The notes below the pieces were generated by a model. That model saw only the letters and a program-made list of their open reading frames with translations, had not been told where the DNA came from and made no database searches. Of a stretch of 64,000 nt of DNA, positions 1 through 64,000 are shown piece after piece. How positions within the stretch are numbered: position 1 is the stretch's first letter; every line of letters starts with the position of its first letter. The stretch comes from a phage, in sequence record PZ452582.1. One strand, 5' to 3'. Position numbers and translations under genes: made by a program.

Positions 1-2
1 TG

Positions 3-371
3 TACGCGGATTATCAGGCTAATCCATCTGAAAAGCCAGATTGCCAAATTGGATGGGCTCATGATACCCTGCTTGAAGCAGTAGATGCTGCTCAAAAATT
101 AGGATATAGTTATGTAGATATTGTTCAACCTGGTGGAACAGTTATTACTCTTGAAGAGTTTAATAATATTAAACCAAACTTTTTACTTTTTGCAGGTGAT
201 AATTATTATCCTCGTGGTGGATATGCTGATTTAATCGCGAAAGCCGCTACCGAAGATGAACTCCGTGATATTATCAAAGAAAATGAAAACAAACCGATGT
301 ATGGTTCTAATCGCTTTGATTGGTGGCAAATTGTAAATGCCCACACTCATACTATTGTTGATGAAGGCTGA
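3..371 (+). CDS. hypothetical protein, C-terminal fragment (5' end outside window)
   Basis: Open frame from window edge to TGA at 369-371; stop overlaps next start (TGATAATG); phage-like codon usage. Confidence 0.45.
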   Translation, partial: YADYQANPSEKPDCQIGWAHDTLLEAVDAAQKLGYSYVDIVQPGGTVITLEEFNNIKPNFLLFAGDNYYPRGGYADLIAKAATEDELRDIIKENENKPMYGSNRFDWWQIVNAHTHTIVDEG

Positions 372-373
372 TA

Positions 374-661
374 ATGATTCTTTATGCTAAAGTATCATCC
401 ATTGAAAATGGATATAAATATGATCAAGACGCGGCTAAAGCCTTGATTGATGATTATGGCGTTTTAACATGTTTTGAAGTTGAAAAGGTTTATGTTGACC
501 GTTCATCTTCTCAAGTTAAATTAGTGAAGGAAGACCGTAAATTTAATACAGTAAATTTTGATTTCTTTATTGAAACAGAAAAAGGTCCTCTTGAATATGA
601 TATTTTCAAGAATCCTTTGGGTCTTGAATGCATCGTAAATATGTATTATCATAAATGGTAA
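374..661 (+). CDS. hypothetical protein (95 aa)
   Basis: ATG ORF coupled to upstream stop; no recognisable motifs. Confidence 0.45.
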   Translation: MILYAKVSSIENGYKYDQDAAKALIDDYGVLTCFEVEKVYVDRSSSQVKLVKEDRKFNTVNFDFFIETEKGPLEYDIFKNPLGLECIVNMYYHKW

Positions 662-758
662 ATATGCTTTAAGAATTATTTGTTATTATTAACTCATACC
701 GCACTGATTAATACCCTCTATCATCAAGGGTTCTTGTTTGAGAGCCTTTGTTAATAAT

Positions 759-831
759 TGGGAATTAGCCAAGTTGGTAAGGCATAGCACTTTGACTGCT
801 AGATGCAAAGGTTCGAGTCCTTTATTCCCAG
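759..831 (+). tRNA. tRNA-Gln (anticodon UUG)
   Basis: Cloverleaf: acceptor tgggaat/attccca, anticodon loop cTTTGAc... read as UUG at 792-794, T-loop ttcgagt. Confidence 0.85.
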
Positions 832-832
832 C

Positions 833-919
833 GCGAGAATGGTCAAATTGGTAAAGGCACAGCACTTAAAATGCTGCGGAATGATTTCCTTGTGGGTTCG
901 AGTCCCACTTCTCGCACCA
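833..919 (+). tRNA. tRNA-Leu (anticodon UAA), class II with long variable arm, CCA encoded
   Basis: Acceptor gcgagaa/ttctcgc, anticodon loop cttaaaa, T-loop ttcgagt, 3' CCA. Confidence 0.85.
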
Positions 920-924
920 AATTT

Positions 925-998
<74 letters not shown>

Positions 999-1008
999 AT
1001 TTAATTTA

Positions 1009-1082
1009 CTCCGTGTAGCTCAGTTTGGTAGAGCGCCTGATTTGGGATCAGGAGGTCCAAGGTTCAAATCCTTGTATGGAGA
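1009..1082 (+). tRNA. tRNA-Pro (anticodon UGG)
   Basis: Acceptor ctccgtg/tatggag (G-U pairs), anticodon stem cctga/tcagg loop tttggga, T-loop ttcaaat. Confidence 0.8.
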
Positions 1083-1084
1083 CT

Positions 1085-1174
1085 GGAGGCGTGGCAGAGT
1101 GGTTTAATGCACCGGTCTTGAAAACCGGCAGTCGCTCCGGCGACTCATAGGTTCAAATCCTATCGCCTCCGCCA
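1085..1174 (+). tRNA. tRNA-Ser (anticodon UGA), class II
   Basis: Acceptor ggaggcg/cgcctcc, anticodon loop cttgaaa, long variable arm, T-loop ttcaaat, CCA encoded. Confidence 0.85.
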
Positions 1175-1179
1175 GTTTT

Positions 1180-1255
1180 GCTGATTTAGCTCAGTAGGTA
1201 GAGCAACTCACTTGTAATGAGAAGGTCGGCGGTTCGATTCCGTCAATCAGCGCCA
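1180..1255 (+). tRNA. tRNA-Thr (anticodon UGU)
   Basis: Acceptor gctgatt/aatcagc, anticodon stem actca/tgaga loop cttgtaa, T-loop ttcgatt, CCA encoded. Confidence 0.85.
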
Positions 1256-1256
1256 A

Positions 1257-1331
1257 GGCCCTGTAGCTGGAAGGTTCAAGCAAGCGACTCATAATCGCCA
1301 GATGGTGGTTCAATTCCACCCAGGGCCACCA
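1257..1331 (+). tRNA. tRNA with CAU anticodon (Ile2 by T4 analogy, or Met)
   Basis: Acceptor ggccctg/cagggcc, anticodon loop ctcataa, T-loop ttcaatt; T4 has an AUA-reading tRNA-Ile here (from memory). Confidence 0.75.
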
Positions 1332-1340
1332 AATTAATTT

Positions 1341-1427
1341 GGGGAGTTATCCCGTAGAGGTAGCGGTGTGGACTGTAAATTCATTGTCATTGCGACTCGG
1401 GTGGTTCGACTCCATCACTCCCCACCA
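1341..1427 (+). tRNA. tRNA-Tyr (anticodon GUA), class II
   Basis: Anticodon loop ctgtaaa and variable arm gtcattgcgactc closely match recalled E. coli tRNA-Tyr; acceptor ggggagt/actcccc; weak anticodon stem. Confidence 0.65.
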
Positions 1428-1431
1428 ATTT

Positions 1432-1506
1432 GGATGTGTAGCTCAATGGCAGAGCGATCGCCTGTTAAGCGATTGGTTATAGGTTCGAATCCTATCACGT
1501 CCGCCA
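1432..1506 (+). tRNA. tRNA-Asn (anticodon GUU)
   Basis: Acceptor ggatgtg/cacgtcc, anticodon stem atcgc/gcgat loop ctgttaa, T-loop ttcgaat, CCA encoded. Confidence 0.75.
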
Positions 1507-1620
1507 AATTTGTGACAACTGTCACATTAATATCTACTTGACGCGATTATAGGGGTTGAACTGATCACTCTTCTCTTAATTTCGTGTGAAGACATCTTGA
1601 TTGTTGGAGTAGGTATTAAT

Positions 1621-1696
1621 GTGGCCGTAGTTCAGTTGGTAGAACTCGAGATTGTGATTCTCGTAGTCATGGGTTCGACTCCCATCGGTCACCCCA
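1621..1696 (+). tRNA. tRNA-His (anticodon GUG)
   Basis: Acceptor gtggccg/cggtcac, anticodon stem cgaga/tctcg loop ttgtgat, T-loop ttcgact, CCA encoded. Confidence 0.75.
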
Positions 1697-1700
1697 ATTA

Positions 1701-1776
1701 CGGGGCATAGCTCAGAAGGAAGAGCAAGGACCTTCTAAGTCCTAGGTCGTAGGTTCGATCCCTACTGCCTCGACCA
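1701..1776 (+). tRNA. tRNA-Arg (anticodon UCU)
   Basis: Acceptor cggggca/tgcctcg, anticodon stem aggac/gtcct loop cttctaa, T-loop ttcgatc, CCA encoded. Confidence 0.85.
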
Positions 1777-1794
1777 ATTATAAGTGAGGAAAAT

Positions 1795-2145
1795 ATGAAA
1801 GGTAATGTTTATTTAGTAGTTCATGATTTAACATTTTACTTCAATGAATATGAAAAACATATCTCATTTCGTGAAATTAATTTACTTTATCAACATGCGG
1901 ATTATATTTATATTCAAAACGAATTTGGTCATTGGCAATTTCTCAAAAATCGTTCATTTGGCTTAGATGGTTACGAATATTTTGAACGTAAAGACCTTTT
2001 AGATAAAATTCCGTTATCTACACAATATCAAAATCACAAATCTTTATATAAATGCCGTCCAATTCGAAATGTTGAATCCGCGTATGAAGCAATTGATTTA
2101 TGGCGTGAACGCCGTAAACAGATTGATGCTTTAAAAGAATATTAA
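1795..2145 (+). CDS. hypothetical protein (116 aa)
   Basis: ATG with SD gtgagga 8 nt upstream, directly after tRNA-Arg. Confidence 0.6.
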   Translation: MKGNVYLVVHDLTFYFNEYEKHISFREINLLYQHADYIYIQNEFGHWQFLKNRSFGLDGYEYFERKDLLDKIPLSTQYQNHKSLYKCRPIRNVESAYEAIDLWRERRKQIDALKEY

Positions 2146-2454
2146 GAAACCGGGTCGCTACCGGTAAGTCGTCGGACTGATGTTCCCTGAGTAAGGAATT
2201 GCGTTAATAATCTTTGCGTTTATTGATGCCCTCTTACATCACAGCAGAAACGGCGCACCGAATTATCGATTCGAGGAAATATCTTTGCCGTAAGCCGAGT
2301 AGCGTTTTTGACGGAACGTTCGGATATGGTCGAGATATGGCCTTTTAAAAATATTGAGTAGCGTCAACTGCTTAATAACCGGGTTCGAATCCCGGCGTTT
2401 CGTACAAACACTTGCCTTAGCAGGTGGAACCCCGACAAGGTTGCCGCAAGGCTT
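2146..2454 (+). ncRNA. putative stable RNA(s) with tRNA-like T-arm; candidate counterpart of T4 species 1/2 RNAs
   Basis: About 300 nt GC-rich with no ORF, hairpins (accgggtcgctaccggt), T-arm-like gggttcgaatccc, ends at an intrinsic terminator. Confidence 0.4.
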
Positions 2455-2482
2455 AGCCCCGACCGAAAGGTTGGGGCTTTTT
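2455..2482 (+). terminator. rho-independent terminator
   Basis: agccccgacc-gaaa-ggttggggct stem followed by TTTTT. Confidence 0.7.
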
Positions 2483-2484
2483 GG

Positions 2485-2492
2485 TATAAATA
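2485..2492 (+). promoter_or_regulatory. T4-type late promoter core TATAAATA
   Basis: Exact TATAAATA about 40 nt upstream of the CTS-bearing ORF at 2533. Confidence 0.5.
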
Positions 2493-2532
2493 TAGTAGTA
2501 TATTAAATCCACGAATTAAAACAGGAAATAAG

Positions 2533-2706
2533 ATGAAATCATATACTCAATTTTTAAATGAAGCGGTGTTAAATGAAGCATCTAGCACCGAAATTCAAGC
2601 TGTCGCAAAAGCAGCCATTGCAGCGGGTAAATATTCTTATAAAGATGCTTCTGATGAATCGCGATTCCAGTTCGCACGCGACATGAAAGCGGAAGGATTT
2701 ACGTGA
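2533..2706 (+). CDS. small protein (57 aa) with capsid-targeting-sequence-like N-terminus (candidate internal protein)
   Basis: N-terminus MKSYTQFLNEA resembles T4 internal-protein CTS MKTYQEFIAEA; SD agga; late promoter upstream. Confidence 0.5.
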   Translation: MKSYTQFLNEAVLNEASSTEIQAVAKAAIAAGKYSYKDASDESRFQFARDMKAEGFT

Positions 2707-2718
2707 AATGCAGTTAGT

Positions 2719-3006
2719 ATGGCCTGGAAAAGTTTAGTTGCTACTGGAGCTGCTTTTGCAAAGGCTTCAGGTAAACCTGCTCCTAAGGCTGACCCTAAAG
2801 CAGCACAAGAAAAAAATATTGCTAAAGGAATTATCTCTAGGTATGAAGCAATTCTTAAAGAACTTTTGATAATTAAGACCGAAGGCCAGAAACTTGCGCG
2901 AGCTCATAGTTTCAAAGATAACCCACATGCTCACTCTCTTGAGTATGTTGAAGACATCCAAAAAATTATTAAAGACCGCATTTGGTCTGCTAAACAAATC
3001 AAATAA
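2719..3006 (+). CDS. hypothetical protein (95 aa), Lys/Ala-rich N-terminus
   Basis: ATG ORF ending just before a terminator hairpin. Confidence 0.55.
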   Translation: MAWKSLVATGAAFAKASGKPAPKADPKAAQEKNIAKGIISRYEAILKELLIIKTEGQKLARAHSFKDNPHAHSLEYVEDIQKIIKDRIWSAKQIK

Positions 3007-3013
3007 CATTCTT

Positions 3014-3042
3014 AGCCCCGACCAAAAGGTTGGGGCTTTTTG
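3014..3042 (+). terminator. rho-independent terminator (second copy of the 2455 hairpin)
   Basis: agccccgacc-aaaa-ggttggggct plus TTTTT; near-identical to 2455-2482. Confidence 0.7.
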
Positions 3043-3133
3043 GTATCTAGGCCTTTCCGGGCCTCTCTAGACATCATTTAGTTTCTACCCTTTATAATAT
3101 ATTATCCTATCTTTTAATTGCCCCTCCCTGCCC

Positions 3134-3250
3134 TAGAATTCCCCAAAACTTTTTAAAAATTTTTTCACAAAACAGTTTACATCCTTACCCTTCCATGGTA
3201 CTATACAACTATCAACTACTGATACAGAAAACAACTTGGAGAATGAAATG
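3134..3250 (+). repeat. promoter-leader cassette copy A (PeSL-like), near-identical to 46217-46316
   Basis: Shared tagaattcc...ttttcacaaaac(a/t)gtttaca...ccatggtactatacaactatcaactactgatacag...ttggagaat(g/a)aaatg. Confidence 0.7.
3176..3204 (+). promoter_or_regulatory. early sigma70-type promoter (TTTACA-17-TACTAT, A/T-rich UP region)
   Basis: GTTTAC -35 motif typical of T4 early promoters; 17 bp spacer. Confidence 0.7.
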
Positions 3251-3511
3251 GATAATTACGGCGAACTGTTCAACTTCTTTATGAAATGTGTTTCAGAAGA
3301 TTTTGGTCGTACAGTGAATGATATTAAAGTTATCGGTCCTGATCATCCGATGTTTGAAACTTACGCAGTAATGGGTAATGAAGATGGTCAGTGGTATACT
3401 GTAAAGGTTGTGATTAACATGTTCACTGCTGAAGGTTATGTTAAACTGTCTTCTAAAGTTTACCATGATAACGATGAAATCGCAGAAGAATATTTCAATA
3501 ATATGAAATAA
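3248..3511 (+). CDS. hypothetical protein (87 aa)
   Basis: Track ORF starts at TTG 3236; ATG 3248 has SD GGAG 6 nt upstream. Confidence 0.6.
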   Translation: MDNYGELFNFFMKCVSEDFGRTVNDIKVIGPDHPMFETYAVMGNEDGQWYTVKVVINMFTAEGYVKLSSKVYHDNDEIAEEYFNNMK

Positions 3512-3512
3512 G

Positions 3513-3541
3513 TTTACACAGGCTCATGATTGAGATATTAT
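3513..3541 (+). promoter_or_regulatory. early promoter (TTTACA-17-TATTAT) with 8 bp inverted repeat bracketing the -10
   Basis: GTTTAC motif; aggctcat (3520-3527) and atgagcct (3540-3547) flank the -10 hexamer. Confidence 0.6.
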
Positions 3542-3567
3542 GAGCCTATAACTTTGAGGAGAACATT

Positions 3568-3900
3568 ATGAAACGTAACTTTAGTAAAGCTTTTTGTAAT
3601 AGAAATTATTATCCTGAAGAGCTTTTTGAATCTAAGGACTTTAAAGAGTTTAACGAACGTTCTCAAAACATGCCTGTACAATGGGTGTTAGATTATGCCA
3701 AACGTATCTTTGAAGGTGTACGTTGGTTCAGTCCTGATGATGAAGCCCCATATTTTCAAAGGGCATGGTCTATAGTCAATCAAGCTTATATTGATGCTTT
3801 AGAAAATATTAATATTATGGATGATGATGCTTTGTTAATCATCGATGAGTCTATTAATAGTAGTATCGATAAATTTATTGATGAATTGGACGAAGAATAA
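3568..3900 (+). CDS. hypothetical protein (110 aa)
   Basis: ATG with SD gaggag. Confidence 0.65.
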   Translation: MKRNFSKAFCNRNYYPEELFESKDFKEFNERSQNMPVQWVLDYAKRIFEGVRWFSPDDEAPYFQRAWSIVNQAYIDALENINIMDDDALLIIDESINSSIDKFIDELDEE

Positions 3901-3901
3901 G

Positions 3902-3930
3902 TTTACAAACTCTTGGGAGTAGAGTATAAT
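3902..3930 (+). promoter_or_regulatory. early promoter (TTTACA-17-TATAAT) with inverted repeat gggagta/tactccc around the -10
   Basis: Consensus -10 and GTTTAC -35; inverted repeat 3915-3936. Confidence 0.7.
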
Positions 3931-3975
3931 ACTCCCACGGATTATAAAAACCCTTAATTAACTAAAGGAAATGCT

Positions 3976-4569
3976 ATGAACATGCTGAAGAAAATTGTTG
4001 AGTTTATTCGCACTAAACTTGGTTCTGCTATGGCTAAAAATTTATCTGTTGAAGAACAGTATACTGCTGCGGCAGCAAAACTACTTGATAAGATTAAAGA
4101 TCTAAAAACTGCTTCTGTTAAATCTATTAATGAAGAAAAACGTATTCGTGAACTTATTGTCGAAAAGAATCGACAGGCCGAATCAAAAGAGCGTGAAATT
4201 CGCAAGCTTCTTTCTGAAGGTCAAGATGTAACAATGCATGCTAAACTCGGCTTGCTATATCGTCGAACAGCTGAACAGTTGACTACTAAAGCTGATGGTT
4301 ATGCTGAAATGCGAATTGAAATCGCCAAGAAAGTAGTTGAATTGGATGATGCTCGCCAAGAACTTGCAGTTAAATTGGAATATATCCGTGAAACTCGTGC
4401 AGCAAATGCCCTTGGAATTAGTACTGCTGATGATGTAGTTGAAATTGCAGCGCTAACTAAAGTTGATATTGAAGATACTCTCGCCCGAGTTGAAACCTTT
4501 AATGGTAATATTTCTGGGGTTGAAACTACCTCTGCCGATGTTCAGGAATATATTAATTCTCTGAAATAA
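3976..4569 (+). CDS. coiled-coil protein (197 aa), possibly PspA/IM30-like
   Basis: SD aagga; Lys/Glu-rich heptad-like sequence; PspA resemblance is tentative. Confidence 0.6.
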
Positions 4570-4610
4570 TGATAAGGGGCTTCGGCCCCTATTACTTGGA
4601 GTAAGTAGGA

Positions 4611-5216
4611 ATGAAAATGCAAAGTGATTTCAATTCAATGTTTGAAGAGTTCCAAAGACAGGTTGATGTTCCAGACCAATTATTAAATGCTCTTAAACGT
4701 ATGGCAGAAGGACGTAATTATTATTGGGGTTCTTCATATGAAACTGATGAAAGTCTTTCTGGATTTTATAAAGGTAAAAAGTCTTTAATACGTCCTGGAA
4801 TACTTATTAACAGTATTGAATCAATTCATTTATTAACATGCGATTTTGACGTTGAATTTACTGATTTTGTTTCTCCTGAATGGACGGTCTGTTATTTAAA
4901 CGACGATTATGATTATCTTGGCGTTTATAGTTTAAGTGATGCATGGTTTAAACGTAATTTACAAAAGTCAAATTTATTCTATATTGATACTACTGTAAAA
5001 TTTCAGGGCAAGAAATATTTCTTTACTCTTATAGTTGATTCTGAAACGAAGCATGAAAATAAACGTATTCTTAGTAAAAAGAATATCTTAACTATTGTCG
5101 ATGATCTTTTTGATAAATTCGTAGAAAATCCCAATTTTGAAAGCGATTTATTATTAGAAAAATTTGTGAAGGAATGCAGAGAATATGTCAAAGCCATCAA
5201 TGTATCTTCCAAGTAA
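4611..5216 (+). CDS. hypothetical protein (201 aa)
   Basis: SD ggagtaagtagga; C-terminal FVKECR motif shared with the three downstream genes. Confidence 0.6.
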   Translation: MKMQSDFNSMFEEFQRQVDVPDQLLNALKRMAEGRNYYWGSSYETDESLSGFYKGKKSLIRPGILINSIESIHLLTCDFDVEFTDFVSPEWTVCYLNDDYDYLGVYSLSDAWFKRNLQKSNLFYIDTTVKFQGKKYFFTLIVDSETKHENKRILSKKNILTIVDDLFDKFVENPNFESDLLLEKFVKECREYVKAINVSSK

Positions 5217-5577
5217 ACCCTTAAAGTATGAATTAAAGCGTCAGATAATTTCTACTGATGTGTTAATAGGTCCTGTGGTAGCTGTATCATTTGTGATTCT
5301 GCTGATTGCTGGAATGGTTATAGACGTTATGACTGATATTGAATCTGGTGCAATATTTGGAGCAACACTAATTCTTCCATTGGTAGTTCCGCTTTTATTA
5401 GTACCTATAAATTGGATAGGATATTGGTATCAAGGAAGACACTATCGTAAACGTGTACGTGATTGGAAAGCTCAGTGTAAAAAGATTAAAAAGGAACATC
5501 AGCTTAAACTTGCTGCGCATGAATTTGATGAAATTATGAAATTTGTTAAGGAATCACGATGCAAAAGCCAAAACTAA
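5185..5577 (+). CDS. small membrane protein (130 aa, two predicted TM helices)
   Basis: Hydrophobic core; basic C-terminus; overlaps upstream gene. Confidence 0.55.
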   Translation: MSKPSMYLPSKPLKYELKRQIISTDVLIGPVVAVSFVILLIAGMVIDVMTDIESGAIFGATLILPLVVPLLLVPINWIGYWYQGRHYRKRVRDWKAQCKKIKKEHQLKLAAHEFDEIMKFVKESRCKSQN

Positions 5578-5921
5578 ATAAAGTCAAATATTCTCTTCCT
5601 GAGGCACTATTAATTCTTGCCGTATCAGCATTTGCAGCTCTTGCGGGTAGTCTTTTTGGATTGTTAATTGACTGTCTTATTTTAAACATTGACGGCACAG
5701 TAAATATAATAGAAGTTTGGAGTGAACTTCACTATACTAAAATTATTTCATTATTTTCATTCTTTGGTACAATGTTATATTTTCATTATGATAATTTTAA
5801 AATAAATTGGCAAAGAAAAAAGGATTACAAAATACAATTAAAGGAATATAATAGCTACATGTCTTATATTGAAAAAGAATCAATGGAAGAGTTTGTGAGT
5901 GATTGTAGGAAAATTAAATGA
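5559..5921 (+). CDS. small membrane protein (120 aa), paralog-like
   Basis: Two hydrophobic segments; C-terminal EEFVSDCRKIK; start overlaps upstream stop. Confidence 0.55.
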   Translation: MQKPKLNKVKYSLPEALLILAVSAFAALAGSLFGLLIDCLILNIDGTVNIIEVWSELHYTKIISLFSFFGTMLYFHYDNFKINWQRKKDYKIQLKEYNSYMSYIEKESMEEFVSDCRKIK

Positions 5922-6402
5922 TTTTAAAAACTCGCTGGTATGATTTAGATGATGGGGATGATGGCATTTCAGTTGATAGAGTTGACTGGAATGGTTGTTC
6001 CGAAGATATGAAAAATTTGTTGATTAGGGAGTTTAGAATGGAATATCAAGCAGCTAAGCCATCTATTATAACAGATGATAAATTCGTGTGTATTCATAAT
6101 GGTCGTGCTAAGTTAACGAACGCTGATTGGTTCACAGATAAAATTATGATTCTGTGGTATATTATTAGTCTTCCTGTGACATCATTCGTATTTTACTTTT
6201 TTATAAAAAATCCAATGGACAGAATAGGAGATTGGATTCTTTTAACCATACTTGTTAATATTTTTACAGCAGCAATATTATCAGGAATATGGTGCATATT
6301 CATTGAAATGCCATGGCGTTTACGCAGACAGCAAAAGATTTTTGATGAAAAGAAATACGCTCAAAATTTAAATAACTTTATCACTGAATGCAGGAAATTA
6401 AA

Positions 6403-6406
<4 letters not shown>
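5918..6406 (+). CDS. membrane protein (162 aa), paralog-like
   Basis: TM segments; C-terminal NNFITECRKLK; ATGA overlap with upstream gene. Confidence 0.55.
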
Positions 6407-7375
<969 letters not shown>

Positions 7376-7380
7376 AGTTG

Positions 7381-7409
7381 TTTACTTTCTCCTAGAATTG
7401 TGATAGTAT
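7381..7409 (+). promoter_or_regulatory. early promoter (TTTACT-17-TAGTAT)
   Basis: GTTTAC motif upstream of denV. Confidence 0.55.
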
Positions 7410-7434
7410 ATTCACAGTTACTTGGAGGGATAAA

Positions 7435-7851
7435 ATGACTCGTATTAATTTGACTTTAGTATCTGAACTTGCTGATCAACATTTAATCGCAGAATACCGT
7501 GAATTGCCACGTGTTTTTGGTATAGTTCGTAAGCATGTGGCAAATGGTAAGCGCGTTAAAGATTTTAAAATATCTTCTAAATTTATTTTAGGTTCTGGTC
7601 ATGTTACTTTCTTTTACGATAAGTTAGAATTTTTGCGAAAGCGTCAATCGGACATTATAACGGAATGCTTAAAACGCGGGTTCAGTATAAAAGATACTGA
7701 AGTTCCTGACATCAGCGATATTCCAGTAGAATGGAAAAATGATTATAATCCATGCAAATCAGCTATTAAATTGAGTCAACAACGACTTGATGAAAAAATT
7801 TTAATGAAACCACATTGGTATAAGTATTACGGTAAAAATATTTACATTTAA
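7435..7851 (+). CDS. denV: endonuclease V (pyrimidine dimer DNA glycosylase)
   Basis: 138 aa, strong similarity to recalled T4 EndoV ([17 protein letters not shown]...[10 protein letters not shown]). Confidence 0.95.
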
Positions 7852-7860
7852 AGGAAACAT

Positions 7861-8334
7861 ATGAAAACATATCAAGAATTTATCACTGAAGCAGCTATTA
7901 ATTCTCAAATTATTGCTGAATCTTTTACTGATCTTTTGAAATTTAAAAAAGGTCAAAAAATCACTGCTGTATTGGATGATGGTACAGAAGTTGAGATGGA
8001 TGTACAGGGATATAATTATGCAGTAGATGGAAAACTGTATAATAAATCTCATGCTAAATTTGATTCATTTGACGACTTTGTTAATACAGTTGAAGATGAA
8101 AAAACTCGTAGATCCATTGCAACTGGTGATGCTAAGGTTCTTATGGCACATGGTCATGAACGCATTCGCGCTAAACAGAATAAAATGGGTGAAGATAATT
8201 TTGCATTAGTTGGTTATCAATCTGGTAAACAAACTTATGGCTATCAACGTACTGCTACCATGTATAATAAAAATGGTAAAATTGCCTTTGTGAATAGTAA
8301 GGGTTCTATTCAGTACGTTAAATCGTTCAAATAA
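7861..8334 (+). CDS. internal protein with capsid targeting sequence (IPII/IPIII family)
   Basis: N-terminus MKTYQEFITEA matches T4 internal-protein CTS; sits at the IP locus next to denV. Confidence 0.7.
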   Translation: MKTYQEFITEAAINSQIIAESFTDLLKFKKGQKITAVLDDGTEVEMDVQGYNYAVDGKLYNKSHAKFDSFDDFVNTVEDEKTRRSIATGDAKVLMAHGHERIRAKQNKMGEDNFALVGYQSGKQTYGYQRTATMYNKNGKIAFVNSKGSIQYVKSFK

Positions 8335-8468
8335 TATGGGAACAGCCTGGACCTCATTTGAGGTATTCCCGCCAACCTGTGATAAGGTCGAGCCAAAGCG
8401 CGGTAATGGGTAATGCAGGAATGGACAATTCATGCGCCACGGAATGGCCCAAATTTAGAGAGAATAAA

Positions 8469-9008
8469 ATGAGAACATTTTTAACTGGTCCTTATCTATC
8501 CCTGATGAATGCTTTTACACACCATTCTGACGCTAGAGTAGAAGAAATTTGTAAAAACGAATATATCCCGCCATTTGAAGAATTACTTAAACAGTACTGC
8601 ACACTTCGTATAGATGGTGGACGTCAATCCGGTAAATCAATTGCTGTGACTAACTTTGCTGCTAATTGGTTGTATGATGGCGGAACAGTTATTGTTCTTT
8701 CTAATACTTCAGCTTACGCTAAAATTTCTGCAAATAACATTAAAAAGGAATTTTCGCGTTATTCTAATGATGATATGCGTTTTCGTTTATTTACTGATTC
8801 TGTGCGCAGTTTTATTGGTAATAAAGGAAGCAAGTTCAGAGGTTTATCGCTTTCGCGAATTTTGTATATAATTGATGAGCCTGTCAAATCTCCTGATATG
8901 GATAAGATTTATAGCGTCCATATTGACACTGTACACTACTGCTGTAATAGTAAATGTTGCATTGGTGGTATTACTCGTCCACAGTTTTTCGTAATCGGAA
9001 TGCAATAA
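8469..9008 (+). CDS. hypothetical P-loop protein (179 aa)
   Basis: Walker A-like GGRQSGKS and Walker B-like LYIIDEP; track ORF extends upstream from TTG 8358 through a GC-rich leader. Confidence 0.5.
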   Translation: MRTFLTGPYLSLMNAFTHHSDARVEEICKNEYIPPFEELLKQYCTLRIDGGRQSGKSIAVTNFAANWLYDGGTVIVLSNTSAYAKISANNIKKEFSRYSNDDMRFRLFTDSVRSFIGNKGSKFRGLSLSRILYIIDEPVKSPDMDKIYSVHIDTVHYCCNSKCCIGGITRPQFFVIGMQ

Positions 9009-9334
9009 TGACAGACACACAGCTTTTCGAATATCTCTATTTTTCGCCAAAAACTATTAAAAATAAATTGGTAAATCATTTTGAAATTTTGGCAAATAAC
9101 AACATTTTAAGCGAATTTTATCCCAAGCAATACAAATTACAAAAAGGCGTATTCAAAGGATGCAGAGTTTTGTGCACTGCTCCTAACGCGCAGTTAATGA
9201 ATAAAATTCCATATTTTACCATGGAATTTATTGATGGACCTTTTAAAGGACTAATCACCCAAAGTTTAATGGCATATGATTCTGAGCCATTTTTAATTAA
9301 AGAACAATCTTGGATAAATTTATTTTCTAATTGA
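9008..9334 (+). CDS. hypothetical protein (108 aa)
   Basis: ATG overlaps upstream stop (TAATG); track ORF started earlier at a non-ATG codon. Confidence 0.5.
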
Positions 9335-9341
9335 GGTTTAT

Positions 9342-9704
9342 ATGAAAGCATATCAAATTCTTGAAGGCACACATAAAGGTACTATTTATTTTGAAGATGG
9401 TATTCAAGCACGAATTATTGTCTCTAAAACCTTTAAAGAGGACTCTTTTGTAGACCCGGAAATTTTCTACGGTTTGCATGCCCGTGAAATTGAAATTGAA
9501 ACACAACCTACAGTTAAAATTGAAGGTGGTCAACACCTGAACGTTAACGTTCTGCGTCGTGAAACTCTGGAAGATGCAGTTAAGCATCCGGAAAAATATC
9601 CGCAGCTGACCATCCGTGTATCCGGTTATGCAGTTCGCTTTAACTCTCTGACTCCGGAACAGCAGCGCGACGTTATCGCTCGTACCTTTACTGAGAGTTT
9701 GTAA
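9342..9704 (+). CDS. autonomous glycyl-radical cofactor, GrcA/YfiD-like (T4 Y06I-like)
   Basis: C-terminal 63 aa match recalled E. coli GrcA incl. RVSGYAVRF glycyl-radical motif; SD gagg. Confidence 0.85.
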
Positions 9705-9925
9705 TGGCAAAGATAATTATTGAAGGTTCTAAAGATGTGCTAAATGCTTTCGCCAAGTGGTTTAGTAATTCAGGCGAACAGCAATTTAACGAAGCCTGGA
9801 ATATGGGTGATATTGATGGAATTTATCCTACGACAGAAATTTCTGTTCAGGGATATGGCATTCATGAACCTATTCGTTTAGTTGAATATGATTTATGTAC
9901 TGGTGAGGAAGTCAAATATGATTGA
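9704..9925 (+). CDS. hypothetical protein (73 aa)
   Basis: ATG overlapping upstream stop. Confidence 0.5.
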   Translation: MAKIIIEGSKDVLNAFAKWFSNSGEQQFNEAWNMGDIDGIYPTTEISVQGYGIHEPIRLVEYDLCTGEEVKYD

Positions 9926-10184
9926 AGACATTAAAGGTTATAAGCCGCATACTGAAGAGAAAATCGGTAAAGTGAATGCTATCAAAGACGCTGAAGTTCG
10001 TTTAGGACTTATCTTTGATGCTTTATACGATGAATTTTGGGAAGCATTTGATAGCTGTGAAGATGATGAACTCGCGAAGAATTACGCCGAAAGCCTCGAT
10101 CAGTTAACTATTGCTAAAACGAAACTCAAAGAAGCTAGTATGTGGGCTTGTCGCGCAGTGTTCCAACCAGAGGAAAAATACTAA
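9918..10184 (+). CDS. hypothetical protein (88 aa)
   Basis: ATG 9918 with SD gagga; track ORF started at 9882. Confidence 0.5.
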
Positions 10185-10462
10185 TGGCTCAATTAAGCGC
10201 AGGGTTTGGTTATGAGTATTATACTGCCCCTCGTCGTGTATCTGTTGCTCCTAAGAAAATTCAAAGTCTTGATGATTTCCAGGAAGTAGTTCGTAACGCT
10301 TTTCAGGACTATGCACGTTATCTTAAAGAAGATTCACAGGACTGTCTCGAAGAAGATGAAATTGCTTACTATGAACAGCGTCTTGAACAGCTTAAAAACT
10401 TACATGAGGTTCGTGCAGAAGTTTCAAAGTCTATGAATAAATTGATCAGATTTAAAGAATAA
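10184..10462 (+). CDS. hypothetical protein (92 aa)
   Basis: TAATG overlap with upstream gene; SD gagga. Confidence 0.5.
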
Positions 10463-10465
10463 TTG

Positions 10466-10494
10466 TTTACTTTTCCTCTTGACTGTGGTATAAT
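10466..10494 (+). promoter_or_regulatory. early promoter (TTTACT-17-TATAAT)
   Basis: GTTTAC motif with consensus -10 upstream of regB. Confidence 0.75.
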
Positions 10495-10521
10495 TTTTCT
10501 ATCAGTTAAGAGGAGAATAAC

Positions 10522-10983
10522 ATGACTATCAATACAGAAGTTTTTATCCGTCGAAATAAGCTTCGTCGTCACTTTGAGTCGGAGTTTCGTCAAATTAACA
10601 ATGAGATTCGTGAGGCATCAAAAGCAGCAGGAGTCTCATCGTTTCATCTAAAATATTCTCAGCATCTTCTTGATCGCGCAATTCAACGGGAGATTGATGA
10701 GACATACGTTTTTGAATTATTCCATAAAATAAAAGACCATGTTTTAGAAGTTAATGAATTCCTGAGTATGCCTCCGCGTCCTGACATTGACGAGGATTTT
10801 ATTGATGGGGTTGAATATCGTCCTGGACGTTTAGAAATCACAGATGGAAATCTTTGGCTTGGATTTACAGTTTGTAAGCCTAATGAGAAGTTCAAAAACC
10901 CGTCACTTCAATGCAGGATGGCAATTATCAACAGTCGTCGTTTACCAGGAAAGGCTTCTAAAGCAGTAATTAAAACTCAATGA
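10522..10983 (+). CDS. regB: RegB site-specific endoribonuclease
   Basis: 153 aa, position between vs.x genes and vs, strong SD gaggag; matches T4 RegB size and context. Confidence 0.8.
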   Translation: MTINTEVFIRRNKLRRHFESEFRQINNEIREASKAAGVSSFHLKYSQHLLDRAIQREIDETYVFELFHKIKDHVLEVNEFLSMPPRPDIDEDFIDGVEYRPGRLEITDGNLWLGFTVCKPNEKFKNPSLQCRMAIINSRRLPGKASKAVIKTQ

Positions 10984-10990
10984 GGTAAGC

Positions 10991-11536
10991 ATGAGAAAAG
11001 CACTACTCGCTGGTCTATTGGCCATTTCAATGATGGCACATAGCTCCGAGCATACTTTCAGTAATGTCCAACTCGATAACATGCGTTACGCGTATCAATT
11101 CGGGGAACAATTTTCTAAGGATGGAAAATATAAAACACACAAAAATATCCACAAGAGCGGATTAGGTCATATAATGGCTGCTATTTTATGGCAAGAAAGC
11201 TCTGGCGGAGTTAATTTAAAATCTAAACCAAAGCATCACGCCTACGGAATGTTCCAAAATTATTTGCCTACTATGCGAGCAAGAGTTAAGGAACTTGGTT
11301 ATAATATGACCGATGCTGAAATAAAAAGAATGTTGAATAAACGGTCCAATTCAGCTTCCTGGGCGTACATTGAACTTTCTTATTGGTTAAATATACATAA
11401 GGGCGATATAAGAAAAGCAATATCCTCTTATAATTCGGGATGGAATGTTAAAGCTGGTTCTAAATATGCTTCTGAAGTCCTAGAAAAGGCTAATTACCTT
11501 AAAAATAATAAACTTTTGGAAATAGTAAATGACTAA
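10991..11536 (+). CDS. secreted lytic transglycosylase-like protein (T4 vs.1-like)
   Basis: Signal peptide MRKALLAGLLAISMMAHS; SLT motifs LWQESSGG and AYGMFQ. Confidence 0.65.
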   Translation: MRKALLAGLLAISMMAHSSEHTFSNVQLDNMRYAYQFGEQFSKDGKYKTHKNIHKSGLGHIMAAILWQESSGGVNLKSKPKHHAYGMFQNYLPTMRARVKELGYNMTDAEIKRMLNKRSNSASWAYIELSYWLNIHKGDIRKAISSYNSGWNVKAGSKYASEVLEKANYLKNNKLLEIVND

Positions 11537-11876
11537 AATTTTGGTTTTATGTATAGGATTAATTTCATTTTCTGCTTCTGCATCAGCAGATACATCATAT
11601 ACTGAAATTAGAGAATATGTAAACCGTACTGCAGCGGATTATTGCGGGAAAAATAAAGCATGCCAAGCTGAATTTGCGCAGAAATTAATATATGCATATA
11701 AAGACGGAGAAAGAGATAAATCAAGCAGATACAAAAATGATACATTGTTAAAACGATATGCTAAAAAGTGGAATACCTTAGAATGTTCAGTTGCGGAGGA
11801 GAAAGATAAAGCCGCTTGTCATTCAATGGTTGACCGTTTGGTAGATTCTTATAATCGAGGATTGAGTACTAGATGA
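11529..11876 (+). CDS. vs: Vs-like protein (valyl-tRNA synthetase modifier position), signal peptide
   Basis: 115 aa at the vs position upstream of tk; N-terminal signal-like segment. Confidence 0.45.
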   Translation: MTKILVLCIGLISFSASASADTSYTEIREYVNRTAADYCGKNKACQAEFAQKLIYAYKDGERDKSSRYKNDTLLKRYAKKWNTLECSVAEEKDKAACHSMVDRLVDSYNRGLSTR

Positions 11877-12352
11877 TTGTAAAATATATCAAGGGCGATA
11901 TTGTCGCCCTATTTCTTCAAGGTAATATTATTGCGCACGGGTGCAATTGTTTTCATACTATGGGTTCAGGTGTAGCTGGTCAATTAGCAAGAGCCTATCC
12001 CAAAATTTTAGAAATAGATAAAACCACTACTGAGTACGGTTCTCGTGATAAATTAGGCGATATGTCTATTGTTTTTAAACATAAACCTAATGGTTTTGGT
12101 ATATGCTATAACCTGTATACGCAATACGAACCAGGTCCTAATCTTGATTATGGTGCTTTAGTAAACTGCATGATAGAATTAAATCTACAGGCAGAAACCC
12201 TTTTGTTTAAACCAGTAATTTACATTCCACGCATAGGTTGTGGTATTGCTGGCGGCGATTGGGATAAGGTTTCTAAATTAATCGACATGTTTACTCCTGA
12301 TATTGATTTAATAGTGGTGGATTATGAAAGTACATTACCCACATCCGTTTGA
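11873..12352 (+). CDS. macro-domain protein (ADP-ribose binding/processing fold)
   Basis: GDIVALF...AHGCNC...GSGVAGQL and IGCGIAGG parallel the macro-domain GDIT/NAAN/GGGV/G-x-G motifs. Confidence 0.6.
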   Translation: MIVKYIKGDIVALFLQGNIIAHGCNCFHTMGSGVAGQLARAYPKILEIDKTTTEYGSRDKLGDMSIVFKHKPNGFGICYNLYTQYEPGPNLDYGALVNCMIELNLQAETLLFKPVIYIPRIGCGIAGGDWDKVSKLIDMFTPDIDLIVVDYESTLPTSV

Positions 12353-12536
12353 TCCTAAAAACAAAGTGGAAATTATTCGTCAATGGGAACGCATTTGCCG
12401 TACTAAATGTCCAATTAATAGTCCACATGATGTAGATAAAGACTACATTGGAACATTCGTTGAATATACCTTTATTGATAAGAAAGGTCGTAAACAACAT
12501 GTAGAAGAATATTGCTTAAAGGTTACATGGTTATGA
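12324..12536 (+). CDS. hypothetical protein (70 aa)
   Basis: ATG ORF overlapping the 3' end of the macro gene by 29 nt. Confidence 0.4.
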   Translation: MKVHYPHPFDPKNKVEIIRQWERICRTKCPINSPHDVDKDYIGTFVEYTFIDKKGRKQHVEEYCLKVTWL

Positions 12537-12739
12537 GCCAAACTAGTATTCTTAAAAATGCCCATTGTGAAAAGTGTAAATGGCCTGTTGTTTTTGCTTT
12601 ATGTAATGATGAAATGGCTTGTGATTTCGATTATTGGTGCTATTGTTCTAATAAAGGATGCATCAATCATAAAGGTGAAGGATTTTATTCAGGATTTTAT
12701 CCTTATCCTGATTTCGTTAAAGAAGGTAAACCAAAATGA
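12527..12739 (+). CDS. Cys-rich small protein (about 70 aa), zinc-finger-like
   Basis: CEKCKW...C-x...CDFDYWCYCSNKGC cysteine clusters; start ATG 12527 or 12533. Confidence 0.45.
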   Translation: MVMSQTSILKNAHCEKCKWPVVFALCNDEMACDFDYWCYCSNKGCINHKGEGFYSGFYPYPDFVKEGKPK

Positions 12740-12909
12740 ATAGTTTTGAGTTACAATACGAAGTGTTACGTGAGCTTGATAATTTAATTGAACTCGCTGT
12801 TAATAAAGGTTTTGCCATTGGAATCGGTCAAAAAGATACTGGTCATTTAACTATGGAAATATTTAAGCAAAAGCGAATTATTTTAAAACTCCTGGAAATT
12901 AATATATGA
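12736..12909 (+). CDS. hypothetical small protein (57 aa)
   Basis: ATGA overlap with upstream stop and with next start; below track size cutoff. Confidence 0.4.
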   Translation: MNSFELQYEVLRELDNLIELAVNKGFAIGIGQKDTGHLTMEIFKQKRIILKLLEINI

Positions 12910-13091
12910 GTCTGAGTAAAGAACAAAAAGATAAATTGTTTGAGCTTATCCATGAACTTCTAGATGAGCATATAGAAGCAAACACCTTTTATGATGAATA
13001 CGGCCCGCTATCTCCCGAACAGCAGGAAGAATTTGCTGATCGGTTTGATAAGAAAGAAAATGAATTAATAGCTTATGTGAATACGCTTTAA
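12906..13091 (+). CDS. hypothetical acidic protein (61 aa)
   Basis: ATG ORF coupled to upstream. Confidence 0.5.
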   Translation: MSLSKEQKDKLFELIHELLDEHIEANTFYDEYGPLSPEQQEEFADRFDKKENELIAYVNTL

Positions 13092-13100
13092 GAAGGTGAT

Positions 13101-13682
13101 ATGGCGAGTTTAATTTTTACTTATGCAGCAATGAATGCTGGAAAATCTGCTTCTCTTTTGACTGCTGCACATAATTATAAAGAACGTGGAATGAGTGTAT
13201 TAGTTCTTAAGCCTGCTATTGATACTCGCGATTCTGTCTGTGAAGTTGTTTCTCGCATTGGAATTAAACAGGAAGCGAATATTATTACAGATGATATGGA
13301 TATTTTCGAGTTCTATAAATGGGCTGAAGCACAAAAAGATATTCATTGCGTATTTGTAGATGAAGCTCAGTTTTTAAAAACTGAACAAGTGCATCAATTA
13401 AGTCGAATTGTTGATACATATAATGTTCCTGTTATGGCTTATGGATTAAGGACTGATTTCGCTGGAAAATTGTTTGAAGGTTCTAAAGAACTTTTAGCGA
13501 TTGCAGATAAACTTATTGAACTAAAGGCAGTTTGTCATTGCGGCAAAAAAGCGATTATGACAGCTCGATTAATGGAAGATGGAACACCAGTTAAAGAAGG
13601 TAATCAAATCTGTATTGGTGATGAAATTTATGTTTCTTTGTGTAGAAAACATTGGAATGAATTAACTAAAAAGCTCGGTTAG
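13101..13682 (+). CDS. tk: thymidine kinase
   Basis: 193 aa; P-loop NAGKSASLL; strong similarity to recalled T4 Tk. Confidence 0.95.
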   Translation: MASLIFTYAAMNAGKSASLLTAAHNYKERGMSVLVLKPAIDTRDSVCEVVSRIGIKQEANIITDDMDIFEFYKWAEAQKDIHCVFVDEAQFLKTEQVHQLSRIVDTYNVPVMAYGLRTDFAGKLFEGSKELLAIADKLIELKAVCHCGKKAIMTARLMEDGTPVKEGNQICIGDEIYVSLCRKHWNELTKKLG

Positions 13683-13691
13683 TGCAAAAGT

Positions 13692-13699
13692 TATAAATA
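13692..13699 (+). promoter_or_regulatory. T4-type late promoter core TATAAATA
   Basis: Exact TATAAATA 26 nt upstream of ATG 13725. Confidence 0.55.
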
Positions 13700-13724
13700 G
13701 GTTTATCTAACTAAAGGGGTATAT

Positions 13725-13937
13725 ATGCTACAATTAACTGAAAAGCAACTTCGCAATCTTACTGTGCTTCAATTAGATGAAATTCGTAGGGAAGTTGGAA
13801 ATGTTATTTCAGCTTTGCGTCGAGAAGTATCACTCAACCAATCTCCGGCAGACTATACTAGATTGCGAAATTTTGAAAAATACCTTGATAAAGTTAAGGC
13901 CGTGCATCGGCATAAAGTAAATACAGGACAAAAATGA
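13725..13937 (+). CDS. hypothetical protein (70 aa)
   Basis: SD aaagggg; late promoter upstream. Confidence 0.55.
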
Positions 13938-13949
13938 TAGGAGGCCTTT

Positions 13950-14243
13950 ATGGCCTTAAAAGCAACGGCACTATTTGCCATGCTAGGATTGTCATTTGTT
14001 TTATCTCCATCGATTGAAGCGAATGTCGATCCTCATTTTGATAAATTTATGGAATCTGGTATTAGGCACGTTTATATGCTTTTTGAAAATAAAAGCGTAG
14101 AATCGTCTGAACAATTCTATAGTTTTATGAGAACGACCTATAAAAATGACCCGTGCTCTTCTGATTTTGAATGTATAGAACGAGGCGCGGAGATGGCACA
14201 ATCATACGCTAGAATTATGAACATTAAATTGGAGACTGAATGA
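13950..14243 (+). CDS. rI: lysis inhibition regulator rI
   Basis: 97 aa with N-terminal signal-anchor; matches recalled T4 RI length and context next to tk. Confidence 0.85.
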   Translation: MALKATALFAMLGLSFVLSPSIEANVDPHFDKFMESGIRHVYMLFENKSVESSEQFYSFMRTTYKNDPCSSDFECIERGAEMAQSYARIMNIKLETE

Positions 14244-14626
14244 AATTCAGCGACTTTTCACAAAGTGGAAAACCTTCAAAGGCAGATGAATACTTAGGTT
14301 TATTAATGGCTGCACAAGCTTATTTTCATTCTGCACATTTTGAAACTAAAAGTTATGCTAGACACAAAGCATACGATTTTATTTTCTCCGAGTTGCCAGA
14401 TTTGATTGATAAATTTGGTGAGCAATATTTGGGGTATTCTGGTAGAAAATACACACCTTCAATTCCAGATGCCAGTAAACTTCCTACCGACACAATTAAA
14501 ATGATTGATCGCATACTAGACCAATCTAACAGCATTTATAAAGAAATGCCTCCAGCCATTCAAAGCACGATAGATGATATTACTGGAATGTTTTACCAGA
14601 GTAAGTATCTTCTTTCCCTCGAATAA
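14240..14626 (+). CDS. hypothetical protein (128 aa)
   Basis: ATGA overlap with rI stop. Confidence 0.55.
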
Positions 14627-14630
14627 CATT

Positions 14631-14654
14631 AGTCTCCTTCGGGAGACTTTTTTC
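14631..14654 (+). terminator. rho-independent terminator (UUCG tetraloop)
   Basis: agtctcc-ttcg-ggagact followed by TTTTTT. Confidence 0.8.
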
Positions 14655-14664
14655 ATTTTACCGG

Positions 14665-14693
14665 TTTACTTTCCGTTTGAGCTGTGGTACTAT
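14665..14693 (+). promoter_or_regulatory. early promoter (TTTACT-17-TACTAT)
   Basis: GTTTAC motif; shares ggtactatacaactatc leader with other copies. Confidence 0.65.
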
Positions 14694-14721
14694 ACAACTA
14701 TCGGATAAAGAGGAGAACATC

Positions 14722-14910
14722 ATGAAAATTGAAGCACTCAATCAAGAAGGAAATATCTACGTCATCATTAATGGTGATTTTTTCGTCGACATGGATGAAG
14801 TTACTAGTGAAGAACTTGTAGAACTTCTTAAGAAACGTTATAATATGTGTGATGAAGTTGCAACTCACATGGCGTGTGCAATATTCTCTCTTTCATATGT
14901 GGTGGAATAA
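14722..14910 (+). CDS. hypothetical protein (62 aa)
   Basis: ATG with SD gaggag; track ORF began at TTG 14677 inside the promoter. Confidence 0.5.
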
Positions 14911-15113
14911 TGATTAGTATAGAGCAAGCAGATAAAATCAAGGAATTAGTGGCTTCAATTCGTAAAGCAGATGAGGAACTTAGTGACTTTGCTTGGTTTT
15001 CGTCAGGCATTGCAAATAAAGGTATTGATGAACTTGAAGCTAAAGTTGATAATGCTTTAGAAGCGTTAGATATGTTTCTTGATGAAATTATCGATCATAA
15101 TACGAGAGTTTAA
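14910..15113 (+). CDS. hypothetical protein (67 aa)
   Basis: TAATG overlap with upstream stop. Confidence 0.5.
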   Translation: MISIEQADKIKELVASIRKADEELSDFAWFSSGIANKGIDELEAKVDNALEALDMFLDEIIDHNTRV

Positions 15114-15115
15114 GT

Positions 15116-15310
15116 ATGCTAACACGCGAACAGTTTGAAAAAATCATTAAATTAGCACGTGATATTGAAATAGATTCATATCAATTAGCAGTTGAGCATT
15201 GTGAAGGATATTCATACGACGGTATAGAAGCAGCTAAAAAGGATTTGGATAAATCTAAAGCTAAGTTAGTTCAATATCTTGAAATGATTAGGTGGAATAA
15301 TGAAAACTGA
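15116..15310 (+). CDS. hypothetical protein (64 aa)
   Basis: ATG ORF. Confidence 0.5.
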   Translation: MLTREQFEKIIKLARDIEIDSYQLAVEHCEGYSYDGIEAAKKDLDKSKAKLVQYLEMIRWNNEN

Positions 15311-15473
15311 AAAGCAGATGTTTTTAATGAAACTAATTGAAGAATATGCTAATGCAGTTTCTGACTATGAGTATTCTGCTCGGGAAAGAGGCACAGCTTT
15401 CGCAAAAGAAGAAATGAAAATCATGGTTGATGCTCACACAAAGCTTCAGAATTTTATTGAAAACGTCATTTAA
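15300..15473 (+). CDS. hypothetical protein (57 aa)
   Basis: ATG overlapping upstream gene end; below track cutoff. Confidence 0.4.
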   Translation: MKTEKQMFLMKLIEEYANAVSDYEYSARERGTAFAKEEMKIMVDAHTKLQNFIENVI

Positions 15474-15476
15474 TGG

Positions 15477-15505
15477 TTTACAAGTTGGCAAGGTTATGGT
15501 ATAGT
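15477..15505 (+). promoter_or_regulatory. early promoter (TTTACA-17-TATAGT)
   Basis: GTTTAC motif. Confidence 0.6.
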
Positions 15506-15637
15506 AATCTTGTCAACTGTCAAGGAGAAGAGAATGAAAATTTTGTTTGTTGTGTATGTGATGATTCAATATAATTACCCAATGTTTACTTATAATCTGG
15601 TGAACAACATTATTGATATGATTCAGAGGAGTATACA

Positions 15638-16183
15638 ATGATGAGTGAGGCGAAACGATTAGTATTAGAAGTTAGTTCACTTTTTGGTGAATTGGCTATA
15701 GAAAAAGTAAATAATATGTATCGTTTGACACAAGAAGACGATATGCTATATTTTACGCCTAACGAAATTGTTCGTTTAACCCAAATTGAAAATTCTTATA
15801 CTGATAAAATTGTAAGCATTAATGATGAGCATAAAATTCATTTCTATTCTTTATGCCCAGGATTTAATATTGAAAGCGAGTCAATATGCTTATCAATTAA
15901 TAATTGGGATAATTTTATAACTAAGATTAAATATTTTTATTATTCTAATGAAAGAAAACATAGTTTAAAATGGTTTAAAAATTGCAATGCTATTATTACT
16001 AACGCTTGCAATCAGAATGATGAAACTGTTTTAAACGTATCAAAATGTTATGAAGATGGAGATGTCTTAACTATTCGTCAAATTGATGATTTTCGATCGC
16101 ATATTGTCACATTTACCAAAGACGAAGCTATTGCACTAAAGACTTATCTTGATTCTGTTATTCCAACTATGATTTCAAAGTGA
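15638..16183 (+). CDS. hypothetical protein (181 aa), paralog of 16190-16711
   Basis: Shared motifs GFNIE(S/D)E and C-terminal (A/E)(L/M)(K/I)(T/K)YL(D/T)(S/T)V(I/T)P(T/S)M. Confidence 0.6.
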   Translation: MMSEAKRLVLEVSSLFGELAIEKVNNMYRLTQEDDMLYFTPNEIVRLTQIENSYTDKIVSINDEHKIHFYSLCPGFNIESESICLSINNWDNFITKIKYFYYSNERKHSLKWFKNCNAIITNACNQNDETVLNVSKCYEDGDVLTIRQIDDFRSHIVTFTKDEAIALKTYLDSVIPTMISK

Positions 16184-16189
16184 GGAAAT

Positions 16190-16711
16190 ATGTTTATTTC
16201 AAGTGAAAGCGGTTTAATTCGTGTTGAATTTAAAAATGACATCTTTCTTAGTCAAGGAGATGATATTATTAAAATGAGTTATGACGAAATCAAGAAAATT
16301 TGTCATACTCTTGAAAGCCGTGGAAAAGTAAATGCTGTTATTGACATCGGTGATTTATGGGTAACACTTTATGAAGTATCCGAAGGATTTAACATTGAAG
16401 ATGAAAATAACATTTTAGCTATTGATAAAAGAAGTGATTTGTTTGATGTATTAAAAGTTTATGAACAGTCAAACGGTGGAAGAAAAGCTGTATTGATTTA
16501 TCAAAAACCACATTCGTGTGGAACTGCTTCAATCATTTCAAATATTGAAGGCGAAGTTGATACTTATATGTGTGTTTTAAAAGCCGGTGGTGACCGTCAT
16601 CCGGATTTTATTTCTATTCGTCAAAACAATGGAGAAATTTCATTATCAAAATCAGAAGCTGAAGCTATGATTAAGTATTTAACAACCGTTACGCCTTCAA
16701 TGAAAGGATAA
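16190..16711 (+). CDS. hypothetical protein (173 aa), paralog of 15638-16183
   Basis: SD gtgagga; shared motifs with upstream gene. Confidence 0.6.
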   Translation: MFISSESGLIRVEFKNDIFLSQGDDIIKMSYDEIKKICHTLESRGKVNAVIDIGDLWVTLYEVSEGFNIEDENNILAIDKRSDLFDVLKVYEQSNGGRKAVLIYQKPHSCGTASIISNIEGEVDTYMCVLKAGGDRHPDFISIRQNNGEISLSKSEAEAMIKYLTTVTPSMKG

Positions 16712-16713
16712 TT

Positions 16714-17175
16714 ATGATTATTAATGAAAACTCTTGGCACTATAAATTATTCAAATTGTTTAACGATGAATGGCAACGACCTAAGACACTATGCGCATAT
16801 TTTTGGTCTATTGCCATTCCTATATTTTTCGTTTCTATTTTTGGGTGTGCTATACTCGTAGGGCTAACAATTATTTGTGCAGAAAGCCTACAACGCTGGC
16901 TTATTTTTGGTAGTTTATGGACTCTTATTCCATCAGCATTTATACTTGCCATTTTGCTTGTTTTACTTATTATTGGTTCATTTGTTATTCCTGCACAACT
17001 GCATGAAAAATATAAAGATTATAAATGGAAAAAGGATTATGCTTTACATGTAGAAAATATTGATAGGGCGTATAAAGGTTTACCTCCTATTCAACCCAAG
17101 AAATCTATTATCGTCGAATTTTTAAAAGCGCGTAAAGCTAAAGTATGTCCTGTTATTGAATATAAGGCTGAATGA
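16714..17175 (+). CDS. membrane protein (153 aa, 3-4 TM helices)
   Basis: Long hydrophobic segments; overlaps next gene (ATGA). Confidence 0.6.
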   Translation: MIINENSWHYKLFKLFNDEWQRPKTLCAYFWSIAIPIFFVSIFGCAILVGLTIICAESLQRWLIFGSLWTLIPSAFILAILLVLLIIGSFVIPAQLHEKYKDYKWKKDYALHVENIDRAYKGLPPIQPKKSIIVEFLKARKAKVCPVIEYKAE

Positions 17176-18185
17176 TGAAAACAGTAATGAAAAGCTATTT
17201 TGGTAGTCATCTTTATGGAACTTCTACTCCAGAATCTGATGTAGATTTTAAAGAAATCTTTGTTCCTCCTGCTCGCGATATTCTTATCGGAAATGTTAAA
17301 GAGCATATGAGCAAAAACACTAACAATACATCATCTAAAAACACTAAAGATGATATTGACCATGAACTATACAGTCTTAAATATTTCTTTAAATTAGCAG
17401 CAGATGGTGAAACTGTAGCATTGGATATGCTTCACACTCCACCTGAACTAGTGGTTAAATCTGATTTGCCTGATGTGTGGAAGTTTATTCAAGACAACCG
17501 TTCTCGTTTTTATACGACTAACATGAAATCCTATTTAGGATATGTCCGCAAGCAAGCTTCTAAATACGGTGTCAAGGGTTCTCGTTTGGCTGCATTACGT
17601 GATGTATTGAAAGTAGTTAATCAAATCCCCGAGCAATGGGTTGATTACCAAGAAGACGGTTCCATTAAGCAGCGTCGCACTAAAGTTGAAGATATTAAGC
17701 ATCGTCTTCCAGAAAACGAATTCTGTGAATGGGTGTTCCATAATCATGAGAAAACAGGCCCACAAACGTTCTACACTGTGTTGGGTCGTAAATATCAGAC
17801 AACGCTTTCTCTTATTGAGCTTAAGCAGTCACTGAACAAATTAGATGCTGAATATGGTGAACGTGCTCGTAAGGCCGAAGCCAATGAAGGTATTGACTGG
17901 AAAGCTCTGAGTCATGCTTGCCGTGGTGGACTCCAACTATTGGAAATTTACAAAACTGGTGACTTGGTTTATCCACTCAAAGATGCTCCATTTATTCTCG
18001 ACGTGAAGTTGGGTAAACATCCATTTAAAACGGTTCAAGAGTTTTTGGAAGATGTGGTCGATCAAGTAGAAGCAGCATCTACTGAAGCTTCTAAGAACGG
18101 TATGCAGCAAAAAGTAGACATGGGTTTCTGGGATGACTTCCTTGAGAAGGTCTATCTTGAAAACCACCGAAGTTATTATAAATGA
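17172..18185 (+). CDS. nucleotidyltransferase-fold protein (Pol-beta superfamily-like), 337 aa
   Basis: N-terminal GSHLYGTSTPESDVDF matches the G-S-x(n)-[DE]-h-[DE] NTase signature. Confidence 0.6.
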   Translation: MMKTVMKSYFGSHLYGTSTPESDVDFKEIFVPPARDILIGNVKEHMSKNTNNTSSKNTKDDIDHELYSLKYFFKLAADGETVALDMLHTPPELVVKSDLPDVWKFIQDNRSRFYTTNMKSYLGYVRKQASKYGVKGSRLAALRDVLKVVNQIPEQWVDYQEDGSIKQRRTKVEDIKHRLPENEFCEWVFHNHEKTGPQTFYTVLGRKYQTTLSLIELKQSLNKLDAEYGERARKAEANEGIDWKALSHACRGGLQLLEIYKTGDLVYPLKDAPFILDVKLGKHPFKTVQEFLEDVVDQVEAASTEASKNGMQQKVDMGFWDDFLEKVYLENHRSYYK

Positions 18186-18187
18186 TA

Positions 18188-18211
18188 GGGAGCCTTCGGG
18201 CTCCCTTTTTT
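18188..18211 (+). terminator. rho-independent terminator (UUCG tetraloop)
   Basis: gggagcc-ttcg-ggctccc plus TTTTTT. Confidence 0.8.
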
Positions 18212-18236
18212 ATTTCAAAAATTTTTCACAAAACTG

Positions 18237-18265
18237 TTTACAAGCATAAAGCTTTATGGTACTAT
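18237..18265 (+). promoter_or_regulatory. early promoter (TTTACA-17-TACTAT)
   Basis: GTTTAC motif; conserved ttttcacaaaac upstream and ggtactatacaactatcaa downstream. Confidence 0.65.
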
Positions 18266-18303
18266 ACAACTATCAAAACAAATGAGTAAATTGGAGATAC
18301 AAA

Positions 18304-18504
18304 ATGACTACTTTGAATAAACGTTTCGGTAAAGCTAAATCTGGTTGTGCAGCTGAACGTCGTTATGTTTTCGCTCAGTTAGAAGATGTAGAGTATCAGA
18401 TTAATCAAGTTCACATTACTGGTATCGAGCCTATGTGTGGCCTTGAAGCTCTTCGTGAAGTTCGTGACGGGTATCGTCGTGCCATCGAAGAAATGTCAAA
18501 ATAA
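18304..18504 (+). CDS. hypothetical protein (66 aa)
   Basis: SD ggag; ATG ORF. Confidence 0.5.
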   Translation: MTTLNKRFGKAKSGCAAERRYVFAQLEDVEYQINQVHITGIEPMCGLEALREVRDGYRRAIEEMSK

Positions 18505-18505
18505 G

Positions 18506-18534
18506 TATACAAACTGATAGGACTATGTTATAGT
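18506..18534 (+). promoter_or_regulatory. early promoter variant (TATACA-17-TATAGT) with inverted repeat taggacta/tagtccta around the -10
   Basis: Inverted repeat 18518-18541 flanks the -10 hexamer. Confidence 0.5.
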
Positions 18535-18561
18535 AGTCCTATCAAATCAAAGGAGAATAAA

Positions 18562-19530
18562 ATGAAAACTGTAACTATCAATAAGGGTATCTACTTCGGT
18601 AAAGAAATCTCTGGAACTTTTGAGCTCTTAGGTGAATGGTTCCCAGATAATGCTCCGGTAGATGCACAAGGAGATGGTAAAGTTTTTGTTGAAATTGACG
18701 GTAAGCGTCGCGGTGTTTGGGTTTACAAATCAGACATTTCATATGATGGTGTAAAAGTTGAAGAAGTTAAAGAATCATATGAAGATATGAAAACCCGCAT
18801 TAATAAAAGATTTAATGTTATGGGAATGATGACGAATGGTATTATTAACGGAAACATTCGTTCATTAATTATCTCGGGAGCAGCAGGTATTGGTAAAACG
18901 TATTCTTTAGATAAAGCTTTAAATAAAGCAAATGATATTGGATACATTGAATATAAAAGCATTAACGGTAAAATCTCTGGTATTGGTCTTTATGAGCAGC
19001 TTTGGAATAATCGTGAAGAGAATTCTGTCCTTTTGATTGATGATGTGGATGTTTTCTCTGATATGGACATTCTTAATCTTCTGAAAGCTGCTCTGGACAC
19101 TGGAGAGACCCGTAAAGTCTGCTGGAGCACTGCATCTTCTTACTTAGAAGAAAAAGGCATTGAGCGTGAGTTTGAATTTAAAGGAACGATTGTTTTTATC
19201 ACAAACGTTGACATTGACCGCGAATTAGACCGTGGTACTAAACTTGCTCCACATTTACAAGCATTAGTGTCCCGCTCAGTTTATTTGGATTTGGGTGTTC
19301 ACACTAATGAAGAAATTATGGTCAGGGTTGAAGATGTTATTCTTTCAACTGACATGATGCAAAAGCGCGGTCTTTCTGATGAAGAAACTTATAAAGCATT
19401 ATCATGGATGAAAGTCAATGTTAATCGTTTACGCAATGTTTCACTGCGTACTGCTCTTTATCTTGCTGACTTTATTATGACCGACAAAAACGGTTGGGAA
19501 GAAATTGCTGAGGTTACTCTTCTGAAATAA
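18562..19530 (+). CDS. AAA-type ATPase (322 aa)
   Basis: Walker A GAAGIGKT, Walker B LLIDDVD; SD aaggag. Confidence 0.7.
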   Translation: MKTVTINKGIYFGKEISGTFELLGEWFPDNAPVDAQGDGKVFVEIDGKRRGVWVYKSDISYDGVKVEEVKESYEDMKTRINKRFNVMGMMTNGIINGNIRSLIISGAAGIGKTYSLDKALNKANDIGYIEYKSINGKISGIGLYEQLWNNREENSVLLIDDVDVFSDMDILNLLKAALDTGETRKVCWSTASSYLEEKGIEREFEFKGTIVFITNVDIDRELDRGTKLAPHLQALVSRSVYLDLGVHTNEEIMVRVEDVILSTDMMQKRGLSDEETYKALSWMKVNVNRLRNVSLRTALYLADFIMTDKNGWEEIAEVTLLK

Positions 19531-19631
19531 TTCATAAGAGGACTTCTATGACAAAAAGGCAGTTCAGAAATAGATTATATGGACTGCCATTAAAAAGATG
19601 ACTAGAATTAAACTGGTGAATGGAGGTAGTG

Positions 19632-19934
19632 ATGTTATACTCAAAGGCTCGTGAAATTTATGAAACTAAAATTAAAGACGCGGTTCATCAGTTCGCAACG
19701 ACAATGCGTTGGACAAATGATTGGGAGTATTCAAAAAATCATAAGAAGCCCTTGGTGACAAGAAAGGCTCATATGTTAGTGTTAATAGACCGTGAGCAGA
19801 TTAAAGCCCGAGAAGCCCTCCAGAATCATAAAAAGGCTGCCTTTGAATGGTTTATGGATAACACTGCTCCTGAGACTAAGAAAGCAGTGAGCGCTTGGTT
19901 CAGTGGAAAAAATTGTGAAAGAAGTTTCTTTTAG
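19632..19934 (+). CDS. hypothetical protein (100 aa)
   Basis: ATG 19632 with SD ggagg; alternative ATG 19620. Confidence 0.5.
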   Translation: MLYSKAREIYETKIKDAVHQFATTMRWTNDWEYSKNHKKPLVTRKAHMLVLIDREQIKAREALQNHKKAAFEWFMDNTAPETKKAVSAWFSGKNCERSFF

Positions 19935-19937
19935 TTG

Positions 19938-19966
19938 TTTACAAGACCGTTCCTCTGTGGTACTAT
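19938..19966 (+). promoter_or_regulatory. early promoter (TTTACA-17-TACTAT)
   Basis: GTTTAC motif; same leader ggtactatacaactatcaactac. Confidence 0.6.
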
Positions 19967-19994
19967 ACAACTATCAACTACGGAGGAACACAAA

Positions 19995-20522
19995 ATGAAC
20001 GCTAAAGATATTTTCAACCTGGTAAATTACAACGATGGTAAATTTAAATCTGAAGCACAAAGCAAGTTCTTTAATGACATCTCAATCGGAGGTGAAATCA
20101 CGGTTGATGGAGGACAAATTTACAAATCCCGTTGGAATTGGATCGTTATTATCGATGAGATTGGTATTGTAGAAATTTACAAGAATACGAATAAAAATCG
20201 TACATTACACTGGTCTCGTGATACTAACGAACAGTACAAAAAGGATAAAGCATCTAAATTATCTCGTGTAACTCAAGAAGATATTGAGTTCATCAAGAAA
20301 GATATTTTGATGTATGATAAATTAATTGCTGAAGAGCAAGCTGTTATTGATAAATTTGACGAGATTAAAGCTTCTCGTGAAATTCCTGATTTTATGAAAG
20401 AATCAGTAAATGAACGATACACTCTCATTTCAGAGCGTATTGAAACTTACAAAAAGCAAAGAGCTGAACGCCAAAATACTCTTCGGAAGTTTGAAGAACG
20501 GTTAAAGACGGTACTCGCATAA
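19995..20522 (+). CDS. hypothetical protein (175 aa)
   Basis: ATG with SD ggagg; track ORF started at TTG within the promoter. Confidence 0.6.
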   Translation: MNAKDIFNLVNYNDGKFKSEAQSKFFNDISIGGEITVDGGQIYKSRWNWIVIIDEIGIVEIYKNTNKNRTLHWSRDTNEQYKKDKASKLSRVTQEDIEFIKKDILMYDKLIAEEQAVIDKFDEIKASREIPDFMKESVNERYTLISERIETYKKQRAERQNTLRKFEERLKTVLA

Positions 20523-20577
20523 CCGCTTTATACCAAGGATGGTATAATGGTTCTAAGCCCTTTTAATTGAGATTATT

Positions 20578-20985
20578 ATGAAACAGTTGATAATTAAAAG
20601 ATTGAATTTATTGATATGTTGTTTATGCGTAGTAGTTGCATATGGTTATTATGCTATTAATGATTATATGCATTATAAAGATTATGATGTTACTGTAGTT
20701 AATACCCTTACAGGAACTCAAGGAAAGGGGTCTAGTTTATCGTTTATTGCCGTATATGAACTCAAAGACGGCTATAGATTTAGCGAATATATTTCGCCAG
20801 AGATGTATTCATCAATAGAAAAAGGCGATAATATTACTGTAAGTTTACGTCCTTTCGACGTAAAACAGACATTGTTTGATAATATTGTTTGGTTCTTTGG
20901 AATGGTATTAGTTCAATCTGTGTGTGGTGCTTATATAGTCTGTTCCATCTTATTCTGTATATTTAGTAAAATTGAAATTGAGTGA
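20578..20985 (+). CDS. membrane protein (135 aa)
   Basis: N- and C-terminal hydrophobic helices. Confidence 0.55.
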   Translation: MKQLIIKRLNLLICCLCVVVAYGYYAINDYMHYKDYDVTVVNTLTGTQGKGSSLSFIAVYELKDGYRFSEYISPEMYSSIEKGDNITVSLRPFDVKQTLFDNIVWFFGMVLVQSVCGAYIVCSILFCIFSKIEIE

Positions 20986-20992
20986 GGAAAAT

Positions 20993-21880
20993 ATGTCAGT
21001 AGTAATTAATAATGTCAATGCAGTAATTAAATCTTTAGTTAATAAAAAATTGAATGAATGGATTGTACTTCGTCGTGGAGAGCCAGATAAATTTTTTCAT
21101 AGATTTAACCCAACTTTGGATTTGAATGTTATTGACAGAGATGTTCATGCTGAAATTTTAGATAAATTTAAAGTTGATATTGGGTTTGGATTAGATAAAC
21201 ATTTACAACGAACAAACGGGTCTGGAATGGGTTTATCTAATCGCATCATGAAAGCCCTTAATAAAATTGGAGCGTTGTCTCGTATTAATGCGAGTGAAAT
21301 CCTTCGCAATTATAATAAAGGATATGACCTTTATGGTCGGCTAATGCCGAAATTATCATTTGACCAAATGATCGCAGATTTGTGGGAAAATCAACGACGA
21401 TTATTAGCATTAGGCGCTCGATTAGCTAAAGGTCTAGATAAACAAATGATTTTTAAGACCAATAATACAGAAGACCTTAAATGCTTTAAATTTAGTATTC
21501 GGGGCGATGATTATTATATCAGAGCTCGCTCTACAGATTATGTTAATATGGGGCATCATCTCTGTTTAGCTTTTGAAGTTTTAAAAGAAGCCGGAACATT
21601 AGAATATTCATCTGGTGCAAAATGTCCAATTGGTTCAAGTTGTATTTTAATTTATCGCCCGGATGAATCCAGTTCAACTAAATTGCCTACAAAACCTGTA
21701 CCAGTTCGTAGTAACGAAAAACATTCTGAGCAAATTGATTATTTTAATAAGCAAATTGAAGAGCTGAATATTTCTATTCAACAATATGATGATGAAATTT
21801 TTAGACTATCTGGATTGAGTAGTAAAGCTAAATCTGAGCGTGAAAAATTAATTAAAATTGTTGATTTACTTAAATCTTAA
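20993..21880 (+). CDS. hypothetical protein with C-terminal coiled coil (295 aa), member of 4-gene tandem family
   Basis: SD gtgagga; C-terminal heptad-rich Lys/Glu segment. Confidence 0.6.
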   Translation: MSVVINNVNAVIKSLVNKKLNEWIVLRRGEPDKFFHRFNPTLDLNVIDRDVHAEILDKFKVDIGFGLDKHLQRTNGSGMGLSNRIMKALNKIGALSRINASEILRNYNKGYDLYGRLMPKLSFDQMIADLWENQRRLLALGARLAKGLDKQMIFKTNNTEDLKCFKFSIRGDDYYIRARSTDYVNMGHHLCLAFEVLKEAGTLEYSSGAKCPIGSSCILIYRPDESSSTKLPTKPVPVRSNEKHSEQIDYFNKQIEELNISIQQYDDEIFRLSGLSSKAKSEREKLIKIVDLLKS

Positions 21881-21888
21881 GGAACACT

Positions 21889-22908
21889 ATGAAAACTCGT
21901 TCTCAAATTGAAGATATGGTTCGTAATGCCAGCTATACTCGTGATGTTATGACATTTTTGTGCCAAAATAATTTAGACCCTGATAAAGTTAATCGTGATA
22001 TTCACTTTAAATATATGAATAGCAGTGAATGGTTACGTCATTTTAGTAAAGCGGGGTATATTACACAAATGACTGCTCGTGAGCAGCTCACCGATTTCTG
22101 TAAAACTATTGATTATAAAAATCCTCTGTTTGTTCAAGGTGTTGGTCAGAGTAAGGTCGATTTATCATCTGGATTTTTTAATCCAAATCATTATCGTCTT
22201 GAATGGAGATTTATTGCTCTATTCCGTAAACAATTAAAGCAAATTTTGTCGACGGCTAGTCGATTAAAAGGCTCTGATATTAACTTAAAGAATCTGAAAT
22301 TTGATGGTTATACTCTTCAGATGGAAGTAAGACCATTAAAAGAAAATAATAGAACTGCACGAATTAGCTTTAAACCTAATACAAAAAATTCTCTTTCAAT
22401 TTGTGAATGCCTTAAATCACAGTTGACAGAAGCATTTAAGTATATGGATGTTGTTGCCGCTGTTCAGTCTAAGATTTCACAGCATTTCGAACGATTTAAA
22501 TTAGACACAACAACGTATGAACTTGATATGATCGTTTCATTTAAATATGAATTTTTGAGAAAAGATGAAGTCCCGCAAGAGAAAAAGCAGGAAGTGCAAG
22601 ATAACTTAAATTTATCTAATTACTCATCAAACGATCCTAAATTTTGGATGTATAGTTCAGGTAATAAAGATGCATGGAAATTCAATAAAGTGAATTTTCT
22701 TCCTGTTGAAAATCCGAGTCTTAAACCTGTTGAAAAATGGCACGCGGATGCGATTGAGAAGTCTCTTAAGGCAGTAGATGATGAACTCGTTAAAGCGACC
22801 AATGAAGTGTTAGAAGCTGAAAAGATGCTAGAAAAAGCACAAGAAAAAGTCAAAAATCTCACGAAGCAACGTTCTAAATTGAACAATGCACTAAATGCAC
22901 TGAACTAG
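21889..22908 (+). CDS. hypothetical protein with C-terminal coiled coil (339 aa)
   Basis: Starts MKTR like 24020 ORF; C-terminal coiled coil. Confidence 0.6.
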   Translation: MKTRSQIEDMVRNASYTRDVMTFLCQNNLDPDKVNRDIHFKYMNSSEWLRHFSKAGYITQMTAREQLTDFCKTIDYKNPLFVQGVGQSKVDLSSGFFNPNHYRLEWRFIALFRKQLKQILSTASRLKGSDINLKNLKFDGYTLQMEVRPLKENNRTARISFKPNTKNSLSICECLKSQLTEAFKYMDVVAAVQSKISQHFERFKLDTTTYELDMIVSFKYEFLRKDEVPQEKKQEVQDNLNLSNYSSNDPKFWMYSSGNKDAWKFNKVNFLPVENPSLKPVEKWHADAIEKSLKAVDDELVKATNEVLEAEKMLEKAQEKVKNLTKQRSKLNNALNALN

Positions 22909-22937
22909 TTTACTTTGCCACAAGGATGTGGTATAAT
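22909..22937 (+). promoter_or_regulatory. early promoter (TTTACT-17-TATAAT)
   Basis: GTTTAC motif with consensus -10. Confidence 0.7.
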
Positions 22938-22965
22938 GTTCTTACTTTCTACTGAGGAGATTATT

Positions 22966-23967
22966 ATGACTCGTAACGAATATATCAAATCATTCAATAG
23001 CGTTATTGATGATAAAGCTATACCGATGTTTGGCCAAAATAGCGTTCTTTCTATTATCAATCAATGGCTCAATAGTGTTGATGCAGGTATTGTTTCTTCT
23101 GCTAAATTTATTCATGAAATTCGTAAAATTTCTAGCCGTGTAGATAAAGATAATATCAAGAAAACTTTTAAAGAGTCTCGTCTTCTTTCATATTTGGTTA
23201 ATCGGGATATTCTAGGTAATTTTGGGAAAGAAATTAAACGAACCAAAGATGTAGTAGGATATAATTGGTTCGGTGATGTTAATTCTTATCATCTTAATAA
23301 TAAAGAAGACCCTGAGAATATTTTTACTCGTCGTTGGATTAGTAATTTCAGACTTTTCAAAGGACAGATTCTAAAATCAGCTTCTAAATTATGTTATGGC
23401 GATTATCGTCAAATTCATCCTTTGGCTTCTGATATGATTATCATAAAAGAATATGAACTTGATAAAAATAAAGTATCTATTTTTGTGAATTATGGATTTT
23501 TTACACCAGAAACTAACCAAAAGAACATTAATAAATTTTTCTCAATTGCTAGCACTATAACTCGTCAATTAGAGACCGCATTACTTTGTATGGAAACAGT
23601 AGAAAATATTCATACATATCCTTTTAAGAATATATGCGGCTGGGAAGGATATAAAATTGTAATTAGTCTTCGTGAAGTAAAGTGCGCGTACTCACCGACT
23701 AATAAAGAAATTTACCAACAAAAATGTGAGGAAATTGTGAATACTCCTAAAGAAGAAACTACCCTTGAGGAACTAATGGATAATCTTGATGATTCGCCTG
23801 AACCGGCAGAAATTCGTCCAGAAGTTATTGCACTAGAAAAAGCTTATAAAGAAGTTCTAGAAATTTCTAATAAAGCGCAGAAAGAATATGAGCAGGCTAA
23901 AAAGATTTGGGAAGAATCCGTTAATCGTCTTGATCGTCTTGAACAAGCTTTACAGTTAATTAAGTAA
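22966..23967 (+). CDS. hypothetical protein with C-terminal coiled coil (333 aa)
   Basis: ATG with SD gaggag; track ORF began at 22915 inside the promoter. Confidence 0.6.
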   Translation: MTRNEYIKSFNSVIDDKAIPMFGQNSVLSIINQWLNSVDAGIVSSAKFIHEIRKISSRVDKDNIKKTFKESRLLSYLVNRDILGNFGKEIKRTKDVVGYNWFGDVNSYHLNNKEDPENIFTRRWISNFRLFKGQILKSASKLCYGDYRQIHPLASDMIIIKEYELDKNKVSIFVNYGFFTPETNQKNINKFFSIASTITRQLETALLCMETVENIHTYPFKNICGWEGYKIVISLREVKCAYSPTNKEIYQQKCEEIVNTPKEETTLEELMDNLDDSPEPAEIRPEVIALEKAYKEVLEISNKAQKEYEQAKKIWEESVNRLDRLEQALQLIK

Positions 23968-24019
23968 TTTAAAGCCAAGGATGGCTCGGAGTATAAACCA
24001 TTAACCAAGTGAGAAGAAT

Positions 24020-24943
24020 ATGAAAACTCGTAAACATTATATTGATTATTTTGACAGTCTTATTACTAAACACCGTAATTATCAGATCGGACACAGAGCA
24101 GTAATCAATAATATTCTTCGTGATTTTTTAGACTATATTGGATGGGAAAACCATATTTGTAAAGATACACAAAATGCGTATTCACATTCTCTTGGTTCTT
24201 TGCTCGAGTGGTTCAAACGTTCCCGATTACTATCTTCTGTGATAGCTGTTAATAATGTTAAAAAATTTATGTATCCAAGCTACATTGAGACTAATGTATC
24301 AAATGCTAATGTTGTTACATTTAATATTATTAATGACGTGAAAAGAACTTATTTAGAAGAATGGTTTTCTAAAAATAGTAAAGAAAAATTTGCTAGTGAG
24401 TTTTCACACGAATTTAATAATAATGTGAATATGCTTTTTAAGCATTCTCGTAGACTGTTTTGTCATGGCGATGACCGTACTATTAATGTAAATGTAAAAG
24501 ATTGGGTTACGGCTAAATTCATTCCATCGCAGAATGGACCAGTTGAATTGTCAATTATTGTTTGTGCTCCACATGAAATATATAAAAATCTTCCATATAT
24601 GAAACCATGCGAAGCTAATAAACATAATAAAACGATTCGTTCTTTGACTTATAATCTTCGTACGTTATTGTCTAAAATGGACGTAGTTGAATCCTTTGAT
24701 GATAATACAAATTATGGTCTTTCACTGTTTGAAACTAAAATTGTTATTAAGTTAAAGGACCCTAGTAAATTTAAACCTACACCAAAGCCCAATCATGGGA
24801 ATGATACTATGAAAGAAGAACGCGAATATCTCAGTGCTCGTTTGATTGAAGTTGAAAAACAGATTGAAGAGCATACTAAAGTTCTTAAGGCTTTAACAGC
24901 CAAAGCAAATGGTTTACGTGATGCTATTGAGGTACTGAAATGA
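24020..24943 (+). CDS. hypothetical protein with C-terminal coiled coil (307 aa)
   Basis: SD gagaag; C-terminal coiled coil. Confidence 0.6.
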   Translation: MKTRKHYIDYFDSLITKHRNYQIGHRAVINNILRDFLDYIGWENHICKDTQNAYSHSLGSLLEWFKRSRLLSSVIAVNNVKKFMYPSYIETNVSNANVVTFNIINDVKRTYLEEWFSKNSKEKFASEFSHEFNNNVNMLFKHSRRLFCHGDDRTINVNVKDWVTAKFIPSQNGPVELSIIVCAPHEIYKNLPYMKPCEANKHNKTIRSLTYNLRTLLSKMDVVESFDDNTNYGLSLFETKIVIKLKDPSKFKPTPKPNHGNDTMKEEREYLSARLIEVEKQIEEHTKVLKALTAKANGLRDAIEVLK

Positions 24944-25257
24944 AAAAGCGTTTATTAGAAGATATTGCAGCTTCAAGTAATTCCAGTCTAATTAAAATTA
25001 TTATGGCTGGTGAGGAAGATGATATGGAAATGCGTGGAAAGATTCACGGCTGCGACGATTTAGATTTTAAACCTCCAGCATGGGATGCTATTATGGCTAT
25101 GGTTGAACGACGTGAAAGAGCTTCTAAAAACGTTCCTAATTGCCCTGAGTGTGGAACTGAACAGGTGCAATTGGTCCATTGGCAGACTAATAATCTTCGT
25201 TATAAATGTCGTCATTGTAAACACCGATTTGACCGAGAAGAAAATGACAAAGCGTAA
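24940..25257 (+). CDS. zinc-ribbon protein (105 aa)
   Basis: CPECG...CRHCKH motif; ATGA overlap. Confidence 0.55.
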
Positions 25258-25486
25258 AGAATATATGGAGGCTGCTGAAAAGGCAGTCCGTGAATTAGCA
25301 ATAGCTTATTATAATGAACATGGTAAATTTCCTGATAGATACAGCGTGCTTAAATCAGCTTTAACTCGTTCATATAAAAATATGCTATCAGAAGTAAGTG
25401 ATATTATATACAAACATAAAGAACAAACGGGCCAAAGTCTTGATTACGACGAGACTTTTAAACAAGTACTAGGAATTAAGGAATAA
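25244..25486 (+). CDS. hypothetical protein (80 aa)
   Basis: ATG overlapping upstream end; track ORF 25085 is a spurious N-terminal extension. Confidence 0.45.
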
Positions 25487-25487
25487 T

Positions 25488-25751
25488 ATGTTTAAAGTAT
25501 ATGGTTATGATAGCAACATCCATAAATGCGTGTACTGCGATAATGCAAAACGTCTTTTGACTGTGAAGAAACAGCCGTTTGAATTTATCAACATTATGCC
25601 AGAAAAAGGTGTTTTTGATGATGAGAAAATTGCTGAGCTTCTGACTAAACTAGGTCGTGATACTCAAATCGGCTTGACAATGCCTCAGGTATTTGCTCCT
25701 GATGGAAGTCATATTGGTGGATTTGACCAATTGCGAGAATATTTTAAATGA
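25488..25751 (+). CDS. nrdC: glutaredoxin/thioredoxin NrdC
   Basis: 87 aa, CVYC active site, matches recalled T4 NrdC. Confidence 0.9.
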   Translation: MFKVYGYDSNIHKCVYCDNAKRLLTVKKQPFEFINIMPEKGVFDDEKIAELLTKLGRDTQIGLTMPQVFAPDGSHIGGFDQLREYFK

Positions 25752-25963
25752 TGCTTGAAGGAACTGACTATATTCACGATTACCGCGGCAGCGCGGTATA
25801 TGTAGGTGATGAAGTTGCAGTTTACTATGGGTATGGAACTTTGATGACAGCCAAGGTTATTCAAATTAAAAATAATCGTGCTAAACTCGAAGTTTATTAT
25901 TCTAACGGCGAAAAGTCTATTTCTAAGTGGAAATACGGCGATTGCATGGTCAAACTGGGGTAA
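25748..25963 (+). CDS. hypothetical protein (71 aa)
   Basis: ATGA overlap with nrdC. Confidence 0.5.
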   Translation: MMLEGTDYIHDYRGSAVYVGDEVAVYYGYGTLMTAKVIQIKNNRAKLEVYYSNGEKSISKWKYGDCMVKLG

Positions 25964-25965
25964 AT

Positions 25966-26136
25966 ATGATATACGATATTAGTGCAGCAAGAGCTCCATC
26001 AATGGTTACTATTCCTGTTGAAGAATTAGATCGTCTTCATAAAATTGAAGAACTTCTTTGGGAAATTGAATGTGACCTGCCATCAGGATTAGAATCCTGG
26101 ATTGATTATGAAGAACTTAATAAGCTTCGGGGTTAA
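25966..26136 (+). CDS. hypothetical protein (56 aa)
   Basis: First ATG after upstream stop. Confidence 0.4.
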   Translation: MIYDISAARAPSMVTIPVEELDRLHKIEELLWEIECDLPSGLESWIDYEELNKLRG

Positions 26137-26258
26137 ACCTTGGTGGGCGGCTAGATGGGAAACTGTAGAGCCAGAGCCGGAAGAACCGGTTTACACTGAT
26201 GAAGAAACAGTATATAATGAACCAACGATAAATGACTTAATTGATATGGAGATGGGAC

Positions 26259-26744
26259 ATGATTACAGTAGATAAGTGGTTTAGAATTAATCGTGCTGAT
26301 ACAGGGCTGTGTAATTACTGGCCGGAACTTAGTGCAGGTACTGTCTTTAAAGTTCGTGAACTTGCAAAAGAATGTGAAGATGATATAGAGCCTGACACTG
26401 GAATTATTGAAATTGAACTTTCTGATGGAAAAATTATTAACATCTACGATAAGCCAATTACGTATTGGTGCTTGTGGAATACTGAATCAGTCGAAAATGG
26501 CGAAATTGAAGAAGTTGTAGAGCGAACTAATCAAGTTGTTCAGAAGCCTAAAGCCGATTTTCAAGGTGAACGTATTTCATACGCATTAGCTAAATTAGCT
26601 GCACAAGAAAATAACGATGGCTATGAAGGAAATTTGATGCAAGCTGCGGCAGAATATATTGAATGGCTTGAAACCCAAATTTCTTTTTCTGACCAAAAGA
26701 TTCGGCAATATAAGCGATTGAATCAAATGTTTTACAATACTTGA
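26259..26744 (+). CDS. pin: hypothetical protein at the T4 pin position (161 aa)
   Basis: Position between nrdC and gene 49; size matches T4 Pin; no diagnostic motif. Confidence 0.45.
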   Translation: MITVDKWFRINRADTGLCNYWPELSAGTVFKVRELAKECEDDIEPDTGIIEIELSDGKIINIYDKPITYWCLWNTESVENGEIEEVVERTNQVVQKPKADFQGERISYALAKLAAQENNDGYEGNLMQAAAEYIEWLETQISFSDQKIRQYKRLNQMFYNT

Positions 26745-26755
26745 AAATAATAAAT

Positions 26756-26783
26756 ACCCTTATCTATTTAAGGTAAGGGTTTT
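26756..26783 (+). terminator. hairpin, weak intrinsic terminator
   Basis: accctta-(11 nt loop)-taagggt followed by TTT. Confidence 0.5.
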
Positions 26784-26786
26784 ATT

Positions 26787-27260
26787 ATGTTATTGACTGG
26801 CAAATTATACAAAGAAGAAAAACAGAAATTTTATGATGCACAAAATGGTAAATGCTTAATTTGCCAACGAGAACTAAATCCTGACGTTCAAGCTAATCAC
26901 CTCGACCATGACCATGAATTAAATGGACCAAAAGCAGGAAAGGTACGTGGATTGCTTTGTAATCTCTGCAATGCCGCAGAAGGTCAAATGAAGCATAAAT
27001 TTAATCGTTCTGGCTTAAAGGGACAGGGTGTTGATTATCTTGAATGGTTAGAAAATTTACTTACTTATTTAAAATCCGATTACACCCAAAATAATATTCA
27101 CCCTAACTTTGTTGGAGATAAATCAAAGGAATTTTCTCGTTTAGGAAAAGAGGAAATGATGGCTGAGATGCTTCAAAGAGGATTTGAATATAATGAATCT
27201 GACACTAAAACACAATTAATAGCTTCATTTAAGAAGCAGCTTAGAAAGAGTTTAAAATGA
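26787..27260 (+). CDS. 49: endonuclease VII (Holliday junction resolvase)
   Basis: 157 aa; zinc-binding CLICQ...CNLC; matches recalled T4 gp49. Confidence 0.95.
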   Translation: MLLTGKLYKEEKQKFYDAQNGKCLICQRELNPDVQANHLDHDHELNGPKAGKVRGLLCNLCNAAEGQMKHKFNRSGLKGQGVDYLEWLENLLTYLKSDYTQNNIHPNFVGDKSKEFSRLGKEEMMAEMLQRGFEYNESDTKTQLIASFKKQLRKSLK

Positions 27261-29074
27261 CAATTGAAAAAGAAATTGAAGGATTGATTCATAAAACTAA
27301 TAAAGACCTTTTAAACGAGAATGCTAATAAAGATTCTCGTGTTTTTCCAACTCAACGGGACCTTATGGCTGGTATTGTGTCTAAACACATTGCCAAAAAT
27401 ATGGTCCCGTCTTTTATTATGAAAGCGCATGAAAGCGGAATTATTCATTTCCATGATATTGATTATTCCCCTGCTCTTCCATTTACTAATTGTTGTTTAG
27501 TAGATTTAAAAGGAATGCTTGAGAACGGATTTAAGCTTGGTAATGCACAGATTGAAACTCCTAAATCAATTGGAGTTGCTACTGCAATTATGGCACAAAT
27601 TACTGCACAGGTTGCTTCCCATCAATACGGCGGAACGACTTTTGCTAATGTAGATAAAGTACTTTCTCCTTATGTTAAACGCACCTATGCAAAACATATT
27701 GAGGATGCAGAAAAATGGCAAATCGCTGATGCGTTGAATTATGCTCAATCTAAAACAGAAAAAGACGTATACGATGCATTCCAAGCTTATGAATATGAAG
27801 TAAATACTCTCTTTAGTTCAAACGGGCAAACACCTTTTGTAACAATTACATTTGGTACAGGAACTGACTGGACTGAACGAATGATTCAGAAAGCAATTCT
27901 GAAAAATCGTATTAAAGGTCTCGGTCGTGATGGGATAACTCCTATTTTCCCTAAGCTTGTTATGTTCGTTGAAGAAGGTGTTAATCTTTATAAAGACGAT
28001 CCGAATTACGACATTAAGCAACTTGCTCTAGAGTGCGCAAGCAAAAGGATGTATCCTGATATTATTTCAGCTAAGAACAATAAAGCTATCACTGGTTCAT
28101 CTGTTCCTGTTTCTCCAATGGGTTGCCGTAGTTTCTTGAGCGTATGGAAAGATTCGACTGGTAATGAAATTCTTGATGGACGTAATAATCTTGGTGTTGT
28201 AACACTGAATCTTCCTCGCATCGCGTTAGATTCTTATATTGGAACACAATTCAATGAACAGAAATTTGTTGAGCTATTTAATGAACGAATGGATTTATGT
28301 TTTGAAGCTTTGATGTGTAGAATTAGTTCCTTAAAAGGAGTTAAAGCTACTGTTGCTCCTATTCTTTACCAAGAAGGTGCATTCGGGGTTCGTCTTAAAC
28401 CTGATGACGACATAATTGAGTTATTTAAAAACGGTAGAAGTTCAGTGTCTTTAGGATACATTGGTATTCACGAATTGAATATTCTTGTCGGTCGTGATAT
28501 TGGACGAGAAATTTTAACTAAAATGAATGCTCATCTTAAACAGTGGACTGAAAGAACTGGATTTGCTTTTAGTTTATATTCGACTCCTGCTGAAAACCTT
28601 TGTTATCGCTTCTGTAAACTCGATACAGAAAAATATGGAAGCGTAAAAGATGTTACCGATAAAGGCTGGTACACTAACAGTTTCCATGTTTCAGTAGAAG
28701 AAAATATTACTCCGTTTGAAAAGATTTCTCGCGAAGCCCCGTATCATTTCATTGCAACAGGTGGTCACATTTCTTATGTTGAACTTCCTGATATGAAAAA
28801 TAACTTAAAAGGTCTTGAGGCTGTATGGGATTATGCTGCACAACATTTAGATTATTTTGGTGTTAATATGCCAGTAGATAAATGTTTTACATGTGGAAGT
28901 ACCCATGAAATGACTCCTACTGAAAACGGATTTGTTTGTTCTATTTGTGGAGAAACTGATCCTAAAAAGATGAACACAATAAGAAGAACATGTGGTTATT
29001 TGGGAAATCCGAACGAACGCGGATTTAATCTCGGTAAAAATAAAGAAATCATGCATAGGGTTAAACACCAATGA
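27257..29074 (+). CDS. nrdD: anaerobic ribonucleotide reductase NrdD (class III, glycyl radical)
   Basis: 605 aa continuous ORF; C-terminal zinc ribbon CFTCGS...CSICG. Confidence 0.95.
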   Translation: MTIEKEIEGLIHKTNKDLLNENANKDSRVFPTQRDLMAGIVSKHIAKNMVPSFIMKAHESGIIHFHDIDYSPALPFTNCCLVDLKGMLENGFKLGNAQIETPKSIGVATAIMAQITAQVASHQYGGTTFANVDKVLSPYVKRTYAKHIEDAEKWQIADALNYAQSKTEKDVYDAFQAYEYEVNTLFSSNGQTPFVTITFGTGTDWTERMIQKAILKNRIKGLGRDGITPIFPKLVMFVEEGVNLYKDDPNYDIKQLALECASKRMYPDIISAKNNKAITGSSVPVSPMGCRSFLSVWKDSTGNEILDGRNNLGVVTLNLPRIALDSYIGTQFNEQKFVELFNERMDLCFEALMCRISSLKGVKATVAPILYQEGAFGVRLKPDDDIIELFKNGRSSVSLGYIGIHELNILVGRDIGREILTKMNAHLKQWTERTGFAFSLYSTPAENLCYRFCKLDTEKYGSVKDVTDKGWYTNSFHVSVEENITPFEKISREAPYHFIATGGHISYVELPDMKNNLKGLEAVWDYAAQHLDYFGVNMPVDKCFTCGSTHEMTPTENGFVCSICGETDPKKMNTIRRTCGYLGNPNERGFNLGKNKEIMHRVKHQ

Positions 29075-29541
29075 ATTACGATAGATTTTATCCCTGTGAT
29101 TTTGTGAATGGCCCTGGATGCAGGGTCGTTCTTTTCGTTACAGGTTGTTTGCATAAATGCGAAGGGTGTTATAATAAATCGACATGGAATGCTAGAAATG
29201 GTGTTCCATTCACTGGTGAAACACTAGAACAATTAATTGAATGTTTGAATAATGATTATATAGAAGGATTGACTATAACCGGAGGTGACCCTCTCTATCC
29301 TGATAACAGAGACGTGATTCACTCTGTGGTTCAAACTATTAAAAATCTTTATCCCAATAAAAGCATTTGGTTGTGGACAGGATATAAGTTTGAAGATATT
29401 AAACAACTAGAAATGCTTAAATATGTTGATGTTATTATTGATGGGAAGTATGAGAAAAATCTTCCGACTAAAAAGCTGTGGCGAGGATCAGATAATCAGC
29501 GACTTTGGTCAAATACCGATGGGGTGTGGACACATGATTAA
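29071..29541 (+). CDS. nrdG: anaerobic RNR activating enzyme NrdG (radical SAM)
   Basis: 156 aa; CLHKCEGCYN radical-SAM cysteine motif; ATGA overlap with nrdD. Confidence 0.9.
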   Translation: MNYDRFYPCDFVNGPGCRVVLFVTGCLHKCEGCYNKSTWNARNGVPFTGETLEQLIECLNNDYIEGLTITGGDPLYPDNRDVIHSVVQTIKNLYPNKSIWLWTGYKFEDIKQLEMLKYVDVIIDGKYEKNLPTKKLWRGSDNQRLWSNTDGVWTHD

Positions 29542-29656
29542 ATTGAATTACATTATGGATACTATAAATGATATGATTTTTCATTTTGGTCCAGAATTTT
29601 ATTCGCAATATAGTTTAGTGCTTATCAATGCTTGGTTAATCAATTAAGGGTAAAAT

Positions 29657-29869
29657 ATGTATAAATTTCGTAAAGGTTTAGCTGATTTTCTTACAACTGT
29701 AACATTCTTTCTGTTTATGGCAGTTGGAGCTATTTTCCTTATTCCTTTTATTGCTATATTTTTCGTGATTAGTTTAATTTCTCCAGAAAAGGGCTTATCT
29801 TCTAGTGAGTTCAATAAGCGTCTGGATAAAATTACTAACAAGCTGAATGCTGCTCTTAGTAAGGAATAG
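29657..29869 (+). CDS. small membrane protein (70 aa)
   Basis: Two hydrophobic segments; SD aaggg. Confidence 0.5.
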   Translation: MYKFRKGLADFLTTVTFFLFMAVGAIFLIPFIAIFFVISLISPEKGLSSSEFNKRLDKITNKLNAALSKE

Positions 29870-29871
29870 TT

Positions 29872-30180
29872 GTGAAACAAAATAAGATTGAAGTCTATGG
29901 AATTCCAGATGAAGTAGGTCGTTGTCCTGGATGTCAATCAGTTACAAAACTTCTAAAGGAGCTCAATGCTCCTTTTACTTTCTATAAAGTTCTTACAAAT
30001 AATGGTAAGATTGAGTATGATCGTCCGCTGATTGTATCTCTTGCTAAACGCGCTGGATTCACATCTCTTAACATTCGTTATCCAGTCATTTTCATTAATG
30101 ATTCTAGACAAAAGAACATTAAACACTTCAAAGAAACTCTCATTTCACTTGGATATGATAGAGATATCATAGAAGACTAA
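29872..30180 (+). CDS. nrdH: glutaredoxin-like protein NrdH
   Basis: GTG start with SD aagga; CPGC redox motif; position after nrdG. Confidence 0.7.
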   Translation: MKQNKIEVYGIPDEVGRCPGCQSVTKLLKELNAPFTFYKVLTNNGKIEYDRPLIVSLAKRAGFTSLNIRYPVIFINDSRQKNIKHFKETLISLGYDRDIIED

Positions 30181-30184
30181 GACG

Positions 30185-30207
30185 GGCCCTCTGGGCCTTT
30201 CTTTCTT
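30185..30207 (+). terminator. rho-independent terminator
   Basis: ggccc-tct-gggcc hairpin followed by T-rich tract. Confidence 0.6.
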
Positions 30208-30279
30208 ACATTCTGTATATTACCATTCTAAGCTATCGTTCCCTTCTTATCATTCCCTAAAATAATTTTCACAAAGTTG

Positions 30280-30308
30280 TTTACAACAAGTTCAAACCGT
30301 GGTATTAT
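30280..30308 (+). promoter_or_regulatory. early promoter (TTTACA-17-TATTAT)
   Basis: GTTTAC motif with ttttcacaaag upstream element. Confidence 0.6.
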
Positions 30309-30338
30309 TAACATATGAATTGCCTTTGAGGATTTGAT

Positions 30339-30521
30339 ATGGTTGTGGTTGATAAAGAAATTAAAAAGGGACAATATTATTTTATTAATGGTAATGTTGT
30401 TCGTGTTACTTACGTAAATGGTTATGATGTTTATTATCTTATACTTAAGTTACATAAACACATGATTTGTGATCGTGCTGTATTTAGTTCAGTTGCTAAG
30501 GAAATTAAACTCCATGGGTAA
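30339..30521 (+). CDS. hypothetical protein (60 aa)
   Basis: ATG with SD gagg. Confidence 0.5.
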   Translation: MVVVDKEIKKGQYYFINGNVVRVTYVNGYDVYYLILKLHKHMICDRAVFSSVAKEIKLHG

Positions 30522-30807
30522 AACGTATCGTCGTAAAGACTTGAAAGTTCGTGATTATGACTATTTCGGAAAGCGTAAAGCCCCTGATGGGGTAAGTCAT
30601 AAAGATATGGTTGAAAACATTTTTCGCTCAGATAAATGGCGTAGAATGAAAGGCATTGATTCAGAAGTTAAAGATGAGCTAAATCGCCAATTACGTGGTG
30701 AAGTAAGAAAGTTGAAAAAATCAGTTTACATTGACGATGATTTTGATTATAATACTTCTCAACGAGTTGCTAAACGTAAATCAAACGAGTGTTATCGTTA
30801 CAGCTGA
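30514..30807 (+). CDS. basic protein (97 aa)
   Basis: ATG overlapping upstream end; Arg/Lys-rich. Confidence 0.5.
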   Translation: MGKTYRRKDLKVRDYDYFGKRKAPDGVSHKDMVENIFRSDKWRRMKGIDSEVKDELNRQLRGEVRKLKKSVYIDDDFDYNTSQRVAKRKSNECYRYS

Positions 30808-30946
30808 GGAAAATATGAATATCAAACGAATGCTTTTTAAGCAAGGGCTATATACTTTAAATGTTACTCCAAAAGGTGATACAACTAAGTGGTCAGTAAA
30901 TGACTGGATTAAATTTATTGATGAAAACGGTAACTGGAAAATTTAA

Positions 30947-31147
30947 ATGAATCCTGAATCTAAATTATCACAACGAATTGCCGAATCTCGTCGTCAGTTC
31001 TTTGAAAATATGATAGCCCAAGGTATTGATGATGAAGTTTTTCTAAACTGGTTTTGGAATCACAAATATTCAAGTTGCTCAGGAGCAATATTAATATCAG
31101 CCGCAATGATGTATGAAGGCTGGAAGGGTGCCAAAAAGTTTAGCTAA
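30947..31147 (+). CDS. hypothetical protein (66 aa)
   Basis: ATG ORF ending at a terminator hairpin. Confidence 0.5.
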   Translation: MNPESKLSQRIAESRRQFFENMIAQGIDDEVFLNWFWNHKYSSCSGAILISAAMMYEGWKGAKKFS

Positions 31148-31164
31148 GGGCTTCGGCCCTTTTT
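31148..31164 (+). terminator. rho-independent terminator (UUCG tetraloop)
   Basis: gggc-ttcg-gccc plus TTTTT. Confidence 0.7.
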
Positions 31165-31199
31165 GGATAATAAAATTTTAACGTAATTGAGGATAATGT

Positions 31200-31526
31200 A
31201 TGACTATTCAAATTAAAAACGTCATTAATTCTTACGCATATGATAAAGTAGTTTCTTTGCTAGAAAAAGGCGATATTGTAACTCCTCAAATTTTGGATAA
31301 ATGGGAAAAAGAGCTTCATCAAACGATGAAACAGAATGATCAGAAGATTGGACGCAATACTGTCCGTGAATTGTTGGTTCAATATATCTTGTCAGAATTT
31401 GATGTTAAAGCTTTTGGCGTAGAATCTAAAGCTTATCAAAAGCATGAAATTTCCGATAAAACTATTCGTCGCATGAAAAATCAACGCAAGAAAAAATTTG
31501 CAGACCTGAAAATTACTAAGGTATAA
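31200..31526 (+). CDS. hypothetical protein (108 aa)
   Basis: SD gagga. Confidence 0.55.
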   Translation: MTIQIKNVINSYAYDKVVSLLEKGDIVTPQILDKWEKELHQTMKQNDQKIGRNTVRELLVQYILSEFDVKAFGVESKAYQKHEISDKTIRRMKNQRKKKFADLKITKV

Positions 31527-31528
31527 TT

Positions 31529-31744
31529 ATGAACGAAGCTCTTATTAACGATTTGCGTCTTGCCGGATATGAAGTAAATACAAATGGCATTGGTTTAACT
31601 CAAATTGAAGGAAATGGATTCATCCTTGAGTATGAATTTAGCCAATGGTGGTTATACGCTAATTACGGCGAATTGATTGAATATGTTGATCAATTTGATT
31701 CACTAGATGCAGCTCTTGAAGCGGCTAAGTTGATGAATGTATGA
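31529..31744 (+). CDS. hypothetical protein (71 aa)
   Basis: Coupled ATG. Confidence 0.5.
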   Translation: MNEALINDLRLAGYEVNTNGIGLTQIEGNGFILEYEFSQWWLYANYGELIEYVDQFDSLDAALEAAKLMNV

Positions 31745-32010
31745 AATTTATTAATATTTCTATTACTATTGAAAATTATGGCATTTTCTATGTTGACCAA
31801 TACATGAAAATTTCATTTTTCCCAAATAAGACTGGTGTTGGATATTGGGAAAGCCATGTTTCTGAATTAAATGAAAGTGAATATGTTAGTACACATGAAA
31901 AGTTTTTAGACTTTTTATATCATGCTGATCTAACTAGTCATTATATAGATATTCATGAATTTAAAAAGATGATGGAGAAAGTATTCCAAGCATACTGTTT
32001 ACTTAGATAA
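31741..32010 (+). CDS. hypothetical protein (89 aa)
   Basis: ATGA overlap. Confidence 0.5.
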   Translation: MKFINISITIENYGIFYVDQYMKISFFPNKTGVGYWESHVSELNESEYVSTHEKFLDFLYHADLTSHYIDIHEFKKMMEKVFQAYCLLR

Positions 32011-32088
32011 CTGATATCCTCTATGCTTTAAGATAGATCTTCAAATATTATGATATAATAGATCTATGAATTGAGCTAAGAGGTGAAA

Positions 32089-32646
32089 ATGTCAGAAACT
32101 AAGCCTAAATATAATTACGTAAACAATAAAGAGCTTTTACAAGCTATTATTGATTGGAAAACAGAATTAGCAAATAATAAAGACCCAAATAAAGTAGTTC
32201 GTCAGAATGATACTATCGGATTAGCCATTATGCTTATTGCAGAAGGCTTATCTAAACGTTTCAACTTTTCAGGATACACCCAGTCTTGGAAACAAGAAAT
32301 GATTGCAGATGGTATAGAAGCTTCTATTAAGGGGCTTCACAATTTTGATGAAACGAAATATAAAAACCCGCATGCATATATAACTCAAGCTTGTTTTAAT
32401 GCATTCGTCCAGCGTATTAAAAAAGAACGTAAGGAAGTTGCAAAGAAATATAGTTACTTCGTTCACAATGTCTATGACAGTCGTGACGACGATATGGTTG
32501 CGTTAGTAGATGAAACTTTTATTCAAGACATCTATGATAAAATGACGCATTACGAAGAATCAACCTATAGAACACCGGGGGCTGAAAAGAAAAGTGTTGT
32601 AGACGATTCTCCTAGTTTGGATTTTTTATATGAGGCTAACGATTAA
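32089..32646 (+). CDS. 55: late sigma factor gp55
   Basis: 185 aa from ATG 32089 (SD aagagg); matches recalled T4 gp55 ([20 protein letters not shown]...). Confidence 0.95.
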
Positions 32647-32848
32647 CCTCTCCGGATTCTTGGAAGAAATACCTGAAGTTGAAGCTATTCCCTATTTACT
32701 TAAAATGTATCTCAGGGAAGTTTTAGCTCTTGACATTGATATTGATCCAGAAAATCCGTATGATACCGCTTTTAAATCTAATGGTGTAGAATTAAACTAT
32801 CGGTATCATTTAACAGATGATGATTTTTATTTTATATTAGAGAAATAA
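32630..32848 (+). CDS. hypothetical protein (72 aa)
   Basis: ATG ORF overlapping 3' end of gene 55. Confidence 0.45.
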
Positions 32849-32849
32849 T

Positions 32850-33167
32850 ATGACTGATAAACCCGAAATTAATGATGAAGTGGAAAAGCTTATTTCTTCT
32901 ATTGAAGAAAAGAACCGTCTTGAAGCAGAAAGAAAAGCAAATAAGTTATTGTCTAAAAACAAACGCGAACTGAATCGTCTTTATAAGCACGCTCAGATCG
33001 CAGCTGAAAATAATAATTTTGCTCAATACGAATATGCTATCAAGAAAAGTCGGGATATTCTAAAACAGCCATATAACGATGAACTCATCAGTATTCTTTG
33101 GAAGACTACTAGATCGCAAATTGAGGATATGATTGATGCTTACACACGTAAAATTCAAGCGTCTTAA
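32850..33167 (+). CDS. hypothetical protein (105 aa)
   Basis: ATG ORF. Confidence 0.55.
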   Translation: MTDKPEINDEVEKLISSIEEKNRLEAERKANKLLSKNKRELNRLYKHAQIAAENNNFAQYEYAIKKSRDILKQPYNDELISILWKTTRSQIEDMIDAYTRKIQAS

Positions 33168-33339
33168 AATTAATGCAGGATTTACTGAATCTTTGAATGG
33201 TCATCTTTGTGTGAAAATTTCTGAAAAAGAATACCATGATAGTTCAATTAAAGAAGTTAATCCTCCTATTGTAAGAGCAGACCCTAATATGAAAGTGTGG
33301 GTTGATTCTTATCAAGTCAAAAAATGGTGGCAGTTATGA
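33136..33339 (+). CDS. hypothetical protein (67 aa)
   Basis: Overlaps upstream gene by 32 nt; weak support. Confidence 0.35.
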   Translation: MLTHVKFKRLKINAGFTESLNGHLCVKISEKEYHDSSIKEVNPPIVRADPNMKVWVDSYQVKKWWQL

Positions 33340-33342
33340 AAG

Positions 33343-33516
33343 ATGAACACCCAGACTTCTGAAATAGATTATAATAAAATTCGTTCCTCTAAAGAGGAAA
33401 TGATGAGACTCTTTAAAGCGTCTCATGATAAAGCTAAAGCAGAAGGAACTATAAAATATAAGCGCATAAAATTTAAAAGTTCTAACGAGCCTCTGTATGG
33501 CGTATTATGTGGATAG
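33343..33516 (+). CDS. hypothetical small protein (57 aa)
   Basis: ATG ORF ending in the hairpin at 33515; weak SD. Confidence 0.35.
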   Translation: MNTQTSEIDYNKIRSSKEEMMRLFKASHDKAKAEGTIKYKRIKFKSSNEPLYGVLCG

Positions 33517-33582
33517 GAGCTTCGGCTCCTATATTGCTTTATAAATTTTTGGTAAAATAAACCAAAACAAAGAGGATATTAA

Positions 33583-34785
33583 ATGAAAGTATGTATTTTT
33601 ATGGCTCGAGGTCTTGAAGGTTGTGGTGTAACTAAATTTTCTCTTGAGCAACGTGATTGGTTTATTAAGAATGGTCATGAAGTAACTTTGGTTTATGCTA
33701 AAGATAAATCATTTACTCGTAATTGCGCGCATGATTATAAATCATTTTCAATTCCGGTTTTATTGGCAAAAGAATATGATAAAACACTTAAGCTGGTAAA
33801 TGATTGTGATATTCTAATTATCAATTCAGTTCCTGCTACTTCGGTTGAAGAAGACACTATTAATAACTATAAAAAAATTATTGATAACATTAAACCTTCT
33901 GTTCGTGTTGTAGTTTATCAACATGACCATTCTTCTCTTTCTTTGCGCCGAAATTTGGGATTAGAAGAAACTGTTCGTCGAGCTGATGTTATTTTTAGCC
34001 ATTCTGATAATGGTGATTTTAATAAAGTTCTGATGAAAGAATGGTATCCTGAAACAGTTTCTCTGTTTGATGATATTGAAGAAGCACCGACAGTATATAA
34101 CTTTCAGCCTCCTATGGATATTGCGAAGGTTCGGTCAACCTACTGGAAAGATGTTTCTGAAATTAACATGAATATCAACCGTTGGATTGGTCGTACGACT
34201 ACATGGAAAGGTTTTTATCAGATGTTTGATTTTCATGAAAAACATCTTAAACCTGCAGGACTAAGTACTATTATGGAAGGTCTGGAACGTTCTCCAGCGT
34301 TCATTCCTATTAAAGAAAAAGGAATTCCATACGAGTATTATCGTCTTCATCAAGTAGACCAAATTAAAATTGCTCCTAATTTGCCAACGCAAATTCTTGA
34401 CCGTTATGTAAATAGCGAAATGCTTGAACGCATGAGTAAATCCGGTTTTGGTTATCAGCTGAGTAAGTTGGACAAAAAATATCTACAGCGTTCTTTAGAA
34501 TATACTCATCTCGAGCTTGGTGCATGCGGAACAATTCCGGTATTTTGGAAATCTACTGGCGAAAATTTAAAATTCCGTGTTGATAATACTCCTTTGACCT
34601 CGCATGATAGCGGTATCATTTGGTTTGATGAAAATGATATGGAATCAACATTTGAACGTATTAAAGAACTGTCATCTGACCGAACTCTTTATGACCGCGA
34701 ACGTGAAAAAGCTTATGAATTTTTGTATCAGCATCAAGATTCAAGCTTCTGCTTTAAAGAACAGTTTGACATTATTACAAAATAA
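33583..34785 (+). CDS. agt: DNA alpha-glucosyltransferase
   Basis: 400 aa, near-identical to recalled T4 Agt (M..CIFMARGLEGCGVTKFSLEQRDWFIKNGHEVTLVYAKDKSF...). Confidence 0.95.
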   Translation: MKVCIFMARGLEGCGVTKFSLEQRDWFIKNGHEVTLVYAKDKSFTRNCAHDYKSFSIPVLLAKEYDKTLKLVNDCDILIINSVPATSVEEDTINNYKKIIDNIKPSVRVVVYQHDHSSLSLRRNLGLEETVRRADVIFSHSDNGDFNKVLMKEWYPETVSLFDDIEEAPTVYNFQPPMDIAKVRSTYWKDVSEINMNINRWIGRTTTWKGFYQMFDFHEKHLKPAGLSTIMEGLERSPAFIPIKEKGIPYEYYRLHQVDQIKIAPNLPTQILDRYVNSEMLERMSKSGFGYQLSKLDKKYLQRSLEYTHLELGACGTIPVFWKSTGENLKFRVDNTPLTSHDSGIIWFDENDMESTFERIKELSSDRTLYDREREKAYEFLYQHQDSSFCFKEQFDIITK

Positions 34786-34824
34786 AGGGCTTCGGCCCTT
34801 TAGCTTTATACGGAGTTTGATATA

Positions 34825-34965
34825 ATGATATTTCTTGGATATGTGATACTTTTTCTAGCGTTTTATCTGTTCACCAGAGCATGTTGGATTGGGTTCTTTA
34901 GCACTCCGGACGGATTTATTTCAATAATTTTATTTTGCATTTCAATGACGGTTCTTGATATATGA
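34825..34965 (+). CDS. small hydrophobic protein (46 aa)
   Basis: SD ggag; ATGA-coupled to gene 47; two hydrophobic stretches. Confidence 0.45.
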   Translation: MIFLGYVILFLAFYLFTRACWIGFFSTPDGFISIILFCISMTVLDI

Positions 34966-35981
34966 AAATTTTAAATTTAGGTGATTGGCATTTAGGTGTT
35001 AAAGCCGATGATGAGTGGGTTCAATCCATTCAGTTGGATGGAATTAAACAAGCAATAGAATATTCTAAGAAAAATGGAATTACTACATGGATTCAATACG
35101 GCGATATTTTTGATGTGCGAAAAGCAATCACACATAAAACTATGGAGTTCGCTCGTGAAATAGTTCAAATGCTTGATGATGCTGGTATTACCCTACATAC
35201 TGTTGTAGGAAACCATGATATGCACTTTAAAAATACTTTAACTCCAAATGCTTCTACTGAGCTTTTGGCTAAATATCCTAATGTTAAAGTATATGATAAG
35301 CCTACTACAGTAGATTTTGACGGATGTTTGATTGATTTAATTCCTTGGATGTGTGAAGAAAATACTGGTGAAATTCTTGAACATATTAAAACTTCATCCG
35401 CTTCTTTTTGTGTTGGTCACTGGGAACTGAATGGGTTTTATTTTTATAAAGGAATGAAATCTCACGGTCTTGAACCTGATTTCCTTAAGACTTATAAAGA
35501 GGTGTGGTCTGGTCACTTCCATACTATCTCTGAGGCTGCTAACGTCAGATATATTGGGACACCATGGACACTAACTGCAGGTGACGAGAATGACCCTCGT
35601 GGGTTCTGGATGTTTGATACAGAAACAGAACGAATGGAATTTATTCCAAACAATACTACCTGGCATCGTAGAATTCATTATCCATTTAAAGGAAAAATTG
35701 ACTATAAAGATTTTACAAATCTATCAGTACGTGTTATAGTAACTGAAGTAGACAAAAATCTAACGAAGTTCGAATCTGAACTAGAAAAAGTTGTGCATTC
35801 ATTACGAGTTGTGTCAAAAATTGATAACTCTGTCGAGTCAGATGACAGTGAAGAAGTTGAAGTTCAATCTCTTCAGACGTTAATGGAAGAATACATTAAT
35901 GCAATTCCAGACATCACTGATTCTGACCGTGAAGCACTTATTCAATATGCGAATCAGCTATATGTAGAGGCAACACAATGA
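34962..35981 (+). CDS. 47: recombination nuclease subunit gp47 (Mre11-like)
   Basis: 339 aa; phosphoesterase motifs GDWHLG, GDIFD, GNHD. Confidence 0.95.
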   Translation: MKILNLGDWHLGVKADDEWVQSIQLDGIKQAIEYSKKNGITTWIQYGDIFDVRKAITHKTMEFAREIVQMLDDAGITLHTVVGNHDMHFKNTLTPNASTELLAKYPNVKVYDKPTTVDFDGCLIDLIPWMCEENTGEILEHIKTSSASFCVGHWELNGFYFYKGMKSHGLEPDFLKTYKEVWSGHFHTISEAANVRYIGTPWTLTAGDENDPRGFWMFDTETERMEFIPNNTTWHRRIHYPFKGKIDYKDFTNLSVRVIVTEVDKNLTKFESELEKVVHSLRVVSKIDNSVESDDSEEVEVQSLQTLMEEYINAIPDITDSDREALIQYANQLYVEATQ

Positions 35982-36241
35982 CTTTTGATGAATTTAAAAA
36001 TGTTATGATGAGTCAGCATTTTGAATGCGAAGTAAAAGATGATATTGGTCATAAAGAAATTATTGAATATTGGTTTGAACCGCTAGAGGTTGAACATAAT
36101 TGTATTAAAAAGGTTACGGTCTGCACTGACTGGGCTGTATCCTTTAACTTCAACATTTTAGATAATGACACACCTAAATCATTGCGAGATATGGCCGTAT
36201 CTTGTATTAAGGATGCATACTGTGAAGTTTTCGACATTTGA
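35978..36241 (+). CDS. hypothetical protein (87 aa)
   Basis: ATGA overlap with gene 47. Confidence 0.5.
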   Translation: MTFDEFKNVMMSQHFECEVKDDIGHKEIIEYWFEPLEVEHNCIKKVTVCTDWAVSFNFNILDNDTPKSLRDMAVSCIKDAYCEVFDI

Positions 36242-36428
36242 CATTAATGATGAATTCATAGCAAACATTGATTATACCGAAGAAGATTCTAGATATGTTG
36301 GAATAATTTATATTACATCAAAAACAGCACAAGGCGTTGTTTGCATGGCTGAATTTGATGAATACTTTTTAGATTATGATGATATGATAGAATGGTCTAA
36401 AAGATACATTAAAAGGAATCTTTTGTGA
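36213..36428 (+). CDS. hypothetical protein (71 aa)
   Basis: 5' end shares about 30 nt with the start of the downstream HNH gene. Confidence 0.45.
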   Translation: MHTVKFSTFDINDEFIANIDYTEEDSRYVGIIYITSKTAQGVVCMAEFDEYFLDYDDMIEWSKRYIKRNLL

Positions 36429-37279
36429 AGAATTTTAAACTTGACATTAATGATGAATTTTTAATAAAGGAATTAGTTGAAAAATTAGCGTTGAGTGAAG
36501 AAGACGCCAAGTCTTACATTAATTTTATTTCTATGAATTCAACTGTTAAAACTCCAGGTAAAACGGAAGCACATCACGTGCTTCCTAAATCAATATTTCC
36601 TGAATATTTAAAATCTACATGGAATTTAGTTAATTTAAGTCATTTTAATCATTTTAAAGCACATTTCTTATTAGCAAAAGGTAAAAATGGAAAAATGCTA
36701 AATGCTTTAAATAGAATGATGTCAGGAAAAACATATAAAAATTTATCTTTAGCCGAAGTTGATTTAATAGCTGCTGAATATAGTTTTATAAAACAAGATG
36801 TAAGTGACACAATATCAAAAAGGCTTCAACAATATTATTCAAATCCGCAAAATAGAAATGCTGCTAGAGAAAGGGCATTAAAATATTTTTCAGTAGCAAA
36901 AAATAGGAAAGATAACAAAGAAAGATTAAATAATTTTAAAACAAAACAAAAAATTTCAATGGCTTCAAGGGAATGGTTTAATAACGAAGAAAATAAAATT
37001 AAACACCAAAAGGCTGTTCGTGCTGCTTTATCAAAACCTGAATATAAAATAGCTATATCAAATTCAGTAGCTGCTAGTTGGAAAAATCCGGAGATTAGAA
37101 AAGCTCATATAGCATCTCGACGAAAAGGCTATCATTGGGATAATAAAGATAAATTGTATGAATTGTGGATATCATATAATCGTCCTAAACATGTGATGTT
37201 TAGGAAAATGTTAGTTAAGAATGGATATCCAATAGAGGCTTCATTACAGGCTTTAGTTAAAGAATTTTCTTCATTGTGA
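36425..37279 (+). CDS. free-standing HNH homing endonuclease with NUMOD-like DNA-binding repeats
   Basis: HNH motif AHHVLPKS...NLVNLSHFNHFKAH; repeated IS.S..W motifs; GTG start overlapping upstream stop; AT-rich. Confidence 0.65.
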   Translation: MKNFKLDINDEFLIKELVEKLALSEEDAKSYINFISMNSTVKTPGKTEAHHVLPKSIFPEYLKSTWNLVNLSHFNHFKAHFLLAKGKNGKMLNALNRMMSGKTYKNLSLAEVDLIAAEYSFIKQDVSDTISKRLQQYYSNPQNRNAARERALKYFSVAKNRKDNKERLNNFKTKQKISMASREWFNNEENKIKHQKAVRAALSKPEYKIAISNSVAASWKNPEIRKAHIASRRKGYHWDNKDKLYELWISYNRPKHVMFRKMLVKNGYPIEASLQALVKEFSSL

Positions 37280-37294
37280 ACAATTGGATACAAA

Positions 37295-38977
37295 ATGAAA
37301 TCATTTAAACTTAATAGAGTAAAATATAAAAATATAATGTCAGTTGGTCAAAATGGAGTTGACATTCAATTAGATAAGGTTCAAAAAACTCTTATTACTG
37401 GACGAAATGGCGGTGGTAAGTCTACTATGTTAGAAGCCATCACATTTGGGCTTTTTGGCAAGCCATTTCGTGATGTAAAGAAAGGCCAATTAATAAACAG
37501 CACAAATAAGAAAGAACTTTTAGTTGAACTGTGGATGGAATATGATGAGAAAAAGTACTATATCAAAAGAGGACAAAAACCAAACGTTTTCGAAATCACC
37601 GTTAACGGTACACGTCTTAATGAATCTGCCAGCAGTAAAGATTTCCAAGCAGAATTTGAACAGCTTATCGGAATGTCATATGCCAGTTTCAAGCAGATTG
37701 TTGTCCTTGGTACAGCAGGGTATACCCCTTTCATGGGTTTGTCGACCCCTGCACGAAGAAAGCTTGTGGAAGACCTGCTTGAGGTAGGAACATTAGCTGA
37801 AATGGATAAGCTTAATAAAGCACTAATACGTGAATTAAATTCACAAAACCAAGTGCTTGATGTTAAAAAAGATAGTATTATCCAACAAATTAAAATATAT
37901 AATGATAATGTTGAACGCCAGAAAAAATTGTCTGGTGACAACCTTACTCGTCTTCAAAATATGTATGATGATTTGGCAAAAGAAGCTAGAACGCTAAAAT
38001 CAGAAATAGAAGAAGTTAATGAAAGATTAGTTAATATTGTTTTAGATGAAGACCCGACTGATGCATTTAATAAAATCGGTCAAGAAGCAGTTTTAATTAA
38101 ATCAAAAATTGACTCGTATAATAAAGTCATTAATATGTATCACGAAGGCGGATTATGCCCAACCTGCTTGTCACAATTAAGTTCAGGTGATAAAGTTGTT
38201 TCTAAAATTAAAGATAAAGTTTCTGAATGTACGCATTCGTTTGAACAGCTTTCAACACATCGTGATAATTTAAAAGTTCTTGTTGATGAATACCGAGATA
38301 ATATTAAAACCCAACAGTCGTTGGCAAATGATATTCGCAATAAAAAGCAATCTCTAATCACGACGGTAGATAAAGCTAAAAAAGTTAAAGCAGCTATAGA
38401 AAAAGCATCTTCTGAGTTTATTGACCATGCTGATGAAATAGCACTGCTTCAAGAAGAACTTGATAAAATTGTTAAGACAAAAACTAATTTAGTAATGGAA
38501 AAATACCACCGAGGAATTTTGACTGATATGCTCAAAGATTCTGGTATTAAAGGTGCTATTATTAAAAAGTACATTCCATTATTTAATAAGCAGATTAACC
38601 ATTATCTTAAAATAATGGAAGCGGATTATGTGTTTACATTAGATGAAGAATTTAATGAGACAATTAAATCCCGTGGTCGTGAAGATTTTAGTTATGCTTC
38701 ATTCAGTCAAGGTGAAAAAGCACGAATTGATATTGCTCTTTTATTTACTTGGCGTGATATTGCTGAAAAAGTTTCAGGTGTTAAAATAAACACACTAATT
38801 CTTGATGAAGTTTTTGATTCAGCGACCGATGTTGAAGGTGTAAAAGCTATTTCAACTATTTTAGATAGTTTAAAAAATACTAATGTTTTTGTTATTTCGC
38901 ATAGAGACCATGACCCACAAGCATATGGTCAGCACCTTCAAATGAAGAAAGTTGGTCGATTTACTGTAATGGTTTAA
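37295..38977 (+). CDS. 46: recombination ATPase gp46 (Rad50/SbcC-like)
   Basis: 560 aa; Walker A GRNGGGKST; zinc-hook CPTC; long coiled coil. Confidence 0.95.
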   Translation: MKSFKLNRVKYKNIMSVGQNGVDIQLDKVQKTLITGRNGGGKSTMLEAITFGLFGKPFRDVKKGQLINSTNKKELLVELWMEYDEKKYYIKRGQKPNVFEITVNGTRLNESASSKDFQAEFEQLIGMSYASFKQIVVLGTAGYTPFMGLSTPARRKLVEDLLEVGTLAEMDKLNKALIRELNSQNQVLDVKKDSIIQQIKIYNDNVERQKKLSGDNLTRLQNMYDDLAKEARTLKSEIEEVNERLVNIVLDEDPTDAFNKIGQEAVLIKSKIDSYNKVINMYHEGGLCPTCLSQLSSGDKVVSKIKDKVSECTHSFEQLSTHRDNLKVLVDEYRDNIKTQQSLANDIRNKKQSLITTVDKAKKVKAAIEKASSEFIDHADEIALLQEELDKIVKTKTNLVMEKYHRGILTDMLKDSGIKGAIIKKYIPLFNKQINHYLKIMEADYVFTLDEEFNETIKSRGREDFSYASFSQGEKARIDIALLFTWRDIAEKVSGVKINTLILDEVFDSATDVEGVKAISTILDSLKNTNVFVISHRDHDPQAYGQHLQMKKVGRFTVMV

Positions 38978-38991
38978 TTTATAAGAGATTA

Positions 38992-39015
38992 TGCTTTAAT
39001 TTATTAGAGTATAAT
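38992..39015 (+). promoter_or_regulatory. candidate MotA-dependent middle promoter (MotA box TGCTTTA, 11 bp, TATAAT)
   Basis: tATGCTTTAa then 11 bp then TATAAT; embedded in 9 bp inverted repeat agagattat/ataatctct. Confidence 0.5.
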
Positions 39016-39032
39016 CTCTGTGGAGGAAAAAC

Positions 39033-39221
39033 ATGGAATATTCAACTGGACAACATCTATTAACTATTCCTGAAATAAAACGATATATTCTGAGAAATAA
39101 TTTTTCTAATGAAGAGCATATAGTTACTGAATCTATGCTTAGGAATGCATTTAAAGCAGAATATACAAAAATAATGTCCAATAGAAATGAAGCTTGGACT
39201 GTTACTGATTATTATGACTAA
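39033..39221 (+). CDS. hypothetical protein (62 aa)
   Basis: SD ggagga. Confidence 0.5.
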   Translation: MEYSTGQHLLTIPEIKRYILRNNFSNEEHIVTESMLRNAFKAEYTKIMSNRNEAWTVTDYYD

Positions 39222-39230
39222 AGGTGTATT

Positions 39231-39620
39231 ATGACTAAAATTACTGTGAATTATACTGTTGATGTAAAAGATATTCAGCCAAAACACGTGCGTTCTGAAT
39301 CAAATCCACAAAACCAAAATAAAATTCGTCGAGCATGGGTTTTGTCTCTTTCTGATAACGCAATGGAAGTTATTCAGAACAAAATTAAATCTGCACCTGC
39401 TCGTCATGCGTATTATGAAGCTATCGATCGTGAAGTAAGTAATAAATGGATTGAACTAATGCGCAAACATACTACAGAATCCCTAAATGCCGGTGCTAAA
39501 TTTATTATGACTTCATGTGGTGAACGCCTTGAAGATGAATATTGCGGTAATGCAGATGAACGTCTAATTGTTGCTGCTCAAATTGTTGCCGAAACAATTG
39601 TGGCCGAGTTTAATAAATGA
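39231..39620 (+). CDS. rpbA: RNA polymerase-binding protein RpbA-like (129 aa)
   Basis: Size and position between 46 and 45 match T4 rpbA; no diagnostic motif. Confidence 0.5.
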
Positions 39621-40504
39621 ATTTAGTATATCTTATTAGCTTTCCAGAGCGGGAAGCTAAAAATATTTTTCCGTGTTATTATATAGGTTCAAAAATTAAC
39701 GCAATTTTCGATGGAACAAATATAATTGATTCAGCTGGAAAGATTTATACTGGAAGCGTGTCATCGAGTTATAGCGATGAATATTTTGAACTTATTAAAA
39801 CCACTAAATATACCGTCAAAATTTTAGCTGAAACTATATTAGATCCAAGAAAATTGGAGAGATTTTTTCAATTAAAAGTTAAAGCAAAAAGTAATATAAA
39901 ATATTTTAATAAAGCATACGCAGATGAAAATACTTTAATTGGTGCTAAAGGATATGGAACATATAAAAATGTTTTAACTGGAAAAATTGTAAAGCTTTCG
40001 CAATCTGAAATTACGCCTGAGTATGTCGGTATTCGTAAAGGTTACAAACATAGTTCTGAAGTAAAATACAAAATATCTAATTCAATGAAGAATCACTGGA
40101 CCGATGAGAAAAAGCTTAAACTCTCAAATAAGATGAAATTGAAATATCTTGATTGTAGTTATGCTAAAAAGTTTAGTGATATAATGAATTCAGAAAGTGT
40201 AAGATCAAAAATTTCTAAATCTCAAAAAGAATTATGGAATAATGCTGAAAGAAGACAGAGAGCTTCAATTCAAGCAACTGTTAGAAATAATTTACCGGAA
40301 TTCAAATCAAAATTTAGAAAATCTAAAGCTAGAGGAACTTGGATTGAACATGAAGATGAATTAAAATCTTTATGGCATGCTTACGGAAAACCAAGTTATA
40401 ATAAATTTCGTAAAATTGCAGTAGCTAATGGGTTTAACGACGAATCTTATCAGGGTGCTGTACGGTCCTGGTCTAACTATTATGTAAATAGGAAATTGAA
40501 ATGA
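39617..40504 (+). CDS. free-standing GIY-YIG homing endonuclease (Seg-like) with NUMOD-like repeats
   Basis: LVYLISF...(11 aa)...YYIGSK matches GIY-YIG; C-terminal domain resembles that of the HNH ORF at 36425. Confidence 0.65.
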
Positions 40505-41187
40505 AATTATCTAAAGACACACTGAATATTTTGAAAAATTTCGCTACTATTAACTCCGGTATTATGCTTAAATCCGGTCAATTTATTATGACTCGTGCAG
40601 TTAATGGTACAACTTATGCGGAAGCAAATATTTCTGACGTTATTGATTTTGATGTAGCAATTTACGATTTGAACGGTTTTCTCGGTATTCTGTCTCTAGT
40701 TAATGATGATGCAGAAATTTCCCAGTCAGAAGATGGAAATATTAAAATTGCTGATGCCCGCTCAACAATTTTTTGGCCAGCAGCCGATCCGAGTACAGTA
40801 GTTGCTCCTAATAAACCAATTCCATTCCCGGTAGCATCTGTTGTTACTGAAATTAAAGCTGAAGACCTTCAACAACTGTTGCGTGTATCTCGTGGTCTGC
40901 AAATTGATACAATTGCTATCACGGTAAAAGAAGGTAAAATCGTAATTAATGGTTTTAATAAAGTAGAAGATTCTGCTCTTACCCGTGTTAAATATTCTTT
41001 GACTCTTGGTGATTATGATGGTGAAAATACATTTAATTTCATTATCAATATGGCAAATATGAAAATGCAACCAGGAAATTATAAACTTCTGCTTTGGGCA
41101 AAAGGTAAACAAGGTGCTGCTAAATTTGAAGGTGAACACGCGAATTATGTAGTAGCTCTTGAAGCTGATTCTACCCACGATTTTTAA
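40501..41187 (+). CDS. 45: sliding clamp gp45
   Basis: 228 aa, matches recalled T4 gp45 ([21 protein letters not shown]...). Confidence 0.95.
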   Translation: MKLSKDTLNILKNFATINSGIMLKSGQFIMTRAVNGTTYAEANISDVIDFDVAIYDLNGFLGILSLVNDDAEISQSEDGNIKIADARSTIFWPAADPSTVVAPNKPIPFPVASVVTEIKAEDLQQLLRVSRGLQIDTIAITVKEGKIVINGFNKVEDSALTRVKYSLTLGDYDGENTFNFIINMANMKMQPGNYKLLLWAKGKQGAAKFEGEHANYVVALEADSTHDF

Positions 41188-41190
41188 TAG

Positions 41191-41206
41191 AGGGCTTCGG
41201 CCCTTT
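41191..41206 (+). terminator. UUCG tetraloop hairpin, weak terminator
   Basis: agggc-ttcg-gccct followed by TTT. Confidence 0.5.
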
Positions 41207-41238
41207 ATAATTTACACTAAAACTTGAATGAGGAAATT

Positions 41239-42198
41239 ATGATTACCGTAAATGAAAAAGAACACATTCTTGAACAGAAATATCGTCCATCTACTATCGA
41301 TGAATGTATTCTTCCCGCCTTTGATAAAGAAACCTTTAAATCTATTACAAGTAAAGGTAAGATTCCACATATTATTCTTCATTCTCCTTCTCCAGGAACA
41401 GGTAAAACAACTGTAGCAAAAGCATTGTGTCATGATGTAAATGCTGATATGATGTTTGTGAATGGATCAGATTGTAAAATTGATTTCGTTCGTGGTCCTT
41501 TGACTAATTTTGCCAGTGCAGCTTCATTTGATGGTCGTCAAAAAGTAATCGTTATTGATGAATTTGACCGCTCAGGGTTAGCAGAGTCTCAGCGACATCT
41601 TCGTTCCTTTATGGAAGCTTATAGTTCAAACTGTAGTATTATTATTACTGCTAACAATATTGATGGTATTATTAAACCGCTTCAGTCACGCTGCCGAGTT
41701 ATTACGTTCGGTCAACCGACCGATGAAGATAAAATTGAAATGATGAAGCAGATGATTCGTCGATTGACTGAAATCTGCAAGCATGAAGGAATTGCTATAG
41801 CTGATATGAAAGTTGTAGCAGCTTTGGTTAAAAAGAATTTTCCTGATTTTCGTAAAACTATTGGCGAGCTCGATAGTTATTCATCTAAAGGTGTTTTGGA
41901 TGCTGGTATTTTATCACTGGTTACTAACGATCGTGGTGCTATTGATGATGTTCTTGAGTCTCTCAAAAATAAAGATGTTAAACAACTCAGAGCTTTAGCA
42001 CCAAAATATGCAGCCGATTATTCGTGGTTCGTGGGTAAACTTGCCGAAGAAATCTATTCACGTGTAACTCCACAGAGTATTATTCGTATGTACGAAATTG
42101 TCGGCGAAAATAATCAGTATCATGGTATTGCAGCTAATACTGAATTGCATCTAGCTTATCTTTTCATTCAATTAGCATGCGAAATGCAGTGGAAGTGA
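41239..42198 (+). CDS. 44: clamp loader large subunit gp44
   Basis: 319 aa from ATG 41239 (SD gagga); Walker [10 protein letters not shown]. Confidence 0.95.
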
Positions 42199-42199
42199 T

Positions 42200-42763
42200 A
42201 TGAGCTTATTTGAAGATGATATTCAATTAAACGAGCATCAAGTTGCTTGGTATTCTAAAGATTGGACAGCTGTCCAATCTGCTGCTGATACTTTTAAAGA
42301 AAAAGCTGAAAATGAATTTTTTGAAATAATTGGAGCTATTAATAATAAAACTAAATGCTCTATTGCTCAAAAAGATTATTCAAAATTCATGGTTGAAAAT
42401 GCATTATCACAATTTCCAGAGTGCATGCCAGCTGTATATGCTATGAATTTAATTGGATCAGGCTTAAGTGATGAAGCTCATTTTAATTATCTAATGGCTG
42501 CAGTTCCTCGTGGTAAAAGATATGGTAAATGGGCAAAACTAGTTGAAGATTCCACCGAAGTATTGATTATTAAGTTACTTGCTAAGCGGTATCAAGTTAA
42601 TACAAATGATGCAATTAACTATAAATCAATTCTTACTAAAAATGGAAAACTACCTTTAGTATTAAAAGAACTTAAAGGATTAGTCACGGATGATTTTTTA
42701 AAAGAAGTGACTAAGAACGTAAAAGAACAGAAACAACTCAAAAAACTAGCATTGGAATGGTAA
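42200..42763 (+). CDS. 62: clamp loader small subunit gp62
   Basis: 187 aa directly after gene 44. Confidence 0.9.
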
Positions 42764-42764
42764 A

Positions 42765-43133
42765 ATGATTGAAATTACTCTTAAAAAACCTGAAGATTTT
42801 CTGAAAGTAAAAGAAACTTTGACTCGTATGGGAATTGCTAATAATAAAGATAAAGTTCTGTATCAGTCCTGTCATATTCTTCAGAAAAAAGGACTATACT
42901 ATATCGTTCATTTTAAAGAAATGCTTCGTATGGATGGTCGCCAAGTTGAAATGACAGAAGAAGATGAAGTTCGTCGTGATTCGATTGCATGGCTGTTAGA
43001 AGATTGGGGACTGATTGAAATCGTTCCTGGTCAAAGAACTTTTATGAAAGATTTAACTAATAACTTCCGAGTTATTTCTTTTAAACAAAAACATGAATGG
43101 AAACTCGTTCCTAAATATACGATTGGTAATTAA
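42765..43133 (+). CDS. regA: translational repressor RegA
   Basis: 122 aa between 62 and 43; matches T4 RegA size and context. Confidence 0.9.
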   Translation: MIEITLKKPEDFLKVKETLTRMGIANNKDKVLYQSCHILQKKGLYYIVHFKEMLRMDGRQVEMTEEDEVRRDSIAWLLEDWGLIEIVPGQRTFMKDLTNNFRVISFKQKHEWKLVPKYTIGN

Positions 43134-43134
43134 T

Positions 43135-43356
43135 ATGACTGCTATAACTCCACAAGAATACATGGCGTCTCTTAAAGAAAAATATAATCTTTCTGCGACA
43201 GAAACACTTTTTGATTTACCAGAAAACCTCCAACTAAAATTTCAAGTAGAATTTCAAAAACTAGTTCACCCAGAACAAAAACATTTTACTGCAGTCATTA
43301 AGTCAATTAATGCAGATGGATTGACAATTTTCACCCGGCAAATAGTACTAATTTAA
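43135..43356 (+). CDS. hypothetical protein (73 aa)
   Basis: ATG immediately after regA stop; track ORF 43093 started earlier. Confidence 0.5.
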   Translation: MTAITPQEYMASLKEKYNLSATETLFDLPENLQLKFQVEFQKLVHPEQKHFTAVIKSINADGLTIFTRQIVLI

Positions 43357-43358
43357 GC

Positions 43359-43374
43359 AGGGGCTTCGGCCCCT
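43359..43374 (+). terminator. UUCG tetraloop hairpin (aggggc-ttcg-gcccct), no strong U-tract
   Basis: Perfect 6 bp stem; followed by tatttgg. Confidence 0.5.
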
Positions 43375-43433
43375 TATTTGGAGTATAATATATCAAGAGC
43401 CTAATAACTCGGGCTATAAACTAAGGAATATCT

Positions 43434-46130
43434 ATGAAAGAATTTTATATCTCTATTGAAACAGTCGGAAATAACATTGTTGAACGTTATATTGATGAAA
43501 ACGGAAAGGAACGTACTCGTGAAGTAGAATATCTTCCGACTATGTTTAGGCATTGTAAGGAAGAGTCAAAATACAAAGACATCTATGGTAAAAACTGCGC
43601 TCCTCAAAAATTTCCATCAATGAAAGATGCTCGAGATTGGATGAAGCGAATGGAAGACATCGGTCTCGAAGCTCTCGGTATGAACGATTTTAAACTCGCT
43701 TATATCAGTGATACATATGGTTCAGAAATTGTTTATGACCGAAAATTTGTTCGTGTAGCTAACTGTGACATTGAGGTTACTGGTGATAAATTTCCTGACC
43801 CAATGAAAGCTGAATATGAAATTGATGCTATCACTCATTACGATTCAATTGATGATCGTTTTTATGTTTTCGACCTTTTGAATTCAATGTATGGTTCAGT
43901 ATCAAAATGGGATGCAAAGTTAGCTGCTAAGCTTGACTGTGAAGGTGGTGATGAAGTTCCTCAAGAAATTCTTGACCGAGTAATTTATATGCCATTCGAT
44001 AACGAGCGTGATATGCTCATGGAATATATCAATCTCTGGGAACAGAAACGACCTGCTATTTTTACTGGTTGGAATATTGAGGGATTTGACGTTCCGTATA
44101 TCATGAATCGCGTTAAAATGGTTCTCGGTGAACGTAGTATGAAACGCTTCTCTCCAATCGGTCGAGTAAAATCTAAACTAATTCAAAATATGTACGGTAG
44201 CAAAGAAATTTATTCTATTGATGGCGTATCTATTCTTGATTATTTAGATTTGTACAAGAAATTCGCTTTTACTAATTTGCCGTCATTCTCTTTGGAATCA
44301 GTTGCTCAACATGAAACCAAAAAAGGTAAATTACCATATGATGGCCCTATTAATAAACTTCGTGAGACTAATCATCAACGATACATTAGTTATAACATCA
44401 TTGACGTAGAATCAGTTCAAGCAATTGATAAAATTCGCGGGTTTATCGATCTAGTTTTAAGTATGTCTTATTATGCTAAAATGCCTTTTTCTGGTGTAAT
44501 GAGTCCTATTAAAACTTGGGATGCTATTATTTTTAACTCATTGAAAGGTGAACATAAGGTTATTCCTCAACAAGGTTCGCATGTTAAACAGAGTTTTCCG
44601 GGTGCATTTGTGTTTGAACCTAAACCAATTGCTCGTCGATATATTATGAGTTTTGACTTGACGTCTCTGTATCCGAGCATTATTCGTCAGGTTAACATTA
44701 GTCCTGAGACTATTCGTGGTCAGTTTAAAGTTCATCCAATTCATGAATATATCGCAGGAACAGCTCCTAAACCAAGTGATGAATATTCTTGTTCTCCGAA
44801 TGGATGGATGTATGATAAGCATCAAGAAGGTATCATTCCAAAGGAAATCGCTAAAGTATTTTTCCAGCGTAAAGATTGGAAAAAGAAAATGTTCGCTGAA
44901 GAAATGAATGCCGAAGCTATTAAAAAGATTATTATGAAAGGCGCAGGGTCTTGTTCAACTAAACCTGAAGTTGAACGATATGTTAAGTTCAGTGATGATT
45001 TCTTAAATGAATTATCGAATTACACTGAATCTGTTCTTAATAGTCTGATCGAAGAATGTGAAAAAGCAGCTACACTTGCTAACACAAATCAGCTGAACCG
45101 TAAAATTCTTATTAACAGTCTTTATGGTGCTCTTGGTAATATTCATTTCCGTTACTATGATTTGCGAAATGCTACTGCTATCACAATTTTCGGCCAAGTT
45201 GGTATTCAGTGGATTGCTCGTAAAATTAATGAATATCTGAATAAAGTATGCGGAACTAATGGCGAAGATTTCATTGCAGCAGGTGATACTGATTCGGTAT
45301 ATGTTTGTGTAGATAAAGTTATTGAAAAAGTTGGTCTTGACCGATTCAAAGAGCAGAACGATTTAGTTGAATTCATGAATCAGTTCGGTAAGAAAAAAAT
45401 GGAACCGATGATTGATGTTGCATATCGTGAGTTATGTGATTATATGAATAACCGCGAGCATCTGATGCATATGGACCGTGAAGCTATTTCTTGCCCTCCG
45501 CTTGGTTCAAAGGGTGTCGGTGGATTTTGGAAAGCGAAAAAGCGTTATGCTCTGAACGTTTATGATATGGAAGATAAGCGATTTGCTGAACCGCATCTAA
45601 AAATCATGGGTATGGAAACTCAGCAAAGTTCAACGCCTAAAGCGGTTCAAGAAGCTCTCGAAGAAAGTATTCGTCGTATTCTTCAGGAAGGTGAAGAGTC
45701 TGTCCAAGAATATTACAAAAACTTCGAGAAAGAATATCGTCAACTTGACTATAAAGTTATTGCTGAAGTAAAAACTGCGAACGATATAGCGAAATATGAT
45801 GATAAAGGTTGGCCAGGATTTAAATGCCCGTTCCATATTCGTGGGGTGCTAACTTATCGTCGAGCTGTTAGCGGTTTAGGTGTAGCTCCAATTTTGGATG
45901 GAAATAAAGTAATGGTTCTTCCATTGCGTGAAGGAAATCCATTTGGTGACAAGTGCATTGCTTGGCCGTCGGGTACAGAACTTCCAAAAGAAATTCGTTC
46001 TGACGTACTGTCTTGGATTGACTACTCAACTTTGTTCCAAAAATCGTTTGTTAAACCGCTTGCAGGCATGTGTGAATCGGCTGGTATGGACTATGAAGAA
46101 AAAGCTTCGTTAGACTTCCTGTTTGGCTGA
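43434..46130 (+). CDS. 43: DNA polymerase gp43 (family B)
   Basis: 898 aa; exonuclease and polymerase motifs incl. YGDTDS. Confidence 0.97.
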   Translation: MKEFYISIETVGNNIVERYIDENGKERTREVEYLPTMFRHCKEESKYKDIYGKNCAPQKFPSMKDARDWMKRMEDIGLEALGMNDFKLAYISDTYGSEIVYDRKFVRVANCDIEVTGDKFPDPMKAEYEIDAITHYDSIDDRFYVFDLLNSMYGSVSKWDAKLAAKLDCEGGDEVPQEILDRVIYMPFDNERDMLMEYINLWEQKRPAIFTGWNIEGFDVPYIMNRVKMVLGERSMKRFSPIGRVKSKLIQNMYGSKEIYSIDGVSILDYLDLYKKFAFTNLPSFSLESVAQHETKKGKLPYDGPINKLRETNHQRYISYNIIDVESVQAIDKIRGFIDLVLSMSYYAKMPFSGVMSPIKTWDAIIFNSLKGEHKVIPQQGSHVKQSFPGAFVFEPKPIARRYIMSFDLTSLYPSIIRQVNISPETIRGQFKVHPIHEYIAGTAPKPSDEYSCSPNGWMYDKHQEGIIPKEIAKVFFQRKDWKKKMFAEEMNAEAIKKIIMKGAGSCSTKPEVERYVKFSDDFLNELSNYTESVLNSLIEECEKAATLANTNQLNRKILINSLYGALGNIHFRYYDLRNATAITIFGQVGIQWIARKINEYLNKVCGTNGEDFIAAGDTDSVYVCVDKVIEKVGLDRFKEQNDLVEFMNQFGKKKMEPMIDVAYRELCDYMNNREHLMHMDREAISCPPLGSKGVGGFWKAKKRYALNVYDMEDKRFAEPHLKIMGMETQQSSTPKAVQEALEESIRRILQEGEESVQEYYKNFEKEYRQLDYKVIAEVKTANDIAKYDDKGWPGFKCPFHIRGVLTYRRAVSGLGVAPILDGNKVMVLPLREGNPFGDKCIAWPSGTELPKEIRSDVLSWIDYSTLFQKSFVKPLAGMCESAGMDYEEKASLDFLFG

Positions 46131-46143
46131 TAGAATAAATCTA

Positions 46144-46164
46144 GGGACCTCCGGGTCCCTTTTT
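46144..46164 (+). terminator. rho-independent terminator
   Basis: gggacc-tccg-ggtccc plus TTTTT. Confidence 0.8.
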
Positions 46165-46216
46165 CATACAAGTAATATAAATCTATACTTATGAAAAACA
46201 GATGATTCTGGACCTT

Positions 46217-46316
46217 TAGAATTCCCTAAAAAATTTTCACAAAACTGTTTACAAGACTGTTCTTCCATGGTACTATACAACTATCAACTACTGATACAGA
46301 TTTGGAGAATAAAATG
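46217..46316 (+). repeat. promoter-leader cassette copy B (PeSL-like), near-identical to 3134-3250
   Basis: Same -35/-10, leader and ttggagaat.aaaatg start context as copy A. Confidence 0.7.
46248..46276 (+). promoter_or_regulatory. early promoter (TTTACA-17-TACTAT)
   Basis: GTTTAC motif. Confidence 0.65.
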
Positions 46317-46550
46317 AAAATTGTTATGGGATGCTTAGCAGTTTGTTTAGTTGCATTAGCAGCAGTTCCATTTGTTAGTGTTGAAAATGATACTCAACCT
46401 GCGATTGAATCTAGCACCGTTATTCACACTAATGGTAAAATATCAGTTAAAATTGATGATAATCTTCATGTGAATACAAATGGATCTTTAGGTGTGCAAA
46501 TGGGTAATACCTGCATAAGCACTACTGGAGTAATTACTACTTGCATTTGA
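46314..46550 (+). CDS. secreted small protein (78 aa) with N-terminal signal peptide
   Basis: MKIVMGCLAVCLVALAAVPF hydrophobic N-terminus; SD ggag; track ORF began at TTG 46302. Confidence 0.55.
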   Translation: MKIVMGCLAVCLVALAAVPFVSVENDTQPAIESSTVIHTNGKISVKIDDNLHVNTNGSLGVQMGNTCISTTGVITTCI

Positions 46551-46560
46551 GGAAATTATT

Positions 46561-46941
46561 ATGAAAATCGCTATTTTGGTTATTGCATTAGGTCTTACTG
46601 GTTGTGTAGCTCAAGGACCGGTAGTAAATCAGTCTGATGTAGGAAAAATTGTAAACTGTTCAAGCAAATTTTATAATCCTAATGTCAAGTGTTATAAAGA
46701 AGCTCCAAAGCAAACAGTAGAACAAATGCAGGCGAATTTTGACGAAGCTATTCGTCCAGATGAATCTGCTCAAGCATATCGTAATTCGGATGTAATTACA
46801 CGCGAAGAAAAAATTGAAAATTACTGCGCCGAGCTTTGGGCTAATTGGGCTAATAATTACCAATGGCGTACTGGTAAAAATGCTCCGATGGAGTATGTAG
46901 TGAATTCTTATAATTCATGTGTAAAAAATTTGACTAAGTGA
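46561..46941 (+). CDS. predicted lipoprotein (126 aa)
   Basis: Signal peptide with lipobox LTGC (MKIAILVIALGLTGC); SD gagga. Confidence 0.6.
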   Translation: MKIAILVIALGLTGCVAQGPVVNQSDVGKIVNCSSKFYNPNVKCYKEAPKQTVEQMQANFDEAIRPDESAQAYRNSDVITREEKIENYCAELWANWANNYQWRTGKNAPMEYVVNSYNSCVKNLTK

Positions 46942-46948
46942 GGAAAAT

Positions 46949-47263
46949 ATGGAAACTTTAGTAGCAGGTTCAATTTTTATGGTTTTAGTTTCAGGTGTGT
47001 TGGCTATTATTATATACATGCTTCCATGGTTTATTGCTTTGATGCGTGGGTCAAAATCGACAGTAGGAATCTTTTTCACATCTTTACTGTTTAACTGGTC
47101 AATTATTGGTTGGTTTATTACATTTATTTGGTCAATTGCGGGTGAAACTAAAAAGTCTGCACAACCAAATCAGGTAATTATCATCAGAGAGAGAAGGAAT
47201 GAAAAGCAAAATTATAGCAGTGTTGCTTTTAATCTTGATGATTATAATAAGTATATACTATAG
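46949..47263 (+). CDS. imm: membrane protein at the imm position (immunity to superinfection-like)
   Basis: Two to three TM helices; directly upstream of gene 42 as T4 imm; SD gtgagga. Confidence 0.5.
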   Translation: METLVAGSIFMVLVSGVLAIIIYMLPWFIALMRGSKSTVGIFFTSLLFNWSIIGWFITFIWSIAGETKKSAQPNQVIIIRERRNEKQNYSSVAFNLDDYNKYIL

Positions 47264-47355
47264 TGTAACGGTTCCTCTTATGATTCCGACTATTATTTTA
47301 GGTTGGAGCTTATTACTGTTACAAGTTAAATATGAATGTATCAATTGAGGTTTAA

Positions 47356-48096
47356 ATGATTAGTGACTCTATGACAGTTGAAGAAATCCGTCTTCATTTG
47401 GGGCTTGCATTAAAAGAAAAAGATTTCGTAGTTGATAAAACCGGTGTTAAAACTATTGAAATTATTGGCGCATCATTTGTAGCAGATGAACCGTTTATTT
47501 TTGGTGCTCTTAATGATGAATACATTCAGCGTGAACTTGAATGGTATAAATCTAAGAGCTTGTTCGTTAAAGATATTCCAGGTGAAACACCGAAGATTTG
47601 GCAACAAGTAGCATCTTCTAAAGGCGAAATTAACTCGAACTATGGTTGGGCTATTTGGTCAGAAGATAACTATGCCCAGTATGATATGTGTTTAGCTGAA
47701 CTTGGTCAAAATCCTGATTCTCGACGTGGTATCATGATTTATACTCGTCCATCCATGCAATTTGACTACAATAAAGATGGTATGTCAGATTTCATGTGTA
47801 CTAATACAGTACAGTACCTGATTCGTGATAAGAAAGTCAATGCAGTAGTAAGCATGCGCTCAAATGACGTGGTCTTCGGATTCCGTAATGATTATGCATG
47901 GCAAAAATACGTATTAGATAAATTAGTATCTGATTTGAATGCCGGCGATTCATCTCGTCAGTATAAAGCAGGTTCTATTATATGGAATGTCGGAAGTCTT
48001 CATGTATATTCTCGTCATTTTTACTTGGTTGATCATTGGTGGAATACTGGCGAAACTCATATTGTGAAAAAAGACTATAAAGGTGAGTGGAAATGA
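47356..48096 (+). CDS. 42: dCMP hydroxymethylase gp42
   Basis: 246 aa thymidylate-synthase-like fold; position between imm and glycosyltransferase. Confidence 0.95.
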   Translation: MISDSMTVEEIRLHLGLALKEKDFVVDKTGVKTIEIIGASFVADEPFIFGALNDEYIQRELEWYKSKSLFVKDIPGETPKIWQQVASSKGEINSNYGWAIWSEDNYAQYDMCLAELGQNPDSRRGIMIYTRPSMQFDYNKDGMSDFMCTNTVQYLIRDKKVNAVVSMRSNDVVFGFRNDYAWQKYVLDKLVSDLNAGDSSRQYKAGSIIWNVGSLHVYSRHFYLVDHWWNTGETHIVKKDYKGEWK

Positions 48097-48935
48097 TTCA
48101 ATTCGTAATTCCAAGTTATCAGCGTGTCAGGGCAGTTTCTGCCCTTGATATGTTTCCGACTGATTATGAACCGCATATTGTAGTGCGTGAACATGAAGAA
48201 AAAGCTTATCATGACGCTTATGGGTCTAGAGCTAAAATTATAACTATTCCTGATGATGTAAACGGAATTGCCGGTACTCGTAAAGCAATTACCGATATAT
48301 ATGCAGGTCAACGAATCTGGATGATTGACGATGATACTACTATTCGTATGAGTTCAATGCGAAAAAGAGATGATCGTCGTTGCGTAGATAAAGTCAATCA
48401 ATTGACTCGTGAACAGTTCTATGAATTGATTCAATATGTTGAGGATGCCATGGATTGCGGGTATTATCATGGCCATGCTCGTCTACCTATTTTTAAAATT
48501 ACTTCATCTTGGGGTAATTATCGTGAAAATTCATATGGATTCACGAATACATGGTATGACCTCGGAAAACTTACGACAGAACAAATTGGGTATGGAAAAA
48601 TTGATTTATGCGAAGATATGTATGCATTTCTCAATTTAATTAATCAAGGTTATCCGCATTTGGCCTTGTTCAAATATCTAGTTGTATCTGGAAAAGCACA
48701 AGCTCCTGGCGGGTGCAGTTCAATTCGTAGTAATTCTAAACATAATAGAGCGCTTGAGCAGATTAATAGAGAGTTTCCAGAGCAAGCTCGTTGGAAAACT
48801 TCTAATATTGAAAAACGAAAATCGTTGGGTGAAGAAGACGAACCATTAAAGGTTCTTCGCATGTGCGTTTCACGTAAAGAAAAATCAGAAGCATTTCATA
48901 AGTTTAATGCTATTCATCCAATAGCAGTTGATTAA
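48093..48935 (+). CDS. GT-A fold glycosyltransferase (DxD motif) at the T4 beta-gt position; not T4 beta-gt
   Basis: WMIDDDTT DxD motif; ATGA-coupled to gene 42; 280 aa vs 351 aa for T4 beta-gt. Confidence 0.6.
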   Translation: MIQFVIPSYQRVRAVSALDMFPTDYEPHIVVREHEEKAYHDAYGSRAKIITIPDDVNGIAGTRKAITDIYAGQRIWMIDDDTTIRMSSMRKRDDRRCVDKVNQLTREQFYELIQYVEDAMDCGYYHGHARLPIFKITSSWGNYRENSYGFTNTWYDLGKLTTEQIGYGKIDLCEDMYAFLNLINQGYPHLALFKYLVVSGKAQAPGGCSSIRSNSKHNRALEQINREFPEQARWKTSNIEKRKSLGEEDEPLKVLRMCVSRKEKSEAFHKFNAIHPIAVD

Positions 48936-49012
48936 TGCCTAAATTTATTGTGTTATAATTACTCTATCTTTAACCAGTGAGGAAAATATAATGATGCCTA
49001 TGGAAAAAATGA

Positions 49013-50194
49013 ATGTCTATTGCAGATTTAAAATCCCGTTTGATTAAAGCTTCCACTTCTAAAATGACTGCTGAACTGACTACATCTAAATTCTTTAATG
49101 AAAAGGATGTAATTCGTACAAAAATTCCAATGCTTAATATTGCTATTTCTGGTGCGATTGATGGCGGCATGCAGTCTGGTTTAACTATTTTCGCAGGGCC
49201 TTCTAAACACTTTAAATCAAATATGTCTTTGACTATGGTTGCGGCATATTTGAACAAATATCCTGACGCGGTTTGTCTATTCTATGATAGTGAATTTGGT
49301 ATTACTCCAGCTTATTTGCGATCCATGGGAGTTGACCCGGAACGAGTAATTCATACGCCGATTCAGTCAGTTGAACAGCTGAAAATTGATATGGTGAACC
49401 AGCTTGAAGCTATTGAGCGTGGTGAAAAGGTTATTGTATTCATCGACTCAATTGGTAATATGGCTTCTAAGAAAGAAACGGAAGATGCCTTGAATGAAAA
49501 ATCTGTGGCAGATATGACTCGTGCTAAATCACTGAAGTCATTATTCCGTATTGTTACTCCTTACTTTAGCATTAAAAATATTCCATGTGTTGCGGTTAAC
49601 CATACAATTGAAACAATTGAAATGTTTAGTAAAACCGTGATGACAGGTGGTACAGGCGTAATGTATTCGGCTGATACTGTATTCATTATCGGTAAGCGTC
49701 AGATTAAAGATGGTTCTGATCTTCAGGGGTATCAATTTGTTCTAAATGTAGAAAAATCTCGTACCGTTAAAGAAAAAAGTAAATTCTTTATTGATGTTAA
49801 ATTTGACGGTGGTATCGATCCTTATTCTGGATTGTTAGATATGGCTCTAGAATTAGGATTTGTAGTAAAACCTAAAAATGGTTGGTATGCTCGTGAATTT
49901 CTTGACGAAGAAACCGGCGAGATGATTCGCGAAGAAAAATCTTGGCGTGCAAAAGATACTAACTGCACTACATTCTGGGGTCCTTTATTTAAGCATCAAC
50001 CATTCCGAGATGCTATTAAGCGTGCTTATCAGTTAGGTGCTATTGATAGTAATGAAATTGTTGAAGCGGAAGTTGATGAATTAATTAACTCAAAGGTTGA
50101 AAAATTTAAATCCTCAGAAAGTAAAAGTAAATCAGCAGCTGATTTAGAAACTGACCTCGAGCAGTTAAGTGATATGGAAGAATTTAATGAATAA
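49013..50194 (+). CDS. uvsX: recombinase UvsX (RecA-like)
   Basis: 393 aa, near-identical to recalled T4 UvsX over most of its length. Confidence 0.95.
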   Translation: MSIADLKSRLIKASTSKMTAELTTSKFFNEKDVIRTKIPMLNIAISGAIDGGMQSGLTIFAGPSKHFKSNMSLTMVAAYLNKYPDAVCLFYDSEFGITPAYLRSMGVDPERVIHTPIQSVEQLKIDMVNQLEAIERGEKVIVFIDSIGNMASKKETEDALNEKSVADMTRAKSLKSLFRIVTPYFSIKNIPCVAVNHTIETIEMFSKTVMTGGTGVMYSADTVFIIGKRQIKDGSDLQGYQFVLNVEKSRTVKEKSKFFIDVKFDGGIDPYSGLLDMALELGFVVKPKNGWYAREFLDEETGEMIREEKSWRAKDTNCTTFWGPLFKHQPFRDAIKRAYQLGAIDSNEIVEAEVDELINSKVEKFKSSESKSKSAADLETDLEQLSDMEEFNE

Positions 50195-50531
50195 AGATGA
50201 TTTAGATTTAGATCTAGAAATTATCGATGAATCCCCCTCTTCGGAGGGGGAAGAAGAAAGAAAAGAACGTCTTTTTAATGAATCTCTTAAGATAATTAAA
50301 TCTGCCATGGAAAATGTTATCCAGGAGATTGTCATTAAACTAGAAGATGGTTCTACACATATAGTGTATGTAACTAAACTGGATTGGGTTGATGGAAAGG
50401 TTGTAATGGACTTTGCTGTTCTTGACCAAGAAAGAAAAGCTGAGTTAGCTCCTCATGTAGAAAAATGTATTACAATGCAACTACAAGATGCATTTAATAA
50501 AAGGTCAAAGAAAAAGTTTAAATTCTTTTAA
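50187..50531 (+). CDS. 40: gp40-like head assembly protein (114 aa)
   Basis: Position between uvsX and 41; acidic N-terminus; ATG 50187 overlapping uvsX end. Confidence 0.6.
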   Translation: MNKDDLDLDLEIIDESPSSEGEEERKERLFNESLKIIKSAMENVIQEIVIKLEDGSTHIVYVTKLDWVDGKVVMDFAVLDQERKAELAPHVEKCITMQLQDAFNKRSKKKFKFF

Positions 50532-50540
50532 GGAGTAAGT

Positions 50541-51968
50541 GTGGTAGAAATTATTCTTTCTCATCTTATATTTGATCAAGCTTATTTTTCAAAAGTTTGG
50601 CCATATATGGATTCAGAATATTTTGAAAGTGGTCCAGCTAAAAATACATTCAAATTAATTAAATCTCATGTCAACGAGTACCATAGCGTTCCATCTATTA
50701 ATGCGTTAAATGTTGCATTAGAAAATAGTTCATTTACTGAAACAGAATATTCTGGTGTAAAAACACTTATTTCAAAACTGGCTGATTCTCCAGAAGACCA
50801 CAGCTGGTTAGTAAAAGAAACAGAAAAATATGTTCAGCAAAGGGCGATGTTTAATGCTACGTCTAAAATAATCGAAATTCAAACTAATGCTGAGCTTCCT
50901 CCGGAAAAACGAAATAAGAAAATGCCGGATGTTGGTGCTATTCCTGACATCATGCGGCAAGCATTATCTATTTCATTTGATAGTTACGTTGGTCATGATT
51001 GGATGGATGACTATGAAGCACGTTGGCTATCTTATATGAATAAAGCTCGTAAAGTTCCATTTAAACTCAGAATTCTAAACAAAATTACTAAAGGCGGAGC
51101 TGAAACAGGAACACTGAACGTTTTAATGGCTGGCGTTAACGTTGGTAAATCATTAGGATTGTGTTCATTAGCGGCAGATTATTTACAGCTCGGACATAAT
51201 GTTCTTTACATTTCCATGGAAATGGCAGAAGAAGTCTGTGCTAAGCGTATTGACGCTAACATGCTTGATGTTTCTCTTGATGACATTGATGATGGGCATA
51301 TTTCTTACGCTGAATATAAAGGAAAAATGGAAAAATGGCGTGAGAAATCTACCCTTGGTCGTTTAATCGTTAAGCAATATCCTACTGGTGGAGCAGACGC
51401 TAATACATTTCGATCACTTTTAAATGAATTAAAGCTCAAGAAGAATTTTGTTCCAACAATCATTATTGTCGACTATCTAGGTATTTGTAAATCTTGCCGC
51501 ATTAGAGTTTATTCAGAAAATAGTTACACAACTGTTAAAGCTATCGCAGAGGAATTGCGTGCTCTGGCTGTTGAAACCGAAACTGTTCTTTGGACTGCAG
51601 CACAGGTTGGTAAACAAGCTTGGGACTCTTCCGATGTTAACATGAGCGATATTGCAGAATCTGCTGGTCTTCCAGCAACAGCTGATTTTATGCTTGCGGT
51701 CATTGAAACCGAGGAGCTAGCAGCTGCTGAACAACAACTCATTAAGCAAATCAAATCACGATATGGTGATAAGAATAAGTGGAATAAGTTTTTGATGGGT
51801 GTTCAAAAAGGAAATCAAAAATGGGTAGAAATTGAACAAGATTCTACTCCAACTGAAGTGAGTGAAGTAGCAGGTTCACAACAGATTCAGGCTGAGCAGA
51901 ATCGCTATCAAAGAAATGAATCCACTCGAGCTCAGTTAGATGCTTTGGCAAATGAATTAAAATTTTAG
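50541..51968 (+). CDS. 41: replicative DNA helicase gp41 (DnaB-like)
   Basis: GTG start with SD aaggag; Walker A GVNVGKS; 475 aa. Confidence 0.95.
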   Translation: MVEIILSHLIFDQAYFSKVWPYMDSEYFESGPAKNTFKLIKSHVNEYHSVPSINALNVALENSSFTETEYSGVKTLISKLADSPEDHSWLVKETEKYVQQRAMFNATSKIIEIQTNAELPPEKRNKKMPDVGAIPDIMRQALSISFDSYVGHDWMDDYEARWLSYMNKARKVPFKLRILNKITKGGAETGTLNVLMAGVNVGKSLGLCSLAADYLQLGHNVLYISMEMAEEVCAKRIDANMLDVSLDDIDDGHISYAEYKGKMEKWREKSTLGRLIVKQYPTGGADANTFRSLLNELKLKKNFVPTIIIVDYLGICKSCRIRVYSENSYTTVKAIAEELRALAVETETVLWTAAQVGKQAWDSSDVNMSDIAESAGLPATADFMLAVIETEELAAAEQQLIKQIKSRYGDKNKWNKFLMGVQKGNQKWVEIEQDSTPTEVSEVAGSQQIQAEQNRYQRNESTRAQLDALANELKF

Positions 51969-51997
51969 TTTACAAGCTGACAAGACTATGGTATAGT
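51969..51997 (+). promoter_or_regulatory. early promoter (TTTACA-17-TATAGT) with inverted repeat caagacta/tagtcttg
   Basis: GTTTAC motif; inverted repeat 51981-52003 around the -10. Confidence 0.6.
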
Positions 51998-52026
51998 AGT
52001 CTTGTTGGTTAAATGAGGAGATTGTT

Positions 52027-52209
52027 ATGGAATTGGTAAAGGTAGTTTTTATGGGGTGGTTTAAGAATGAAAGCATGTTTACTAAAGAAACCACAATGAT
52101 GAAAGATGACGTTCAATGGGCTACTACTCAATATGCTGAAGTTAATAAAGCATTAGTTAAAGCTTTCATTGATGACAAGAAAGTATGTGAAGTAGATTGC
52201 CGAGGATAA
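52027..52209 (+). CDS. dmd: Dmd-like antitoxin (T4 61.5)
   Basis: 60 aa, near-identical to recalled T4 Dmd (MELVKVVFMGWFKNESMF...). Confidence 0.8.
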   Translation: MELVKVVFMGWFKNESMFTKETTMMKDDVQWATTQYAEVNKALVKAFIDDKKVCEVDCRG

Positions 52210-52210
52210 T

Positions 52211-52468
52211 ATGCATATTGTTTTATTTAAACCTACTCCGTATAACGTCAGGAAAAATACGCAATTCAAAGCACTTATTGCAGATACGTGGGAATTGGTG
52301 CTAGATATTCCAACAGAAGAAAGTCCTCCATTTGGTCGAGTGGAATTTATTAAGTTTGCTGTACGTCCTACGAAGAGGCAGATTCGTCAGTGTAAAAGGT
52401 ATTTTCGTAAAATCGTCAAGTTAGAGAAACAGTTTGTAACATGTGATTATGCAGAAGTTTTAAAATAG
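52211..52468 (+). CDS. T4 61.4-like small protein (85 aa)
   Basis: Position and size match T4 61.4 (reported as ToxN inhibitor TifA, from memory). Confidence 0.5.
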   Translation: MHIVLFKPTPYNVRKNTQFKALIADTWELVLDIPTEESPPFGRVEFIKFAVRPTKRQIRQCKRYFRKIVKLEKQFVTCDYAEVLK

Positions 52469-52471
52469 CTG

Positions 52472-52500
52472 TTTACTTTTGTTGGAAATTGAGATACTAT
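52472..52500 (+). promoter_or_regulatory. early promoter (TTTACT-17-TACTAT)
   Basis: GTTTAC motif. Confidence 0.6.
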
Positions 52501-52528
52501 ATAAACATAAACTACTGAGGAGATTATC

Positions 52529-52822
52529 ATGAAAAAATTTATCTTTGCTGCAATTTTTGCTTTAGCTTCTTGTGCTGCTCAGCCTGCTATGGCAGGTTAT
52601 GATAAAGATTTGTGTGAATGGTCTATGACTGCGGATCAGACTGAAGTTGAAACTCAAATTGAAGCGGATATTATGAATATCGTTGAGCGCGATCGTCCTG
52701 AAATGAAAGCTGAAGTGCAAAAACAGCTTAAGTCTGGTGGTGTAATGCAGTATAATTATGTTCTGTATTGCGATAAAAACTTTAATAACAAAAATATCGT
52801 AACCGAAATCACAGGTGAATAA
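52529..52822 (+). CDS. sp: spackle-like periplasmic protein (T4 sp / 61.3)
   Basis: 97 aa with signal peptide MKKFIFAAIFALASCAAQPAMA; matches T4 Sp size and position. Confidence 0.7.
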   Translation: MKKFIFAAIFALASCAAQPAMAGYDKDLCEWSMTADQTEVETQIEADIMNIVERDRPEMKAEVQKQLKSGGVMQYNYVLYCDKNFNNKNIVTEITGE

Positions 52823-53456
52823 TATGATTTATTATATGCACAAAAATCCACCGTTTAAATACGGTAAATTTCCTGATGCACAATGTTATAATATAACGCC
52901 TGATGAAAATAACCGTGGATATCTTATTGGCACAATTTTTGTAATTGTTAAAGATAACGAAATCGTTGCCTGGGCAGATTTTAAAGGTACAACACATGAT
53001 GTTAATCCGGTGCCTTTCACATATTACAATATAATGGATTTGGCATATGATTATAATTGGTTTAATCATGACACGTTGGCTCATATTGAAGGTGTAGGAT
53101 TTGACATCTCTTATTCTAGCTACTCATTGTGTCCTATGAGTCGGGCTCATAAAGAACCTGAATATTTTTCATTTAGGAAACGTGTAAACTTTAAACGCAA
53201 CACAGAGTATGTCGGTGGAATATTTGTTAAAGATAATCGAATTATTCGTATTAATTATCCTTTGAGCGTTAGTCAAAAAGATATTGATGTTGATTTAGAT
53301 TTCACTGAAAATAATATTAATCATATTGCTTCTGTGTATTTTGGTATCGATCACAAAATTGTAATATGTGGATATGAATTACCGTTTGAAGAACAGCCTA
53401 AAGTAAATGTTTCTATTGATGACCAAATTTTTAATGCTTTTATGAATAAAGGTTAA
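52815..53456 (+). CDS. T4 61.2-like protein (213 aa)
   Basis: Position and size match T4 61.2 (reported anti-DarT factor AdfA family, from memory). Confidence 0.5.
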   Translation: MNNMIYYMHKNPPFKYGKFPDAQCYNITPDENNRGYLIGTIFVIVKDNEIVAWADFKGTTHDVNPVPFTYYNIMDLAYDYNWFNHDTLAHIEGVGFDISYSSYSLCPMSRAHKEPEYFSFRKRVNFKRNTEYVGGIFVKDNRIIRINYPLSVSQKDIDVDLDFTENNINHIASVYFGIDHKIVICGYELPFEEQPKVNVSIDDQIFNAFMNKG

Positions 53457-53460
53457 TATG
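53409..53460 (+). repeat. direct repeat copy 1 (gene 3' end plus next start), repeated at 53767-53818
   Basis: tctattgatgaccaaatttttaatgcttttatgaata(a/g)aggttaatatg. Confidence 0.8.
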
Positions 53461-53814
53461 TATAGTTCTGAATTTTCATATTTAAAAATGGAAAAAATTT
53501 CATACGATTTTATAGATGAAAAGGTTTATTACAGTTTCCATGAACCACGTTTTAATAGTGAGGTTGGGTTTATTGTAGTAAAAGACAATTTTATTTTAAA
53601 AATATATTCAGCATTAAAGGATTTTCATTACGAAAATATTAACCTAAAATTTAATAAAGAAAACGTTCGTAATTGCGCAGTAACAATTACGGGAAATAAA
53701 GGTACATGTGTTATGCTATCTGATGAAATTAATGATTTGCTAAATGATGCAGAAAATATTACTGCACCATCTATTGATGACCAAATTTTTAATGCTTTTA
53801 TGAATAGAGGTTAA
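53458..53814 (+). CDS. T4 61.1-like protein (118 aa)
   Basis: C-terminal SIDDQIFNAFMNRG duplicates the tail of the upstream gene. Confidence 0.5.
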   Translation: MYSSEFSYLKMEKISYDFIDEKVYYSFHEPRFNSEVGFIVVKDNFILKIYSALKDFHYENINLKFNKENVRNCAVTITGNKGTCVMLSDEINDLLNDAENITAPSIDDQIFNAFMNRG

Positions 53815-53818
53815 TATG
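53767..53818 (+). repeat. direct repeat copy 2
   Basis: Near-identical to 53409-53460. Confidence 0.8.
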
Positions 53819-53980
53819 AAAACATATAAAGAATTTATCAAAGAAGATATGGTCGCTGGAGATTCAGGTGGTAGTCCTGAAAATATCTCTACTGGAACAA
53901 CGTCAGGCGCTGTAGTAAATAAAGGTCCTGAACAGATTCCTAAAAAGAAAAAAGAGGAATCTAAAGAAAAAGAAGAGTAA
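53816..53980 (+). CDS. small Lys/Glu-rich protein (54 aa) with CTS-like N-terminus
   Basis: MKTYKEFIKE matches the T4 internal-protein capsid targeting sequence; stop 3 nt before gene 61 ATG. Confidence 0.45.
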   Translation: MKTYKEFIKEDMVAGDSGGSPENISTGTTSGAVVNKGPEQIPKKKKEESKEKEE

Positions 53981-53983
53981 AGA

Positions 53984-55012
53984 ATGTCATCAATACCTTG
54001 GATTGATAATGAGTTTGCATACCGTGCATTAGCTCATTTACCTAAATTCACACAAGTAAATAATAGTTCAACTTTTAAATTACGGTTTAGATGCCCTGTT
54101 TGTGGAGATTCAAAAACCGACCAAAATAAAGCCCGTGGATGGTATTATGGTGATAATAATGAAGGAAATATTCATTGTTATAACTGTAACTATCATGCAC
54201 CAATCGGAATATATTTAAAGGAGTTTGAACCTGATTTATATCGTGAGTATATCTTTGAAATAAGAAAAGAAAAAGGTAAAAGTCGTCCAGTAGAAAAACC
54301 TAAAGAACTTCCTAAACAACTTGAGAAGAAAATAATTAAATCTCTTCCGTCATGTGTTAGATTAGATAAACTGGCGGAAGACCATCCAATTATAAAATAT
54401 GTAAAAGCTCGTTGTATTCCAAAGGATAAATGGAAATATCTTTGGTTTACAACCGAATGGCCTAAATTAGTTAATAGCATAGCACCGGGAACATATAAAA
54501 AGGAAATACCTGAGCCTCGTCTTGTTATTCCAATTTATAATGCTAATGGAAAAGCTGAGTCTTTTCAAGGACGTGCATTAAAGAAAGATGCTCCCCAAAA
54601 ATATATCACCATCAAAGCTTATCCTGAAGCAACAAAAATCTATGGAGTCGAACGAGTTAAAGATGGTGATGTATATGTTCTAGAAGGACCTATAGATTCA
54701 CTTTTTATTGAAAATGGTATAGCTATTACGGGTGGTCAATTAGACCTAGAAGTTGTTCCATTTAAAGATAGACGTGTGTGGGTTTTAGATAATGAACCTC
54801 GTCATCCTGACACTATTAAGCGAATGACTAAATTAGTTGATGCAGGAGAAAGGGTTATGTTTTGGGATAAATCTCCCTGGAAATCAAAAGATGTTAATGA
54901 TATGATTAGAAAGGAAGGTGCAACCCCTGAACAAATTATGGAATATATGAAAAATAATATTGCACAGGGGTTGATGGCTAAAATGCGGCTATCTAAATAT
55001 GCCAAGATTTAA
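53984..55012 (+). CDS. 61: DNA primase gp61
   Basis: 342 aa; N-terminal zinc finger CPVCGDS...CYNC; Toprim-like core. Confidence 0.95.
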   Translation: MSSIPWIDNEFAYRALAHLPKFTQVNNSSTFKLRFRCPVCGDSKTDQNKARGWYYGDNNEGNIHCYNCNYHAPIGIYLKEFEPDLYREYIFEIRKEKGKSRPVEKPKELPKQLEKKIIKSLPSCVRLDKLAEDHPIIKYVKARCIPKDKWKYLWFTTEWPKLVNSIAPGTYKKEIPEPRLVIPIYNANGKAESFQGRALKKDAPQKYITIKAYPEATKIYGVERVKDGDVYVLEGPIDSLFIENGIAITGGQLDLEVVPFKDRRVWVLDNEPRHPDTIKRMTKLVDAGERVMFWDKSPWKSKDVNDMIRKEGATPEQIMEYMKNNIAQGLMAKMRLSKYAKI

Positions 55013-55209
55013 ATTAACCCAACTAAAGCAAATGCTAGATCTACGAATGTATCAAGAGTAACCACTGGAATATTAATACCATGTGCAATTGCAATAGGTG
55101 ATAGAATAAAGTTCCAGAGTAAAATTCCTACCATAGCAGAAATAGTAAAAGCTATACGTTTTTTATTACCTTTTATGGCATTAACAAGTGCCATTAATTT
55201 TTGTACCAT
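55009..55209 (-). CDS. small membrane protein (66 aa) on the opposite strand
   Basis: Minus-strand ATG preceded by AAGGAGGA; hydrophobic helices; convergent with gene 61. Confidence 0.5.
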   Translation of the reverse strand: MVQKLMALVNAIKGNKKRIAFTISAMVGILLWNFILSPIAIAHGINIPVVTLDTFVDLAFALVGLI

Positions 55210-55254
55210 ATGTCCTCCTTTAAATTAATATTTATCACAAATTTCATAAATTTG

Positions 55255-55283
55255 TTTACTTTCTCAGCTTGTTATGGTATTAT
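55255..55283 (+). promoter_or_regulatory. early promoter (TTTACT-17-TATTAT)
   Basis: GTTTAC motif upstream of the 55309 ORF / dam operon. Confidence 0.6.
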
Positions 55284-55308
55284 AAAATAAATTGCTGAGG
55301 ATGATATA

Positions 55309-56648
<1,340 letters not shown>

Positions 56649-56649
56649 C

Positions 56650-56674
56650 TGCTTACATATTCAAATGATATAAT
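56650..56674 (+). promoter_or_regulatory. possible MotA-box middle promoter (TGCTTAC ... TATAAT)
   Basis: cTGCTTAca followed 13 bp later by TATAAT; box deviates from consensus. Confidence 0.35.
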
Positions 56675-56708
56675 TATTTAACTTATTAATGAATTGAAAG
56701 GAAAAATA

Positions 56709-57227
56709 ATGGCTCACTTTAATGAATGTGCTCATTTGATCGAAGGTGTTGATAAAGCAAATCGTGCATATGCTGAGAATATTATGCACAATATTGACCC
56801 ACTGCAGGTTATGCTTGACATGCAGCGGCATTTACAGATTCGTTTGGCTAATGATAAACCAGAAACAAATCGTCATCCTGATTCACTTGAAACTGCAGGA
56901 GAAGTTCTTGCTTGGTTGCGAAACCAAGACGATTATATCGCAGATGAAACCCGCGAGTTATATACTTCTCTTGGTGGTATGAGTAATGGCGAAAAAGAAG
57001 CTTCTGCTGTATGGAAACCTTGGAAGAAACGTTATTCTGAAATGCAATCCAAGAAAATTCAAGATTTATCTCCCGAAGATCAGCTTGAAATTAAATTTGA
57101 ACTTATTGACCAATTTCATTTTTTCATGAATAAATTTATTGCTCTTGGAATGTCAGCTGAAGAAATCTTTAAACTTTATTACCTGAAAAATGCTGAAAAC
57201 TTCGCTCGTCAAGACCGAGGTTATTAA
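56709..57227 (+). CDS. 56: dCTPase/dUTPase gp56 (MazG-like)
   Basis: 172 aa from ATG 56709 (SD aagga); matches recalled T4 gp56 N-terminus MAHFNECAHL. Confidence 0.9.
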   Translation: MAHFNECAHLIEGVDKANRAYAENIMHNIDPLQVMLDMQRHLQIRLANDKPETNRHPDSLETAGEVLAWLRNQDDYIADETRELYTSLGGMSNGEKEASAVWKPWKKRYSEMQSKKIQDLSPEDQLEIKFELIDQFHFFMNKFIALGMSAEEIFKLYYLKNAENFARQDRGY

Positions 57228-57421
57228 TGGCTCGTTTAAATAAGCGTCAGCTTAAGAAAGCCCATAAGAAACGTATTGACCAGCTATTTAAAGATTATAA
57301 CAAAGAGCTCGTGTGTGAGCTCTTAACTAATCAACTTCGTATGGTTGAAATTATAGAAGGTCCTGACGAAATTTTTGTCAGTGAAGAAGCTTTAAAATTA
57401 ATTATAGAGCATTCAAAATGA
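57227..57421 (+). CDS. hypothetical basic protein (64 aa)
   Basis: ATG overlapping upstream stop. Confidence 0.5.
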   Translation: MARLNKRQLKKAHKKRIDQLFKDYNKELVCELLTNQLRMVEIIEGPDEIFVSEEALKLIIEHSK

Positions 57422-57627
57422 AATTTGATTTTTATGCATGGCAAAAAGCTGGGAGACCAGCTACTCGAGCATTTGGTTCTGATGGATATAATATTAGAGC
57501 CCATTGGAAATTTAATGCTCCAGAAGATTATTCTCCGGTAATTATTAACGGCGATGTTGTTATATTAACTAAAATCGGGTATTTTAACGTTCCGCGAGAA
57601 TTTATTATAAATAATCATGTAATTTAA
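57418..57627 (+). CDS. hypothetical protein (69 aa)
   Basis: ATGA overlap. Confidence 0.5.
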   Translation: MKFDFYAWQKAGRPATRAFGSDGYNIRAHWKFNAPEDYSPVIINGDVVILTKIGYFNVPREFIINNHVI

Positions 57628-57643
57628 ATAAAAGGAGAATTAC

Positions 57644-57889
57644 ATGGCTAGTACTCGCGGTTATGTTAATATTAAAACATTTGAGCAGAAATTAGATGGA
57701 AATAAGAAAATTGAAGGAAAGGAAATTTCTGTAGCTTTCCCTCTTTATTCTGACGTTCACAAAATTTCTGGTGCTCATTACCAGACGTTCCCTTCAGAAA
57801 AAGCAGCATATTCTACAGTATATGAAGAAAATCAACGTACTGAATGGATTGCTGCAAATGAAGATTTGTGGAAAGTAACTGGTGAATAA
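57644..57889 (+). CDS. soc: small outer capsid protein Soc
   Basis: 81 aa, matches recalled T4 Soc; SD aaggag. Confidence 0.9.
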   Translation: MASTRGYVNIKTFEQKLDGNKKIEGKEISVAFPLYSDVHKISGAHYQTFPSEKAAYSTVYEENQRTEWIAANEDLWKVTGE

Positions 57890-57895
57890 ATGCAA

Positions 57896-57918
57896 GGACT
57901 CCTTCGGGAGTCCTTTTT
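57896..57918 (+). terminator. rho-independent terminator (UUCG tetraloop)
   Basis: ggactcc-ttcg-ggagtcc plus TTTTT. Confidence 0.8.
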
Positions 57919-57929
57919 CATTTAAACGG

Positions 57930-57958
57930 TTTACATATCAAAATGAGTATGGTATAAT
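57930..57958 (+). promoter_or_regulatory. early promoter (TTTACA-17-TATAAT)
   Basis: GTTTAC motif, consensus -10. Confidence 0.7.
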
Positions 57959-57984
57959 AGAATTATCTTATAGAGGAGAGCACT

Positions 57985-58191
57985 ATGTTAAATCGCTGGA
58001 TTAAACCAAATGAAGATTTAGATATTATCATTTCACGACATGTAATGAAGAAATATGAACTACAGCCATGGTCTACAGAAGTTGTTGTGCATTCATTTAT
58101 GATGTACGCAGATGGTTCTGTTGAATTTAATGCAGAGATTCGATATGATTATGGCGAGAAGCAAGTCGAATTTAAGAGAGGCTTTTTGTAA
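57985..58191 (+). CDS. hypothetical protein (68 aa)
   Basis: SD gaggag. Confidence 0.5.
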   Translation: MLNRWIKPNEDLDIIISRHVMKKYELQPWSTEVVVHSFMMYADGSVEFNAEIRYDYGEKQVEFKRGFL

Positions 58192-58523
58192 TGTTTATCT
58201 TTAATTGGTTTAAAAGTTTCTTTACAGATTTTTTCTCTACGACTCCTGGAGAAGGTGTAGTTCCTATTTCAAATGACTACCTTCCTTTAACTGTAGTTGA
58301 GTATGTTTATATGGGAGATGGAACAGTAGAAGCAGTCACTATGACTTATGAAGAAGCCCAAGAATATTATAAAAATCCTTGGCGCTGGTCAACACCTACT
58401 ACATCATCTAATACACAGTCTAGTTCTGATTCATATGATACAAATGTCCCTGTTCATGTATGGGCAGGTGATTCATGCGGAAGTTCTTGTGATTCTAGCT
58501 GTTCATCTACATCTTGTGATTGA
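58191..58523 (+). CDS. hypothetical protein (110 aa) with Ser/Cys-rich C-terminal tail
   Basis: Tail [18 protein letters not shown]; TAATG coupling. Confidence 0.5.
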
Positions 58524-59017
58524 GGAAAATTATGGAAGCAATTTTGTTTGAAATGTATATTAGCAGTAATAGCATGTCGTTTGCTAAAGATGTTCCAATT
58601 ACTGTAGCCGTAGTGATTGATAAGGGTTATTGTAACCCTATGTATCTCGTAGAAAATTTCGTTTCAATGCCAGTTCCAGAAGATGTTGAAATAAAACTTA
58701 AAAAGATCGGAATTATTGAAACTGTGCCAAATAGTCCGTTTAGAGCAATTGAAGCATTTACTAAATCCGAATACATTAATGTTAGCGCAGAACAATATAA
58801 TGGTAATCCTTTATCTTTTTATTCGTACGATTCAGTATATGACTGGAAAATAAATGAAGGAAATAAATTTATAATTGCGAGTGAAGATGCTTTATCATAC
58901 TTTATTTATTATGTATGGAATAATTTAAATCCAAAATTGCTAAAAATTCATGAATTTGACGATGCTCCTACTATTGTTTTAGGTAAAACAAATGAAAGTT
59001 CTGAAGAAAATGCTTGA
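58520..59017 (+). CDS. hypothetical protein (165 aa), at the T4 mrh position
   Basis: Size and position only. Confidence 0.4.
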
Positions 59018-59195
59018 ATGGTTCAATAGACCAAACTCAATGTATATTGACGATGGTTGGGTTGAACAAGCAAATAAAGAAATGCAGAACGAATCGGAAG
59101 AATGGATGAAATCAATGATTAGTGCTGAGAAAGAAAAGAAATTAGAACGCTCAGCGCTTAAATTGATGAGAGACATCTATGGTGATAAATCATGA
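58992..59195 (+). CDS. hypothetical protein (67 aa)
   Basis: ATG ORF overlapping upstream 3' end. Confidence 0.4.
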
Positions 59196-59356
59196 GCAAA
59201 GATATGACATTGGAAGAGGCTAAAGCAAAAGCAAATGAAGCAATGGATTTGCTTCTTAAAATTGGTAGTAAAATGATGGAAGAAAATGAGAAATATATCC
59301 AGGAAAATAAAATTCCTGACGGTCCATTAGTAGGCAAAAGGAAATCACATGATTGA
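59192..59356 (+). CDS. hypothetical small protein (54 aa)
   Basis: ATGA-coupled on both sides; below track cutoff. Confidence 0.35.
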
Positions 59357-59819
59357 AGTAGCAAAACTATATTCAATAGAATTTATGTCTAAAGAAGGTA
59401 AATCAGTAAATACACTTGATAAAAAATGCTCATTAATTATTCCTTTGGCAGAAAATCCGGATTTTTTAATTAAAGATATAAAAGAAAGAAAATATCCAGA
59501 AAATATTATTCTAATTATAAAGCATACTGAAGATATTTTGCAGAATACTGATTCGCCGTTTTCTTCTTCTGAAGCTTTAACTATTAAAGGCTATAAAAGA
59601 GCCCATGAATATGGTCTTTTTGACATGTTTGAAGACGATAAAGTTAAATTAGTGAGTCAACCTTCTAAAAGTAAAACATTCATTATTGAAGATATTAAAG
59701 ATATAAATGCATTTGTTAAGATGGTCTGGGCTCATTTTGATGTTGGACTACGTTGGAGAATGTCCGAAGAAGAAAGAAAGATTATTGAAGCTAATCGTCA
59801 ATTTGGTTTTTATCGCTAG
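59349..59819 (+). CDS. hypothetical protein (156 aa)
   Basis: ATG ORF. Confidence 0.5.
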
Positions 59820-59827
59820 GAATTAGT

Positions 59828-60010
59828 ATGGATTTATTTGAGATGTTAGAAGATAATCATTCTACGAATATCCAGAATGATTCTAGTGATTATAAGAAAG
59901 AATACCGTATAGTATTACAGAATTATGGAATTGAAGCCCCAGATGCTCTTCTAGAAGAACTAGCTTCATACCATCTTGACCCTCCGCCTTGGGCTCCCTG
60001 GGCAAAATAA
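59828..60010 (+). CDS. hypothetical protein (60 aa)
   Basis: ATG ORF. Confidence 0.45.
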   Translation: MDLFEMLEDNHSTNIQNDSSDYKKEYRIVLQNYGIEAPDALLEELASYHLDPPPWAPWAK

Positions 60011-60022
60011 TTCAAAAAGTTG

Positions 60023-60051
60023 TTTACTTTCCTTTCTAACGATGATATGAT
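60023..60051 (+). promoter_or_regulatory. early promoter (TTTACT-17-TATGAT)
   Basis: GTTTAC motif. Confidence 0.55.
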
Positions 60052-60077
60052 AGCTTCTGAAGTATACGGAGGCTATC

Positions 60078-60701
60078 ATGATTATTAATCCTGCAGATGT
60101 TGAACAGTTATCTATAAAAGCTGAAAGCGTTGATTTTCAATATGATATGTATAAAAAAGTCTGTGAAAAATTTACTGACTTCGAGCAGTCTGTTCTTTGG
60201 CAATGTATGGAAGCCAAAAAGAATGAAGCTCTTCACAGACAGTTGAATAAAATCATTAAAAAGCATTTAACTAAATCGCCTTATCAATTATATCGTGGTA
60301 TATCAAAATCGACAAAAGAACTTATTAAAGATTTACAGGTTGGAGAAGTGTTTTCAACGAACAGGGTAGATTCATTTACTACTAGTTTACACACAGCGTG
60401 TTCTTTTTCTTATGCTGAATATTTCACTGAAACAATACTTCATTTAAAAACTGATAAAGCTTTTAATTATTCTGACCATATCAGCGATATTATACTTTCT
60501 TCTCCTAATACTGAGTTTAAGTATACATATGAAGATACTGATGGATTAGATTCAGAGCGTACTGATAACTTAATGATGATTGTGCATGAACAAGAATGGA
60601 TGATTCCAATTGGAAAGTATAAAATAACTTCTATTTCAAAAGAAAAATTACACGATTCATTTGGAACATTTAAAGTTTATGATATTGAGGTAATTGAATG
60701 A
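60078..60701 (+). CDS. modB: ADP-ribosyltransferase (ModB-like, 207 aa)
   Basis: R-S-EXE-like triad: LYRG, FTTS, EQEWMIP; modA/modB assignment is by length only. Confidence 0.6.
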   Translation: MIINPADVEQLSIKAESVDFQYDMYKKVCEKFTDFEQSVLWQCMEAKKNEALHRQLNKIIKKHLTKSPYQLYRGISKSTKELIKDLQVGEVFSTNRVDSFTTSLHTACSFSYAEYFTETILHLKTDKAFNYSDHISDIILSSPNTEFKYTYEDTDGLDSERTDNLMMIVHEQEWMIPIGKYKITSISKEKLHDSFGTFKVYDIEVIE

Positions 60702-61300
60702 AATACTCAGTAATGCAACTAAAAGATTTTAAAATAAAATCAATGGATGCATCGGTGCGTGCTTCTATTCGTGAAGAATTACTTTCTGAAGGGTTTAATT
60801 TATCTGAAATTGAACTTTTAATTCATTGTATTACCAACAAACCAGATGACCATACTTGGTTAAATGAAATAATCAAATCTCGTTTGGTTCCAAACGATAA
60901 ACCTCTTTGGAGAGGTGTTCCAGCTGAGACTAAGCAGGTGTTAAATCAAGGAATTGATATTATTACATTTGATAAAGTCGTATCAGCTTCATATGATAAA
61001 AATATAGCTCTACATTTTGCTTCCGGTTTAGAGTATAACACACAAGTTATTTTTGAATTCAAAGCTCCTATGGTATTCAATTTCCAGGAGTATGCTATAA
61101 AAGCTCTACGCTGTAAAGAATACAATCCAAACTTTAAGTTTCCGGATAGCCATCGTTATCGTAATATGGAATTAGTTTCAGATGAACAAGAAGTAATGAT
61201 ACCAGCTGGAAGTGTATTTAGAATTGCAGATAGATATGAGTATAAAAAGTATTCAACATACACTATCTATACTCTTGATTTTGAAGGATTTAATCTATAA
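60698..61300 (+). CDS. modA: ADP-ribosyltransferase (ModA-like, 200 aa)
   Basis: LWRG, SAS, EQEVMIP motifs; paralog of upstream gene. Confidence 0.6.
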   Translation: MKYSVMQLKDFKIKSMDASVRASIREELLSEGFNLSEIELLIHCITNKPDDHTWLNEIIKSRLVPNDKPLWRGVPAETKQVLNQGIDIITFDKVVSASYDKNIALHFASGLEYNTQVIFEFKAPMVFNFQEYAIKALRCKEYNPNFKFPDSHRYRNMELVSDEQEVMIPAGSVFRIADRYEYKKYSTYTIYTLDFEGFNL

Positions 61301-61357
61301 TGGAAGGACTTAGATTCATTATACCATGAAATTTTTGAAGCATTTTTCATAAAATTG

Positions 61358-61386
61358 TTTACAAGCCAAGGTAAAAATGTTATAGT
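61358..61386 (+). promoter_or_regulatory. early promoter (TTTACA-17-TATAGT)
   Basis: GTTTAC motif. Confidence 0.6.
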
Positions 61387-61421
61387 ATAGTAGTCAATCG
61401 TCCGTAAGATGTGAGAAAAAT

Positions 61422-62168
61422 ATGAAACTGTCTAATAATCAAATTCGTAAAATTAAACGTCGTTTAGAGCACACTCAGGCATCTGCAAAAAGACGTTCTA
61501 AAGATTTTAACTTAGACTTCAATTACATTAAGAACATTTTAGACCAAAAAGTTTGCGCTTACTCGGGAGAACCTTTTGATAATCGTATTGAAGGAGAGAA
61601 ATTATCATTAGAACGTTTTGATAATAACGTTGGATACATTAAAGGGAATGTTATTGCAGTAAAGAAAAAGTATAATACATTTCGTTCTGATTATACTTTA
61701 GAGGAGTTGATTGAAAAACGTGATTTGTTTGCTTTGCGAATTGGTCGTTCATCTGCGAAAAAAGTTCATAAACTAAATTTAGATGAAAAGAAATGGGCTA
61801 AAATCAAAAAGACTTATAATCAAATTAAAGCTATACAGAAAAAACGTGAAAACCGAATTGAACACATTTCTCAGCTTTCTAAATCAAAACAGACCTCTGA
61901 CATTAAGCTAAGAATTATAGCACTTAAAGCTCGTATTGATGGTTCTCGTATAGCAGAAGGCGCTGAAGTTGTTAAATTGAACGTTCTTCTTAAAGGCTCG
62001 GATTGGAAAACTGTGAAAAAGTTGTCAGAAGCAGAAATGCAATATGATATGTGTGATAAAATTATTCAAGGTGTAGAGCGGTATCAAAACTTGTCTTTTA
62101 TTGATAAACTTAAACTGAAAAGAGGATATCCGCTGAATTGTTCAATTTTTAAACTTATCCGAGGATAA
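61422..62168 (+). CDS. hypothetical protein (248 aa), at the T4 srd position
   Basis: Position between mod genes and dda; basic N-terminus; no diagnostic motif. Confidence 0.45.
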   Translation: MKLSNNQIRKIKRRLEHTQASAKRRSKDFNLDFNYIKNILDQKVCAYSGEPFDNRIEGEKLSLERFDNNVGYIKGNVIAVKKKYNTFRSDYTLEELIEKRDLFALRIGRSSAKKVHKLNLDEKKWAKIKKTYNQIKAIQKKRENRIEHISQLSKSKQTSDIKLRIIALKARIDGSRIAEGAEVVKLNVLLKGSDWKTVKKLSEAEMQYDMCDKIIQGVERYQNLSFIDKLKLKRGYPLNCSIFKLIRG

Positions 62169-62169
62169 T

Positions 62170-62481
62170 ATGGTTTATGTATATGCGATAGTTTACCGAG
62201 ACAAAGACGGATTTACGGCGCCAGTTCCACTTGATGAACATCGTCCTGCTGTGTTTTTTGAAAGAGAGATTGCTGATAGAGTTTTTACTACTCTCAAAGA
62301 CCAATATAAATTAGCTTTAGGTATGGGAATTCCAAGATTAGTTGAGACTCCACGCAAGTTTTGGTTTAATAAAATAGAAGTTAAACATGTTAAGCCTGAC
62401 GTAGACACACAAAGATTATATCAGCGAATTTTAGATACTGGGCGTATTGTTAGTATACCAATTGCAGGGACTTTCCGATGA
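62170..62481 (+). CDS. hypothetical protein (103 aa), dda.1 position
   Basis: ATG ORF; ATGA-coupled to dda. Confidence 0.5.
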   Translation: MVYVYAIVYRDKDGFTAPVPLDEHRPAVFFEREIADRVFTTLKDQYKLALGMGIPRLVETPRKFWFNKIEVKHVKPDVDTQRLYQRILDTGRIVSIPIAGTFR

Positions 62482-63797
62482 CATTTGATGATTTGACCGA
62501 AGGCCAGAAAAATGCCTTTAACATTGTTATGAAGGCTATTAAAGAAAAGAAACATCATGTAACTATTAATGGACCTGCTGGTACTGGTAAGACTACTCTT
62601 ACTAAGTTCATCATTGAAGCTTTAATATCTACGGGTGAAACTGGTATTATTTTAGCAGCTCCTACTCATGCAGCTAAAAAGATTCTTTCAAAACTATCAG
62701 GGAAAGAAGCGAGTACTATTCATAGTATTCTTAAAATTAACCCAGTAACATATGAAGAAAACGTTCTTTTTGAACAGAAGGAAGTACCAGATTTAGCTAA
62801 ATGCAGGGTATTAATCTGCGACGAAGTGTCAATGTATGATAGAAAGCTATTTAAAATTCTGCTTTCAACTATCCCGCCATGGTGTACTATAATTGGAATA
62901 GGTGATAATAAGCAAATTAGACCTGTTGACCCAGGAGAAAATACTGCTTATATCAGTCCATTCTTTACACACAAAGATTTTTATCAGTGTGAACTTACTG
63001 AAGTTAAACGCAGTAATGCTCCTATTATTGATGTAGCTACTGATGTTCGTAATGGTAAGTGGATTTATGATAAAGTTGTTGACGGGCATGGAGTACGTGG
63101 ATTTACTGGTGATACCGCTTTACGCGATTTTATGGTAAATTATTTTTCAATCGTCAAATCACTAGATGATTTGTTTGAAAATCGCGTAATGGCATTTACG
63201 AATAAATCTGTTGACAAGTTAAACAATATTATTCGTAAAAAGATTTTTGAAACTGATAAAGATTTTATTGTTGGTGAAATTATTGTAATGCAGGAACCAT
63301 TAATTAAAACATATAAAATTGATGGAAAGCCTGTATCAGAAATTATTTTTAATAATGGACAATTAGTTCGTATTATAGAAGCAGAGTATACATCAACATT
63401 TGTTAAAGCTCGTGGTGTTCCTGGAGAATACTTAATTCGTCATTGGGATTTAACAGTAGAAACTTACGGCGATGATGAATATTATCGTGAAAAGATTAAA
63501 ATAATTTCATCTGATGAAGAGCTGTATAAGTTTAACTTATTTTTAGGTAAAACGGCAGAAACATATAAAAATTGGAATAAAGGCGGAAAAGCTCCATGGA
63601 GTGATTTTTGGGATGCTAAATCACAGTTCAGTAAAGTGAAAGCACTTCCTGCATCAACATTCCATAAAGCTCAGGGTATGTCTGTAGACCGTGCTTTCAT
63701 TTATACGCCTTGTATTCATTATGCAGATGCTGAATTGGCCCAACAACTTCTTTATGTTGGTGTAACACGTGGTCGTTATGATGTGTTTTATGTGTGA
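62478..63797 (+). CDS. dda: Dda DNA helicase (SF1B)
   Basis: 439 aa; Walker A GPAGTGKTT; matches recalled T4 Dda. Confidence 0.95.
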   Translation: MTFDDLTEGQKNAFNIVMKAIKEKKHHVTINGPAGTGKTTLTKFIIEALISTGETGIILAAPTHAAKKILSKLSGKEASTIHSILKINPVTYEENVLFEQKEVPDLAKCRVLICDEVSMYDRKLFKILLSTIPPWCTIIGIGDNKQIRPVDPGENTAYISPFFTHKDFYQCELTEVKRSNAPIIDVATDVRNGKWIYDKVVDGHGVRGFTGDTALRDFMVNYFSIVKSLDDLFENRVMAFTNKSVDKLNNIIRKKIFETDKDFIVGEIIVMQEPLIKTYKIDGKPVSEIIFNNGQLVRIIEAEYTSTFVKARGVPGEYLIRHWDLTVETYGDDEYYREKIKIISSDEELYKFNLFLGKTAETYKNWNKGGKAPWSDFWDAKSQFSKVKALPASTFHKAQGMSVDRAFIYTPCIHYADAELAQQLLYVGVTRGRYDVFYV

Positions 63798-63803
63798 GGC
63801 TAT

Positions 63804-64000
63804 ATGATTAACATCAATTCAAAATATTTAAATCGTCTAATAGATGGTATAAGGAAGCATACTAATAAGCAAGATAATCTCGATGTTATGGTAACAGGAG
63901 CTGAGCTCCTTCATAAGCTTTATCTTATAAGTGATACTATATTAGCAATTAAACGAATTGAAAAACAATCATATCACAGTAATACAGATACGGTAATTAC
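63804..64000 (+). CDS. hypothetical protein, N-terminal fragment (3' end outside window)
   Basis: ATG with SD gagg after dda; open to window end. Confidence 0.45.
   Translation, partial: MININSKYLNRLIDGIRKHTNKQDNLDVMVTGAELLHKLYLISDTILAIKRIEKQSYHSNTDTVI

Follow-up and report, generated by a model that had tools for sequence, protein, structure and literature searches.

Species 2 RNA (rnaD) and species 1 RNA (rnaC) are small stable RNAs of bacteriophage T4 that have been known since the 1970s. They lie at the end of the T4 tRNA cluster, upstream of e.8, in the order rnaD, a 6-nt spacer, rnaC, a trailer, and a terminator. The transcript of the cluster crosses it entirely and terminates after the species I gene, and the tRNAs as well as the species I and II RNAs derive from this precursor (PMC2330249). 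RNAC has been confirmed by Northern blot, and RNAC and RNAD have been classed as late RNAs (PMC9697503). No function is ascribed to rnaC or rnaD in three reports (PMC3014915, PMC9697503, PMC12685909), and our literature search for their function or for the original species 1 sequence returned just statements of no known function. When a T4-like phage adapted to a new host, a convergent SNP arose in rnaD (PMC12685909). This SNP is the sole functional hint that we found in the literature.

A second described system involves repeated terminators. In the promoter-early stem-loop (PeSL) cassettes of T4-type phages, a non-essential gene lies between two conserved stem-loop terminators, and relatives without the gene have a single-copy empty site (Arbiol et al. 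2010, PMC2839356; Comeau et al. 2014, PMC4122927). In these phages, recombination at duplicated stem-loops of this regulatory kind is a documented driver of insertions and deletions (PMC2839356, PMC4122927). In phage RB32, the gene RB32ORF133c carries the GenBank note "flanked by 34 bp imperfect direct repeat".

The 64,000-nucleotide stretch of DNA analyzed here (the window) is DNA of a T4-like coliphage of the genus Tequatrovirus and is 99.8% identical to phage AndreasVesalius. We consider it very probable that, at the distal end of a tRNA operon, it carries orthologues of rnaD and rnaC with a terminator that occurs again beyond an optional cassette of one gene (Table 1). An earlier, sequence-only reading of this DNA had proposed stable RNAs like T4 species 1 and 2; the two genes are the orthologues themselves. 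The order of elements through the first terminator is that of T4, to which positions 2146-2487 are 98.8% identical. Unlike T4, the window has an ORF between tRNA-Arg and rnaD, and the cassette and a second terminator downstream. In T4, which lacks this phrog_3355 ORF, tRNA-Arg directly precedes rnaD (1 nt apart), whereas in the window the stop codon of the ORF lies directly before or within the conserved start of rnaD. The tRNA genes upstream number 11 (759-1776). rnaC, rnaD, and the terminator are annotated at equivalent sites in the GenBank records of the closely related phages Aplg8, RB5, GiZh, and Kha5h, and a BLAST search of 2142-2487 against 5,426 complete E. coli genomes returned no match.

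Table 1. Features of the rnaD/rnaC locus and the adjoining cassette, in window coordinates
Feature	Position	Strand	Details or basis
ORF, 116 aa	1795..2145	+	phrog_3355; between tRNA-Arg and rnaD
rnaD orthologue (T4 species 2 RNA), 118 nt	2142..2259	+	mapped from T4 annotation
A/U-rich spacer GAATTA between rnaD and rnaC	2260..2265	+	sequence; putative role in processing
rnaC orthologue (T4 species 1 RNA), 139 nt by T4 annotation	2266..2404	+	T4 mapping and covariance model
rnaC acceptor stem, 5' strand CGAUUCG	2267..2273	+	pairs with 2396-2402 CGUUUCG; tandem U.U mid-stem
rnaC long arm P2, four stacked helices	2274..2343	+	apical loop UUGAC at 2308-2312
rnaC arm P3, 10-bp stem	2352..2377	+	conserved loop CGUCAA at 2362-2367
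rnaC T arm CCGGG / UUCGAAU / CCCGG	2379..2395	+	stem covaries G-C, U-A, A-U
rnaC acceptor 3' strand (2396-2402), discriminator U (2403), ACA (2404-2406)	2396..2406	+	sequence comparison
Conserved 7-bp hairpin in the rnaC-terminator trailer	2409..2426	+	folding and T4 comparison
Repeat copy 1 with predicted intrinsic terminator T1	2452..2487	+	stem 2455-2478, T-tract 2479-2483
TATAAATA, T4 late-promoter consensus	2485..2492	+	41 nt upstream of cassette ATG; overlaps end of copy 1
Cassette gene, RB32ORF133c homologue, 157 aa	2533..3006	+	phrog_2280; in-frame TGA 2704-2706
Repeat copy 2 with predicted terminator T2	3011..3046	+	stem 3014-3037, T-tract 3038-3042

The sequence-only reading had described a GC-rich, hairpin-rich non-coding block after the tRNA-side ORF, ending in a terminator, and this description holds. 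The G+C content of 2146-2487 is 48.2%, compared to 34.1% in the whole window; that of the tRNA array is 47.7%, and adjoining coding sequence has 28-37%. Folded whole, the 344-nt region has a minimum-free-energy (MFE) structure of -126 kcal/mol (z = -5.9), which was equaled by none of 100 shuffles. In the alignment to T4, the 119-nt T4 rnaD falls at 2142-2259; about 117 of its 119 bases are shared, a single nucleotide is deleted, and positions 4-119 of the T4 RNA correspond to 2145-2259. The deleted base is also missing in another T4 assembly. A 5' conserved block (AGAARCCGGG...CCCTG, starting at 2145) and a 3' conserved block (ATCACAGCWGAAACGGCGCAC) flank a variable hairpin in the center of rnaD. 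The structural support is weaker for rnaD than for rnaC: RNAalifold predicts 29 pairs from a 15-sequence alignment, with compensatory changes in 9, and the single-sequence fold has a z of only -1.6. The spacer after rnaD is the counterpart of AAUUA, AAUAA, or AACAA between a tRNA 3' CCA and rnaC in other genera, and it is presumably a processing site. The ends of both RNAs in this phage are predictions carried over from the T4 annotation.

rnaC aligns without gaps to its T4 counterpart (137 of 139 positions identical), and both substitutions lie in stems. The sequence-only reading had also suggested a covariance-model search of Rfam. That scan, at gathering thresholds and at E<=10, returned no rnaC or rnaD family and chance-level matches only, but a covariance model that we derived from 27 homologues matches 2266-2406 with 159.6 bits. 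It is well supported that rnaC forms a tRNA-like four-way junction of acceptor stem, P2, P3, and T arm, with a kissing helix of 4-5 bp between loops. The single-sequence MFE fold is the consensus fold (-50.2 kcal/mol, z = -3.6). In an alignment of 14 sequences, 93% of cells are paired and 28 of 44 pairs have compensatory changes; no shuffle out of 500 did as well, and slid controls were 38-48% paired. With 36 distinct sequences from 13 genera, 91.8% of cells are paired and 34 of 48 pairs show double changes. Compensatory changes affect 17 of the 22 P2 pairs in the first 14 sequences and 18 of 22 in the 36-sequence alignment, and 9 of the 10 P3 pairs covary. The kissing helix joins GUCA (2363-2366) in the P3 loop to UGAC (2309-2312) in the P2 loop; its cells are paired in 100% and 99.3% of cases in the 14- and 36-sequence alignments, respectively, and two independent double changes, UUGAU:AUCAA and UUGGC:GCCAA, are found there. 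The acceptor stem covaries from A-U to G-C, and all of its pairs are Watson-Crick in two phages, Yersinia phage fHe-Yen9-01 and Pectobacterium phage PM2, while its positions 4-5 are U.U in 33 of 36 sequences. The T-arm-like element pointed out by the sequence-only reading is present, but as part of this complete fold and not in isolation.

The likeness of rnaC to tRNA extends from its structure to its genomic setting. As in a class II tRNA, with its long extra arm, or in tRNA mimics such as the tRNA-like domain of tmRNA and the bacterial Y-RNA-like YrlA, a 7-position acceptor stacks on a T stem of 5 bp with a 7-nt UUCGAAU loop and is followed by a discriminator, and the acceptor and T arm covary. 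Homologues, 140-144 nt long, were found in T4-like enterobacterial phages from no fewer than 13 genera. Beyond the T4 group, the gene is found within arrays of tRNA genes. For example, it lies between or adjoining tRNA genes in Karamvirus, Gelderlandvirus, Moonvirus, Winklervirus, Tegunavirus, and Mosugukvirus, with a tRNA-type, 5-nt A-rich spacer between the preceding CCA and rnaC. This placement in many genera argues that rnaC is handled as a tRNA-like molecule. Unlike a tRNA, rnaC has neither an anticodon loop nor a D arm with a GG loop; it has tandem U.U in the acceptor and two long arms tied by the kissing helix, and in most members ACA stands where a tRNA has CCA, which is encoded only in Marfavirus and phage PM2. 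Because of the two U.U mismatches in most members and the ACA tail, full tRNA-like handling (CCA addition and aminoacylation) is uncertain. rnaC also differs from tmRNA in having no tag, and it scores below threshold with all Rfam models; neither ARAGORN nor Rfam reported a tmRNA in the region, and YrlA was absent from the Rfam results even at E<=10. Relaxed rnaC pattern scans of IMG/VR and a metagenome collection recovered only T4-like and Marfavirus contigs, and the pattern scans together with the covariance model found no member of the family beyond Enterobacterales phages. Two pattern-scan matches in Chloroflexota MAGs were rejected as homologues and attributed to chance, since the covariance model does not match them.

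The terminator that closes the block is duplicated downstream. T1 has a 10-bp stem with 7 G-C pairs, a GAAA loop, and a TTTTT tract (-20.3 kcal/mol); T2 has the same stem length, G-C pairs, and tract, with an AAAA loop (-19.5 kcal/mol). Both match the description of rho-independent (intrinsic) terminators and are predicted as such, and T1 is the end of the tRNA/rnaD/rnaC operon. The sequence-only reading had recognized the recurrence of a 30-nt terminator; the second copy is there, although the repeat is longer, at 36 nt. The two copies, identical at 35 of 36 positions and 559 nt apart, are the only ones in the 64 kb, where none is expected by chance. They bracket a 523-bp cassette that is absent from T4, as the sequence-only reading had supposed for the duplicated terminator. 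T4 has one terminator copy, with a left flank that matches that of copy 1 and a right flank that matches that of copy 2, and the sequence to the right of copy 2 runs on as in T4 toward e.8. The cassette is present in 471 phage records, compared to about 806 that carry rnaD/rnaC. In RB32, the cassette gene is about 95% identical in amino acid sequence and occupies an equivalent position, but it lacks the nonsense codon, and its repeats are less similar (33 of 36 positions).

Two ORFs were thought to precede the second terminator copy. They (2533-2706 and 2719-3006) are one split gene, because both halves match phrog_2280. Where the window has TGA at 2704, AndreasVesalius has GGA, and all other homologues have Gly. 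Recoding of this TGA as selenocysteine or by readthrough was rejected, given that the nearest relative differs only by its GGA and the remaining homologues uniformly have Gly; the codon is best read as a nonsense mutation or a sequencing error.

The cassette resembles PeSL cassettes in that a stem-loop lies on both sides of a dispensable gene, a single-copy empty site exists in relatives, and the module is transcriptionally insulated. It differs in its regulatory sequences. The 36-nt repeat contains the terminator only, ends at GGTAT, and has no reported promoter-like site inside either copy, and no sigma-70-like early promoter lies beside the stem-loop. The repeat is not a textbook PeSL, because it has no sigma-70 early promoter. 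Instead, the cassette seems to use the late-promoter consensus TATAAATA, which occurs at only 6 sites on the + strand in 64 kb and follows copy 1 but not copy 2; from what is known of late promoters in T4, we infer that the site at 2485 acts as one. A further difference from PeSL is that recombination between the window's repeats is deduced from comparison alone.

Several other readings of the locus were weighed. The block at 2142-2487 could encode small proteins rather than RNAs, as ORFs of 44 aa (2214-2348) and 50 aa (2354-2506) are present and many GenBank records have "hypothetical protein" CDSs over it. However, the substitutions between genera are paired and preserve helices (34/48 pairs) rather than codons, the RNA has been seen experimentally in T4 (PMC9697503), and the G+C content is that of the tRNA array and unlike that of adjoining coding sequence, making a protein-coding block extremely improbable. 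Reading rnaC as a tRNA, be it genuine, interrupted by an intron, extended by a long extra arm, or decayed into a pseudogene, is also very improbable. The 7-position acceptor stem of rnaC, its canonical T arm, and discriminator base would fit, ARAGORN calls a 95-nt "tRNA-Met" within the PG7 homologue, "tRNA-Lys" is annotated over the homologue in phages G29 and G4507, and Rfam tRNA-Sec matches 2311-2403 at 16.6 bits. This last score is far from the 47-bit threshold and reflects just the T arm and long extra arm of rnaC. In the window, ARAGORN makes no tRNA call in 2142-2406, RF00005 does not match, and no tRNA match in Rfam attains the threshold of 29 bits. In place of a 7-nt anticodon loop, rnaC has the conserved 6-nt CGUCAA, which serves the covarying loop-loop helix, and most members have the ACA tail. 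A decaying pseudogene is excluded because of the fixed length across 13 genera and the strong purifying and compensatory evolution.

It is likewise very improbable that rnaD and rnaC are parts of one larger, split tRNA-like molecule. Its acceptor stem would be formed by GAAACG, near the 3' end of rnaD (2247-2252), and CGUUUC (2396-2401), and the rnaD/rnaC boundary as annotated would fall in the loop of a D-arm-like hairpin. The MFE structure of the 344-nt region contains this acceptor pairing, and GAAACG is invariant in 15 of 15 rnaD sequences. However, ten other genera have rnaC without rnaD, with a tRNA or unrelated sequence upstream instead; the 5' strand of rnaC itself covaries with the 3' strand and is fully Watson-Crick in two lineages; and the D-like hairpin is mismatched in T4 itself. 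The larger cloverleaf of the whole-region fold was rejected on these comparative grounds, and the alternative pairing between rnaD and rnaC may form transiently in the precursor. As for the repeat, strong terminators are alike, and the second copy might be a coincidence or convergence with no shared origin and no role in cassette gain or loss. We give this virtually no credence, as the identity includes the non-stem flanks (CTT... and ...GGTAT), such a match is not expected by chance, and the single-copy site of T4 has exactly the outer flanks of both copies. In Mosigvirus WFbE185 there is likewise a terminator copy on each side of the cassette gene, and in Mosigvirus both copies carry another stem variant, common to the two.

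With rnaD and rnaC as separate RNAs, one model for their production is as follows. A long transcript, probably initiated from promoters that precede the tRNA array (one late-promoter consensus is found at 413), would run through the 11 tRNAs, the ORF, rnaD, and rnaC and stop at T1 (2455-2483). Host tRNA-processing enzymes would then cut rnaD and rnaC from this precursor, with rnaC set off from the upstream RNA by an A/U-rich spacer of 5-6 nt, as after tRNA 3' ends in related phages. An acceptor stem and a T arm constitute the minimal substrate of RNase P and the CCA enzyme. The annotated 5' end of rnaC, U2266, precedes the first acceptor pair (C2267-G2402) by one nucleotide, and canonical RNase P cleavage would put the end at C2267. 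The released rnaC would fold into the four-way junction, locked by the P2-loop/P3-loop kissing helix. After T1, the late promoter, one gene, and the second terminator copy would form a self-contained late-expression cassette, and homologous recombination between the 36-nt repeats could excise it, giving the T4-like single-copy state, or insert it.

The observation is a correct rediscovery of what was already known: species 1 and species 2 RNAs belong to the textbook picture of T4, and the RB32 record already mentions the terminator-flanked cassette. What value the observation retains lies in the lack of an assigned role for rnaC and rnaD over about 50 years (PMC3014915, PMC9697503). Our best guess, a tentative one, is that rnaC imitates a tRNA and so interacts with a host or phage factor that binds tRNAs. 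The fuller proposal, in which rnaC would be the first member of a family of tRNA-mimic RNAs that has yet to be curated and would act as a decoy or adaptor for such a factor, is rather improbable. Examples of factors for a decoy would be a host tRNA-targeting defense nuclease or a tRNA-maturation enzyme. The analysis also flags a recurrent mis-annotation of rnaC and rnaD in GenBank as "hypothetical protein", "tRNA-Met", or "tRNA-Lys". The comparative model presented here provides mutational targets in these RNAs, namely the tRNA-like four-way junction, the conserved tandem U.U, the loops of the kissing helix, and the tail with its choice of CCA or ACA.

Between 2146 and 2487 the G+C content is 48.2%, compared to 34.1% for the window, and this block folds far better than shuffled sequence (z = -5.9). 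The sequence-only reading described a GC-rich block with a T-arm-like element and a recurring terminator, all of which are present (CCGGG-TTCGAAT-CCCGG is located at 2379-2395), and its comparison with the stable RNAs species 1 and 2 of T4 proved literally right: the block consists of orthologues of T4 rnaD and rnaC. Positions 2146-2490 are 98.8% identical to T4, whose reference record places rnaD (species 2 RNA, 119 nt) and rnaC (species 1 RNA, 139 nt) between tRNA-Arg and e.8. Both genes map by alignment to T4, and annotation in close relatives' records puts rnaC, rnaD and the terminator at corresponding positions. Of the covariance search also proposed, the Rfam part yielded no family for rnaC or rnaD in Rfam 15, while our own rnaC model, built from 27 sequences, matches the window once, at 159.6 bits. 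The observation is thus confirmed and its interpretation supported; stable RNAs followed by a terminator-flanked cassette are already known. In T4, the tRNA-cluster transcript covers the cluster in full and stops beyond the species I gene; the tRNAs and both small RNAs derive from this precursor (PMC2330249). RNAC has been confirmed by Northern blot, and RNAC and RNAD are classed as late RNAs (PMC9697503).

Features of the tRNA, stable-RNA and terminator region
Feature	Position	Strand	Basis or remark
11 tRNA genes	759-1776	+	ARAGORN and Rfam; Gln, Leu, Gly, Pro, Ser, Thr, Met, Tyr, Asn, His, Arg
rnaD	2142-2259	+	mapped from T4; one 1-nt deletion
rnaD-rnaC spacer			GAATTA, 6 nt
rnaC	2266-2404	+	mapped from T4; two substitutions, both in stems
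rnaC acceptor stem	2267-2273 with 2396-2402	+	RNAalifold
rnaC long arm P2	2274-2343	+	RNAalifold
A-rich linker	between P2 and P3		RNAalifold
rnaC arm P3	2352-2377	+	RNAalifold
rnaC T arm	2379-2395	+	RNAalifold
rnaC discriminator	U2403, then ACA	+	RNAalifold
T1 hairpin and T-tract	2455-2483	+	10 bp, G+C-rich, -20.3 kcal/mol
Direct repeat, 36 nt	2452-2487 and 3011-3046	+	35 of 36 bases identical
TATAAATA, T4 late-promoter consensus	2485-2492	+	overlaps end of repeat copy 1

The source is a T4-like coliphage: region 1780-3100 shares 99.8% identity with Escherichia phage AndreasVesalius (Tequatrovirus) and has matches in 763 phage records. Sequence related to the RNA block was found in none of 5,426 complete E. 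coli genomes. The tRNA array resembles the segB-less arrangement of T2L, RB1 and RB3 (PMC2330249). In T4, tRNA-Arg lies 1 nt upstream of rnaD, whereas here a 116-aa ORF (phrog_3355) is inserted between them, its stop codon abutting the conserved start of rnaD. Just 5' of the first tRNA (664-689), inspection by eye showed TGCTTT, resembling a MotA box, and TATTAT about 12 nt further on, which agrees with the report of a middle promoter 5' of the tRNA cluster in T4 (PMC2330249); TATAAATA also occurs upstream of the array, at 413-420. The 114-nt spacer between tRNA-Asn and tRNA-His (1507-1620) is not random. About 95 nt are 85-90% identical to sequence directly 5' of tRNA-His in PG7, VPA32 and Pet-CM3-4 (Karamvirus), with partial resemblance to the corresponding sequence of Gelderlandvirus Melville. 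Its fold is stable (-33.1 kcal/mol, z = -3.4), with two compensatory changes in the 14-bp closing helix (1526-1539 with 1607-1620), and it has no Rfam match. This spacer could represent a further structured RNA, or an element that serves processing of the tRNA operon.

We sought rnaC beyond close relatives by BLAST and by scanning IMG/VR and metagenomes with patterns built from its invariant positions. BLAST recovered it from Mosigvirus, Dhakavirus, Karamvirus, Kanagawavirus, Tegunavirus, Gelderlandvirus, Moonvirus, Winklervirus, Mosugukvirus and Marfavirus, the scans added further homologues, and all are 140-144 nt long. rnaD is absent outside the T4/RB69/WG01 group. In six genera outside that group rnaC adjoins tRNA genes: between tRNA-Trp and tRNA-Gly in PG7, VPA32, Pet-CM3-4 and Melville, before tRNA-Trp in fHe-Yen9-01, LC53 and PM2, and after tRNA-Met in CIP9. 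Where a tRNA lies directly 5' of rnaC, a 5-nt A-rich spacer separates its CCA from rnaC. Most related-phage records leave the rnaC/rnaD homologues unannotated, and misannotation as "hypothetical protein" CDSs, as a 95-nt tRNA-Met or as a tRNA-Lys is widespread in GenBank (for example, PG7 NC_023561 75846-75940, G29 MK327940 and AR1 ar1_138).

The RNAalifold structure of 14 rnaC sequences is identical to the single-sequence MFE fold. In this alignment pairing holds in 93% of cells, and compensatory changes occur at 28 of 44 pairs; no shuffle out of 500 did as well, and slid controls reached 38-48% paired. Alignment of 36 distinct sequences to the covariance model gave 91.8% pairing, with double changes at 34 of 48 pairs. 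The acceptor stem contains a tandem U.U in 33 of the 36, and is fully Watson-Crick in PM2 and in the Tegunavirus members, fHe-Yen9-01 and a metagenomic contig related to it. UUGAC in the P2 apical loop (2308-2312) is complementary to GUCAA in the P3 loop (2363-2367), with 99-100% pairing. At the four scored positions the loops vary only in a compensatory way: Tegunavirus has UUGAU with AUCAA, and Marfavirus has UUGGC with GCCAA. These two independent events are good but not overwhelming comparative evidence for a predicted P2-P3 kissing helix. A useful side result of the analysis is this comparative model of rnaC.

Is rnaC a tRNA? In other genomes, annotators and ARAGORN sometimes label part of it as tRNA-Met or tRNA-Lys, and CCA is encoded after the discriminator in Marfavirus and PM2 (ACA or UCA in other members). 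We rejected a genuine tRNA since the window's rnaC has no ARAGORN call, no tRNA or tmRNA match in Rfam that passes the threshold, and no 7-nt anticodon loop. rnaC is best described, on its modelled fold, as a tRNA mimic carrying a tRNA-type acceptor/T minihelix. When the region is folded as a whole, the MFE structure offers rnaD GAAACG as the acceptor 5' strand instead, but most genera lack rnaD and the 5' strand of rnaC itself covaries with its 3' strand; this pairing was not supported, and we retain the acceptor stem internal to rnaC.

Across 15 distinct rnaD sequences (Tequatrovirus, Mosigvirus and Dhakavirus), a 5' block of 45 nt and a 3' block of 22 nt hardly vary, and the central hairpin between them is variable. 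RNAalifold predicts 29 pairs, nine with compensatory changes; among the nine is the pair that closes the 5' hairpin (A-U, G-C, G-U). The 3' end of T4 rnaD, ...GCGCACCA and then AAUUA, repeats the layout seen in PG7, where a CCA and a spacer lead from tRNA-Trp to rnaC; this suggests tRNA-style 3' maturation. Around 2181/2182, T4 reference NC_000866 has GATGGTTCC, compared to GATGTTCC or GAAGTTCC in 14 of the 15 sequences; T4 assembly OZ209057 and the window both differ from NC_000866 here, and its extra G reflects either polymorphism between strains or an error in old sequencing.

The 36-nt repeat, which carries intrinsic terminators T1 and T2, has two copies in 64 kb, with none expected by chance. 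T4 carries one terminator and then the e.8 leader; the present locus has 559 additional bp. The T4 left flank matches copy 1 and its right flank copy 2, so that the difference is exactly the cassette plus one repeat, bearing out the proposal that a duplicated terminator brackets a cassette. The two ORFs read between the copies are instead one gene: both belong to phrog_2280 (residues 1-51 and 57-172) and share a frame interrupted by TGA at 2704-2706. This codon is GGA (Gly) in AndreasVesalius and RB32, which encode a single 157-aa protein; the TGA is probably a nonsense mutation or sequencing error, and the split is consistent with a dispensable gene. The RB32 GenBank note describes this gene as "flanked by 34 bp imperfect direct repeat". 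In Mosigvirus WFbE185 the gene lies between two terminator copies that have a different stem variant in common; in Dhakavirus WG01 the gene is present without the repeat, and T4 lacks both gene and second copy. Phage records with the cassette number 471, compared to about 806 with rnaD/rnaC. TATAAATA, found six times on the + strand of the window, stands 41 nt from the cassette ATG and is absent after copy 2. A partial third terminator copy (ACCCCGACAAGGTTG, compare AGCCCCGACCGAAAGGTTGGGG) lies at 2430-2444, about 10 nt upstream of T1, with a small GCC-GCAA-GGC hairpin 3' of it. The arrangement resembles the PeSL cassettes of T4-type phages, in which repeated promoter/stem-loop elements mediate ORFan gain and loss (PMC2839356, PMC4122927), although here the repeat is a terminator only.

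Together with the T4 literature, the anatomy observed here (orthology, folds, terminators, repeat and cassette polymorphism) suggests that the tRNAs, rnaD and rnaC would be made as one precursor transcript terminating at T1, from which host tRNA-processing nucleases would excise rnaD and rnaC. The cassette would be expressed from the putative late promoter, its transcript ending at T2, and recombination between the repeats may cause its gain or loss. The function of rnaC and rnaD is described as unknown (PMC3014915, PMC9697503, PMC12685909), and the sole functional hint in the literature for these RNAs is a convergent SNP in rnaD during the adaptation of a T4-like phage to a host that is semi-permissive (PMC12685909). 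A putative role of rnaC as a tRNA mimic or decoy fits its anatomy.

Follow-up and report, generated by a model that had tools for sequence, protein, structure and literature searches.

The 57-aa open reading frame (ORF) that follows the stable-RNA genes in this phage DNA is almost certainly a truncated fragment of a 157-aa late gene, which is interrupted by a TGA codon at position 58. The intact protein is probably a packaged internal protein (Ip), as suggested by its promoter, its leader and its relatives, and would be encoded at a third locus besides the two at which ip genes are sought.

Results

The window, that is, the whole stretch of 64,000 nucleotides that was analysed, belongs to a T4-like phage (Tequatrovirus). 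Its best matches reached 97.4% identity over 25 kb, and no genome identical to it was present in the phage collection. The + strand of the window corresponds to the counter-clockwise direction of T4 and carries, in this order, a trna.2-like ORF, 11 tRNAs, a 116-aa ORF, rnaD, rnaC, a terminator, the locus of the 57-aa ORF and e.8-like genes (Table 1). Positions of rnaC and rnaD were set by blastn; an Rfam scan of positions 1-4000 returned tRNAs only, Rfam having no model there for the two T4 RNAs. rnaD and rnaC form the end of the tRNA/stable-RNA transcription unit. The 157-codon gene sits between rnaC and the e.8-like early genes, the latter with sigma-70-like promoters. A preliminary description of this DNA had placed the 57-aa ORF next to the stable-RNA region, and it does lie just after rnaD, rnaC and the terminator.

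Table 1. Coordinates of features at the locus of the 157-codon gene (slashes in the leader follow the two LNE motifs)
Feature	Position	Strand	Remarks
tRNAs (n=11)	759-1776		
rnaD	2145-2259	+	blastn vs T4 rnaD 99.1% identity; also annotated in the Aplg8 record
rnaC	2266-2404	+	blastn vs T4 rnaC 98.6% identity; also annotated in the Aplg8 record
Direct repeat copy 1, 36 nt	2452-2487	+	last three bases are the start of the late promoter
Intrinsic terminator, stem-loop and T-run	2455-2478	+	inside repeat copy 1
Late promoter core, T4-type, TATAAATA	2485-2492	+	exact match
Ribosome-binding site AGGA	2523-2526	+	6 nt before the ATG; read from the sequence
Leader, candidate capsid targeting sequence, MKSYTQFLNE/AVLNE/A	2533-2577	+	two L-x-E motifs: LNE-10, LNE-15
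57-aa ORF (MKSYTQFLNEA...), N-terminal fragment of the 157-aa gene	2533-2706	+	
Premature opal stop TGA, codon 58	2704-2706	+	GGA or GGG (Gly58) in relatives
In-frame remainder, codons 59-157 and stop	2707-3006	+	identical to AndreasVesalius
95-aa ORF	2719-3006	+	start is internal Met63 of the 157-codon frame
A7 tract within the gene	2810-2816	+	frameshift site in several homologues
Direct repeat copy 2, with cassette terminator (stem-loop 3014-3037)	3011-3046	+	35/36 identical to copy 1

According to the preliminary description, the 57-aa ORF was a stand-alone small ORF beside a 95-aa ORF. Instead, both ORFs belong to the same frame and are parted only by the TGA. Translation of 2533-3006 gave one frame of 157 codons with a single internal stop, and a single PHROG family spanned both pieces: on the phrog_2280 profile (178 positions), the 57-aa piece matched positions 1-51 and the 95-aa piece positions 57-172. 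No separate ribosome-binding site precedes the 95-aa ORF. In AndreasVesalius, an Escherichia phage (Bas42 of the BASEL collection) that is 99.8% identical to the window over a 1.6-kb query across the locus, a single 157-aa CDS is annotated here. The sole difference between the two in 621 aligned nucleotides is a G-to-T exchange at 2704, which turns GGA (Gly58) into TGA; in Aplg8, codon 58 is GGG.

The family is most conserved in the block GKYSYKD...AEGF.GN.V..AWKS, and this is where the stop lies; in the predicted structure, the site is in the N-terminal domain, between helices 3 and 4. A 61-mer centred on the codon matched 219 phage records, none of them with the TGA allele and the best with one mismatch, and the 57-aa product had no record in a large assembly index (153 billion gene positions). 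Given these two results, the stop is either private to this genome and very recent, or a base-calling error. As it stands, the window can yield the 57-aa product only, whose processed form would be 42-47 aa long. Compared with the model, this 6.3-kDa product would lack the fourth helix of the N-terminal domain and, at the C-terminus, the entire helical hairpin; its function is therefore probably lost.

We weighed three other readings of the TGA. It might stem from faulty sequencing or assembly, or represent a minority variant, with an intact 157-aa gene in the source phage. This is unlikely, though far from negligible. In its favour, the change concerns a single base, is absent from all 219 related records, would give a product missing among 153 billion gene positions and is flanked by 620 nt that are the same as in the intact relative. 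Against it, a G-to-T exchange outside a homopolymer is an uncommon type of error in a consensus assembly, and accessory genes of this kind are often lost, other database copies being broken at the A7 tract. Sequence alone cannot decide between a real mutation and a base-calling error; were the error reading true, the rest of our explanation would stand. A separately evolved 57-aa gene for a very small internal protein, beside an unrelated 95-aa gene, is hardly credible. Promoter, ribosome-binding site, ATG and stop are all there, but such a gene is already contradicted by the shared frame, by the relatives, which have glycine in place of the stop and a single 157-aa ORF, and by the one family profile that spans both halves. 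The position of the stop within the most conserved block, the 95-aa ORF lacking its own ribosome-binding site and a 57-aa product that is on record nowhere else speak against it as well. Programmed read-through or recoding of the UGA, giving a short and a long isoform, is just as improbable in our view. In E. coli, termination at UGA is rather leaky when an A comes next, and a little full-length protein may be made; however, a stop confined to this one genome is no conserved feature, and none of the 11 phage tRNAs has the UCA anticodon of an opal suppressor. We therefore favour a private GGA-to-TGA nonsense substitution at codon 58, which would inactivate the gene in this genome. For annotation, the lesson is that what look like two neighbouring "small ORFs" make up a single gene, interrupted by a premature stop, and the phage of the window is therefore probably a natural knock-out of the 157-aa gene.

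To place the gene in a wider context, we searched for its relatives. By tblastn, the 157-aa protein was found in 512 phage records, in 470 of them near full length. All annotated copies listed are called "hypothetical" or equivalent. In the records of RB32 and RB51 the gene is the hypothetical RB32ORF132c, a name that did not turn up in the literature searched, and none of the records examined, these two included, carries an Ip annotation; in the Aplg8 record the ORF is intact yet unannotated. The family occurs in phages of at least three genera, and its position just after the tRNA/stable-RNA region is shared by Tequatrovirus, Mosigvirus (AlbertHofmann) and Jiaodavirus (Klebsiella phage KP1). 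Pairwise pN/pS of the full-length gene was 0.05-0.25, and we thus conclude that it is a real coding gene under purifying selection. The family is narrow: 13 clusters were found among 5.8 billion proteins, and searching 1.84 billion representative proteins with a profile returned no more than 14 relatives, each from the same small phage family. Pfam, NCBIfam and PADLOC held no family for the protein. The lone profile match among PDB sequences, a designed PPR protein, was spurious and had no passing stretch.

The gene is non-essential and variably present: 512 records have it, no homologue was found in this region of T2, T4, T6 and PST, and disrupted copies occur in the database and in the window, where the coding sequence is not intact. 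Several database copies (P0006, P0014 and P0008) are shortened by -1 and +1 slips at the A7 tract and diverge directly after ...AQEK. Inactivation of phrog_2280 is thus recurrent, by a nonsense codon here and by A7-tract frameshifts in other genomes.

Promoter, gene and terminator form a cassette that is bounded by 36-nt direct repeats, 559 bp apart. The 64-kb window contains two copies of the repeat, and none are expected by chance. In T4, a single terminator copy is directly followed by the sequence found after copy 2 here, with no gene; In T2, T6 and PST, too, the repeat occurs once and the gene is missing. Promoter/stem-loop mobile regulatory cassettes (PeSLs) have reportedly been described in T4-like phages by Arbiol in 2010 and Comeau in 2014. 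As in PeSLs and phage 'morons', a single accessory gene has its own promoter and terminator here. As with PeSLs, direct repeats of a terminator-containing motif surround the gene, and relatives have one copy and no gene. In contrast, a PeSL combines a stem-loop with an early sigma-70-like promoter, whereas here repeat 1 runs into a late promoter and the second copy leads into other sequence; moreover, PeSLs occur in many dispersed copies, versus only two in the 64-kb window. The pattern is that expected from recombination between flanking repeats, and repeat-mediated gain and loss of small regulatory cassettes is known from T4-like phages (PMC4122927). The intact gene is a self-contained cassette of terminator, late promoter, ribosome-binding site, ORF and second terminator copy, set between rnaC and the e.8-like early genes.

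The late promoter core named in the preliminary description is an exact match to TATAAATA on the + strand, and the ORF of 57 aa starting MKSYTQFLNEA does follow at the distance given, with its ATG (2533) 40 nt beyond the motif. The octamer alone is not enriched in the window (7 copies versus 11.1 expected). The copies are placed non-randomly: of the six on the + strand, five precede a ribosome-binding site and start codon by 13-40 nt. Among the genes concerned are that of a Soc-like capsid protein and lysozyme e, the latter with a tandem pair of copies at 6847 and 6860. The locus resembles the T4 late genes e and soc, and the e and Soc-like genes of the window itself, in that the exact octamer precedes a ribosome-binding site and ATG by 13-40 nt; it differs in that its late promoter is a predicted one, the octamer by itself not being enriched.

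In all Tequatrovirus copies examined, the motif lies at -44 to -48 from the ATG. Its position is kept in Aplg8 despite an adjoining 4-bp indel, and the motif is kept in KP1 though the terminator stem and the 5' untranslated region differ; the Mosigvirus variant is AATAAATA. The stretch from rnaC to the ATG (2405-2532) contained no sigma-70-like promoter. With this -10 element upstream, conserved in orthologous loci, the gene has the appearance of a T4 late transcription unit, and the phage late transcription apparatus would start a transcript just downstream of 2492 late in infection. No such octamer was present within 400 nt upstream of T4 ipI, ipII or ipIII. Its private late promoter therefore sets the gene apart from the classical members of the ip group, whose usual hallmark is not a late promoter close to the gene.

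For the capsid targeting sequence (CTS) of T4 IPIII, the work of Mullaney and Black, as far as it is recounted in PMC9026906, names residues 4 and 7 as those that count most in targeting, and residues 8 and 10 as those that count most in processing. The protease gp21 cleaves after Glu in L/I-x-E motifs (PMC9026906, PMC5694885). The leader of the 157-aa protein has Y4 and F7 as putative targeting residues and L8 and E10, followed by Ala, as part of a predicted L-x-E cleavage site; that is, all four positions named as critical in that account (PMC9026906) are present, and the cleavage motif is doubled as LNE-15. Across the family, F7, L8 and E10 are constant and position 4 is Y or F, when one-residue shifts of the leader are allowed. 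The resulting motif [Y/F]xxFLxE occurs in every member, down to about 35-40% identity (for example MKTYNEFLNE, MKFKEFLAE, MLKFNEFLAE, MINFSDFLNE and MKSFSSFLNE).

Comparison with the leaders of known internal proteins gave graded results. In an ungapped BLOSUM62 comparison with MKTYQEFIAEA, the leader scored 34 and ranked third among 622 Met-starts (P = 2.3e-6 per peptide); the two above it are other leader-bearing ORFs, and the next best below scored 23. When the first 25 residues were searched against 38,880 PHROGs, the only matches after their own family were one family without an assigned function and phrog_3499 "internal head protein" (a marginal match, E = 0.054). Either match was anchored at profile position 1. 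The N-terminus of the homologue P0003 matched five internal-protein PHROGs (best E = 0.0014, versus phrog_3499), and in the reverse direction the T4 IPIII leader matched phrog_2280 (E = 0.13). A narrow HMM was made from seven leaders with expert-given names (T4 IpI, IpII/III, IpIV, Ip5, two Ip6 and Ip7); against it, this allele reached 5.2 bits and was not significant (E = 0.88), versus E = 4e-5 to 0.02 for four other family members. The HMM matches above this ORF, among those read (35454, 36716, 36695 and 63288), were internal KTYK tetrapeptides and not N-terminal leaders.

Because of these graded results, we regard the family leader as CTS-like in sequence and this allele as one of its more diverged versions. 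The CTS-like N-terminus proposed in the preliminary description is thus supported by rank, by residues 4, 7, 8 and 10 and by a family-wide motif, but not by the narrow Ip HMM for this allele. Members below 40% identity have retained the leader motif although the remainder of their sequence has diverged, which argues for selection on the leader itself. Candidate N-terminal peptides are ASSTEIQAVAK after a cut at LNE-15, AVLNEASSTEIQAVAK after a cut at LNE-10 and SYTQFLNEAVLNEASSTEIQAVAK if uncut.

The predicted mature form has 142-147 aa, about 15.5-16 kDa and a pI of about 9.6; it is basic and Lys-rich (24 K+R of 142 residues). An AlphaFold model (pLDDT 75) was all-alpha. Its leader helix (4-11) is joined flexibly to a compact domain of four helices (18-71), from which a linker rich in Lys, Pro and Ala leads to a long helical hairpin (88-155). 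Likeness to T4 IPI, IPII, IPIII and IpIV was confined to the first 14-16 residues, and no sequence or fold homology to the mature domains of Ip1, Ip2 and Ip3 was found. These three also resemble one another in the leader only (PMC12373910). The suggested comparison with T4 ipI did not hold, as the tRNA cluster separates ipI from this site and the mature portion of the ipI product is not related.

Evidence from virions comes from the literature on an orthologue. Yersinia phage fD1 (phiD1, HE956711) encodes a 157-aa orthologue, g140, at 67942-68415. It is listed as particle-associated ('PPAP') on the basis of LC-MS/MS of ultracentrifuge-purified virions with a strict threshold (PMC8309999 Table S3). 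The same list includes IpIV (g129) and leaves out g138 and g139, the neighbours of g140 (PMC8309999 Table S3). Its specificity is low, with 113-137 of 277 gene products listed, DenV, NudE and thymidine kinase among them (PMC8309999). Thus, g140 is certainly made and co-purifies with fD1 particles; packaging is not proven by the list. No second virion proteome covering the gene was found in the literature searched.

Discussion

The preliminary description had argued from late expression and a CTS to a packaged internal protein. For the intact 157-aa gene, this agrees with the conserved promoter position and leader, with the matches to internal-protein PHROGs and with g140 in purified virions, though at the low specificity of that list; it does not hold for the 57-aa ORF, which is a fragment. 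That is, the inference was largely sound but attached to the wrong object.

T-even internal proteins (Ip1/IPI, Ip2/IPII and Ip3/IPIII of T4; IpIV-Ip7 of T2, T6 and PST) are characterized by a CTS, processing by gp21 and injection. Ten named Ips are said to go back to Repoila et al. 1994; in our comparison, the named Ip genes from the PST, T6 and T2 records stood in for them. The phrog_2280 protein shares with T-even Ips the leader form MK[T/S][Y/F]x[E/Q]F[I/L]xE followed by a small residue (MKTFKEFINE/A in Ip7 and MKTYQEFIAE/A in IpII/III, versus MKSYTQFLNE/A here) and the L/I-x-E cleavage motif. Like them, it is small, basic, non-essential and found in some phages only, and resembles other Ips in the leader alone. 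In contrast, it is not homologous to the named Ips beyond the leader, this allele departs from the canonical leader at 5 of 10 positions, and the gene has its own proximal TATAAATA, which none of T4 ipI, ipII and ipIII has within 400 nt. It also occupies a third site, between rnaC and e.8, outside both classical ip loci (57B-trna.4 and e-denV); location at one of these is typical of Ips, but does not define them mechanistically. The copy in the window is truncated, and packaging, processing and injection are proposed here for the intact protein.

We considered whether the intact protein might instead be a late non-virion protein, whose leader is a relic of 5' modules exchanged between cassettes and whose detection in fD1 reflects contamination. 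Such a protein would fit a 'PPAP' list that takes in up to 49% of the fD1 proteome, enzymes included, the score of this allele against the narrow Ip-leader HMM (E = 0.88) and a gene outside the two known ip loci. Yet [Y/F]xxFLxE is kept below 40% identity while the rest diverges, all four of the positions that the account of CTS function cited above names as critical are retained, leader and internal-protein PHROGs match both ways, and a dedicated late promoter suits the timing of head assembly; we consider contamination and a relic leader rather unlikely. A quite improbable alternative is that the protein is packaged as a structural core or DNA-condensing protein, similar to T4 gp67 and gp68 or to a basic counter-ion, and not as an anti-defence effector. 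The mature protein is indeed basic and Lys-rich (pI 9.6, 24 K+R of 142), the model shows a Lys/Pro/Ala linker and a long helical hairpin, and lysines of internal proteins contact DNA according to a review (PMC3012670). However, the gene is dispensable, being absent from T2, T4, T6 and PST and broken here and in other records, and all three characterised T4 Ips are specific restriction inhibitors (PMC12373910).

We thus prefer to see the intact 157-aa protein as a packaged internal protein. Gene structure, nonsense mutation, conservation of promoter and leader, purifying selection and cassette boundaries were read from the genomes, virion association of an orthologue was taken from the literature at low specificity, and for targeting, cleavage, injection and anti-defence activity we infer the following course. 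The N-terminal leader would take the protein into the prohead scaffolding core by means of Y4 and F7, and the prohead protease would cut off 10 or 15 residues at L8-x-E10 or L13-x-E15. The basic, all-alpha mature protein (about 15.5 kDa, pI about 9.6) would stay in the head with the DNA and be injected into the next host. There, by analogy with T4 Ip1-3, it would most likely disarm a first-line defence, for example a GmrSD-type type IV restriction enzyme. Because Ip1, Ip2 and Ip3 are inhibitors of different GmrSD type IV restriction enzymes, one each (PMC12373910), an anti-restriction effector is our best guess by analogy, although a tentative one.

T-even internal proteins are injected ahead of gene expression, and their diversity is thought to shape host range. 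To our knowledge, Ip1-3 of T4 are the only ones with an identified target; in recent work, all three specifically inhibited type IV restriction enzymes (PMC12373910). It is conceivable, if speculative, that phrog_2280 is an unrecognised, widespread injected protein with its own late promoter at a third ip locus, which neutralises a defence outside the range of Ip1-3 and is recurrently inactivated owing to hosts in which it is costly or sensed. Its target would then be another GmrSD/type IV restriction variant or a different first-line defence. T2, T4 and T6, which are without the gene, offer a ready-made test bed. The gene lies outside the two loci where ip genes are sought, and if the 157-aa protein is an internal protein, about 500 sequenced phages, therapeutic candidates and phages of the BASEL collection among them, carry an unannotated injected effector.

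Leader-bearing ORFs elsewhere in the window

Besides the late gene of family phrog_2280, the candidate internal protein gene with a premature stop, two ORFs encode N-terminal leaders of the capsid targeting type (see table). The protein encoded directly downstream of denV, after a gap of 10 nt, is 100% identical to IpIV of phage PST and belongs to phrog_3155, annotated as 'internal virion protein'. Its counterpart in the Yersinia phage fD1, g129 'head protein', carries the particle-associated label (PPAP) in the fD1 virion proteome. In the T2 record AP018813, the IpIV protein is wrongly named 'valyl tRNA synthetase modifier'.

The leader of the 54-aa ORF scored strongly in the profile built from named internal protein leaders (19.9 bits, E = 1.8e-5) and is followed by a Gly/Ser-rich stretch and then a Lys/Glu-rich tail. 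This ORF, which overlaps the upstream ORF's stop, is a member of phrog_1823 (unknown function), and its residues 8-53 also matched phrog_2086, a longer family, at positions 109-154. Its likely counterpart, fD1 g024, likewise 54 aa long, was not among the particle-associated proteins of the fD1 virion proteome. The late promoter octamer TATAAATA was absent within 400 nt of both leader-bearing ORFs.

Coordinates of features (window positions unless another record is named; a vertical bar marks the predicted prohead-protease cut)
Feature	Position	Strand	Remark
tRNA cluster, 11 genes	759-1776	+	
Inverted repeat, 19 nt	2597-2615 / 2749-2767		84% complementary, 133 nt between arms
A7 run	2810-2816	+	within phrog_2280 gene (157 aa)
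TATAAATA pair, 13 nt apart	6847-6867	+	immediately 5' of lysozyme e, ATG 6881
IpIV ORF, 157 aa	7861-8334	+	canonical N-terminal leader MKTYQEFITE|A
TATAAATA and 70-aa ORF	13692-13934	+	octamer 25 nt 5' of ORF
ORF, 54 aa	53816-53980	+	CTS-like N-terminal leader MKTYKEFIKE|D
Intact phrog_2280 ORF, 157 aa	Aplg8 (KT184308, L001) 3330-3803		no CDS annotation

Features of the phrog_2280 gene and its surroundings

Frame changes in three database homologues fall exactly at the A7 run (P0006 and P0014, -1; P0008, +1), a sign that slippage mutations have recurred there or that homopolymer sequencing errors are recurrent in other assemblies. The inverted repeat is internal to the gene and its arms flank the premature stop, an arrangement that may be due to chance. 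The Aplg8 record, in which the intact ORF lacks a CDS, is otherwise carefully annotated, with rnaC, rnaD and the terminator all marked.

The tRNA cluster exceeds that of T4, which has 8 genes, with Tyr, Asn and His tRNAs as additions, and lacks the homing endonuclease segB. In the relative AndreasVesalius, a homing endonuclease occupies the place of the window's tRNA-Pro, and the gene called tRNA-Met (CAT) in the window is annotated as tRNA-Ile (ATA).

Other late promoter octamers

The paired octamers preceding e are shared with T4 e, where they lie at -34 and -21. The 70-aa ORF, assigned to phrog_1826 (unknown function), is a candidate small late gene inside an otherwise early region.

Follow-up and report, generated by a model that had tools for sequence, protein, structure and literature searches.

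Two copies of an early promoter-leader module 43 kb apart in a T4-like phage genome, probably paralogous and bearing the marks of exchange

Two stretches of about 100 bp, 43 kb apart and both on the + strand, recur in a 64,000-nt piece of phage DNA (record PZ452582.1), referred to here as the window. The question raised by them is whether they resemble each other only as promoters of one class do, or whether they are copies of one module that exchanges sequence with its relatives and marks the genes behind it as accessory cargo, as a sequence-only reading had proposed. Both copies were found where that reading had placed them, at 3134-3250 (copy A) and 46217-46316 (copy B).

The window is a segment of a Tequatrovirus (T4-like) genome and was compared with five relatives, T4, T2, T6, RB32 and fPS-65, in all of which A and B are syntenic and kept at the same loci. 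Copy A aligns to the stretch upstream of T4 e.8 and corresponds to the early promoter of that gene, and copy B aligns to the T4 gene 43/imm.1 intergenic region and corresponds to the promoter between these genes. Over the module copy A is 94% identical to the T4 e.8 promoter, at the same locus and in the same orientation, with allelic differences only (spacer tccttaccc and A at position -37 in this phage). The T4 counterpart of copy B is named Pe26.4 and its region starts at map unit 27,044 (PMC6024815). Copy B is likewise 94% identical to Pe26.4 over the module, at the same locus and in the same orientation, but its leader reads GATACAG instead of GATACGG and an extra 78-aa ORF precedes imm.1. 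Map unit 27,044 coincides with the A located 7 nt past the -10 hexamer at the homologous position of copy B, and for this reason the putative start of copy A was placed at A3211. No published name for the promoter counterpart of copy A was found in the literature consulted. The annotation of fPS-65 predicts early promoters at both loci, each with an upstream terminator, the one after gene 43 at the same place as in the window. The coordinates of the features are collected in Table 1.

Table 1. Features of the two modules, their relatives and their surroundings in the window
Feature	Position	Strand	Details
First copy of terminator 3014-3042	2455..2483	+	direct-repeat match
Intrinsic terminator closing the unit upstream of copy A	3014..3042	+	stem AGCCCCGACC/GGTTGGGGCT, 10 pairs, T run
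Copy A upstream block	3134..3174	+	TAGAATTCCCC, then A/T-rich UP-like tract AAAACTTTTTAAAAATTTTTTCACAAAACA
Copy A core promoter	3175..3204	+	GTTTACA, 17-nt spacer, TGG, -10 TACTAT (3199-3204)
Copy A leader, 37 nt	3211..3247	+	GGAG Shine-Dalgarno 3238-3241; putative start A3211
e.8 homologue, 87 aa, phrog_2678	3248..3511	+	after copy A in 5/5 comparators
Early promoter of e.7	3513..3541	+	11-nt inverted repeat embeds -10; left joint of e.7 cassette (3568-3900)
Early promoter of e.6	3902..3930	+	8-nt inverted repeat around -10; right joint of e.7 cassette
Early promoter	7381..7409	+	left end of 3-kb T6 deletion
Early promoter upstream of regB	10466..10494	+	right end of 3-kb T6 deletion
Partial copy, mobD.5 homologue promoter	14664..14702	+	shares TGGTACTATACAACTATC
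Family copy, nrdC.10-type promoter	18217..18276	+	shares UP tract, GTTTACA, TGGTACTATACAACTATCAA
Inserted cassette	18304..18544	+	66-aa ORF 18304-18504 (phrog_6200), then degenerate promoter 18505-18544 with 11-nt inverted repeat
Family copy, nrdC.8 homologue promoter	19918..19990	+	-10 region and leader recur at locus B in T2
Looser copy, 55.6 homologue promoter	30268..30308	+	shares ATTCCCTAAAA..TTTTCACAAAGTTGTTTACA and TGGTAT; without leader
Gene 43 (DNA polymerase) intrinsic terminator	46143..46165	+	AGGGACC/GGTCCCT then TTTTT
Copy B upstream block	46217..46246	+	TAGAATTCCCT, then A/T-rich UP-like tract
Copy B core promoter	46247..46276	+	GTTTACA, 17-nt spacer, TGG, -10 TACTAT (46271-46276)
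Copy B leader, 31 nt	46283..46313	+	GGAGAATAAAA at 46304-46314, RegB/S1 consensus match
Variable 78-aa ORF, phrog_4189, signal-peptide-like N-terminus	46314..46550	+	between copy B and imm.1
imm.1 homologue (DUF5481)	46561..46941	+	B leader fused directly to imm.1 in T4, T6, RB32

The two copies share an A/T-rich UP region, GTTTACA, a 17-nt spacer, TGg-TACTAT, the leader and the GGAG Shine-Dalgarno/ATG context. The longest exact run common to them, CTTCCATGGTACTATACAACTATCAACTACTGATACAGA, comprises 39 nt (3190-3228 and 46262-46300) and is the longest exact direct repeat in the window. Identity is 86% over an ungapped stretch of 73 nt. Beyond it, homology reaches TAGAATTCCC on the upstream side, interrupted by an 11-nt indel within the A/T tract, and TTGGAGAAT(G/A)AAATG on the downstream side, with a 6-nt indel on the way. 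Over the whole modules of 118 and 101 nt, with these two indels, global identity is about 75%, so the description of the copies as near-identical is true of the core with its 39-nt exact run and not of the module as a whole, at 75-86% identity.

To set this likeness against that of the class, all 17 GTTTAC-N17-TAnnnT promoters in the window were compared in 136 pairs. In the 30 nt downstream of the -10 hexamer the A-B pair ranked first of 136 (83% identity versus a mean of 39%, sd 12%) and in the promoter core it ranked fourth (77% versus 60%, sd 8%). The A-B similarity exceeds the level of the promoter class, and the copies are thus more alike than shared class membership would lead one to expect.

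Both copies have the features of T4-type early (Pe) promoters, namely GTTTAC at about -36 to -31, a 17-nt spacer and a -10 of the form TAnnnT, as well as an extended -10 (TGn) and A/T-rich UP-like tracts directly upstream of the -35, AAAAATTTTTTCACAAAAC in copy A and AAAAAATTTTCACAAAAC in copy B. An extended consensus, the 'uber' UP/-35/TGn/-10, has been described for T4 early promoters (PMC2988021). On these grounds A and B are assigned to the T4-type Pe promoters and are predicted to be active immediately after infection. Promoter activity, start sites and RegB cleavage in this phage are predicted here by homology.

The modules belong to a wider family. The 15-mer TACTATACAACTATC occurs at five exact sites in the window, all on the + strand (3199, 14688, 18260, 19961 and 46271), versus 0.22 expected. 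Partial copies had been listed at 14665, 18237, 19938 and 30280; the first three carry the exact 15-mer, and the last shares only the UP/-35/TGG part. The nrdC.10-type copy is fused at CTATCAA to the leader of a foreign cassette. A close variant of the A/B leader precedes nrdC.10 in T4, T6, T2 and RB32, and the leader ACAACTATCAACTACTGATACAG also stands before motA in related contigs. There are five to seven family copies per genome, each a promoter ahead of a gene.

The likeness of the copies to the promoter-early-stem-loop elements (PeSLs) of T4-type phages, which the sequence-only reading had pointed out, holds in part. Comeau, Arbiol and Krisch 2014 (PMC4122927) give the PeSLs of T4/PST the consensus TTTACW-N17-TAYWAT with an A/T-rich region before it; each unit ends in a Shine-Dalgarno sequence and ATG, and a stem-loop precedes the promoter within the same intergenic stretch. 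These units are dispersed over the genome and border on indels that distinguish close relatives, and they have been proposed as places where homologous exchange occurs. Both copies have this promoter consensus (TTTACA-17-TACTAT), the A/T-rich region, the Shine-Dalgarno sequence and start codon at the 3' end, about 100 bp kept among dispersed copies, chimeric elements, and indels or replacements between close relatives, whose enrichment was judged against a uniform null. For the stem-loops the correspondence is less clear. The stems described for T4/PST in that paper are of the AGNA-loop-TCNT type and lie just upstream, whereas A and B have G+C-rich terminator-like stems (3014-3037 and 46143-46160), at a distance from the -35 of 134 nt in A and of 88 nt in B; these differ in sequence, lie outside the shared repeat and are ordinary terminators of the upstream units. 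The PeSLs of RB49/phi1 (Arbiol et al. 2010, PMC2839356) conserve about 100 bp with promoter and terminator function; their crossovers were mapped to the A/T region or to the interval from the -10 to the ATG, and their cassettes consist of one or a few ORFans. In the length conserved, the promoter and terminator function, the crossover zones and the small cassettes they resemble A and B, but their boxes are near-consensus TTGACA/TATAAT, and their stems, of G-tract/C-tract type, frequently lie between or over these boxes. In the window such stems were seen in promoters P3513, P3902 and P51969 and at 18505-18544, not in A or B; a stem-loop of the RB49 style inside either promoter was rejected, since only the 6-nt palindromes GAATTC and CCATGG are present there. 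Morons and integron cassettes are named as comparisons in PMC2839356. The single small accessory genes arriving with their own expression signals recall both, but unlike integron cassettes they have no integrase or attC, and the repeated regulatory sequence itself gives the homology for exchange.

The leaders end in a sequence of possible regulatory importance. The strong RegB/S1 site consensus is GG*AGRAYARAA (Durand et al. 2006, reviewed in PMC3014915). In copy B GGAGAATAAAA matches GGAGRAYARAA at 11 of 11 positions, as one of two matches in the window, and in copy A GGAGAATGAAA matches at 10 of 11; the Shine-Dalgarno context of nrdC.10 is also an exact match to the 11-nt consensus. Folding of both leaders and both whole modules gave z = +1.0, +1.0, +0.5 and -0.25, i.e. 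no structure, with +1.0 for the leader RNA of copy A. The two leaders are accordingly described as candidate RegB/S1 sites in unpaired translation-initiation regions. Like RegB/S1 sites in early mRNA, both lie in the unpaired initiation region of an early gene; the likeness covers only the last ~11 nt of the repeat and is known here as sequence matches. A search of Rfam (E<=1) with the copy A region 2900-3400 gave at best 18.6 bits versus a gathering score of 50. A structured cis-regulatory RNA was rejected, as folding was not below that of shuffled controls and nothing meaningful was found in Rfam for 2900-3400.

The comparators and further records contain alleles in which parts of different family members are combined. 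In fPS-65 the short UP tract of B type and the spacer agactgtt are found at the A locus, enclosed by A-specific flanks, and A and B are 92% identical there, in comparison to 75-82% in the other genomes. The 11-nt shorter, B-like allele of the A/T tract was found at the A locus in fPS-65 and at loci L005 and L015. In T6 the B locus has the A-type spacer tccctgtt, and in T2 the upstream part of B continues into a -10 region and leader of nrdC.8 type, with a different ORF behind them. A further chimeric element, at T6 7395, is the joint of a 3-kb deletion in which the upstream part of P7381 and the downstream part of P10466 are joined in register within GTTTACTTT; the T6 annotation puts e beside regB. 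The hybrid alleles carry the 11-nt indel together with 4-5 linked substitutions, moved together between loci. At the level of sequence comparison, the hybrid alleles show exchange between paralogous promoters. They are a minority: with a score of at least 99%, the full fPS-65 type is present in 2 of 543 records; with one of at least 95%, the short-UP state at A is present in 70 records and the T6 type in 32. Apart from the hybrids, the evolution of A and B mostly follows the locus (orthologues 91-99% identical, paralogues 75-82%), so conversion would be occasional and not continuous. An exact-pattern scan of IMG/VR with a 23-mer yielded 12 loci, which supply extra alleles and are too few for statistics.

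Indel and replacement joints between the related phages fall in some cases in or beside promoter modules. Upstream of copy A the cassettes are bracketed by duplicated terminators. The terminator closing the unit before copy A is the second copy of a 36-nt direct repeat, 97% identical to 2452-2487; the two terminators bracket a disrupted RB32ORF133c-like gene (2533-3006), annotated in RB32 as 'flanked by 34 bp imperfect direct repeat', and breakpoints versus T4, T6 and fPS-65 fall at the second terminator. Downstream of e.8, breakpoints lie at 3560-3564 versus RB32 and fPS-65, beside the e.7 promoter, and at 3900-3955 versus RB32, T2 and fPS-65, around the e.6 promoter. Between P3513 and P3902 e.7 is replaced or deleted, and RB32ORF130c is annotated 'replaces e.7'. 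T4, T6 and RB32 lack the cassette with the 66-aa ORF. Mosigvirus JK36 has it, behind a promoter of its own, with 91-97% nucleotide identity and joints in the promoter/leader on both sides.

In total 6 of 46 breakpoint clusters lay in promoter modules, which make up 3.2% of the span (binomial p = 0.003). The null of this test was uniform; viable indels have to end in intergenic sequence, which is where promoters are located in any case. The remaining 40 of 46 were located away from promoter modules; several of the larger insertions match the positions of homing-endonuclease genes (mobB, I-TevII, seg-like) in the annotations of the comparators, and other clusters lie at short direct repeats.

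The proposal that the genes downstream of the repeats are shuffled cargo fared differently from locus to locus. It agrees with copy B, where T4, T6 and RB32 lack the 78-aa ORF and T2 has a different ORF in its place, and with P18237, where the 66-aa ORF is variably present. It fails for copy A because e.8 is conserved, following the promoter in all five comparators, and the variation concerns the neighbours of e.8; nor does it apply at 14665, 19938 and 30280, where the downstream sequence is collinear with all five. The 78-aa ORF was found in 322 of ~543 phage records with the module, always near the slot after copy B. A deletion between two imperfect 14-nt repeats (ATGAAAAT...), which sit at the two start codons, accounts for its presence or absence no less well than recombination in the promoter does. 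The flanking ORFs matched only families of unknown function in PHROGs and Pfam, plus DUF5481 for imm.1, and for two window-specific insertion ORFs (36425-37279 and 39617-40504) no Pfam family was found.

Taken together, A and B are very probably paralogous copies of one sub-family of T4-type Pe promoter-plus-leader modules, which head the immediate-early units e.8 and imm.1/imm and undergo exchange of the PeSL type. By homology to the T4 Pe class, the upstream intrinsic terminator would close the preceding unit, and the UP-like tract, GTTTACA, 17-nt spacer, TGn and TACTAT would recruit the unmodified host sigma-70 RNA polymerase straight after infection. Transcription would start about 7 nt past the -10 (A3211, A46283) and yield an unstructured leader of 31-37 nt, the GGAG Shine-Dalgarno of which may drive translation. 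Later the same GGAG may become a RegB cleavage site, shutting off the mRNA, since it matches the RegB/S1 consensus. The two copies would descend from a common module, and about 100 nt of dispersed direct homology could serve as a substrate for phage homologous recombination. Short non-reciprocal conversion tracts would keep the copies alike, and crossovers in or beside the modules would, as in the PeSL model, delete, insert or replace the small accessory ORFs flanked by them.

The likeness could instead be the functional consensus of one promoter class, kept by the same selection with no descent or exchange beyond it. The extended consensus known for T4 early promoters (PMC2988021) speaks for this, as does the window itself, in which GTTTAC-N17-TAnnnT is common to all 17 promoters, and TGG and a weak a..c.tatc past the -10 to many of them. 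The A-B match, however, runs 24 nt past the -10 into transcribed sequence, without counterpart in the other promoters, covers the 3' half of the spacer and includes the longest exact run in the window; moreover, convergence does not explain an indel linked to substitutions in the hybrids. We consider this explanation improbable. Slightly more credible, though still unlikely, is that the leader acts in cis as an RNA element co-regulating e.8, imm.1/imm, nrdC.10 and motA post-transcriptionally and that selection keeps it alike. The occurrence of the leader or its close variant before motA and nrdC.10 and the exact RegB/S1 consensus in B and nrdC.10 would fit such an element, and the leaders fold less than shuffled controls do, which is required of RegB substrates. 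On the other hand, the leader has no predicted structure and the copy A region no Rfam match, and the part upstream of the GGAG varies by small indels among orthologues (CTACTGATAC, CTGATAC, CTAATAC) while the gene is retained. Recognition by RegB reportedly needs only GGAG with a 3' A-rich context. The module matches are named almost entirely as coliphage-group T4-likes, and consequently there is no sign of conservation beyond close relatives. This explanation is also compatible with paralogous Pe modules and is no true alternative to them.

Two further readings were rejected and are regarded as having next to no chance of being correct. A mobile or integrative element that has the repeats as its ends or attachment sites is suggested by their direct orientation and by a misc_feature 'attL' on the B leader in the T6 RefSeq record NC_054907. 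Yet the essential replication genes lie in the 43 kb between the copies, and their order is kept in all five comparators; no integrase is annotated within this interval, and the five to seven copies per genome are each placed as a promoter before a gene. The simplest account of the 'attL' label is that a prophage finder automatically marked a repeat. T4, besides, is a virulent phage. A small protein encoded on the opposite strand across the promoter (for example RB32ORF132w and T2 CDS0061) is suggested by reverse-strand ORFs starting MYST(M/T)EE.. at copy B (46280-46164) and at 19970-19782, similar to ORFs annotated in RB32 and T2. In copy A, however, this frame (TTG TAT AGT ACC ATG GAA GGG TAA) stops after 7 codons, lengths and ends differ at every locus, and the + strand promoter elements account for all conserved features.

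The repeat is thus a member of an established class of T4 control elements, which double as recombination joints where small accessory genes are swapped, and in this sense it is ordinary; its shuffling pattern matches the PeSL-type modular exchange set out in PMC2839356 and PMC4122927 and is therefore already known. Paralogous Pe modules at these loci add clean nucleotide-level examples from the best-studied phage genus to the existing model and open no new question: the B-type core at the A locus of fPS-65, the in-register promoter-promoter deletion of T6 and the promoter-bounded cassette shared by Tequatrovirus and Mosigvirus. The core invariant between A and B stretches from the 3' half of the spacer to about +18 (TTCCATGG-TACTAT-ACAACTATCAAC...). 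There is a slim chance that it is a recognition element for a phage or host factor, such as one setting the Alt/ModA response, promoter escape or RegB/S1 targeting, and would define a co-regulated immediate-early sub-regulon, or that its uniformity is kept by targeted and not general recombination.

For annotation, two predicted immediate-early starts can be placed at about 3211 and 46283, and the ORFs 46314-46550 and 18304-18504 can be flagged as variably present accessory cassettes. The repeat nature of the modules also explains the spurious 'att' sites and tiny reverse-strand ORFs produced by automated tools.

Copies A and B of the early promoter-leader module were both found where the sequence-only reading had placed them. 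Both regions are matched at 95-99 % identity by hundreds of Tequatrovirus (T4-like) genomes (megablast). The window is antiparallel to the standard T4 map and takes in, in this order, the tRNA region, e, the nrdC and gene 55 clusters, and genes 47, 46, 45, 44, 62 and 43, extending past gene 42. In T4 the intergenic space of gene 43 that holds copy B is directly followed by imm.1.

Positions of copies A and B and of the terminator-like elements preceding them
Feature	Position	Strand	Location
Copy A	3134-3250	+	upstream of the e.8 homologue (ATG 3248)
Copy B	46217-46316	+	intergenic space 3' of gene 43 (stop 46130)
Terminator-like hairpin and T run	3014-3037		134 nt before the copy A -35
Terminator-like hairpin and T run	46143-46160		88 nt before the copy B -35

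The longest exact direct repeat of the window is a 39-nt run common to A (3190-3228) and B (46262-46300), and the copies are 86 % identical over 73 nt ungapped (repeat family D1). Allowing for two indels, of 11 nt within the A/T tract and of 6 nt before the Shine-Dalgarno sequence, the homology spans TAGAATTCCC to the ATG with a global identity of approximately 75 %. The 15-mer TACTATACAACTATC occurs five times in the window, always on the + strand, against 0.22 expected. It is present at three of the proposed partial copies (14665, 18237 and 19938), whereas the fourth, at 30280, matches only the upstream part (family D2).

Seventeen GTTTAC-N17-TAnnnT promoters on the + strand of the window were compared pairwise. 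Over the 30 nt following the -10, A and B were the closest of the 136 pairs (83 % identity, class mean 39 %, sd 12 %), so the outcome that would have refuted the reading, copies no more alike than other promoters of their class, did not occur. The repeat is real and exceeds both chance and class-level similarity. In the promoter core the A-B pair ranked fourth (77 % versus 60 %). Comparable closeness is seen for other pairs elsewhere in the module (core: 19938/46248 and 15477/51969; upstream: 14665/57930), so the early promoters of the window make up a network of modules with partial homology, in which A-B is the strongest link.

Each copy comprises GTTTACA, a 17-nt spacer, TGG and TACTAT, preceded by the A/T-rich tract typical of the T4 early 'UP/-35/TGn/-10' promoters, a class that both copies match (PMC2988021). 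The T4 counterpart of copy B is Pe26.4, for which map unit 27,044 is given as the start of the downstream region (PMC6024815). This base is an A located 7 nt after the -10, counted back from the imm.1 ATG (27,013), and by homology to it the transcription starts are placed at 46283 (B) and 3211 (A), with predicted leaders of 31 and 37 nt. The leaders fold worse than shuffled controls (z = +1.0), and an Rfam search, which covered the copy A region only, gave no match. What had been described as a start context corresponds in sequence to a known element, the strong RegB/S1 cleavage site of T4 early mRNAs, GG*AGRAYARAA (PMC3014915): GGAGAATAAAA of copy B matches this consensus at 11/11 positions, one of two such matches in the window, and GGAGAATGAAA of copy A at 10/11.

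A close variant of the A/B leader heads nrdC.10 in T4. Outside the window, motA (Pfam MotA_activ and MotCF) of two IMG/VR contigs (L006, 149-833, and L013) has the same promoter -10 and leader as A/B through GATACAG. The leaders of A, B, motA and nrdC.10 may share a regulatory role, although nothing here requires it.

The alleles of both modules were compared in the homologous 50 kb of T4, T6, T2, RB32 and Yersinia phage fPS-65. A and B occupy the same loci in all five, and in the fPS-65 record each is marked as a predicted early promoter with a terminator upstream. Identity is 91-99 % between orthologous modules and 75-82 % between the A-B paralogues, thus descent is mostly by locus, with clear exceptions. 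At the A locus of fPS-65 the module matches window B exactly from TAGAATTCCCT to GATACAG, with the short A/T tract and agactgtt spacer but A-specific flanks, and the A-B identity in this phage reaches 92 %. The B locus of T6 has the A-type spacer tccctgtt, and in T2 the upstream half of B continues into a -10 region and leader of the nrdC.8 type (window 19938), followed by a different ORF. Window B carries GATACAG, like A, whereas B of T4, T6, RB32 and fPS-65 carries GATACGG, with small deletions just 5' of it in T6 and RB32. Movement of the 11-nt indel and 4-5 substitutions as a linked set is the signature of conversion or crossover rather than of convergence. The hybrid states are minority alleles: among the 543 records of the phage collection matching promoter-module queries, the full fPS-65-type hybrid (at least 99 %) was found in 2, the short A/T tract at A (at least 95 %) in 70 and the T6-type B (at least 95 %) in 32. 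In T6 (NC_054907, 6008-6047) the leader of the imm.1 promoter bears a misc_feature 'attL', which an automatic prophage finder most likely assigned because of the A/B-type repeat.

Rearrangements were also found at the modules (P with a number denotes an early promoter at that window position). T6 lacks window 7394-10462, so e adjoins regB in its annotation, and the joint is a chimeric promoter, P7381 in its upstream half and P10466 in its downstream half, with the fusion inside GTTTACTTT. Gene e.7 (3568-3900), between P3513 and P3902, has given way to another gene in RB32 (annotated 'replaces e.7'), differs in T2 and is missing from fPS-65. Upstream of A, the window and RB32 have a gene with a copy of the terminator on either side, as a 36-nt direct repeat, and fPS-65 has one further gene bracketed likewise.

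The 78-aa ORF after B (46314-46550) is shared with fPS-65, missing from T4, T6 and RB32 and replaced in T2; it occurs in 322 phage records, as against the 543 matching the module queries, each time near the slot after B. The T4 arrangement could equally have arisen by deletion between imperfect 14-nt repeats at two start codons (ATGAAAAT...), hence this event alone does not implicate the promoter. A 66-aa ORF and a degenerate promoter (18304-18544) follow P18237 in the window and are missing from T4, T6 and RB32; in Mosigvirus JK36 this cassette is found at 91-97 % nucleotide identity behind that phage's own GTTTACA-N17-TACTAT promoter. Its left joint in the window is at CTATCAA, just past the -10, and its right joint lies past the downstream promoter remnant, immediately 5' of nrdC.10 GGAGAATAAAATG. 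The layout is that predicted by the promoter-early stem-loop (PeSL) model, across a genus boundary. Of the 46 clusters of indel breakpoints, six lie within promoter modules, which constitute 3.2 % of the span compared (binomial p = 0.003). The test is weak: its null is uniform, and viable joints are confined between genes, where promoters sit.

At the nrdC.10/nrdC.11 junction T2 (L018, 17515-18200) has one additional gene, named 'RNA polymerase ADP-ribosylase' in its annotation, and fPS-65 (L020, record ~52882-53449) two small hypothetical genes, each insertion lying between tandem terminator-plus-early-promoter units.

The phenomenon is already described: Arbiol et al. 2010 (PMC2839356) introduced the PeSL concept, Comeau et al. 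2014 (PMC4122927) extended it to the T4/PST pair, and both A and B fit the consensus of the latter study, TTTACW-N17-TAYWAT. The proposal that A and B are PeSL modules is essentially right, in view of this fit and of the indel joints and chimeric promoters at modules. Its soft point is the stem-loop, present in each intergenic unit, yet distant and unshared between the copies. In the RB49/phi1 type the stem-loop overlaps the -10, as in the neighbours P3513, P3902, P51969 and 18505-18544. Inverted repeats of 8-11 nt embed the -10 hexamer at 3520-3547, 3914-3937, 51980-52005 and 18515-18544, one of these four promoters being degenerate, and a weaker form of the arrangement is seen at promoter 15477.

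A and B both belong to one sub-family of T4 early promoter-leader modules. From the promoter class and from T4, the module would recruit host RNA polymerase at once and yield an open leader that carries a strong GGAG Shine-Dalgarno sequence, and its mRNA would be silenced by RegB/S1. The likeness of A and B probably reflects common origin with occasional non-reciprocal exchange. A reciprocal crossover would remove 43 kb including essential replication genes, so only conversion should survive for this pair, whereas nearby promoter pairs could delete or capture accessory genes. The observed pattern matches: conversion for A-B, loss and capture of accessory genes at nearby pairs. The view that the downstream genes are shuffled cargo is borne out for B and 18237; it does not hold for A, 14665, 19938 or 30280.

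Several other features of the window were recorded. The adjacent ORFs 2533-2706 and 2719-3006 match the N- and C-terminal parts of phrog_2280 (RB32ORF133c homologue), hence an RB32ORF133c-like gene is split here. Its N-terminus, MKSYTQFLNEA, resembles the capsid-targeting sequence of T4 internal proteins, as do those of the ORFs at 7861 (MKTYQEFITEA) and 53816 (MKTYKEFIKED). Compared with all five relatives the window has an insertion of 875 nt (39615-40489), between rpbA-side and gene 45-side sequence, that contains a 295-aa ORF (39617-40504), and compared with T4, RB32 and fPS-65 it has one of 861 nt (36443-37303) that holds a 284-aa ORF (36425-37279); Pfam searches of the two ORFs gave no family. 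T6 has a homing endonuclease annotated at the place of the latter insertion. Finally, a 49-nt repeat (53412-53460 / 53770-53818; 98 % identical, 37-nt exact run; family D13) forms the 3' ends of the adjacent ORFs 52815-53456 and 53458-53814, and this shared end, ...SIDDQIFNAFMN(K/R)G in both products, suggests a tandem duplication.

Follow-up and report, generated by a model that had tools for sequence, protein, structure and literature searches.

The recurrence of short inverted repeats around the -10 hexamer of phage early promoters raises the question of whether such repeats are products of chance, elements that control initiation in the DNA, signals for recombination or structures of the RNA. 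In the window analysed here, a stretch of 64,000 nucleotides of phage DNA (sequence record PZ452582.1), repeats of this kind had been noted at four promoters, with the same layout at a MotA-type promoter, and the original prediction was of a regulated or structural promoter class rather than chance. We propose that they are probably composite units of the type named PeSL, the promoter-early stem-loop of T4-like myoviruses (Arbiol et al. 2010, PMC2839356), in which a strong sigma70-type early promoter is combined with a stem-loop that acts as read-through RNA.

Inverted repeats and early promoters in the window

Judged by sequence identity, the source DNA is a segment of a Tequatrovirus (T4-like) genome: with 663 phage records matched, the best matches of a 3-kb piece around the locus were Tequatrovirus genomes at 96-98% identity, and Tequatrovirus genomes are 93-98% identical to the window. 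The T4 map order is reversed, running from about T4 71 kb down to about 11 kb, and the early genes consequently lie on the + strand of the window. Nineteen early promoters were counted, and the T4 intergenic counterparts of window promoters are located upstream of e.8, e.7, e.6, regB, mobD.5, mobD.2, nrdC.8 and nrdC.4, as well as upstream of 55.6, imm.1, dmd, sp, mrh.2, modB and srd. At the four predicted sites the promoter follows the pattern GTTTAC (once GTATAC)-N18-TAnnnT, which in sigma70 terms is TTTACA-17-TATAAT, and TTTACA or TTTACT followed at a spacing of 17 by TATAAT, TATTAT or TATAGT is found at 3513, 3902, 15477, 51969 and other positions. Each of the four is wedged between the stop codon of the upstream gene, which adjoins the -35 (3509-3511, 3898-3900, 18502-18504 and 51965-51967), and the Shine-Dalgarno (SD) sequence and ATG of the next gene, by T4 homology e.7, e.6, nrdC.10 and dmd, respectively; the 25 nt upstream are 60-88% A+T. 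These promoters, their stem-loops and two further hairpins are as follows.

3512-3541, + strand: early promoter of the e.7 homologue, -35 GTTTAC at 3512-3517, -10 TATTAT at 3536-3541 (about T4 70359)
3520-3547, + strand: compact stem-loop, site 1; 5' arm 3520-3530, loop 3531-3536, 3' arm 3537-3547
3901-3930, + strand: early promoter of the e.6 homologue, -35 at 3901-3906, -10 TATAAT at 3925-3930
3911-3941, + strand: compact stem-loop, site 2; 5' arm 3911-3921, loop 3922-3929, 3' arm 3930-3941
18505-18534, + strand: early promoter of the nrdC.10 homologue, with GTATAC as -35; part of a cassette of a 66-aa ORF and promoter
18515-18544, + strand: compact stem-loop, site 3; arms 18515-18526 and 18533-18544, loop 18527-18532
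51968-51997, + strand: early promoter of dmd, -35 at 51968-51973, -10 TATAGT at 51992-51997
51975-52010, + strand: compact stem-loop, site 4; arms 51975-51989 and 51996-52010, loop 51990-51995
15483-15518, + strand: compact stem-loop at the mobD.2 early promoter (-35 at 15476)
38978-39024, + strand: hairpin at the middle promoter P45.2; core stem 38985-38999/39004-39018

The four repeats are present as quoted in the original prediction and are exact reverse complements: AGGCTCAT/ATGAGCCT at 3520-3527/3540-3547, GGGAGTA/TACTCCC at 3915-3921/3930-3936, TAGGACTA/TAGTCCTA at 18518-18525/18534-18541 and CAAGACTA/TAGTCTTG at 51981-51988/51997-52004. The coordinates first assigned hold for three of them, and the fourth ends at 52004 rather than at 52003. 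Once G.U pairs are allowed the stems are longer than first reported, with 11 bp including one G.U at site 1 (-15.7 kcal/mol, z -5.4; SD unpaired), 8+3 bp with a perfect core TGGGAGTA/TACTCCCA at site 2 (-14 kcal/mol, z -3.2), 12 bp of which 11 are Watson-Crick at site 3 (-17.7 kcal/mol, z -5.9) and 15 bp including G.U pairs at site 4 (-18.9 kcal/mol, z -5.6). The dmd promoter of the window is base-for-base identical in phage PST. A further hairpin of 15 bp (z -6.2), in the same register as that of dmd, is found at the mobD.2 promoter, a site absent from the original list. Likewise, the similar layout described at 38985-39019 is real and corresponds to the T4 middle promoter P45.2, where the repeat AGAGATTAT/ATAATCTCT forms a 15-bp stem with G.U pairs (-19.3 kcal/mol, z -5.9) that carries the MotA box TGCTTTA (38992-38998) in its 5' arm and the -10 TATAAT (39010-39015) in its 3' arm. 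The published start site of T4 P45.2, T4 33257 (Table 1, PMC2988021), maps exactly 7 nt past this TATAAT; the +1 positions of the early promoters were inferred by the same +7 rule, which was checked against the published start of P45.2 only.

Folding of each region from the -35 to the ATG gave two layouts. In the compact layout, found at e.7, e.6, mobD.2, nrdC.10 and dmd, the 5' arm lies within the spacer, the last two bases of the spacer make up the loop together with TATA from the -10, and the 3' arm begins at the end of the -10 and reaches about +8; at the four predicted sites the -10 hexamer is in the loop and shares the first 1-2 nt of the 3' arm. The commonest compact register is common to many genera. 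In the long-range layout, found at regB, denV, nrdC.8, modB and the promoter at 55254, the partner of the SD region is the spacer or, at modB, the -10 itself, the 3' arm being located 15-25 nt downstream on the SD sequence.

10471-10517, + strand: regB early promoter (-35 at 10465), long-range helix between spacer 10471-10488 and 10499-10517, the latter with the SD
7386-7430, + strand: denV early promoter (-35 at 7380), helix between the spacer and the sequence after the -10 with the SD GGAG (7424-7427)
19949-19989, + strand: nrdC.8 early promoter (-35 at 19937), helix between spacer 19949-19961 and 19977-19989, the latter with the SD
60046-60080, + strand: modB early promoter (-35 at 60022), helix between 60046-60059 and 60067-60080
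55261-55301, + strand: early promoter 55254, weaker helix (-12.1 kcal/mol) between spacer 55261-55268 and 55294-55301, the latter overlapping the SD

The regB helix reaches -21.6 kcal/mol and has compensatory variants in other genera, covariation is also seen at denV, the nrdC.8 helix reaches -19.4 kcal/mol, and at modB the -10 hexamer and the next bases pair with the SD-to-ATG region (-18 kcal/mol, z -4.0). Neither loop size nor helix register is fixed, as loops range from 6 to 28 nt, those of the long-range sister promoters being of 15-28 nt. At every site of both layouts the predicted +1 is located 3' of the 5' arm, and the promoter's own transcript begins within the 3' arm or past it. Its leader is essentially unstructured, with a minimum free energy (MFE) of about 0, whereas values of -15 to -22 kcal/mol were obtained for read-through transcripts. 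For pairing of the SD with bases upstream of it, the predicted probability is 0.05, 0.00 and 0.07 at the compact sites 3512, 3901 and 51968, respectively, and the SD of 18505 is unpaired in the MFE fold; at the sister sites it is 1.00 for regB, denV and nrdC.8, 0.99 for 55254 and 0.75 for modB.

A search of the window with Rfam returned 10 tRNAs only, with no family matched at the promoter hairpins, and the promoter/stem-loop features are absent from the annotation of the T4 (NC_000866, AF158101) and PST (KF208315) records. In the literature searched no genome-wide transcription start, 3'-end or structure-probing data for T4 were found.

Placement of the stems and the chance expectation

AT-rich DNA abounds in short inverted repeats, and those at the promoters could in principle be nothing else. 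In fact, local shuffles contain 34 +/- 5 exact inverted repeats with arms of at least 8 bp and loops of 4-20 nt, and the window, when nested ones are counted, contains 60. A lone 8-bp repeat is therefore unremarkable in 64 kb; a repeat search over the whole window returned mostly short AT palindromes. Placement is another matter, since the loop falls on the -10 box of an early promoter in 4 of about 44 distinct loci when about 0.2 would be expected, the target being the 19 early-promoter -10 boxes, or about 0.45% of the window. Against dinucleotide shuffles, the folding z over the compact sites and P45.2 ranges from -3.2 to -6.2.

The promoter consensus (TATGGTATAGTA) is itself partly palindromic, and for this reason a cognate versus non-cognate control was chosen, in which the -35 and spacer of one promoter are paired with the post -10 leader of another, so that position-specific composition is kept. 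The mean duplex energy was -11.7 kcal/mol for cognate and -7.8 kcal/mol for non-cognate combinations, and the observed mean was reached in none of 20000 permutations. In 9-10 of the 19 promoters the own leader beats every non-cognate leader, and a promoter-specific stem around the -10 and start site is found at about 10 of the 19 early promoters of the window. The recurrence is accordingly larger than first reported, and its departure from chance, as originally claimed, is borne out both by placement and by permutation.

The cognate test was also significant in most of 40 independent loci (about 20 kb each, around tk) from other T4-like phages; searches of IMG/VR by Dmd or RegB gave few loci, and the tk-centred search was far richer. 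Among 154 unique promoters, 19% carry an ungapped stem of at least 9 bp with a loop of 4-10 nt on the -10, with many differing arm sequences, compared with 1.6% of chimeras. Stems of at least 7 bp still arise in 8.7% of chimeras owing to the consensus. Only a small excess of fixed-register covariation was observed over the 154 promoters, at register i+j=51, because registers differ between promoters. As a negative control only, metagenomic sequences were searched for the pattern GTTTAC-N16-GGTATAGTA, the matches listed being mostly unrelated sigma70-like promoters with one T4-like contig; folds reaching -12 kcal/mol were found in 3% of 104 unrelated matches and in 6 of 11 (55%) T4-like promoters with the same pattern. 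The stems are thus missing from unrelated DNA with the same promoter pattern, and taken with the cognate/chimera comparison, the replication and the placement, this refutes a chance origin, to which we attach next to no probability.

Coding-strand pairing, upstream terminators and the rival readings

In order to understand at which level the stems act, both strands of the same regions may be compared. Sense folds contain 51 G.U pairs and antisense folds 24, and the MFE is -12.5 kcal/mol in the sense and -9.1 kcal/mol in the antisense orientation (Wilcoxon p=0.005). The excess asymmetry is cognate-specific, being reached in 1 of 20000 permutations, and is therefore not a mere consequence of G+T richness. 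It is clear in the Tequatrovirus group and small in other genera, where most stems are perfectly Watson-Crick and could also form in DNA or in antisense RNA. All five stem substitutions found in the mobD.2 and dmd hairpins among the window, T4 and locus L005 exchange G.U for A-U or G-C, or the reverse, and none of the five gives an A.C mismatch.

The arm sequences are unrelated between promoters and between genera while pairing is kept, and no operator-like consensus was found among them, which rules out a shared protein operator. In the set anchored on a CUCC/GGAG core, the helix extends inward beyond the core by 3.8 bp in cognate and by 0.87 bp in non-cognate combinations, and 11 helix variants show 3-4 Watson-Crick pair types per position. 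Likewise, orthologues of regB and denV in distant genera keep the pairing with different sequences, as in ATCTCCTGTAG/CTACAGGAGAT, TTTCTCCTCTTTAT/ATAAAGAGGAGAAA, and GGGCTAT/ATAGCCC versus GGGCCAT/ATGGCCC. MAFFT and RNAalifold returned no consensus structure for the regB leaders, because the 3' arms are not aligned by sequence. Taken together, these observations point to stems that fold in coding-strand read-through RNA, and not to a DNA structure controlling initiation.

Canonical intrinsic terminators were considered and ruled out for the promoter-overlapping stems, which are AU-rich with few G-C pairs, are followed by no U-tract (the tails read ATAACTTTG, ACGGATTAT, AAATCAAAG and AAATGAGG) and yielded no terminator pattern call on the + strand. 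Clear terminators are found elsewhere in the window, as G+C stems, often with UUCG loops, followed by T-runs. A canonical terminator is located at most 165 nt upstream of 0 of 10 strong-stem and 8 of 11 weak-stem window promoters (Fisher p=0.001), and in the related loci of 3 of 90 strong-stem and 54 of 115 weak-stem promoters, counts that include orthologues and hence inflate the p-values. Promoters thus have either a terminator before them or a stem of their own, and this complementary distribution is what is expected if the stem handles transcripts arriving from upstream.

These observations bear unequally on the alternatives. Control at the DNA level, by a cruciform or a fold on the separated strands of supercoiled DNA, or by the operator of a dimeric regulator, would suit repeats that bracket the -10 and start site, where DNA melts, as well as the perfect Watson-Crick cores of 8-11 bp and the stems outside Tequatrovirus, which are mostly perfect and fold equally on both strands; in addition, the mechanism by which T4 early promoters are shut off is described as incompletely understood (PMC3014915). 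Nevertheless, we consider such control very unlikely, since the helices are extended through G.T pairs on the coding strand only, with a cognate-specific difference between strands, the wobble-type substitutions between relatives would be mismatches in DNA, loops of 15-28 nt with the 3' arm on the SD are found in sister promoters, the unrelated arms share no common operator, and the anticorrelation with upstream terminators would be left unexplained. Furthermore, perfect arms of 7-9 bp with spacers of 8-12 nt are short for cruciform extrusion. On the opposite strand, where the -35 and the A-rich upstream element read as a T-rich sequence after the stem, the hairpins could terminate antisense transcription; indeed, the pattern scan gave the hairpin at 18514-18545 a terminator-like call on the minus strand and none on the plus strand, its tail being TTTGTATACT. 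This is the single site that passes, the other tails having 2-3 U next to the stem, and the G.U pairs become C.A mismatches on the minus strand, where folds are weaker, all of which renders antisense termination highly improbable.

A reading without any function in expression, in which the repeats are recombination signals or are simply carried along in mobile promoter cassettes that spread by homologous exchange, has more to recommend it. Three cassette indels are bounded by promoter/stem-loop units: the e.7 cassette is absent in loci L023 and L025, with the junction inside the flanking promoter units; ipIII-ipII is absent from the window, with the junction at the denV promoter; and orf66 (66 aa) with the P18505 promoter and hairpin is an insertion relative to T4. 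Exchange from one PeSL to another and mini-circles have been demonstrated in RB49/phi1, with one crossover inside the loop (PMC2839356), and long identical blocks are common to paralogous promoters. Homologous exchange, however, needs identity and not self-complementarity, and the arms differ while compensatory changes keep them paired, even in the regB and denV orthologues of distant genera, which retain the helix with new sequences; in addition, the tolerance of G.U pairs and the exclusion of canonical terminators point to a role in the transcript. Accordingly, recombination as the sole explanation appears unlikely, albeit less so than the two preceding alternatives.

The read-through reading and its relation to known systems

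Returning to the PeSL-type units proposed above, the stem-loop would be present only in RNA that began upstream and was read through the intergenic promoter, with the 5' arm supplied by the spacer and the 3' arm by the segment from the last -10 bases to near +1 to +8, and RNA started at the promoter itself would lack the 5' arm and have an unstructured leader. The compact hairpin would then mark the 3' boundary of the upstream transcription unit, where its likeliest effect is to attenuate read-through or else to stabilise the upstream mRNA at its 3' end and insulate it, thereby taking the place of the canonical terminators found at other promoters. Its molecular effect may be attenuation of elongation, protection of the 3' end of the upstream message or blocked ribosome access. 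As the units are repeated at about 50 bp, they also serve as junctions for the gain and loss of gene cassettes.

In the long-range form the spacer would pair with the downstream SD on read-through RNA, and the downstream gene would then either not be translated or depend for its translation on that of the gene before it; masking of the SD is the most natural interpretation of this layout. The probability of SD pairing is 0.57 both in cognate combinations and in chimeras, with no cognate-specific excess, because these spacers are rich in CUCC-type motifs (19 where 2.1 would be expected, an excess that unrelated promoters do not have), and an SD-masking reading therefore rests on the helix extension. 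We tentatively suggest, as a possibility that we rate somewhat below even, that the early-promoter spacer doubles as an anti-Shine-Dalgarno strand at regB, denV, nrdC.8 and modB and at their orthologues in several genera. If so, and with the same reservation, free translation could perhaps be obtained only from the transcript of the own promoter, or when coupled to translation from upstream.

With regard to the original prediction of a regulated or structural class, the structural class stands, in the form of PeSL, while regulation of the promoter or a structure in DNA is not supported, in view of the G.U asymmetry, the variable register, the lack of an operator consensus and the exclusion of terminators. 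In annotation, the repeats are to be treated as part of composite promoter/stem-loop cassettes, rather than as cruciforms or operators, and in T4-like genomes they indicate where gene cassettes are likely to be exchanged. If confirmed, the read-through reading would show how downstream genes escape cumulative over-expression in spite of dozens of very strong early promoters at close spacing.

The resemblance to a cruciform promoter lies in an inverted repeat across core promoter elements. Cruciform-regulated promoters need long perfect DNA palindromes, and a promoter regulated by a cruciform or by supercoiling was reportedly engineered by Horwitz and Loeb in 1988. In the window, however, perfect arms are of 7-11 bp with spacers of 8-12 nt and their extensions need G.T pairs, which together with the strand asymmetry and the variable geometry argues for RNA. 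Intrinsic terminators, including the UUCG-tetraloop hairpins of T4, are likewise stable hairpins that end a transcription unit and occupy the same intergenic niche, but the stems described here are AU-rich, lack a U-tract and overlap promoter elements.

The repeats belong to the published PeSL class, which is known for this phage group including T4 and PST and is ordinary for T4-like phages. As far as primary sequence can tell, every feature of that class is found in the window. A sigma70-like early promoter stands between two genes and is preceded by AT-rich DNA, a stem-loop that admits G-T pairs either falls between its -35 and -10 or overlaps the -10, and the unit closes at its 3' end with an SD and ATG. 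Such units recur many times in one genome, and cassette indels that distinguish close relatives are associated with them. Nothing essential differs. Identity of a site between the window and PST was established for the dmd promoter. Comeau, Arbiol and Krisch (2014, PMC4122927) describe PeSLs in T4 and PST at TTTACW-N17-TAYWAT promoters, with stems that are often AGNA-loop-TCNT, and middle-promoter versions (PmSL) in phage nt-1. Compared with that consensus, the hairpin at 18505 matches (AGGA/TCCT), and those at 51968 and 15476 resemble it; the -35 of the 18505 promoter is GTATAC, and TATAGT differs from TAYWAT at one position. Arbiol et al. (PMC2839356) already marked G-T pairs and the SD and ATG at the 3' end, and proposed a terminator or attenuator role for transcription from upstream. 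The sole functional test, with a lacZ reporter, was made on one GC-rich RB49 stem-loop and cannot separate termination from effects on RNA decay or translation (PMC2839356). The published label of terminator derives from that one stem-loop, and is ill-fitting for the T4-type stems described here, which have no U-tract. The exclusion of terminators, the wobble asymmetry of the coding strand and the covarying spacer-SD helices of regB, denV, nrdC.8 and modB seem not to have been stated in the papers examined.

An established precedent for the long-range form is found in the T4 genes e, soc, 49 and I-TevI, in which a late promoter inside the helix of the translation initiation region gives a translatable short transcript (Uzan and Miller 2010, PMC3014915). 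As in those genes, the 5' strand of the helix contains the promoter or directly follows it, long RNAs fold and promoter-proximal RNAs do not, and the helix holds the SD at regB, denV, nrdC.8, modB and 55254, and at modB also the AUG. In contrast, the known cases use late (or middle) promoters and delay late functions, whereas the promoter here is early, and at the four compact sites of the original prediction the SD lies outside the helix. If the spacer does act as an anti-SD strand, the principle known from e, soc, 49 and I-TevI would become a genome-wide insulation scheme for early genes, of which the compact hairpins would be a variant that insulates at the 3' end of the transcript.

Anti-Shine-Dalgarno-like motifs in early promoter spacers

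In the spacers of T4-type early promoters, anti-Shine-Dalgarno-like motifs are strongly over-represented. With the spacer defined as positions 7-24 counted from the beginning of GTTTAC, and across 155 unique early promoters from the window and the related T4-like loci L021-L060, CTCC was found in 19 spacers (2.1 expected), CCTC in 18 (2.1 expected) and TCCT in 28 (5.1 expected), counts that are inflated by orthologues. The complements of these motifs, GGAG and GAGG, displayed no over-representation in the same 155 spacers. The mrh.2 promoter exemplifies how a helix joining the spacer to the downstream Shine-Dalgarno sequence can be gained or lost among close relatives: its spacer reads ATATC in the window (57929) and TTTCC in T4 (about 15288); the T4 sequence can form a helix of -13.8 kcal/mol, whereas the window fold reaches only -5.1.

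Repeated module, terminators and further promoter-region repeats

A near-identical block, TGGTACTATACAACTATCAACTAC(TGATACAG), is located 3' of the spacer at five early promoters in the window. This five-copy block is a repeated promoter/leader module, from which cross-hits among distant T4 loci arise. Early promoters devoid of an overlapping stem sit just 3' of the confirmed UUCG terminators (14631, 18187 and 57894).

Repeated block and UUCG-tetraloop terminators in the window
3197-3225, 14686-14705, 18258-18275, 19959-19982 and 46269-46297: copies of TGGTACTATACAACTATCAACTAC(TGATACAG)
14631-14648, + strand: canonical intrinsic terminator, UUCG tetraloop, T-run confirmed
18187-18206, + strand: canonical intrinsic terminator, UUCG tetraloop, T-run confirmed
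57894-57915, + strand: canonical intrinsic terminator, UUCG tetraloop, T-run confirmed
33513-33532, + strand: putative UUCG-tetraloop terminator, from a ttcg-loop inverted repeat only
34783-34802, + strand: putative UUCG-tetraloop terminator, same basis
50232-50251, + strand: putative UUCG-tetraloop terminator, same basis

The original prediction listed inverted repeats at four early promoters and one MotA-type promoter; a further promoter-region repeat, absent from that list, is found at 32033-32067, just 5' of gene 55 (ATG at 32090), where ATAGATCT/AGATCTAT brackets a TATAAT and adjoins a MotA-box-like TATGCTTTAA (32023-32032).

Cassette gains and losses relative to T4 and its relatives

The e.7 cassette (3556-3920) is missing in two close relatives, L023 (about 794-800) and L025 (1506-1507), which retain an e.7-type promoter/hairpin fused to a remnant -10 from the e.6 promoter. 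The 5' arm of the e.7 hairpin (AGGCTNATG) carries an ambiguous base, N, in the T4 RefSeq record (NC_000866.4, about 70346). Between the nrdC.11 and nrdC.10 homologues, an insertion relative to T4, L022 and L023 (18304-18561), comprising a 66-aa ORF and a second promoter/hairpin, is common to the window and L021. The window holds a cluster of 10 tRNA genes (759-1773), compared with 8 annotated in the T4 record. At 7376-7434 denV lies directly 3' of the lysozyme gene e, the T4 internal-protein genes ipIII and ipII are missing, and the switch in T4 homology falls within the promoter unit at 7380.
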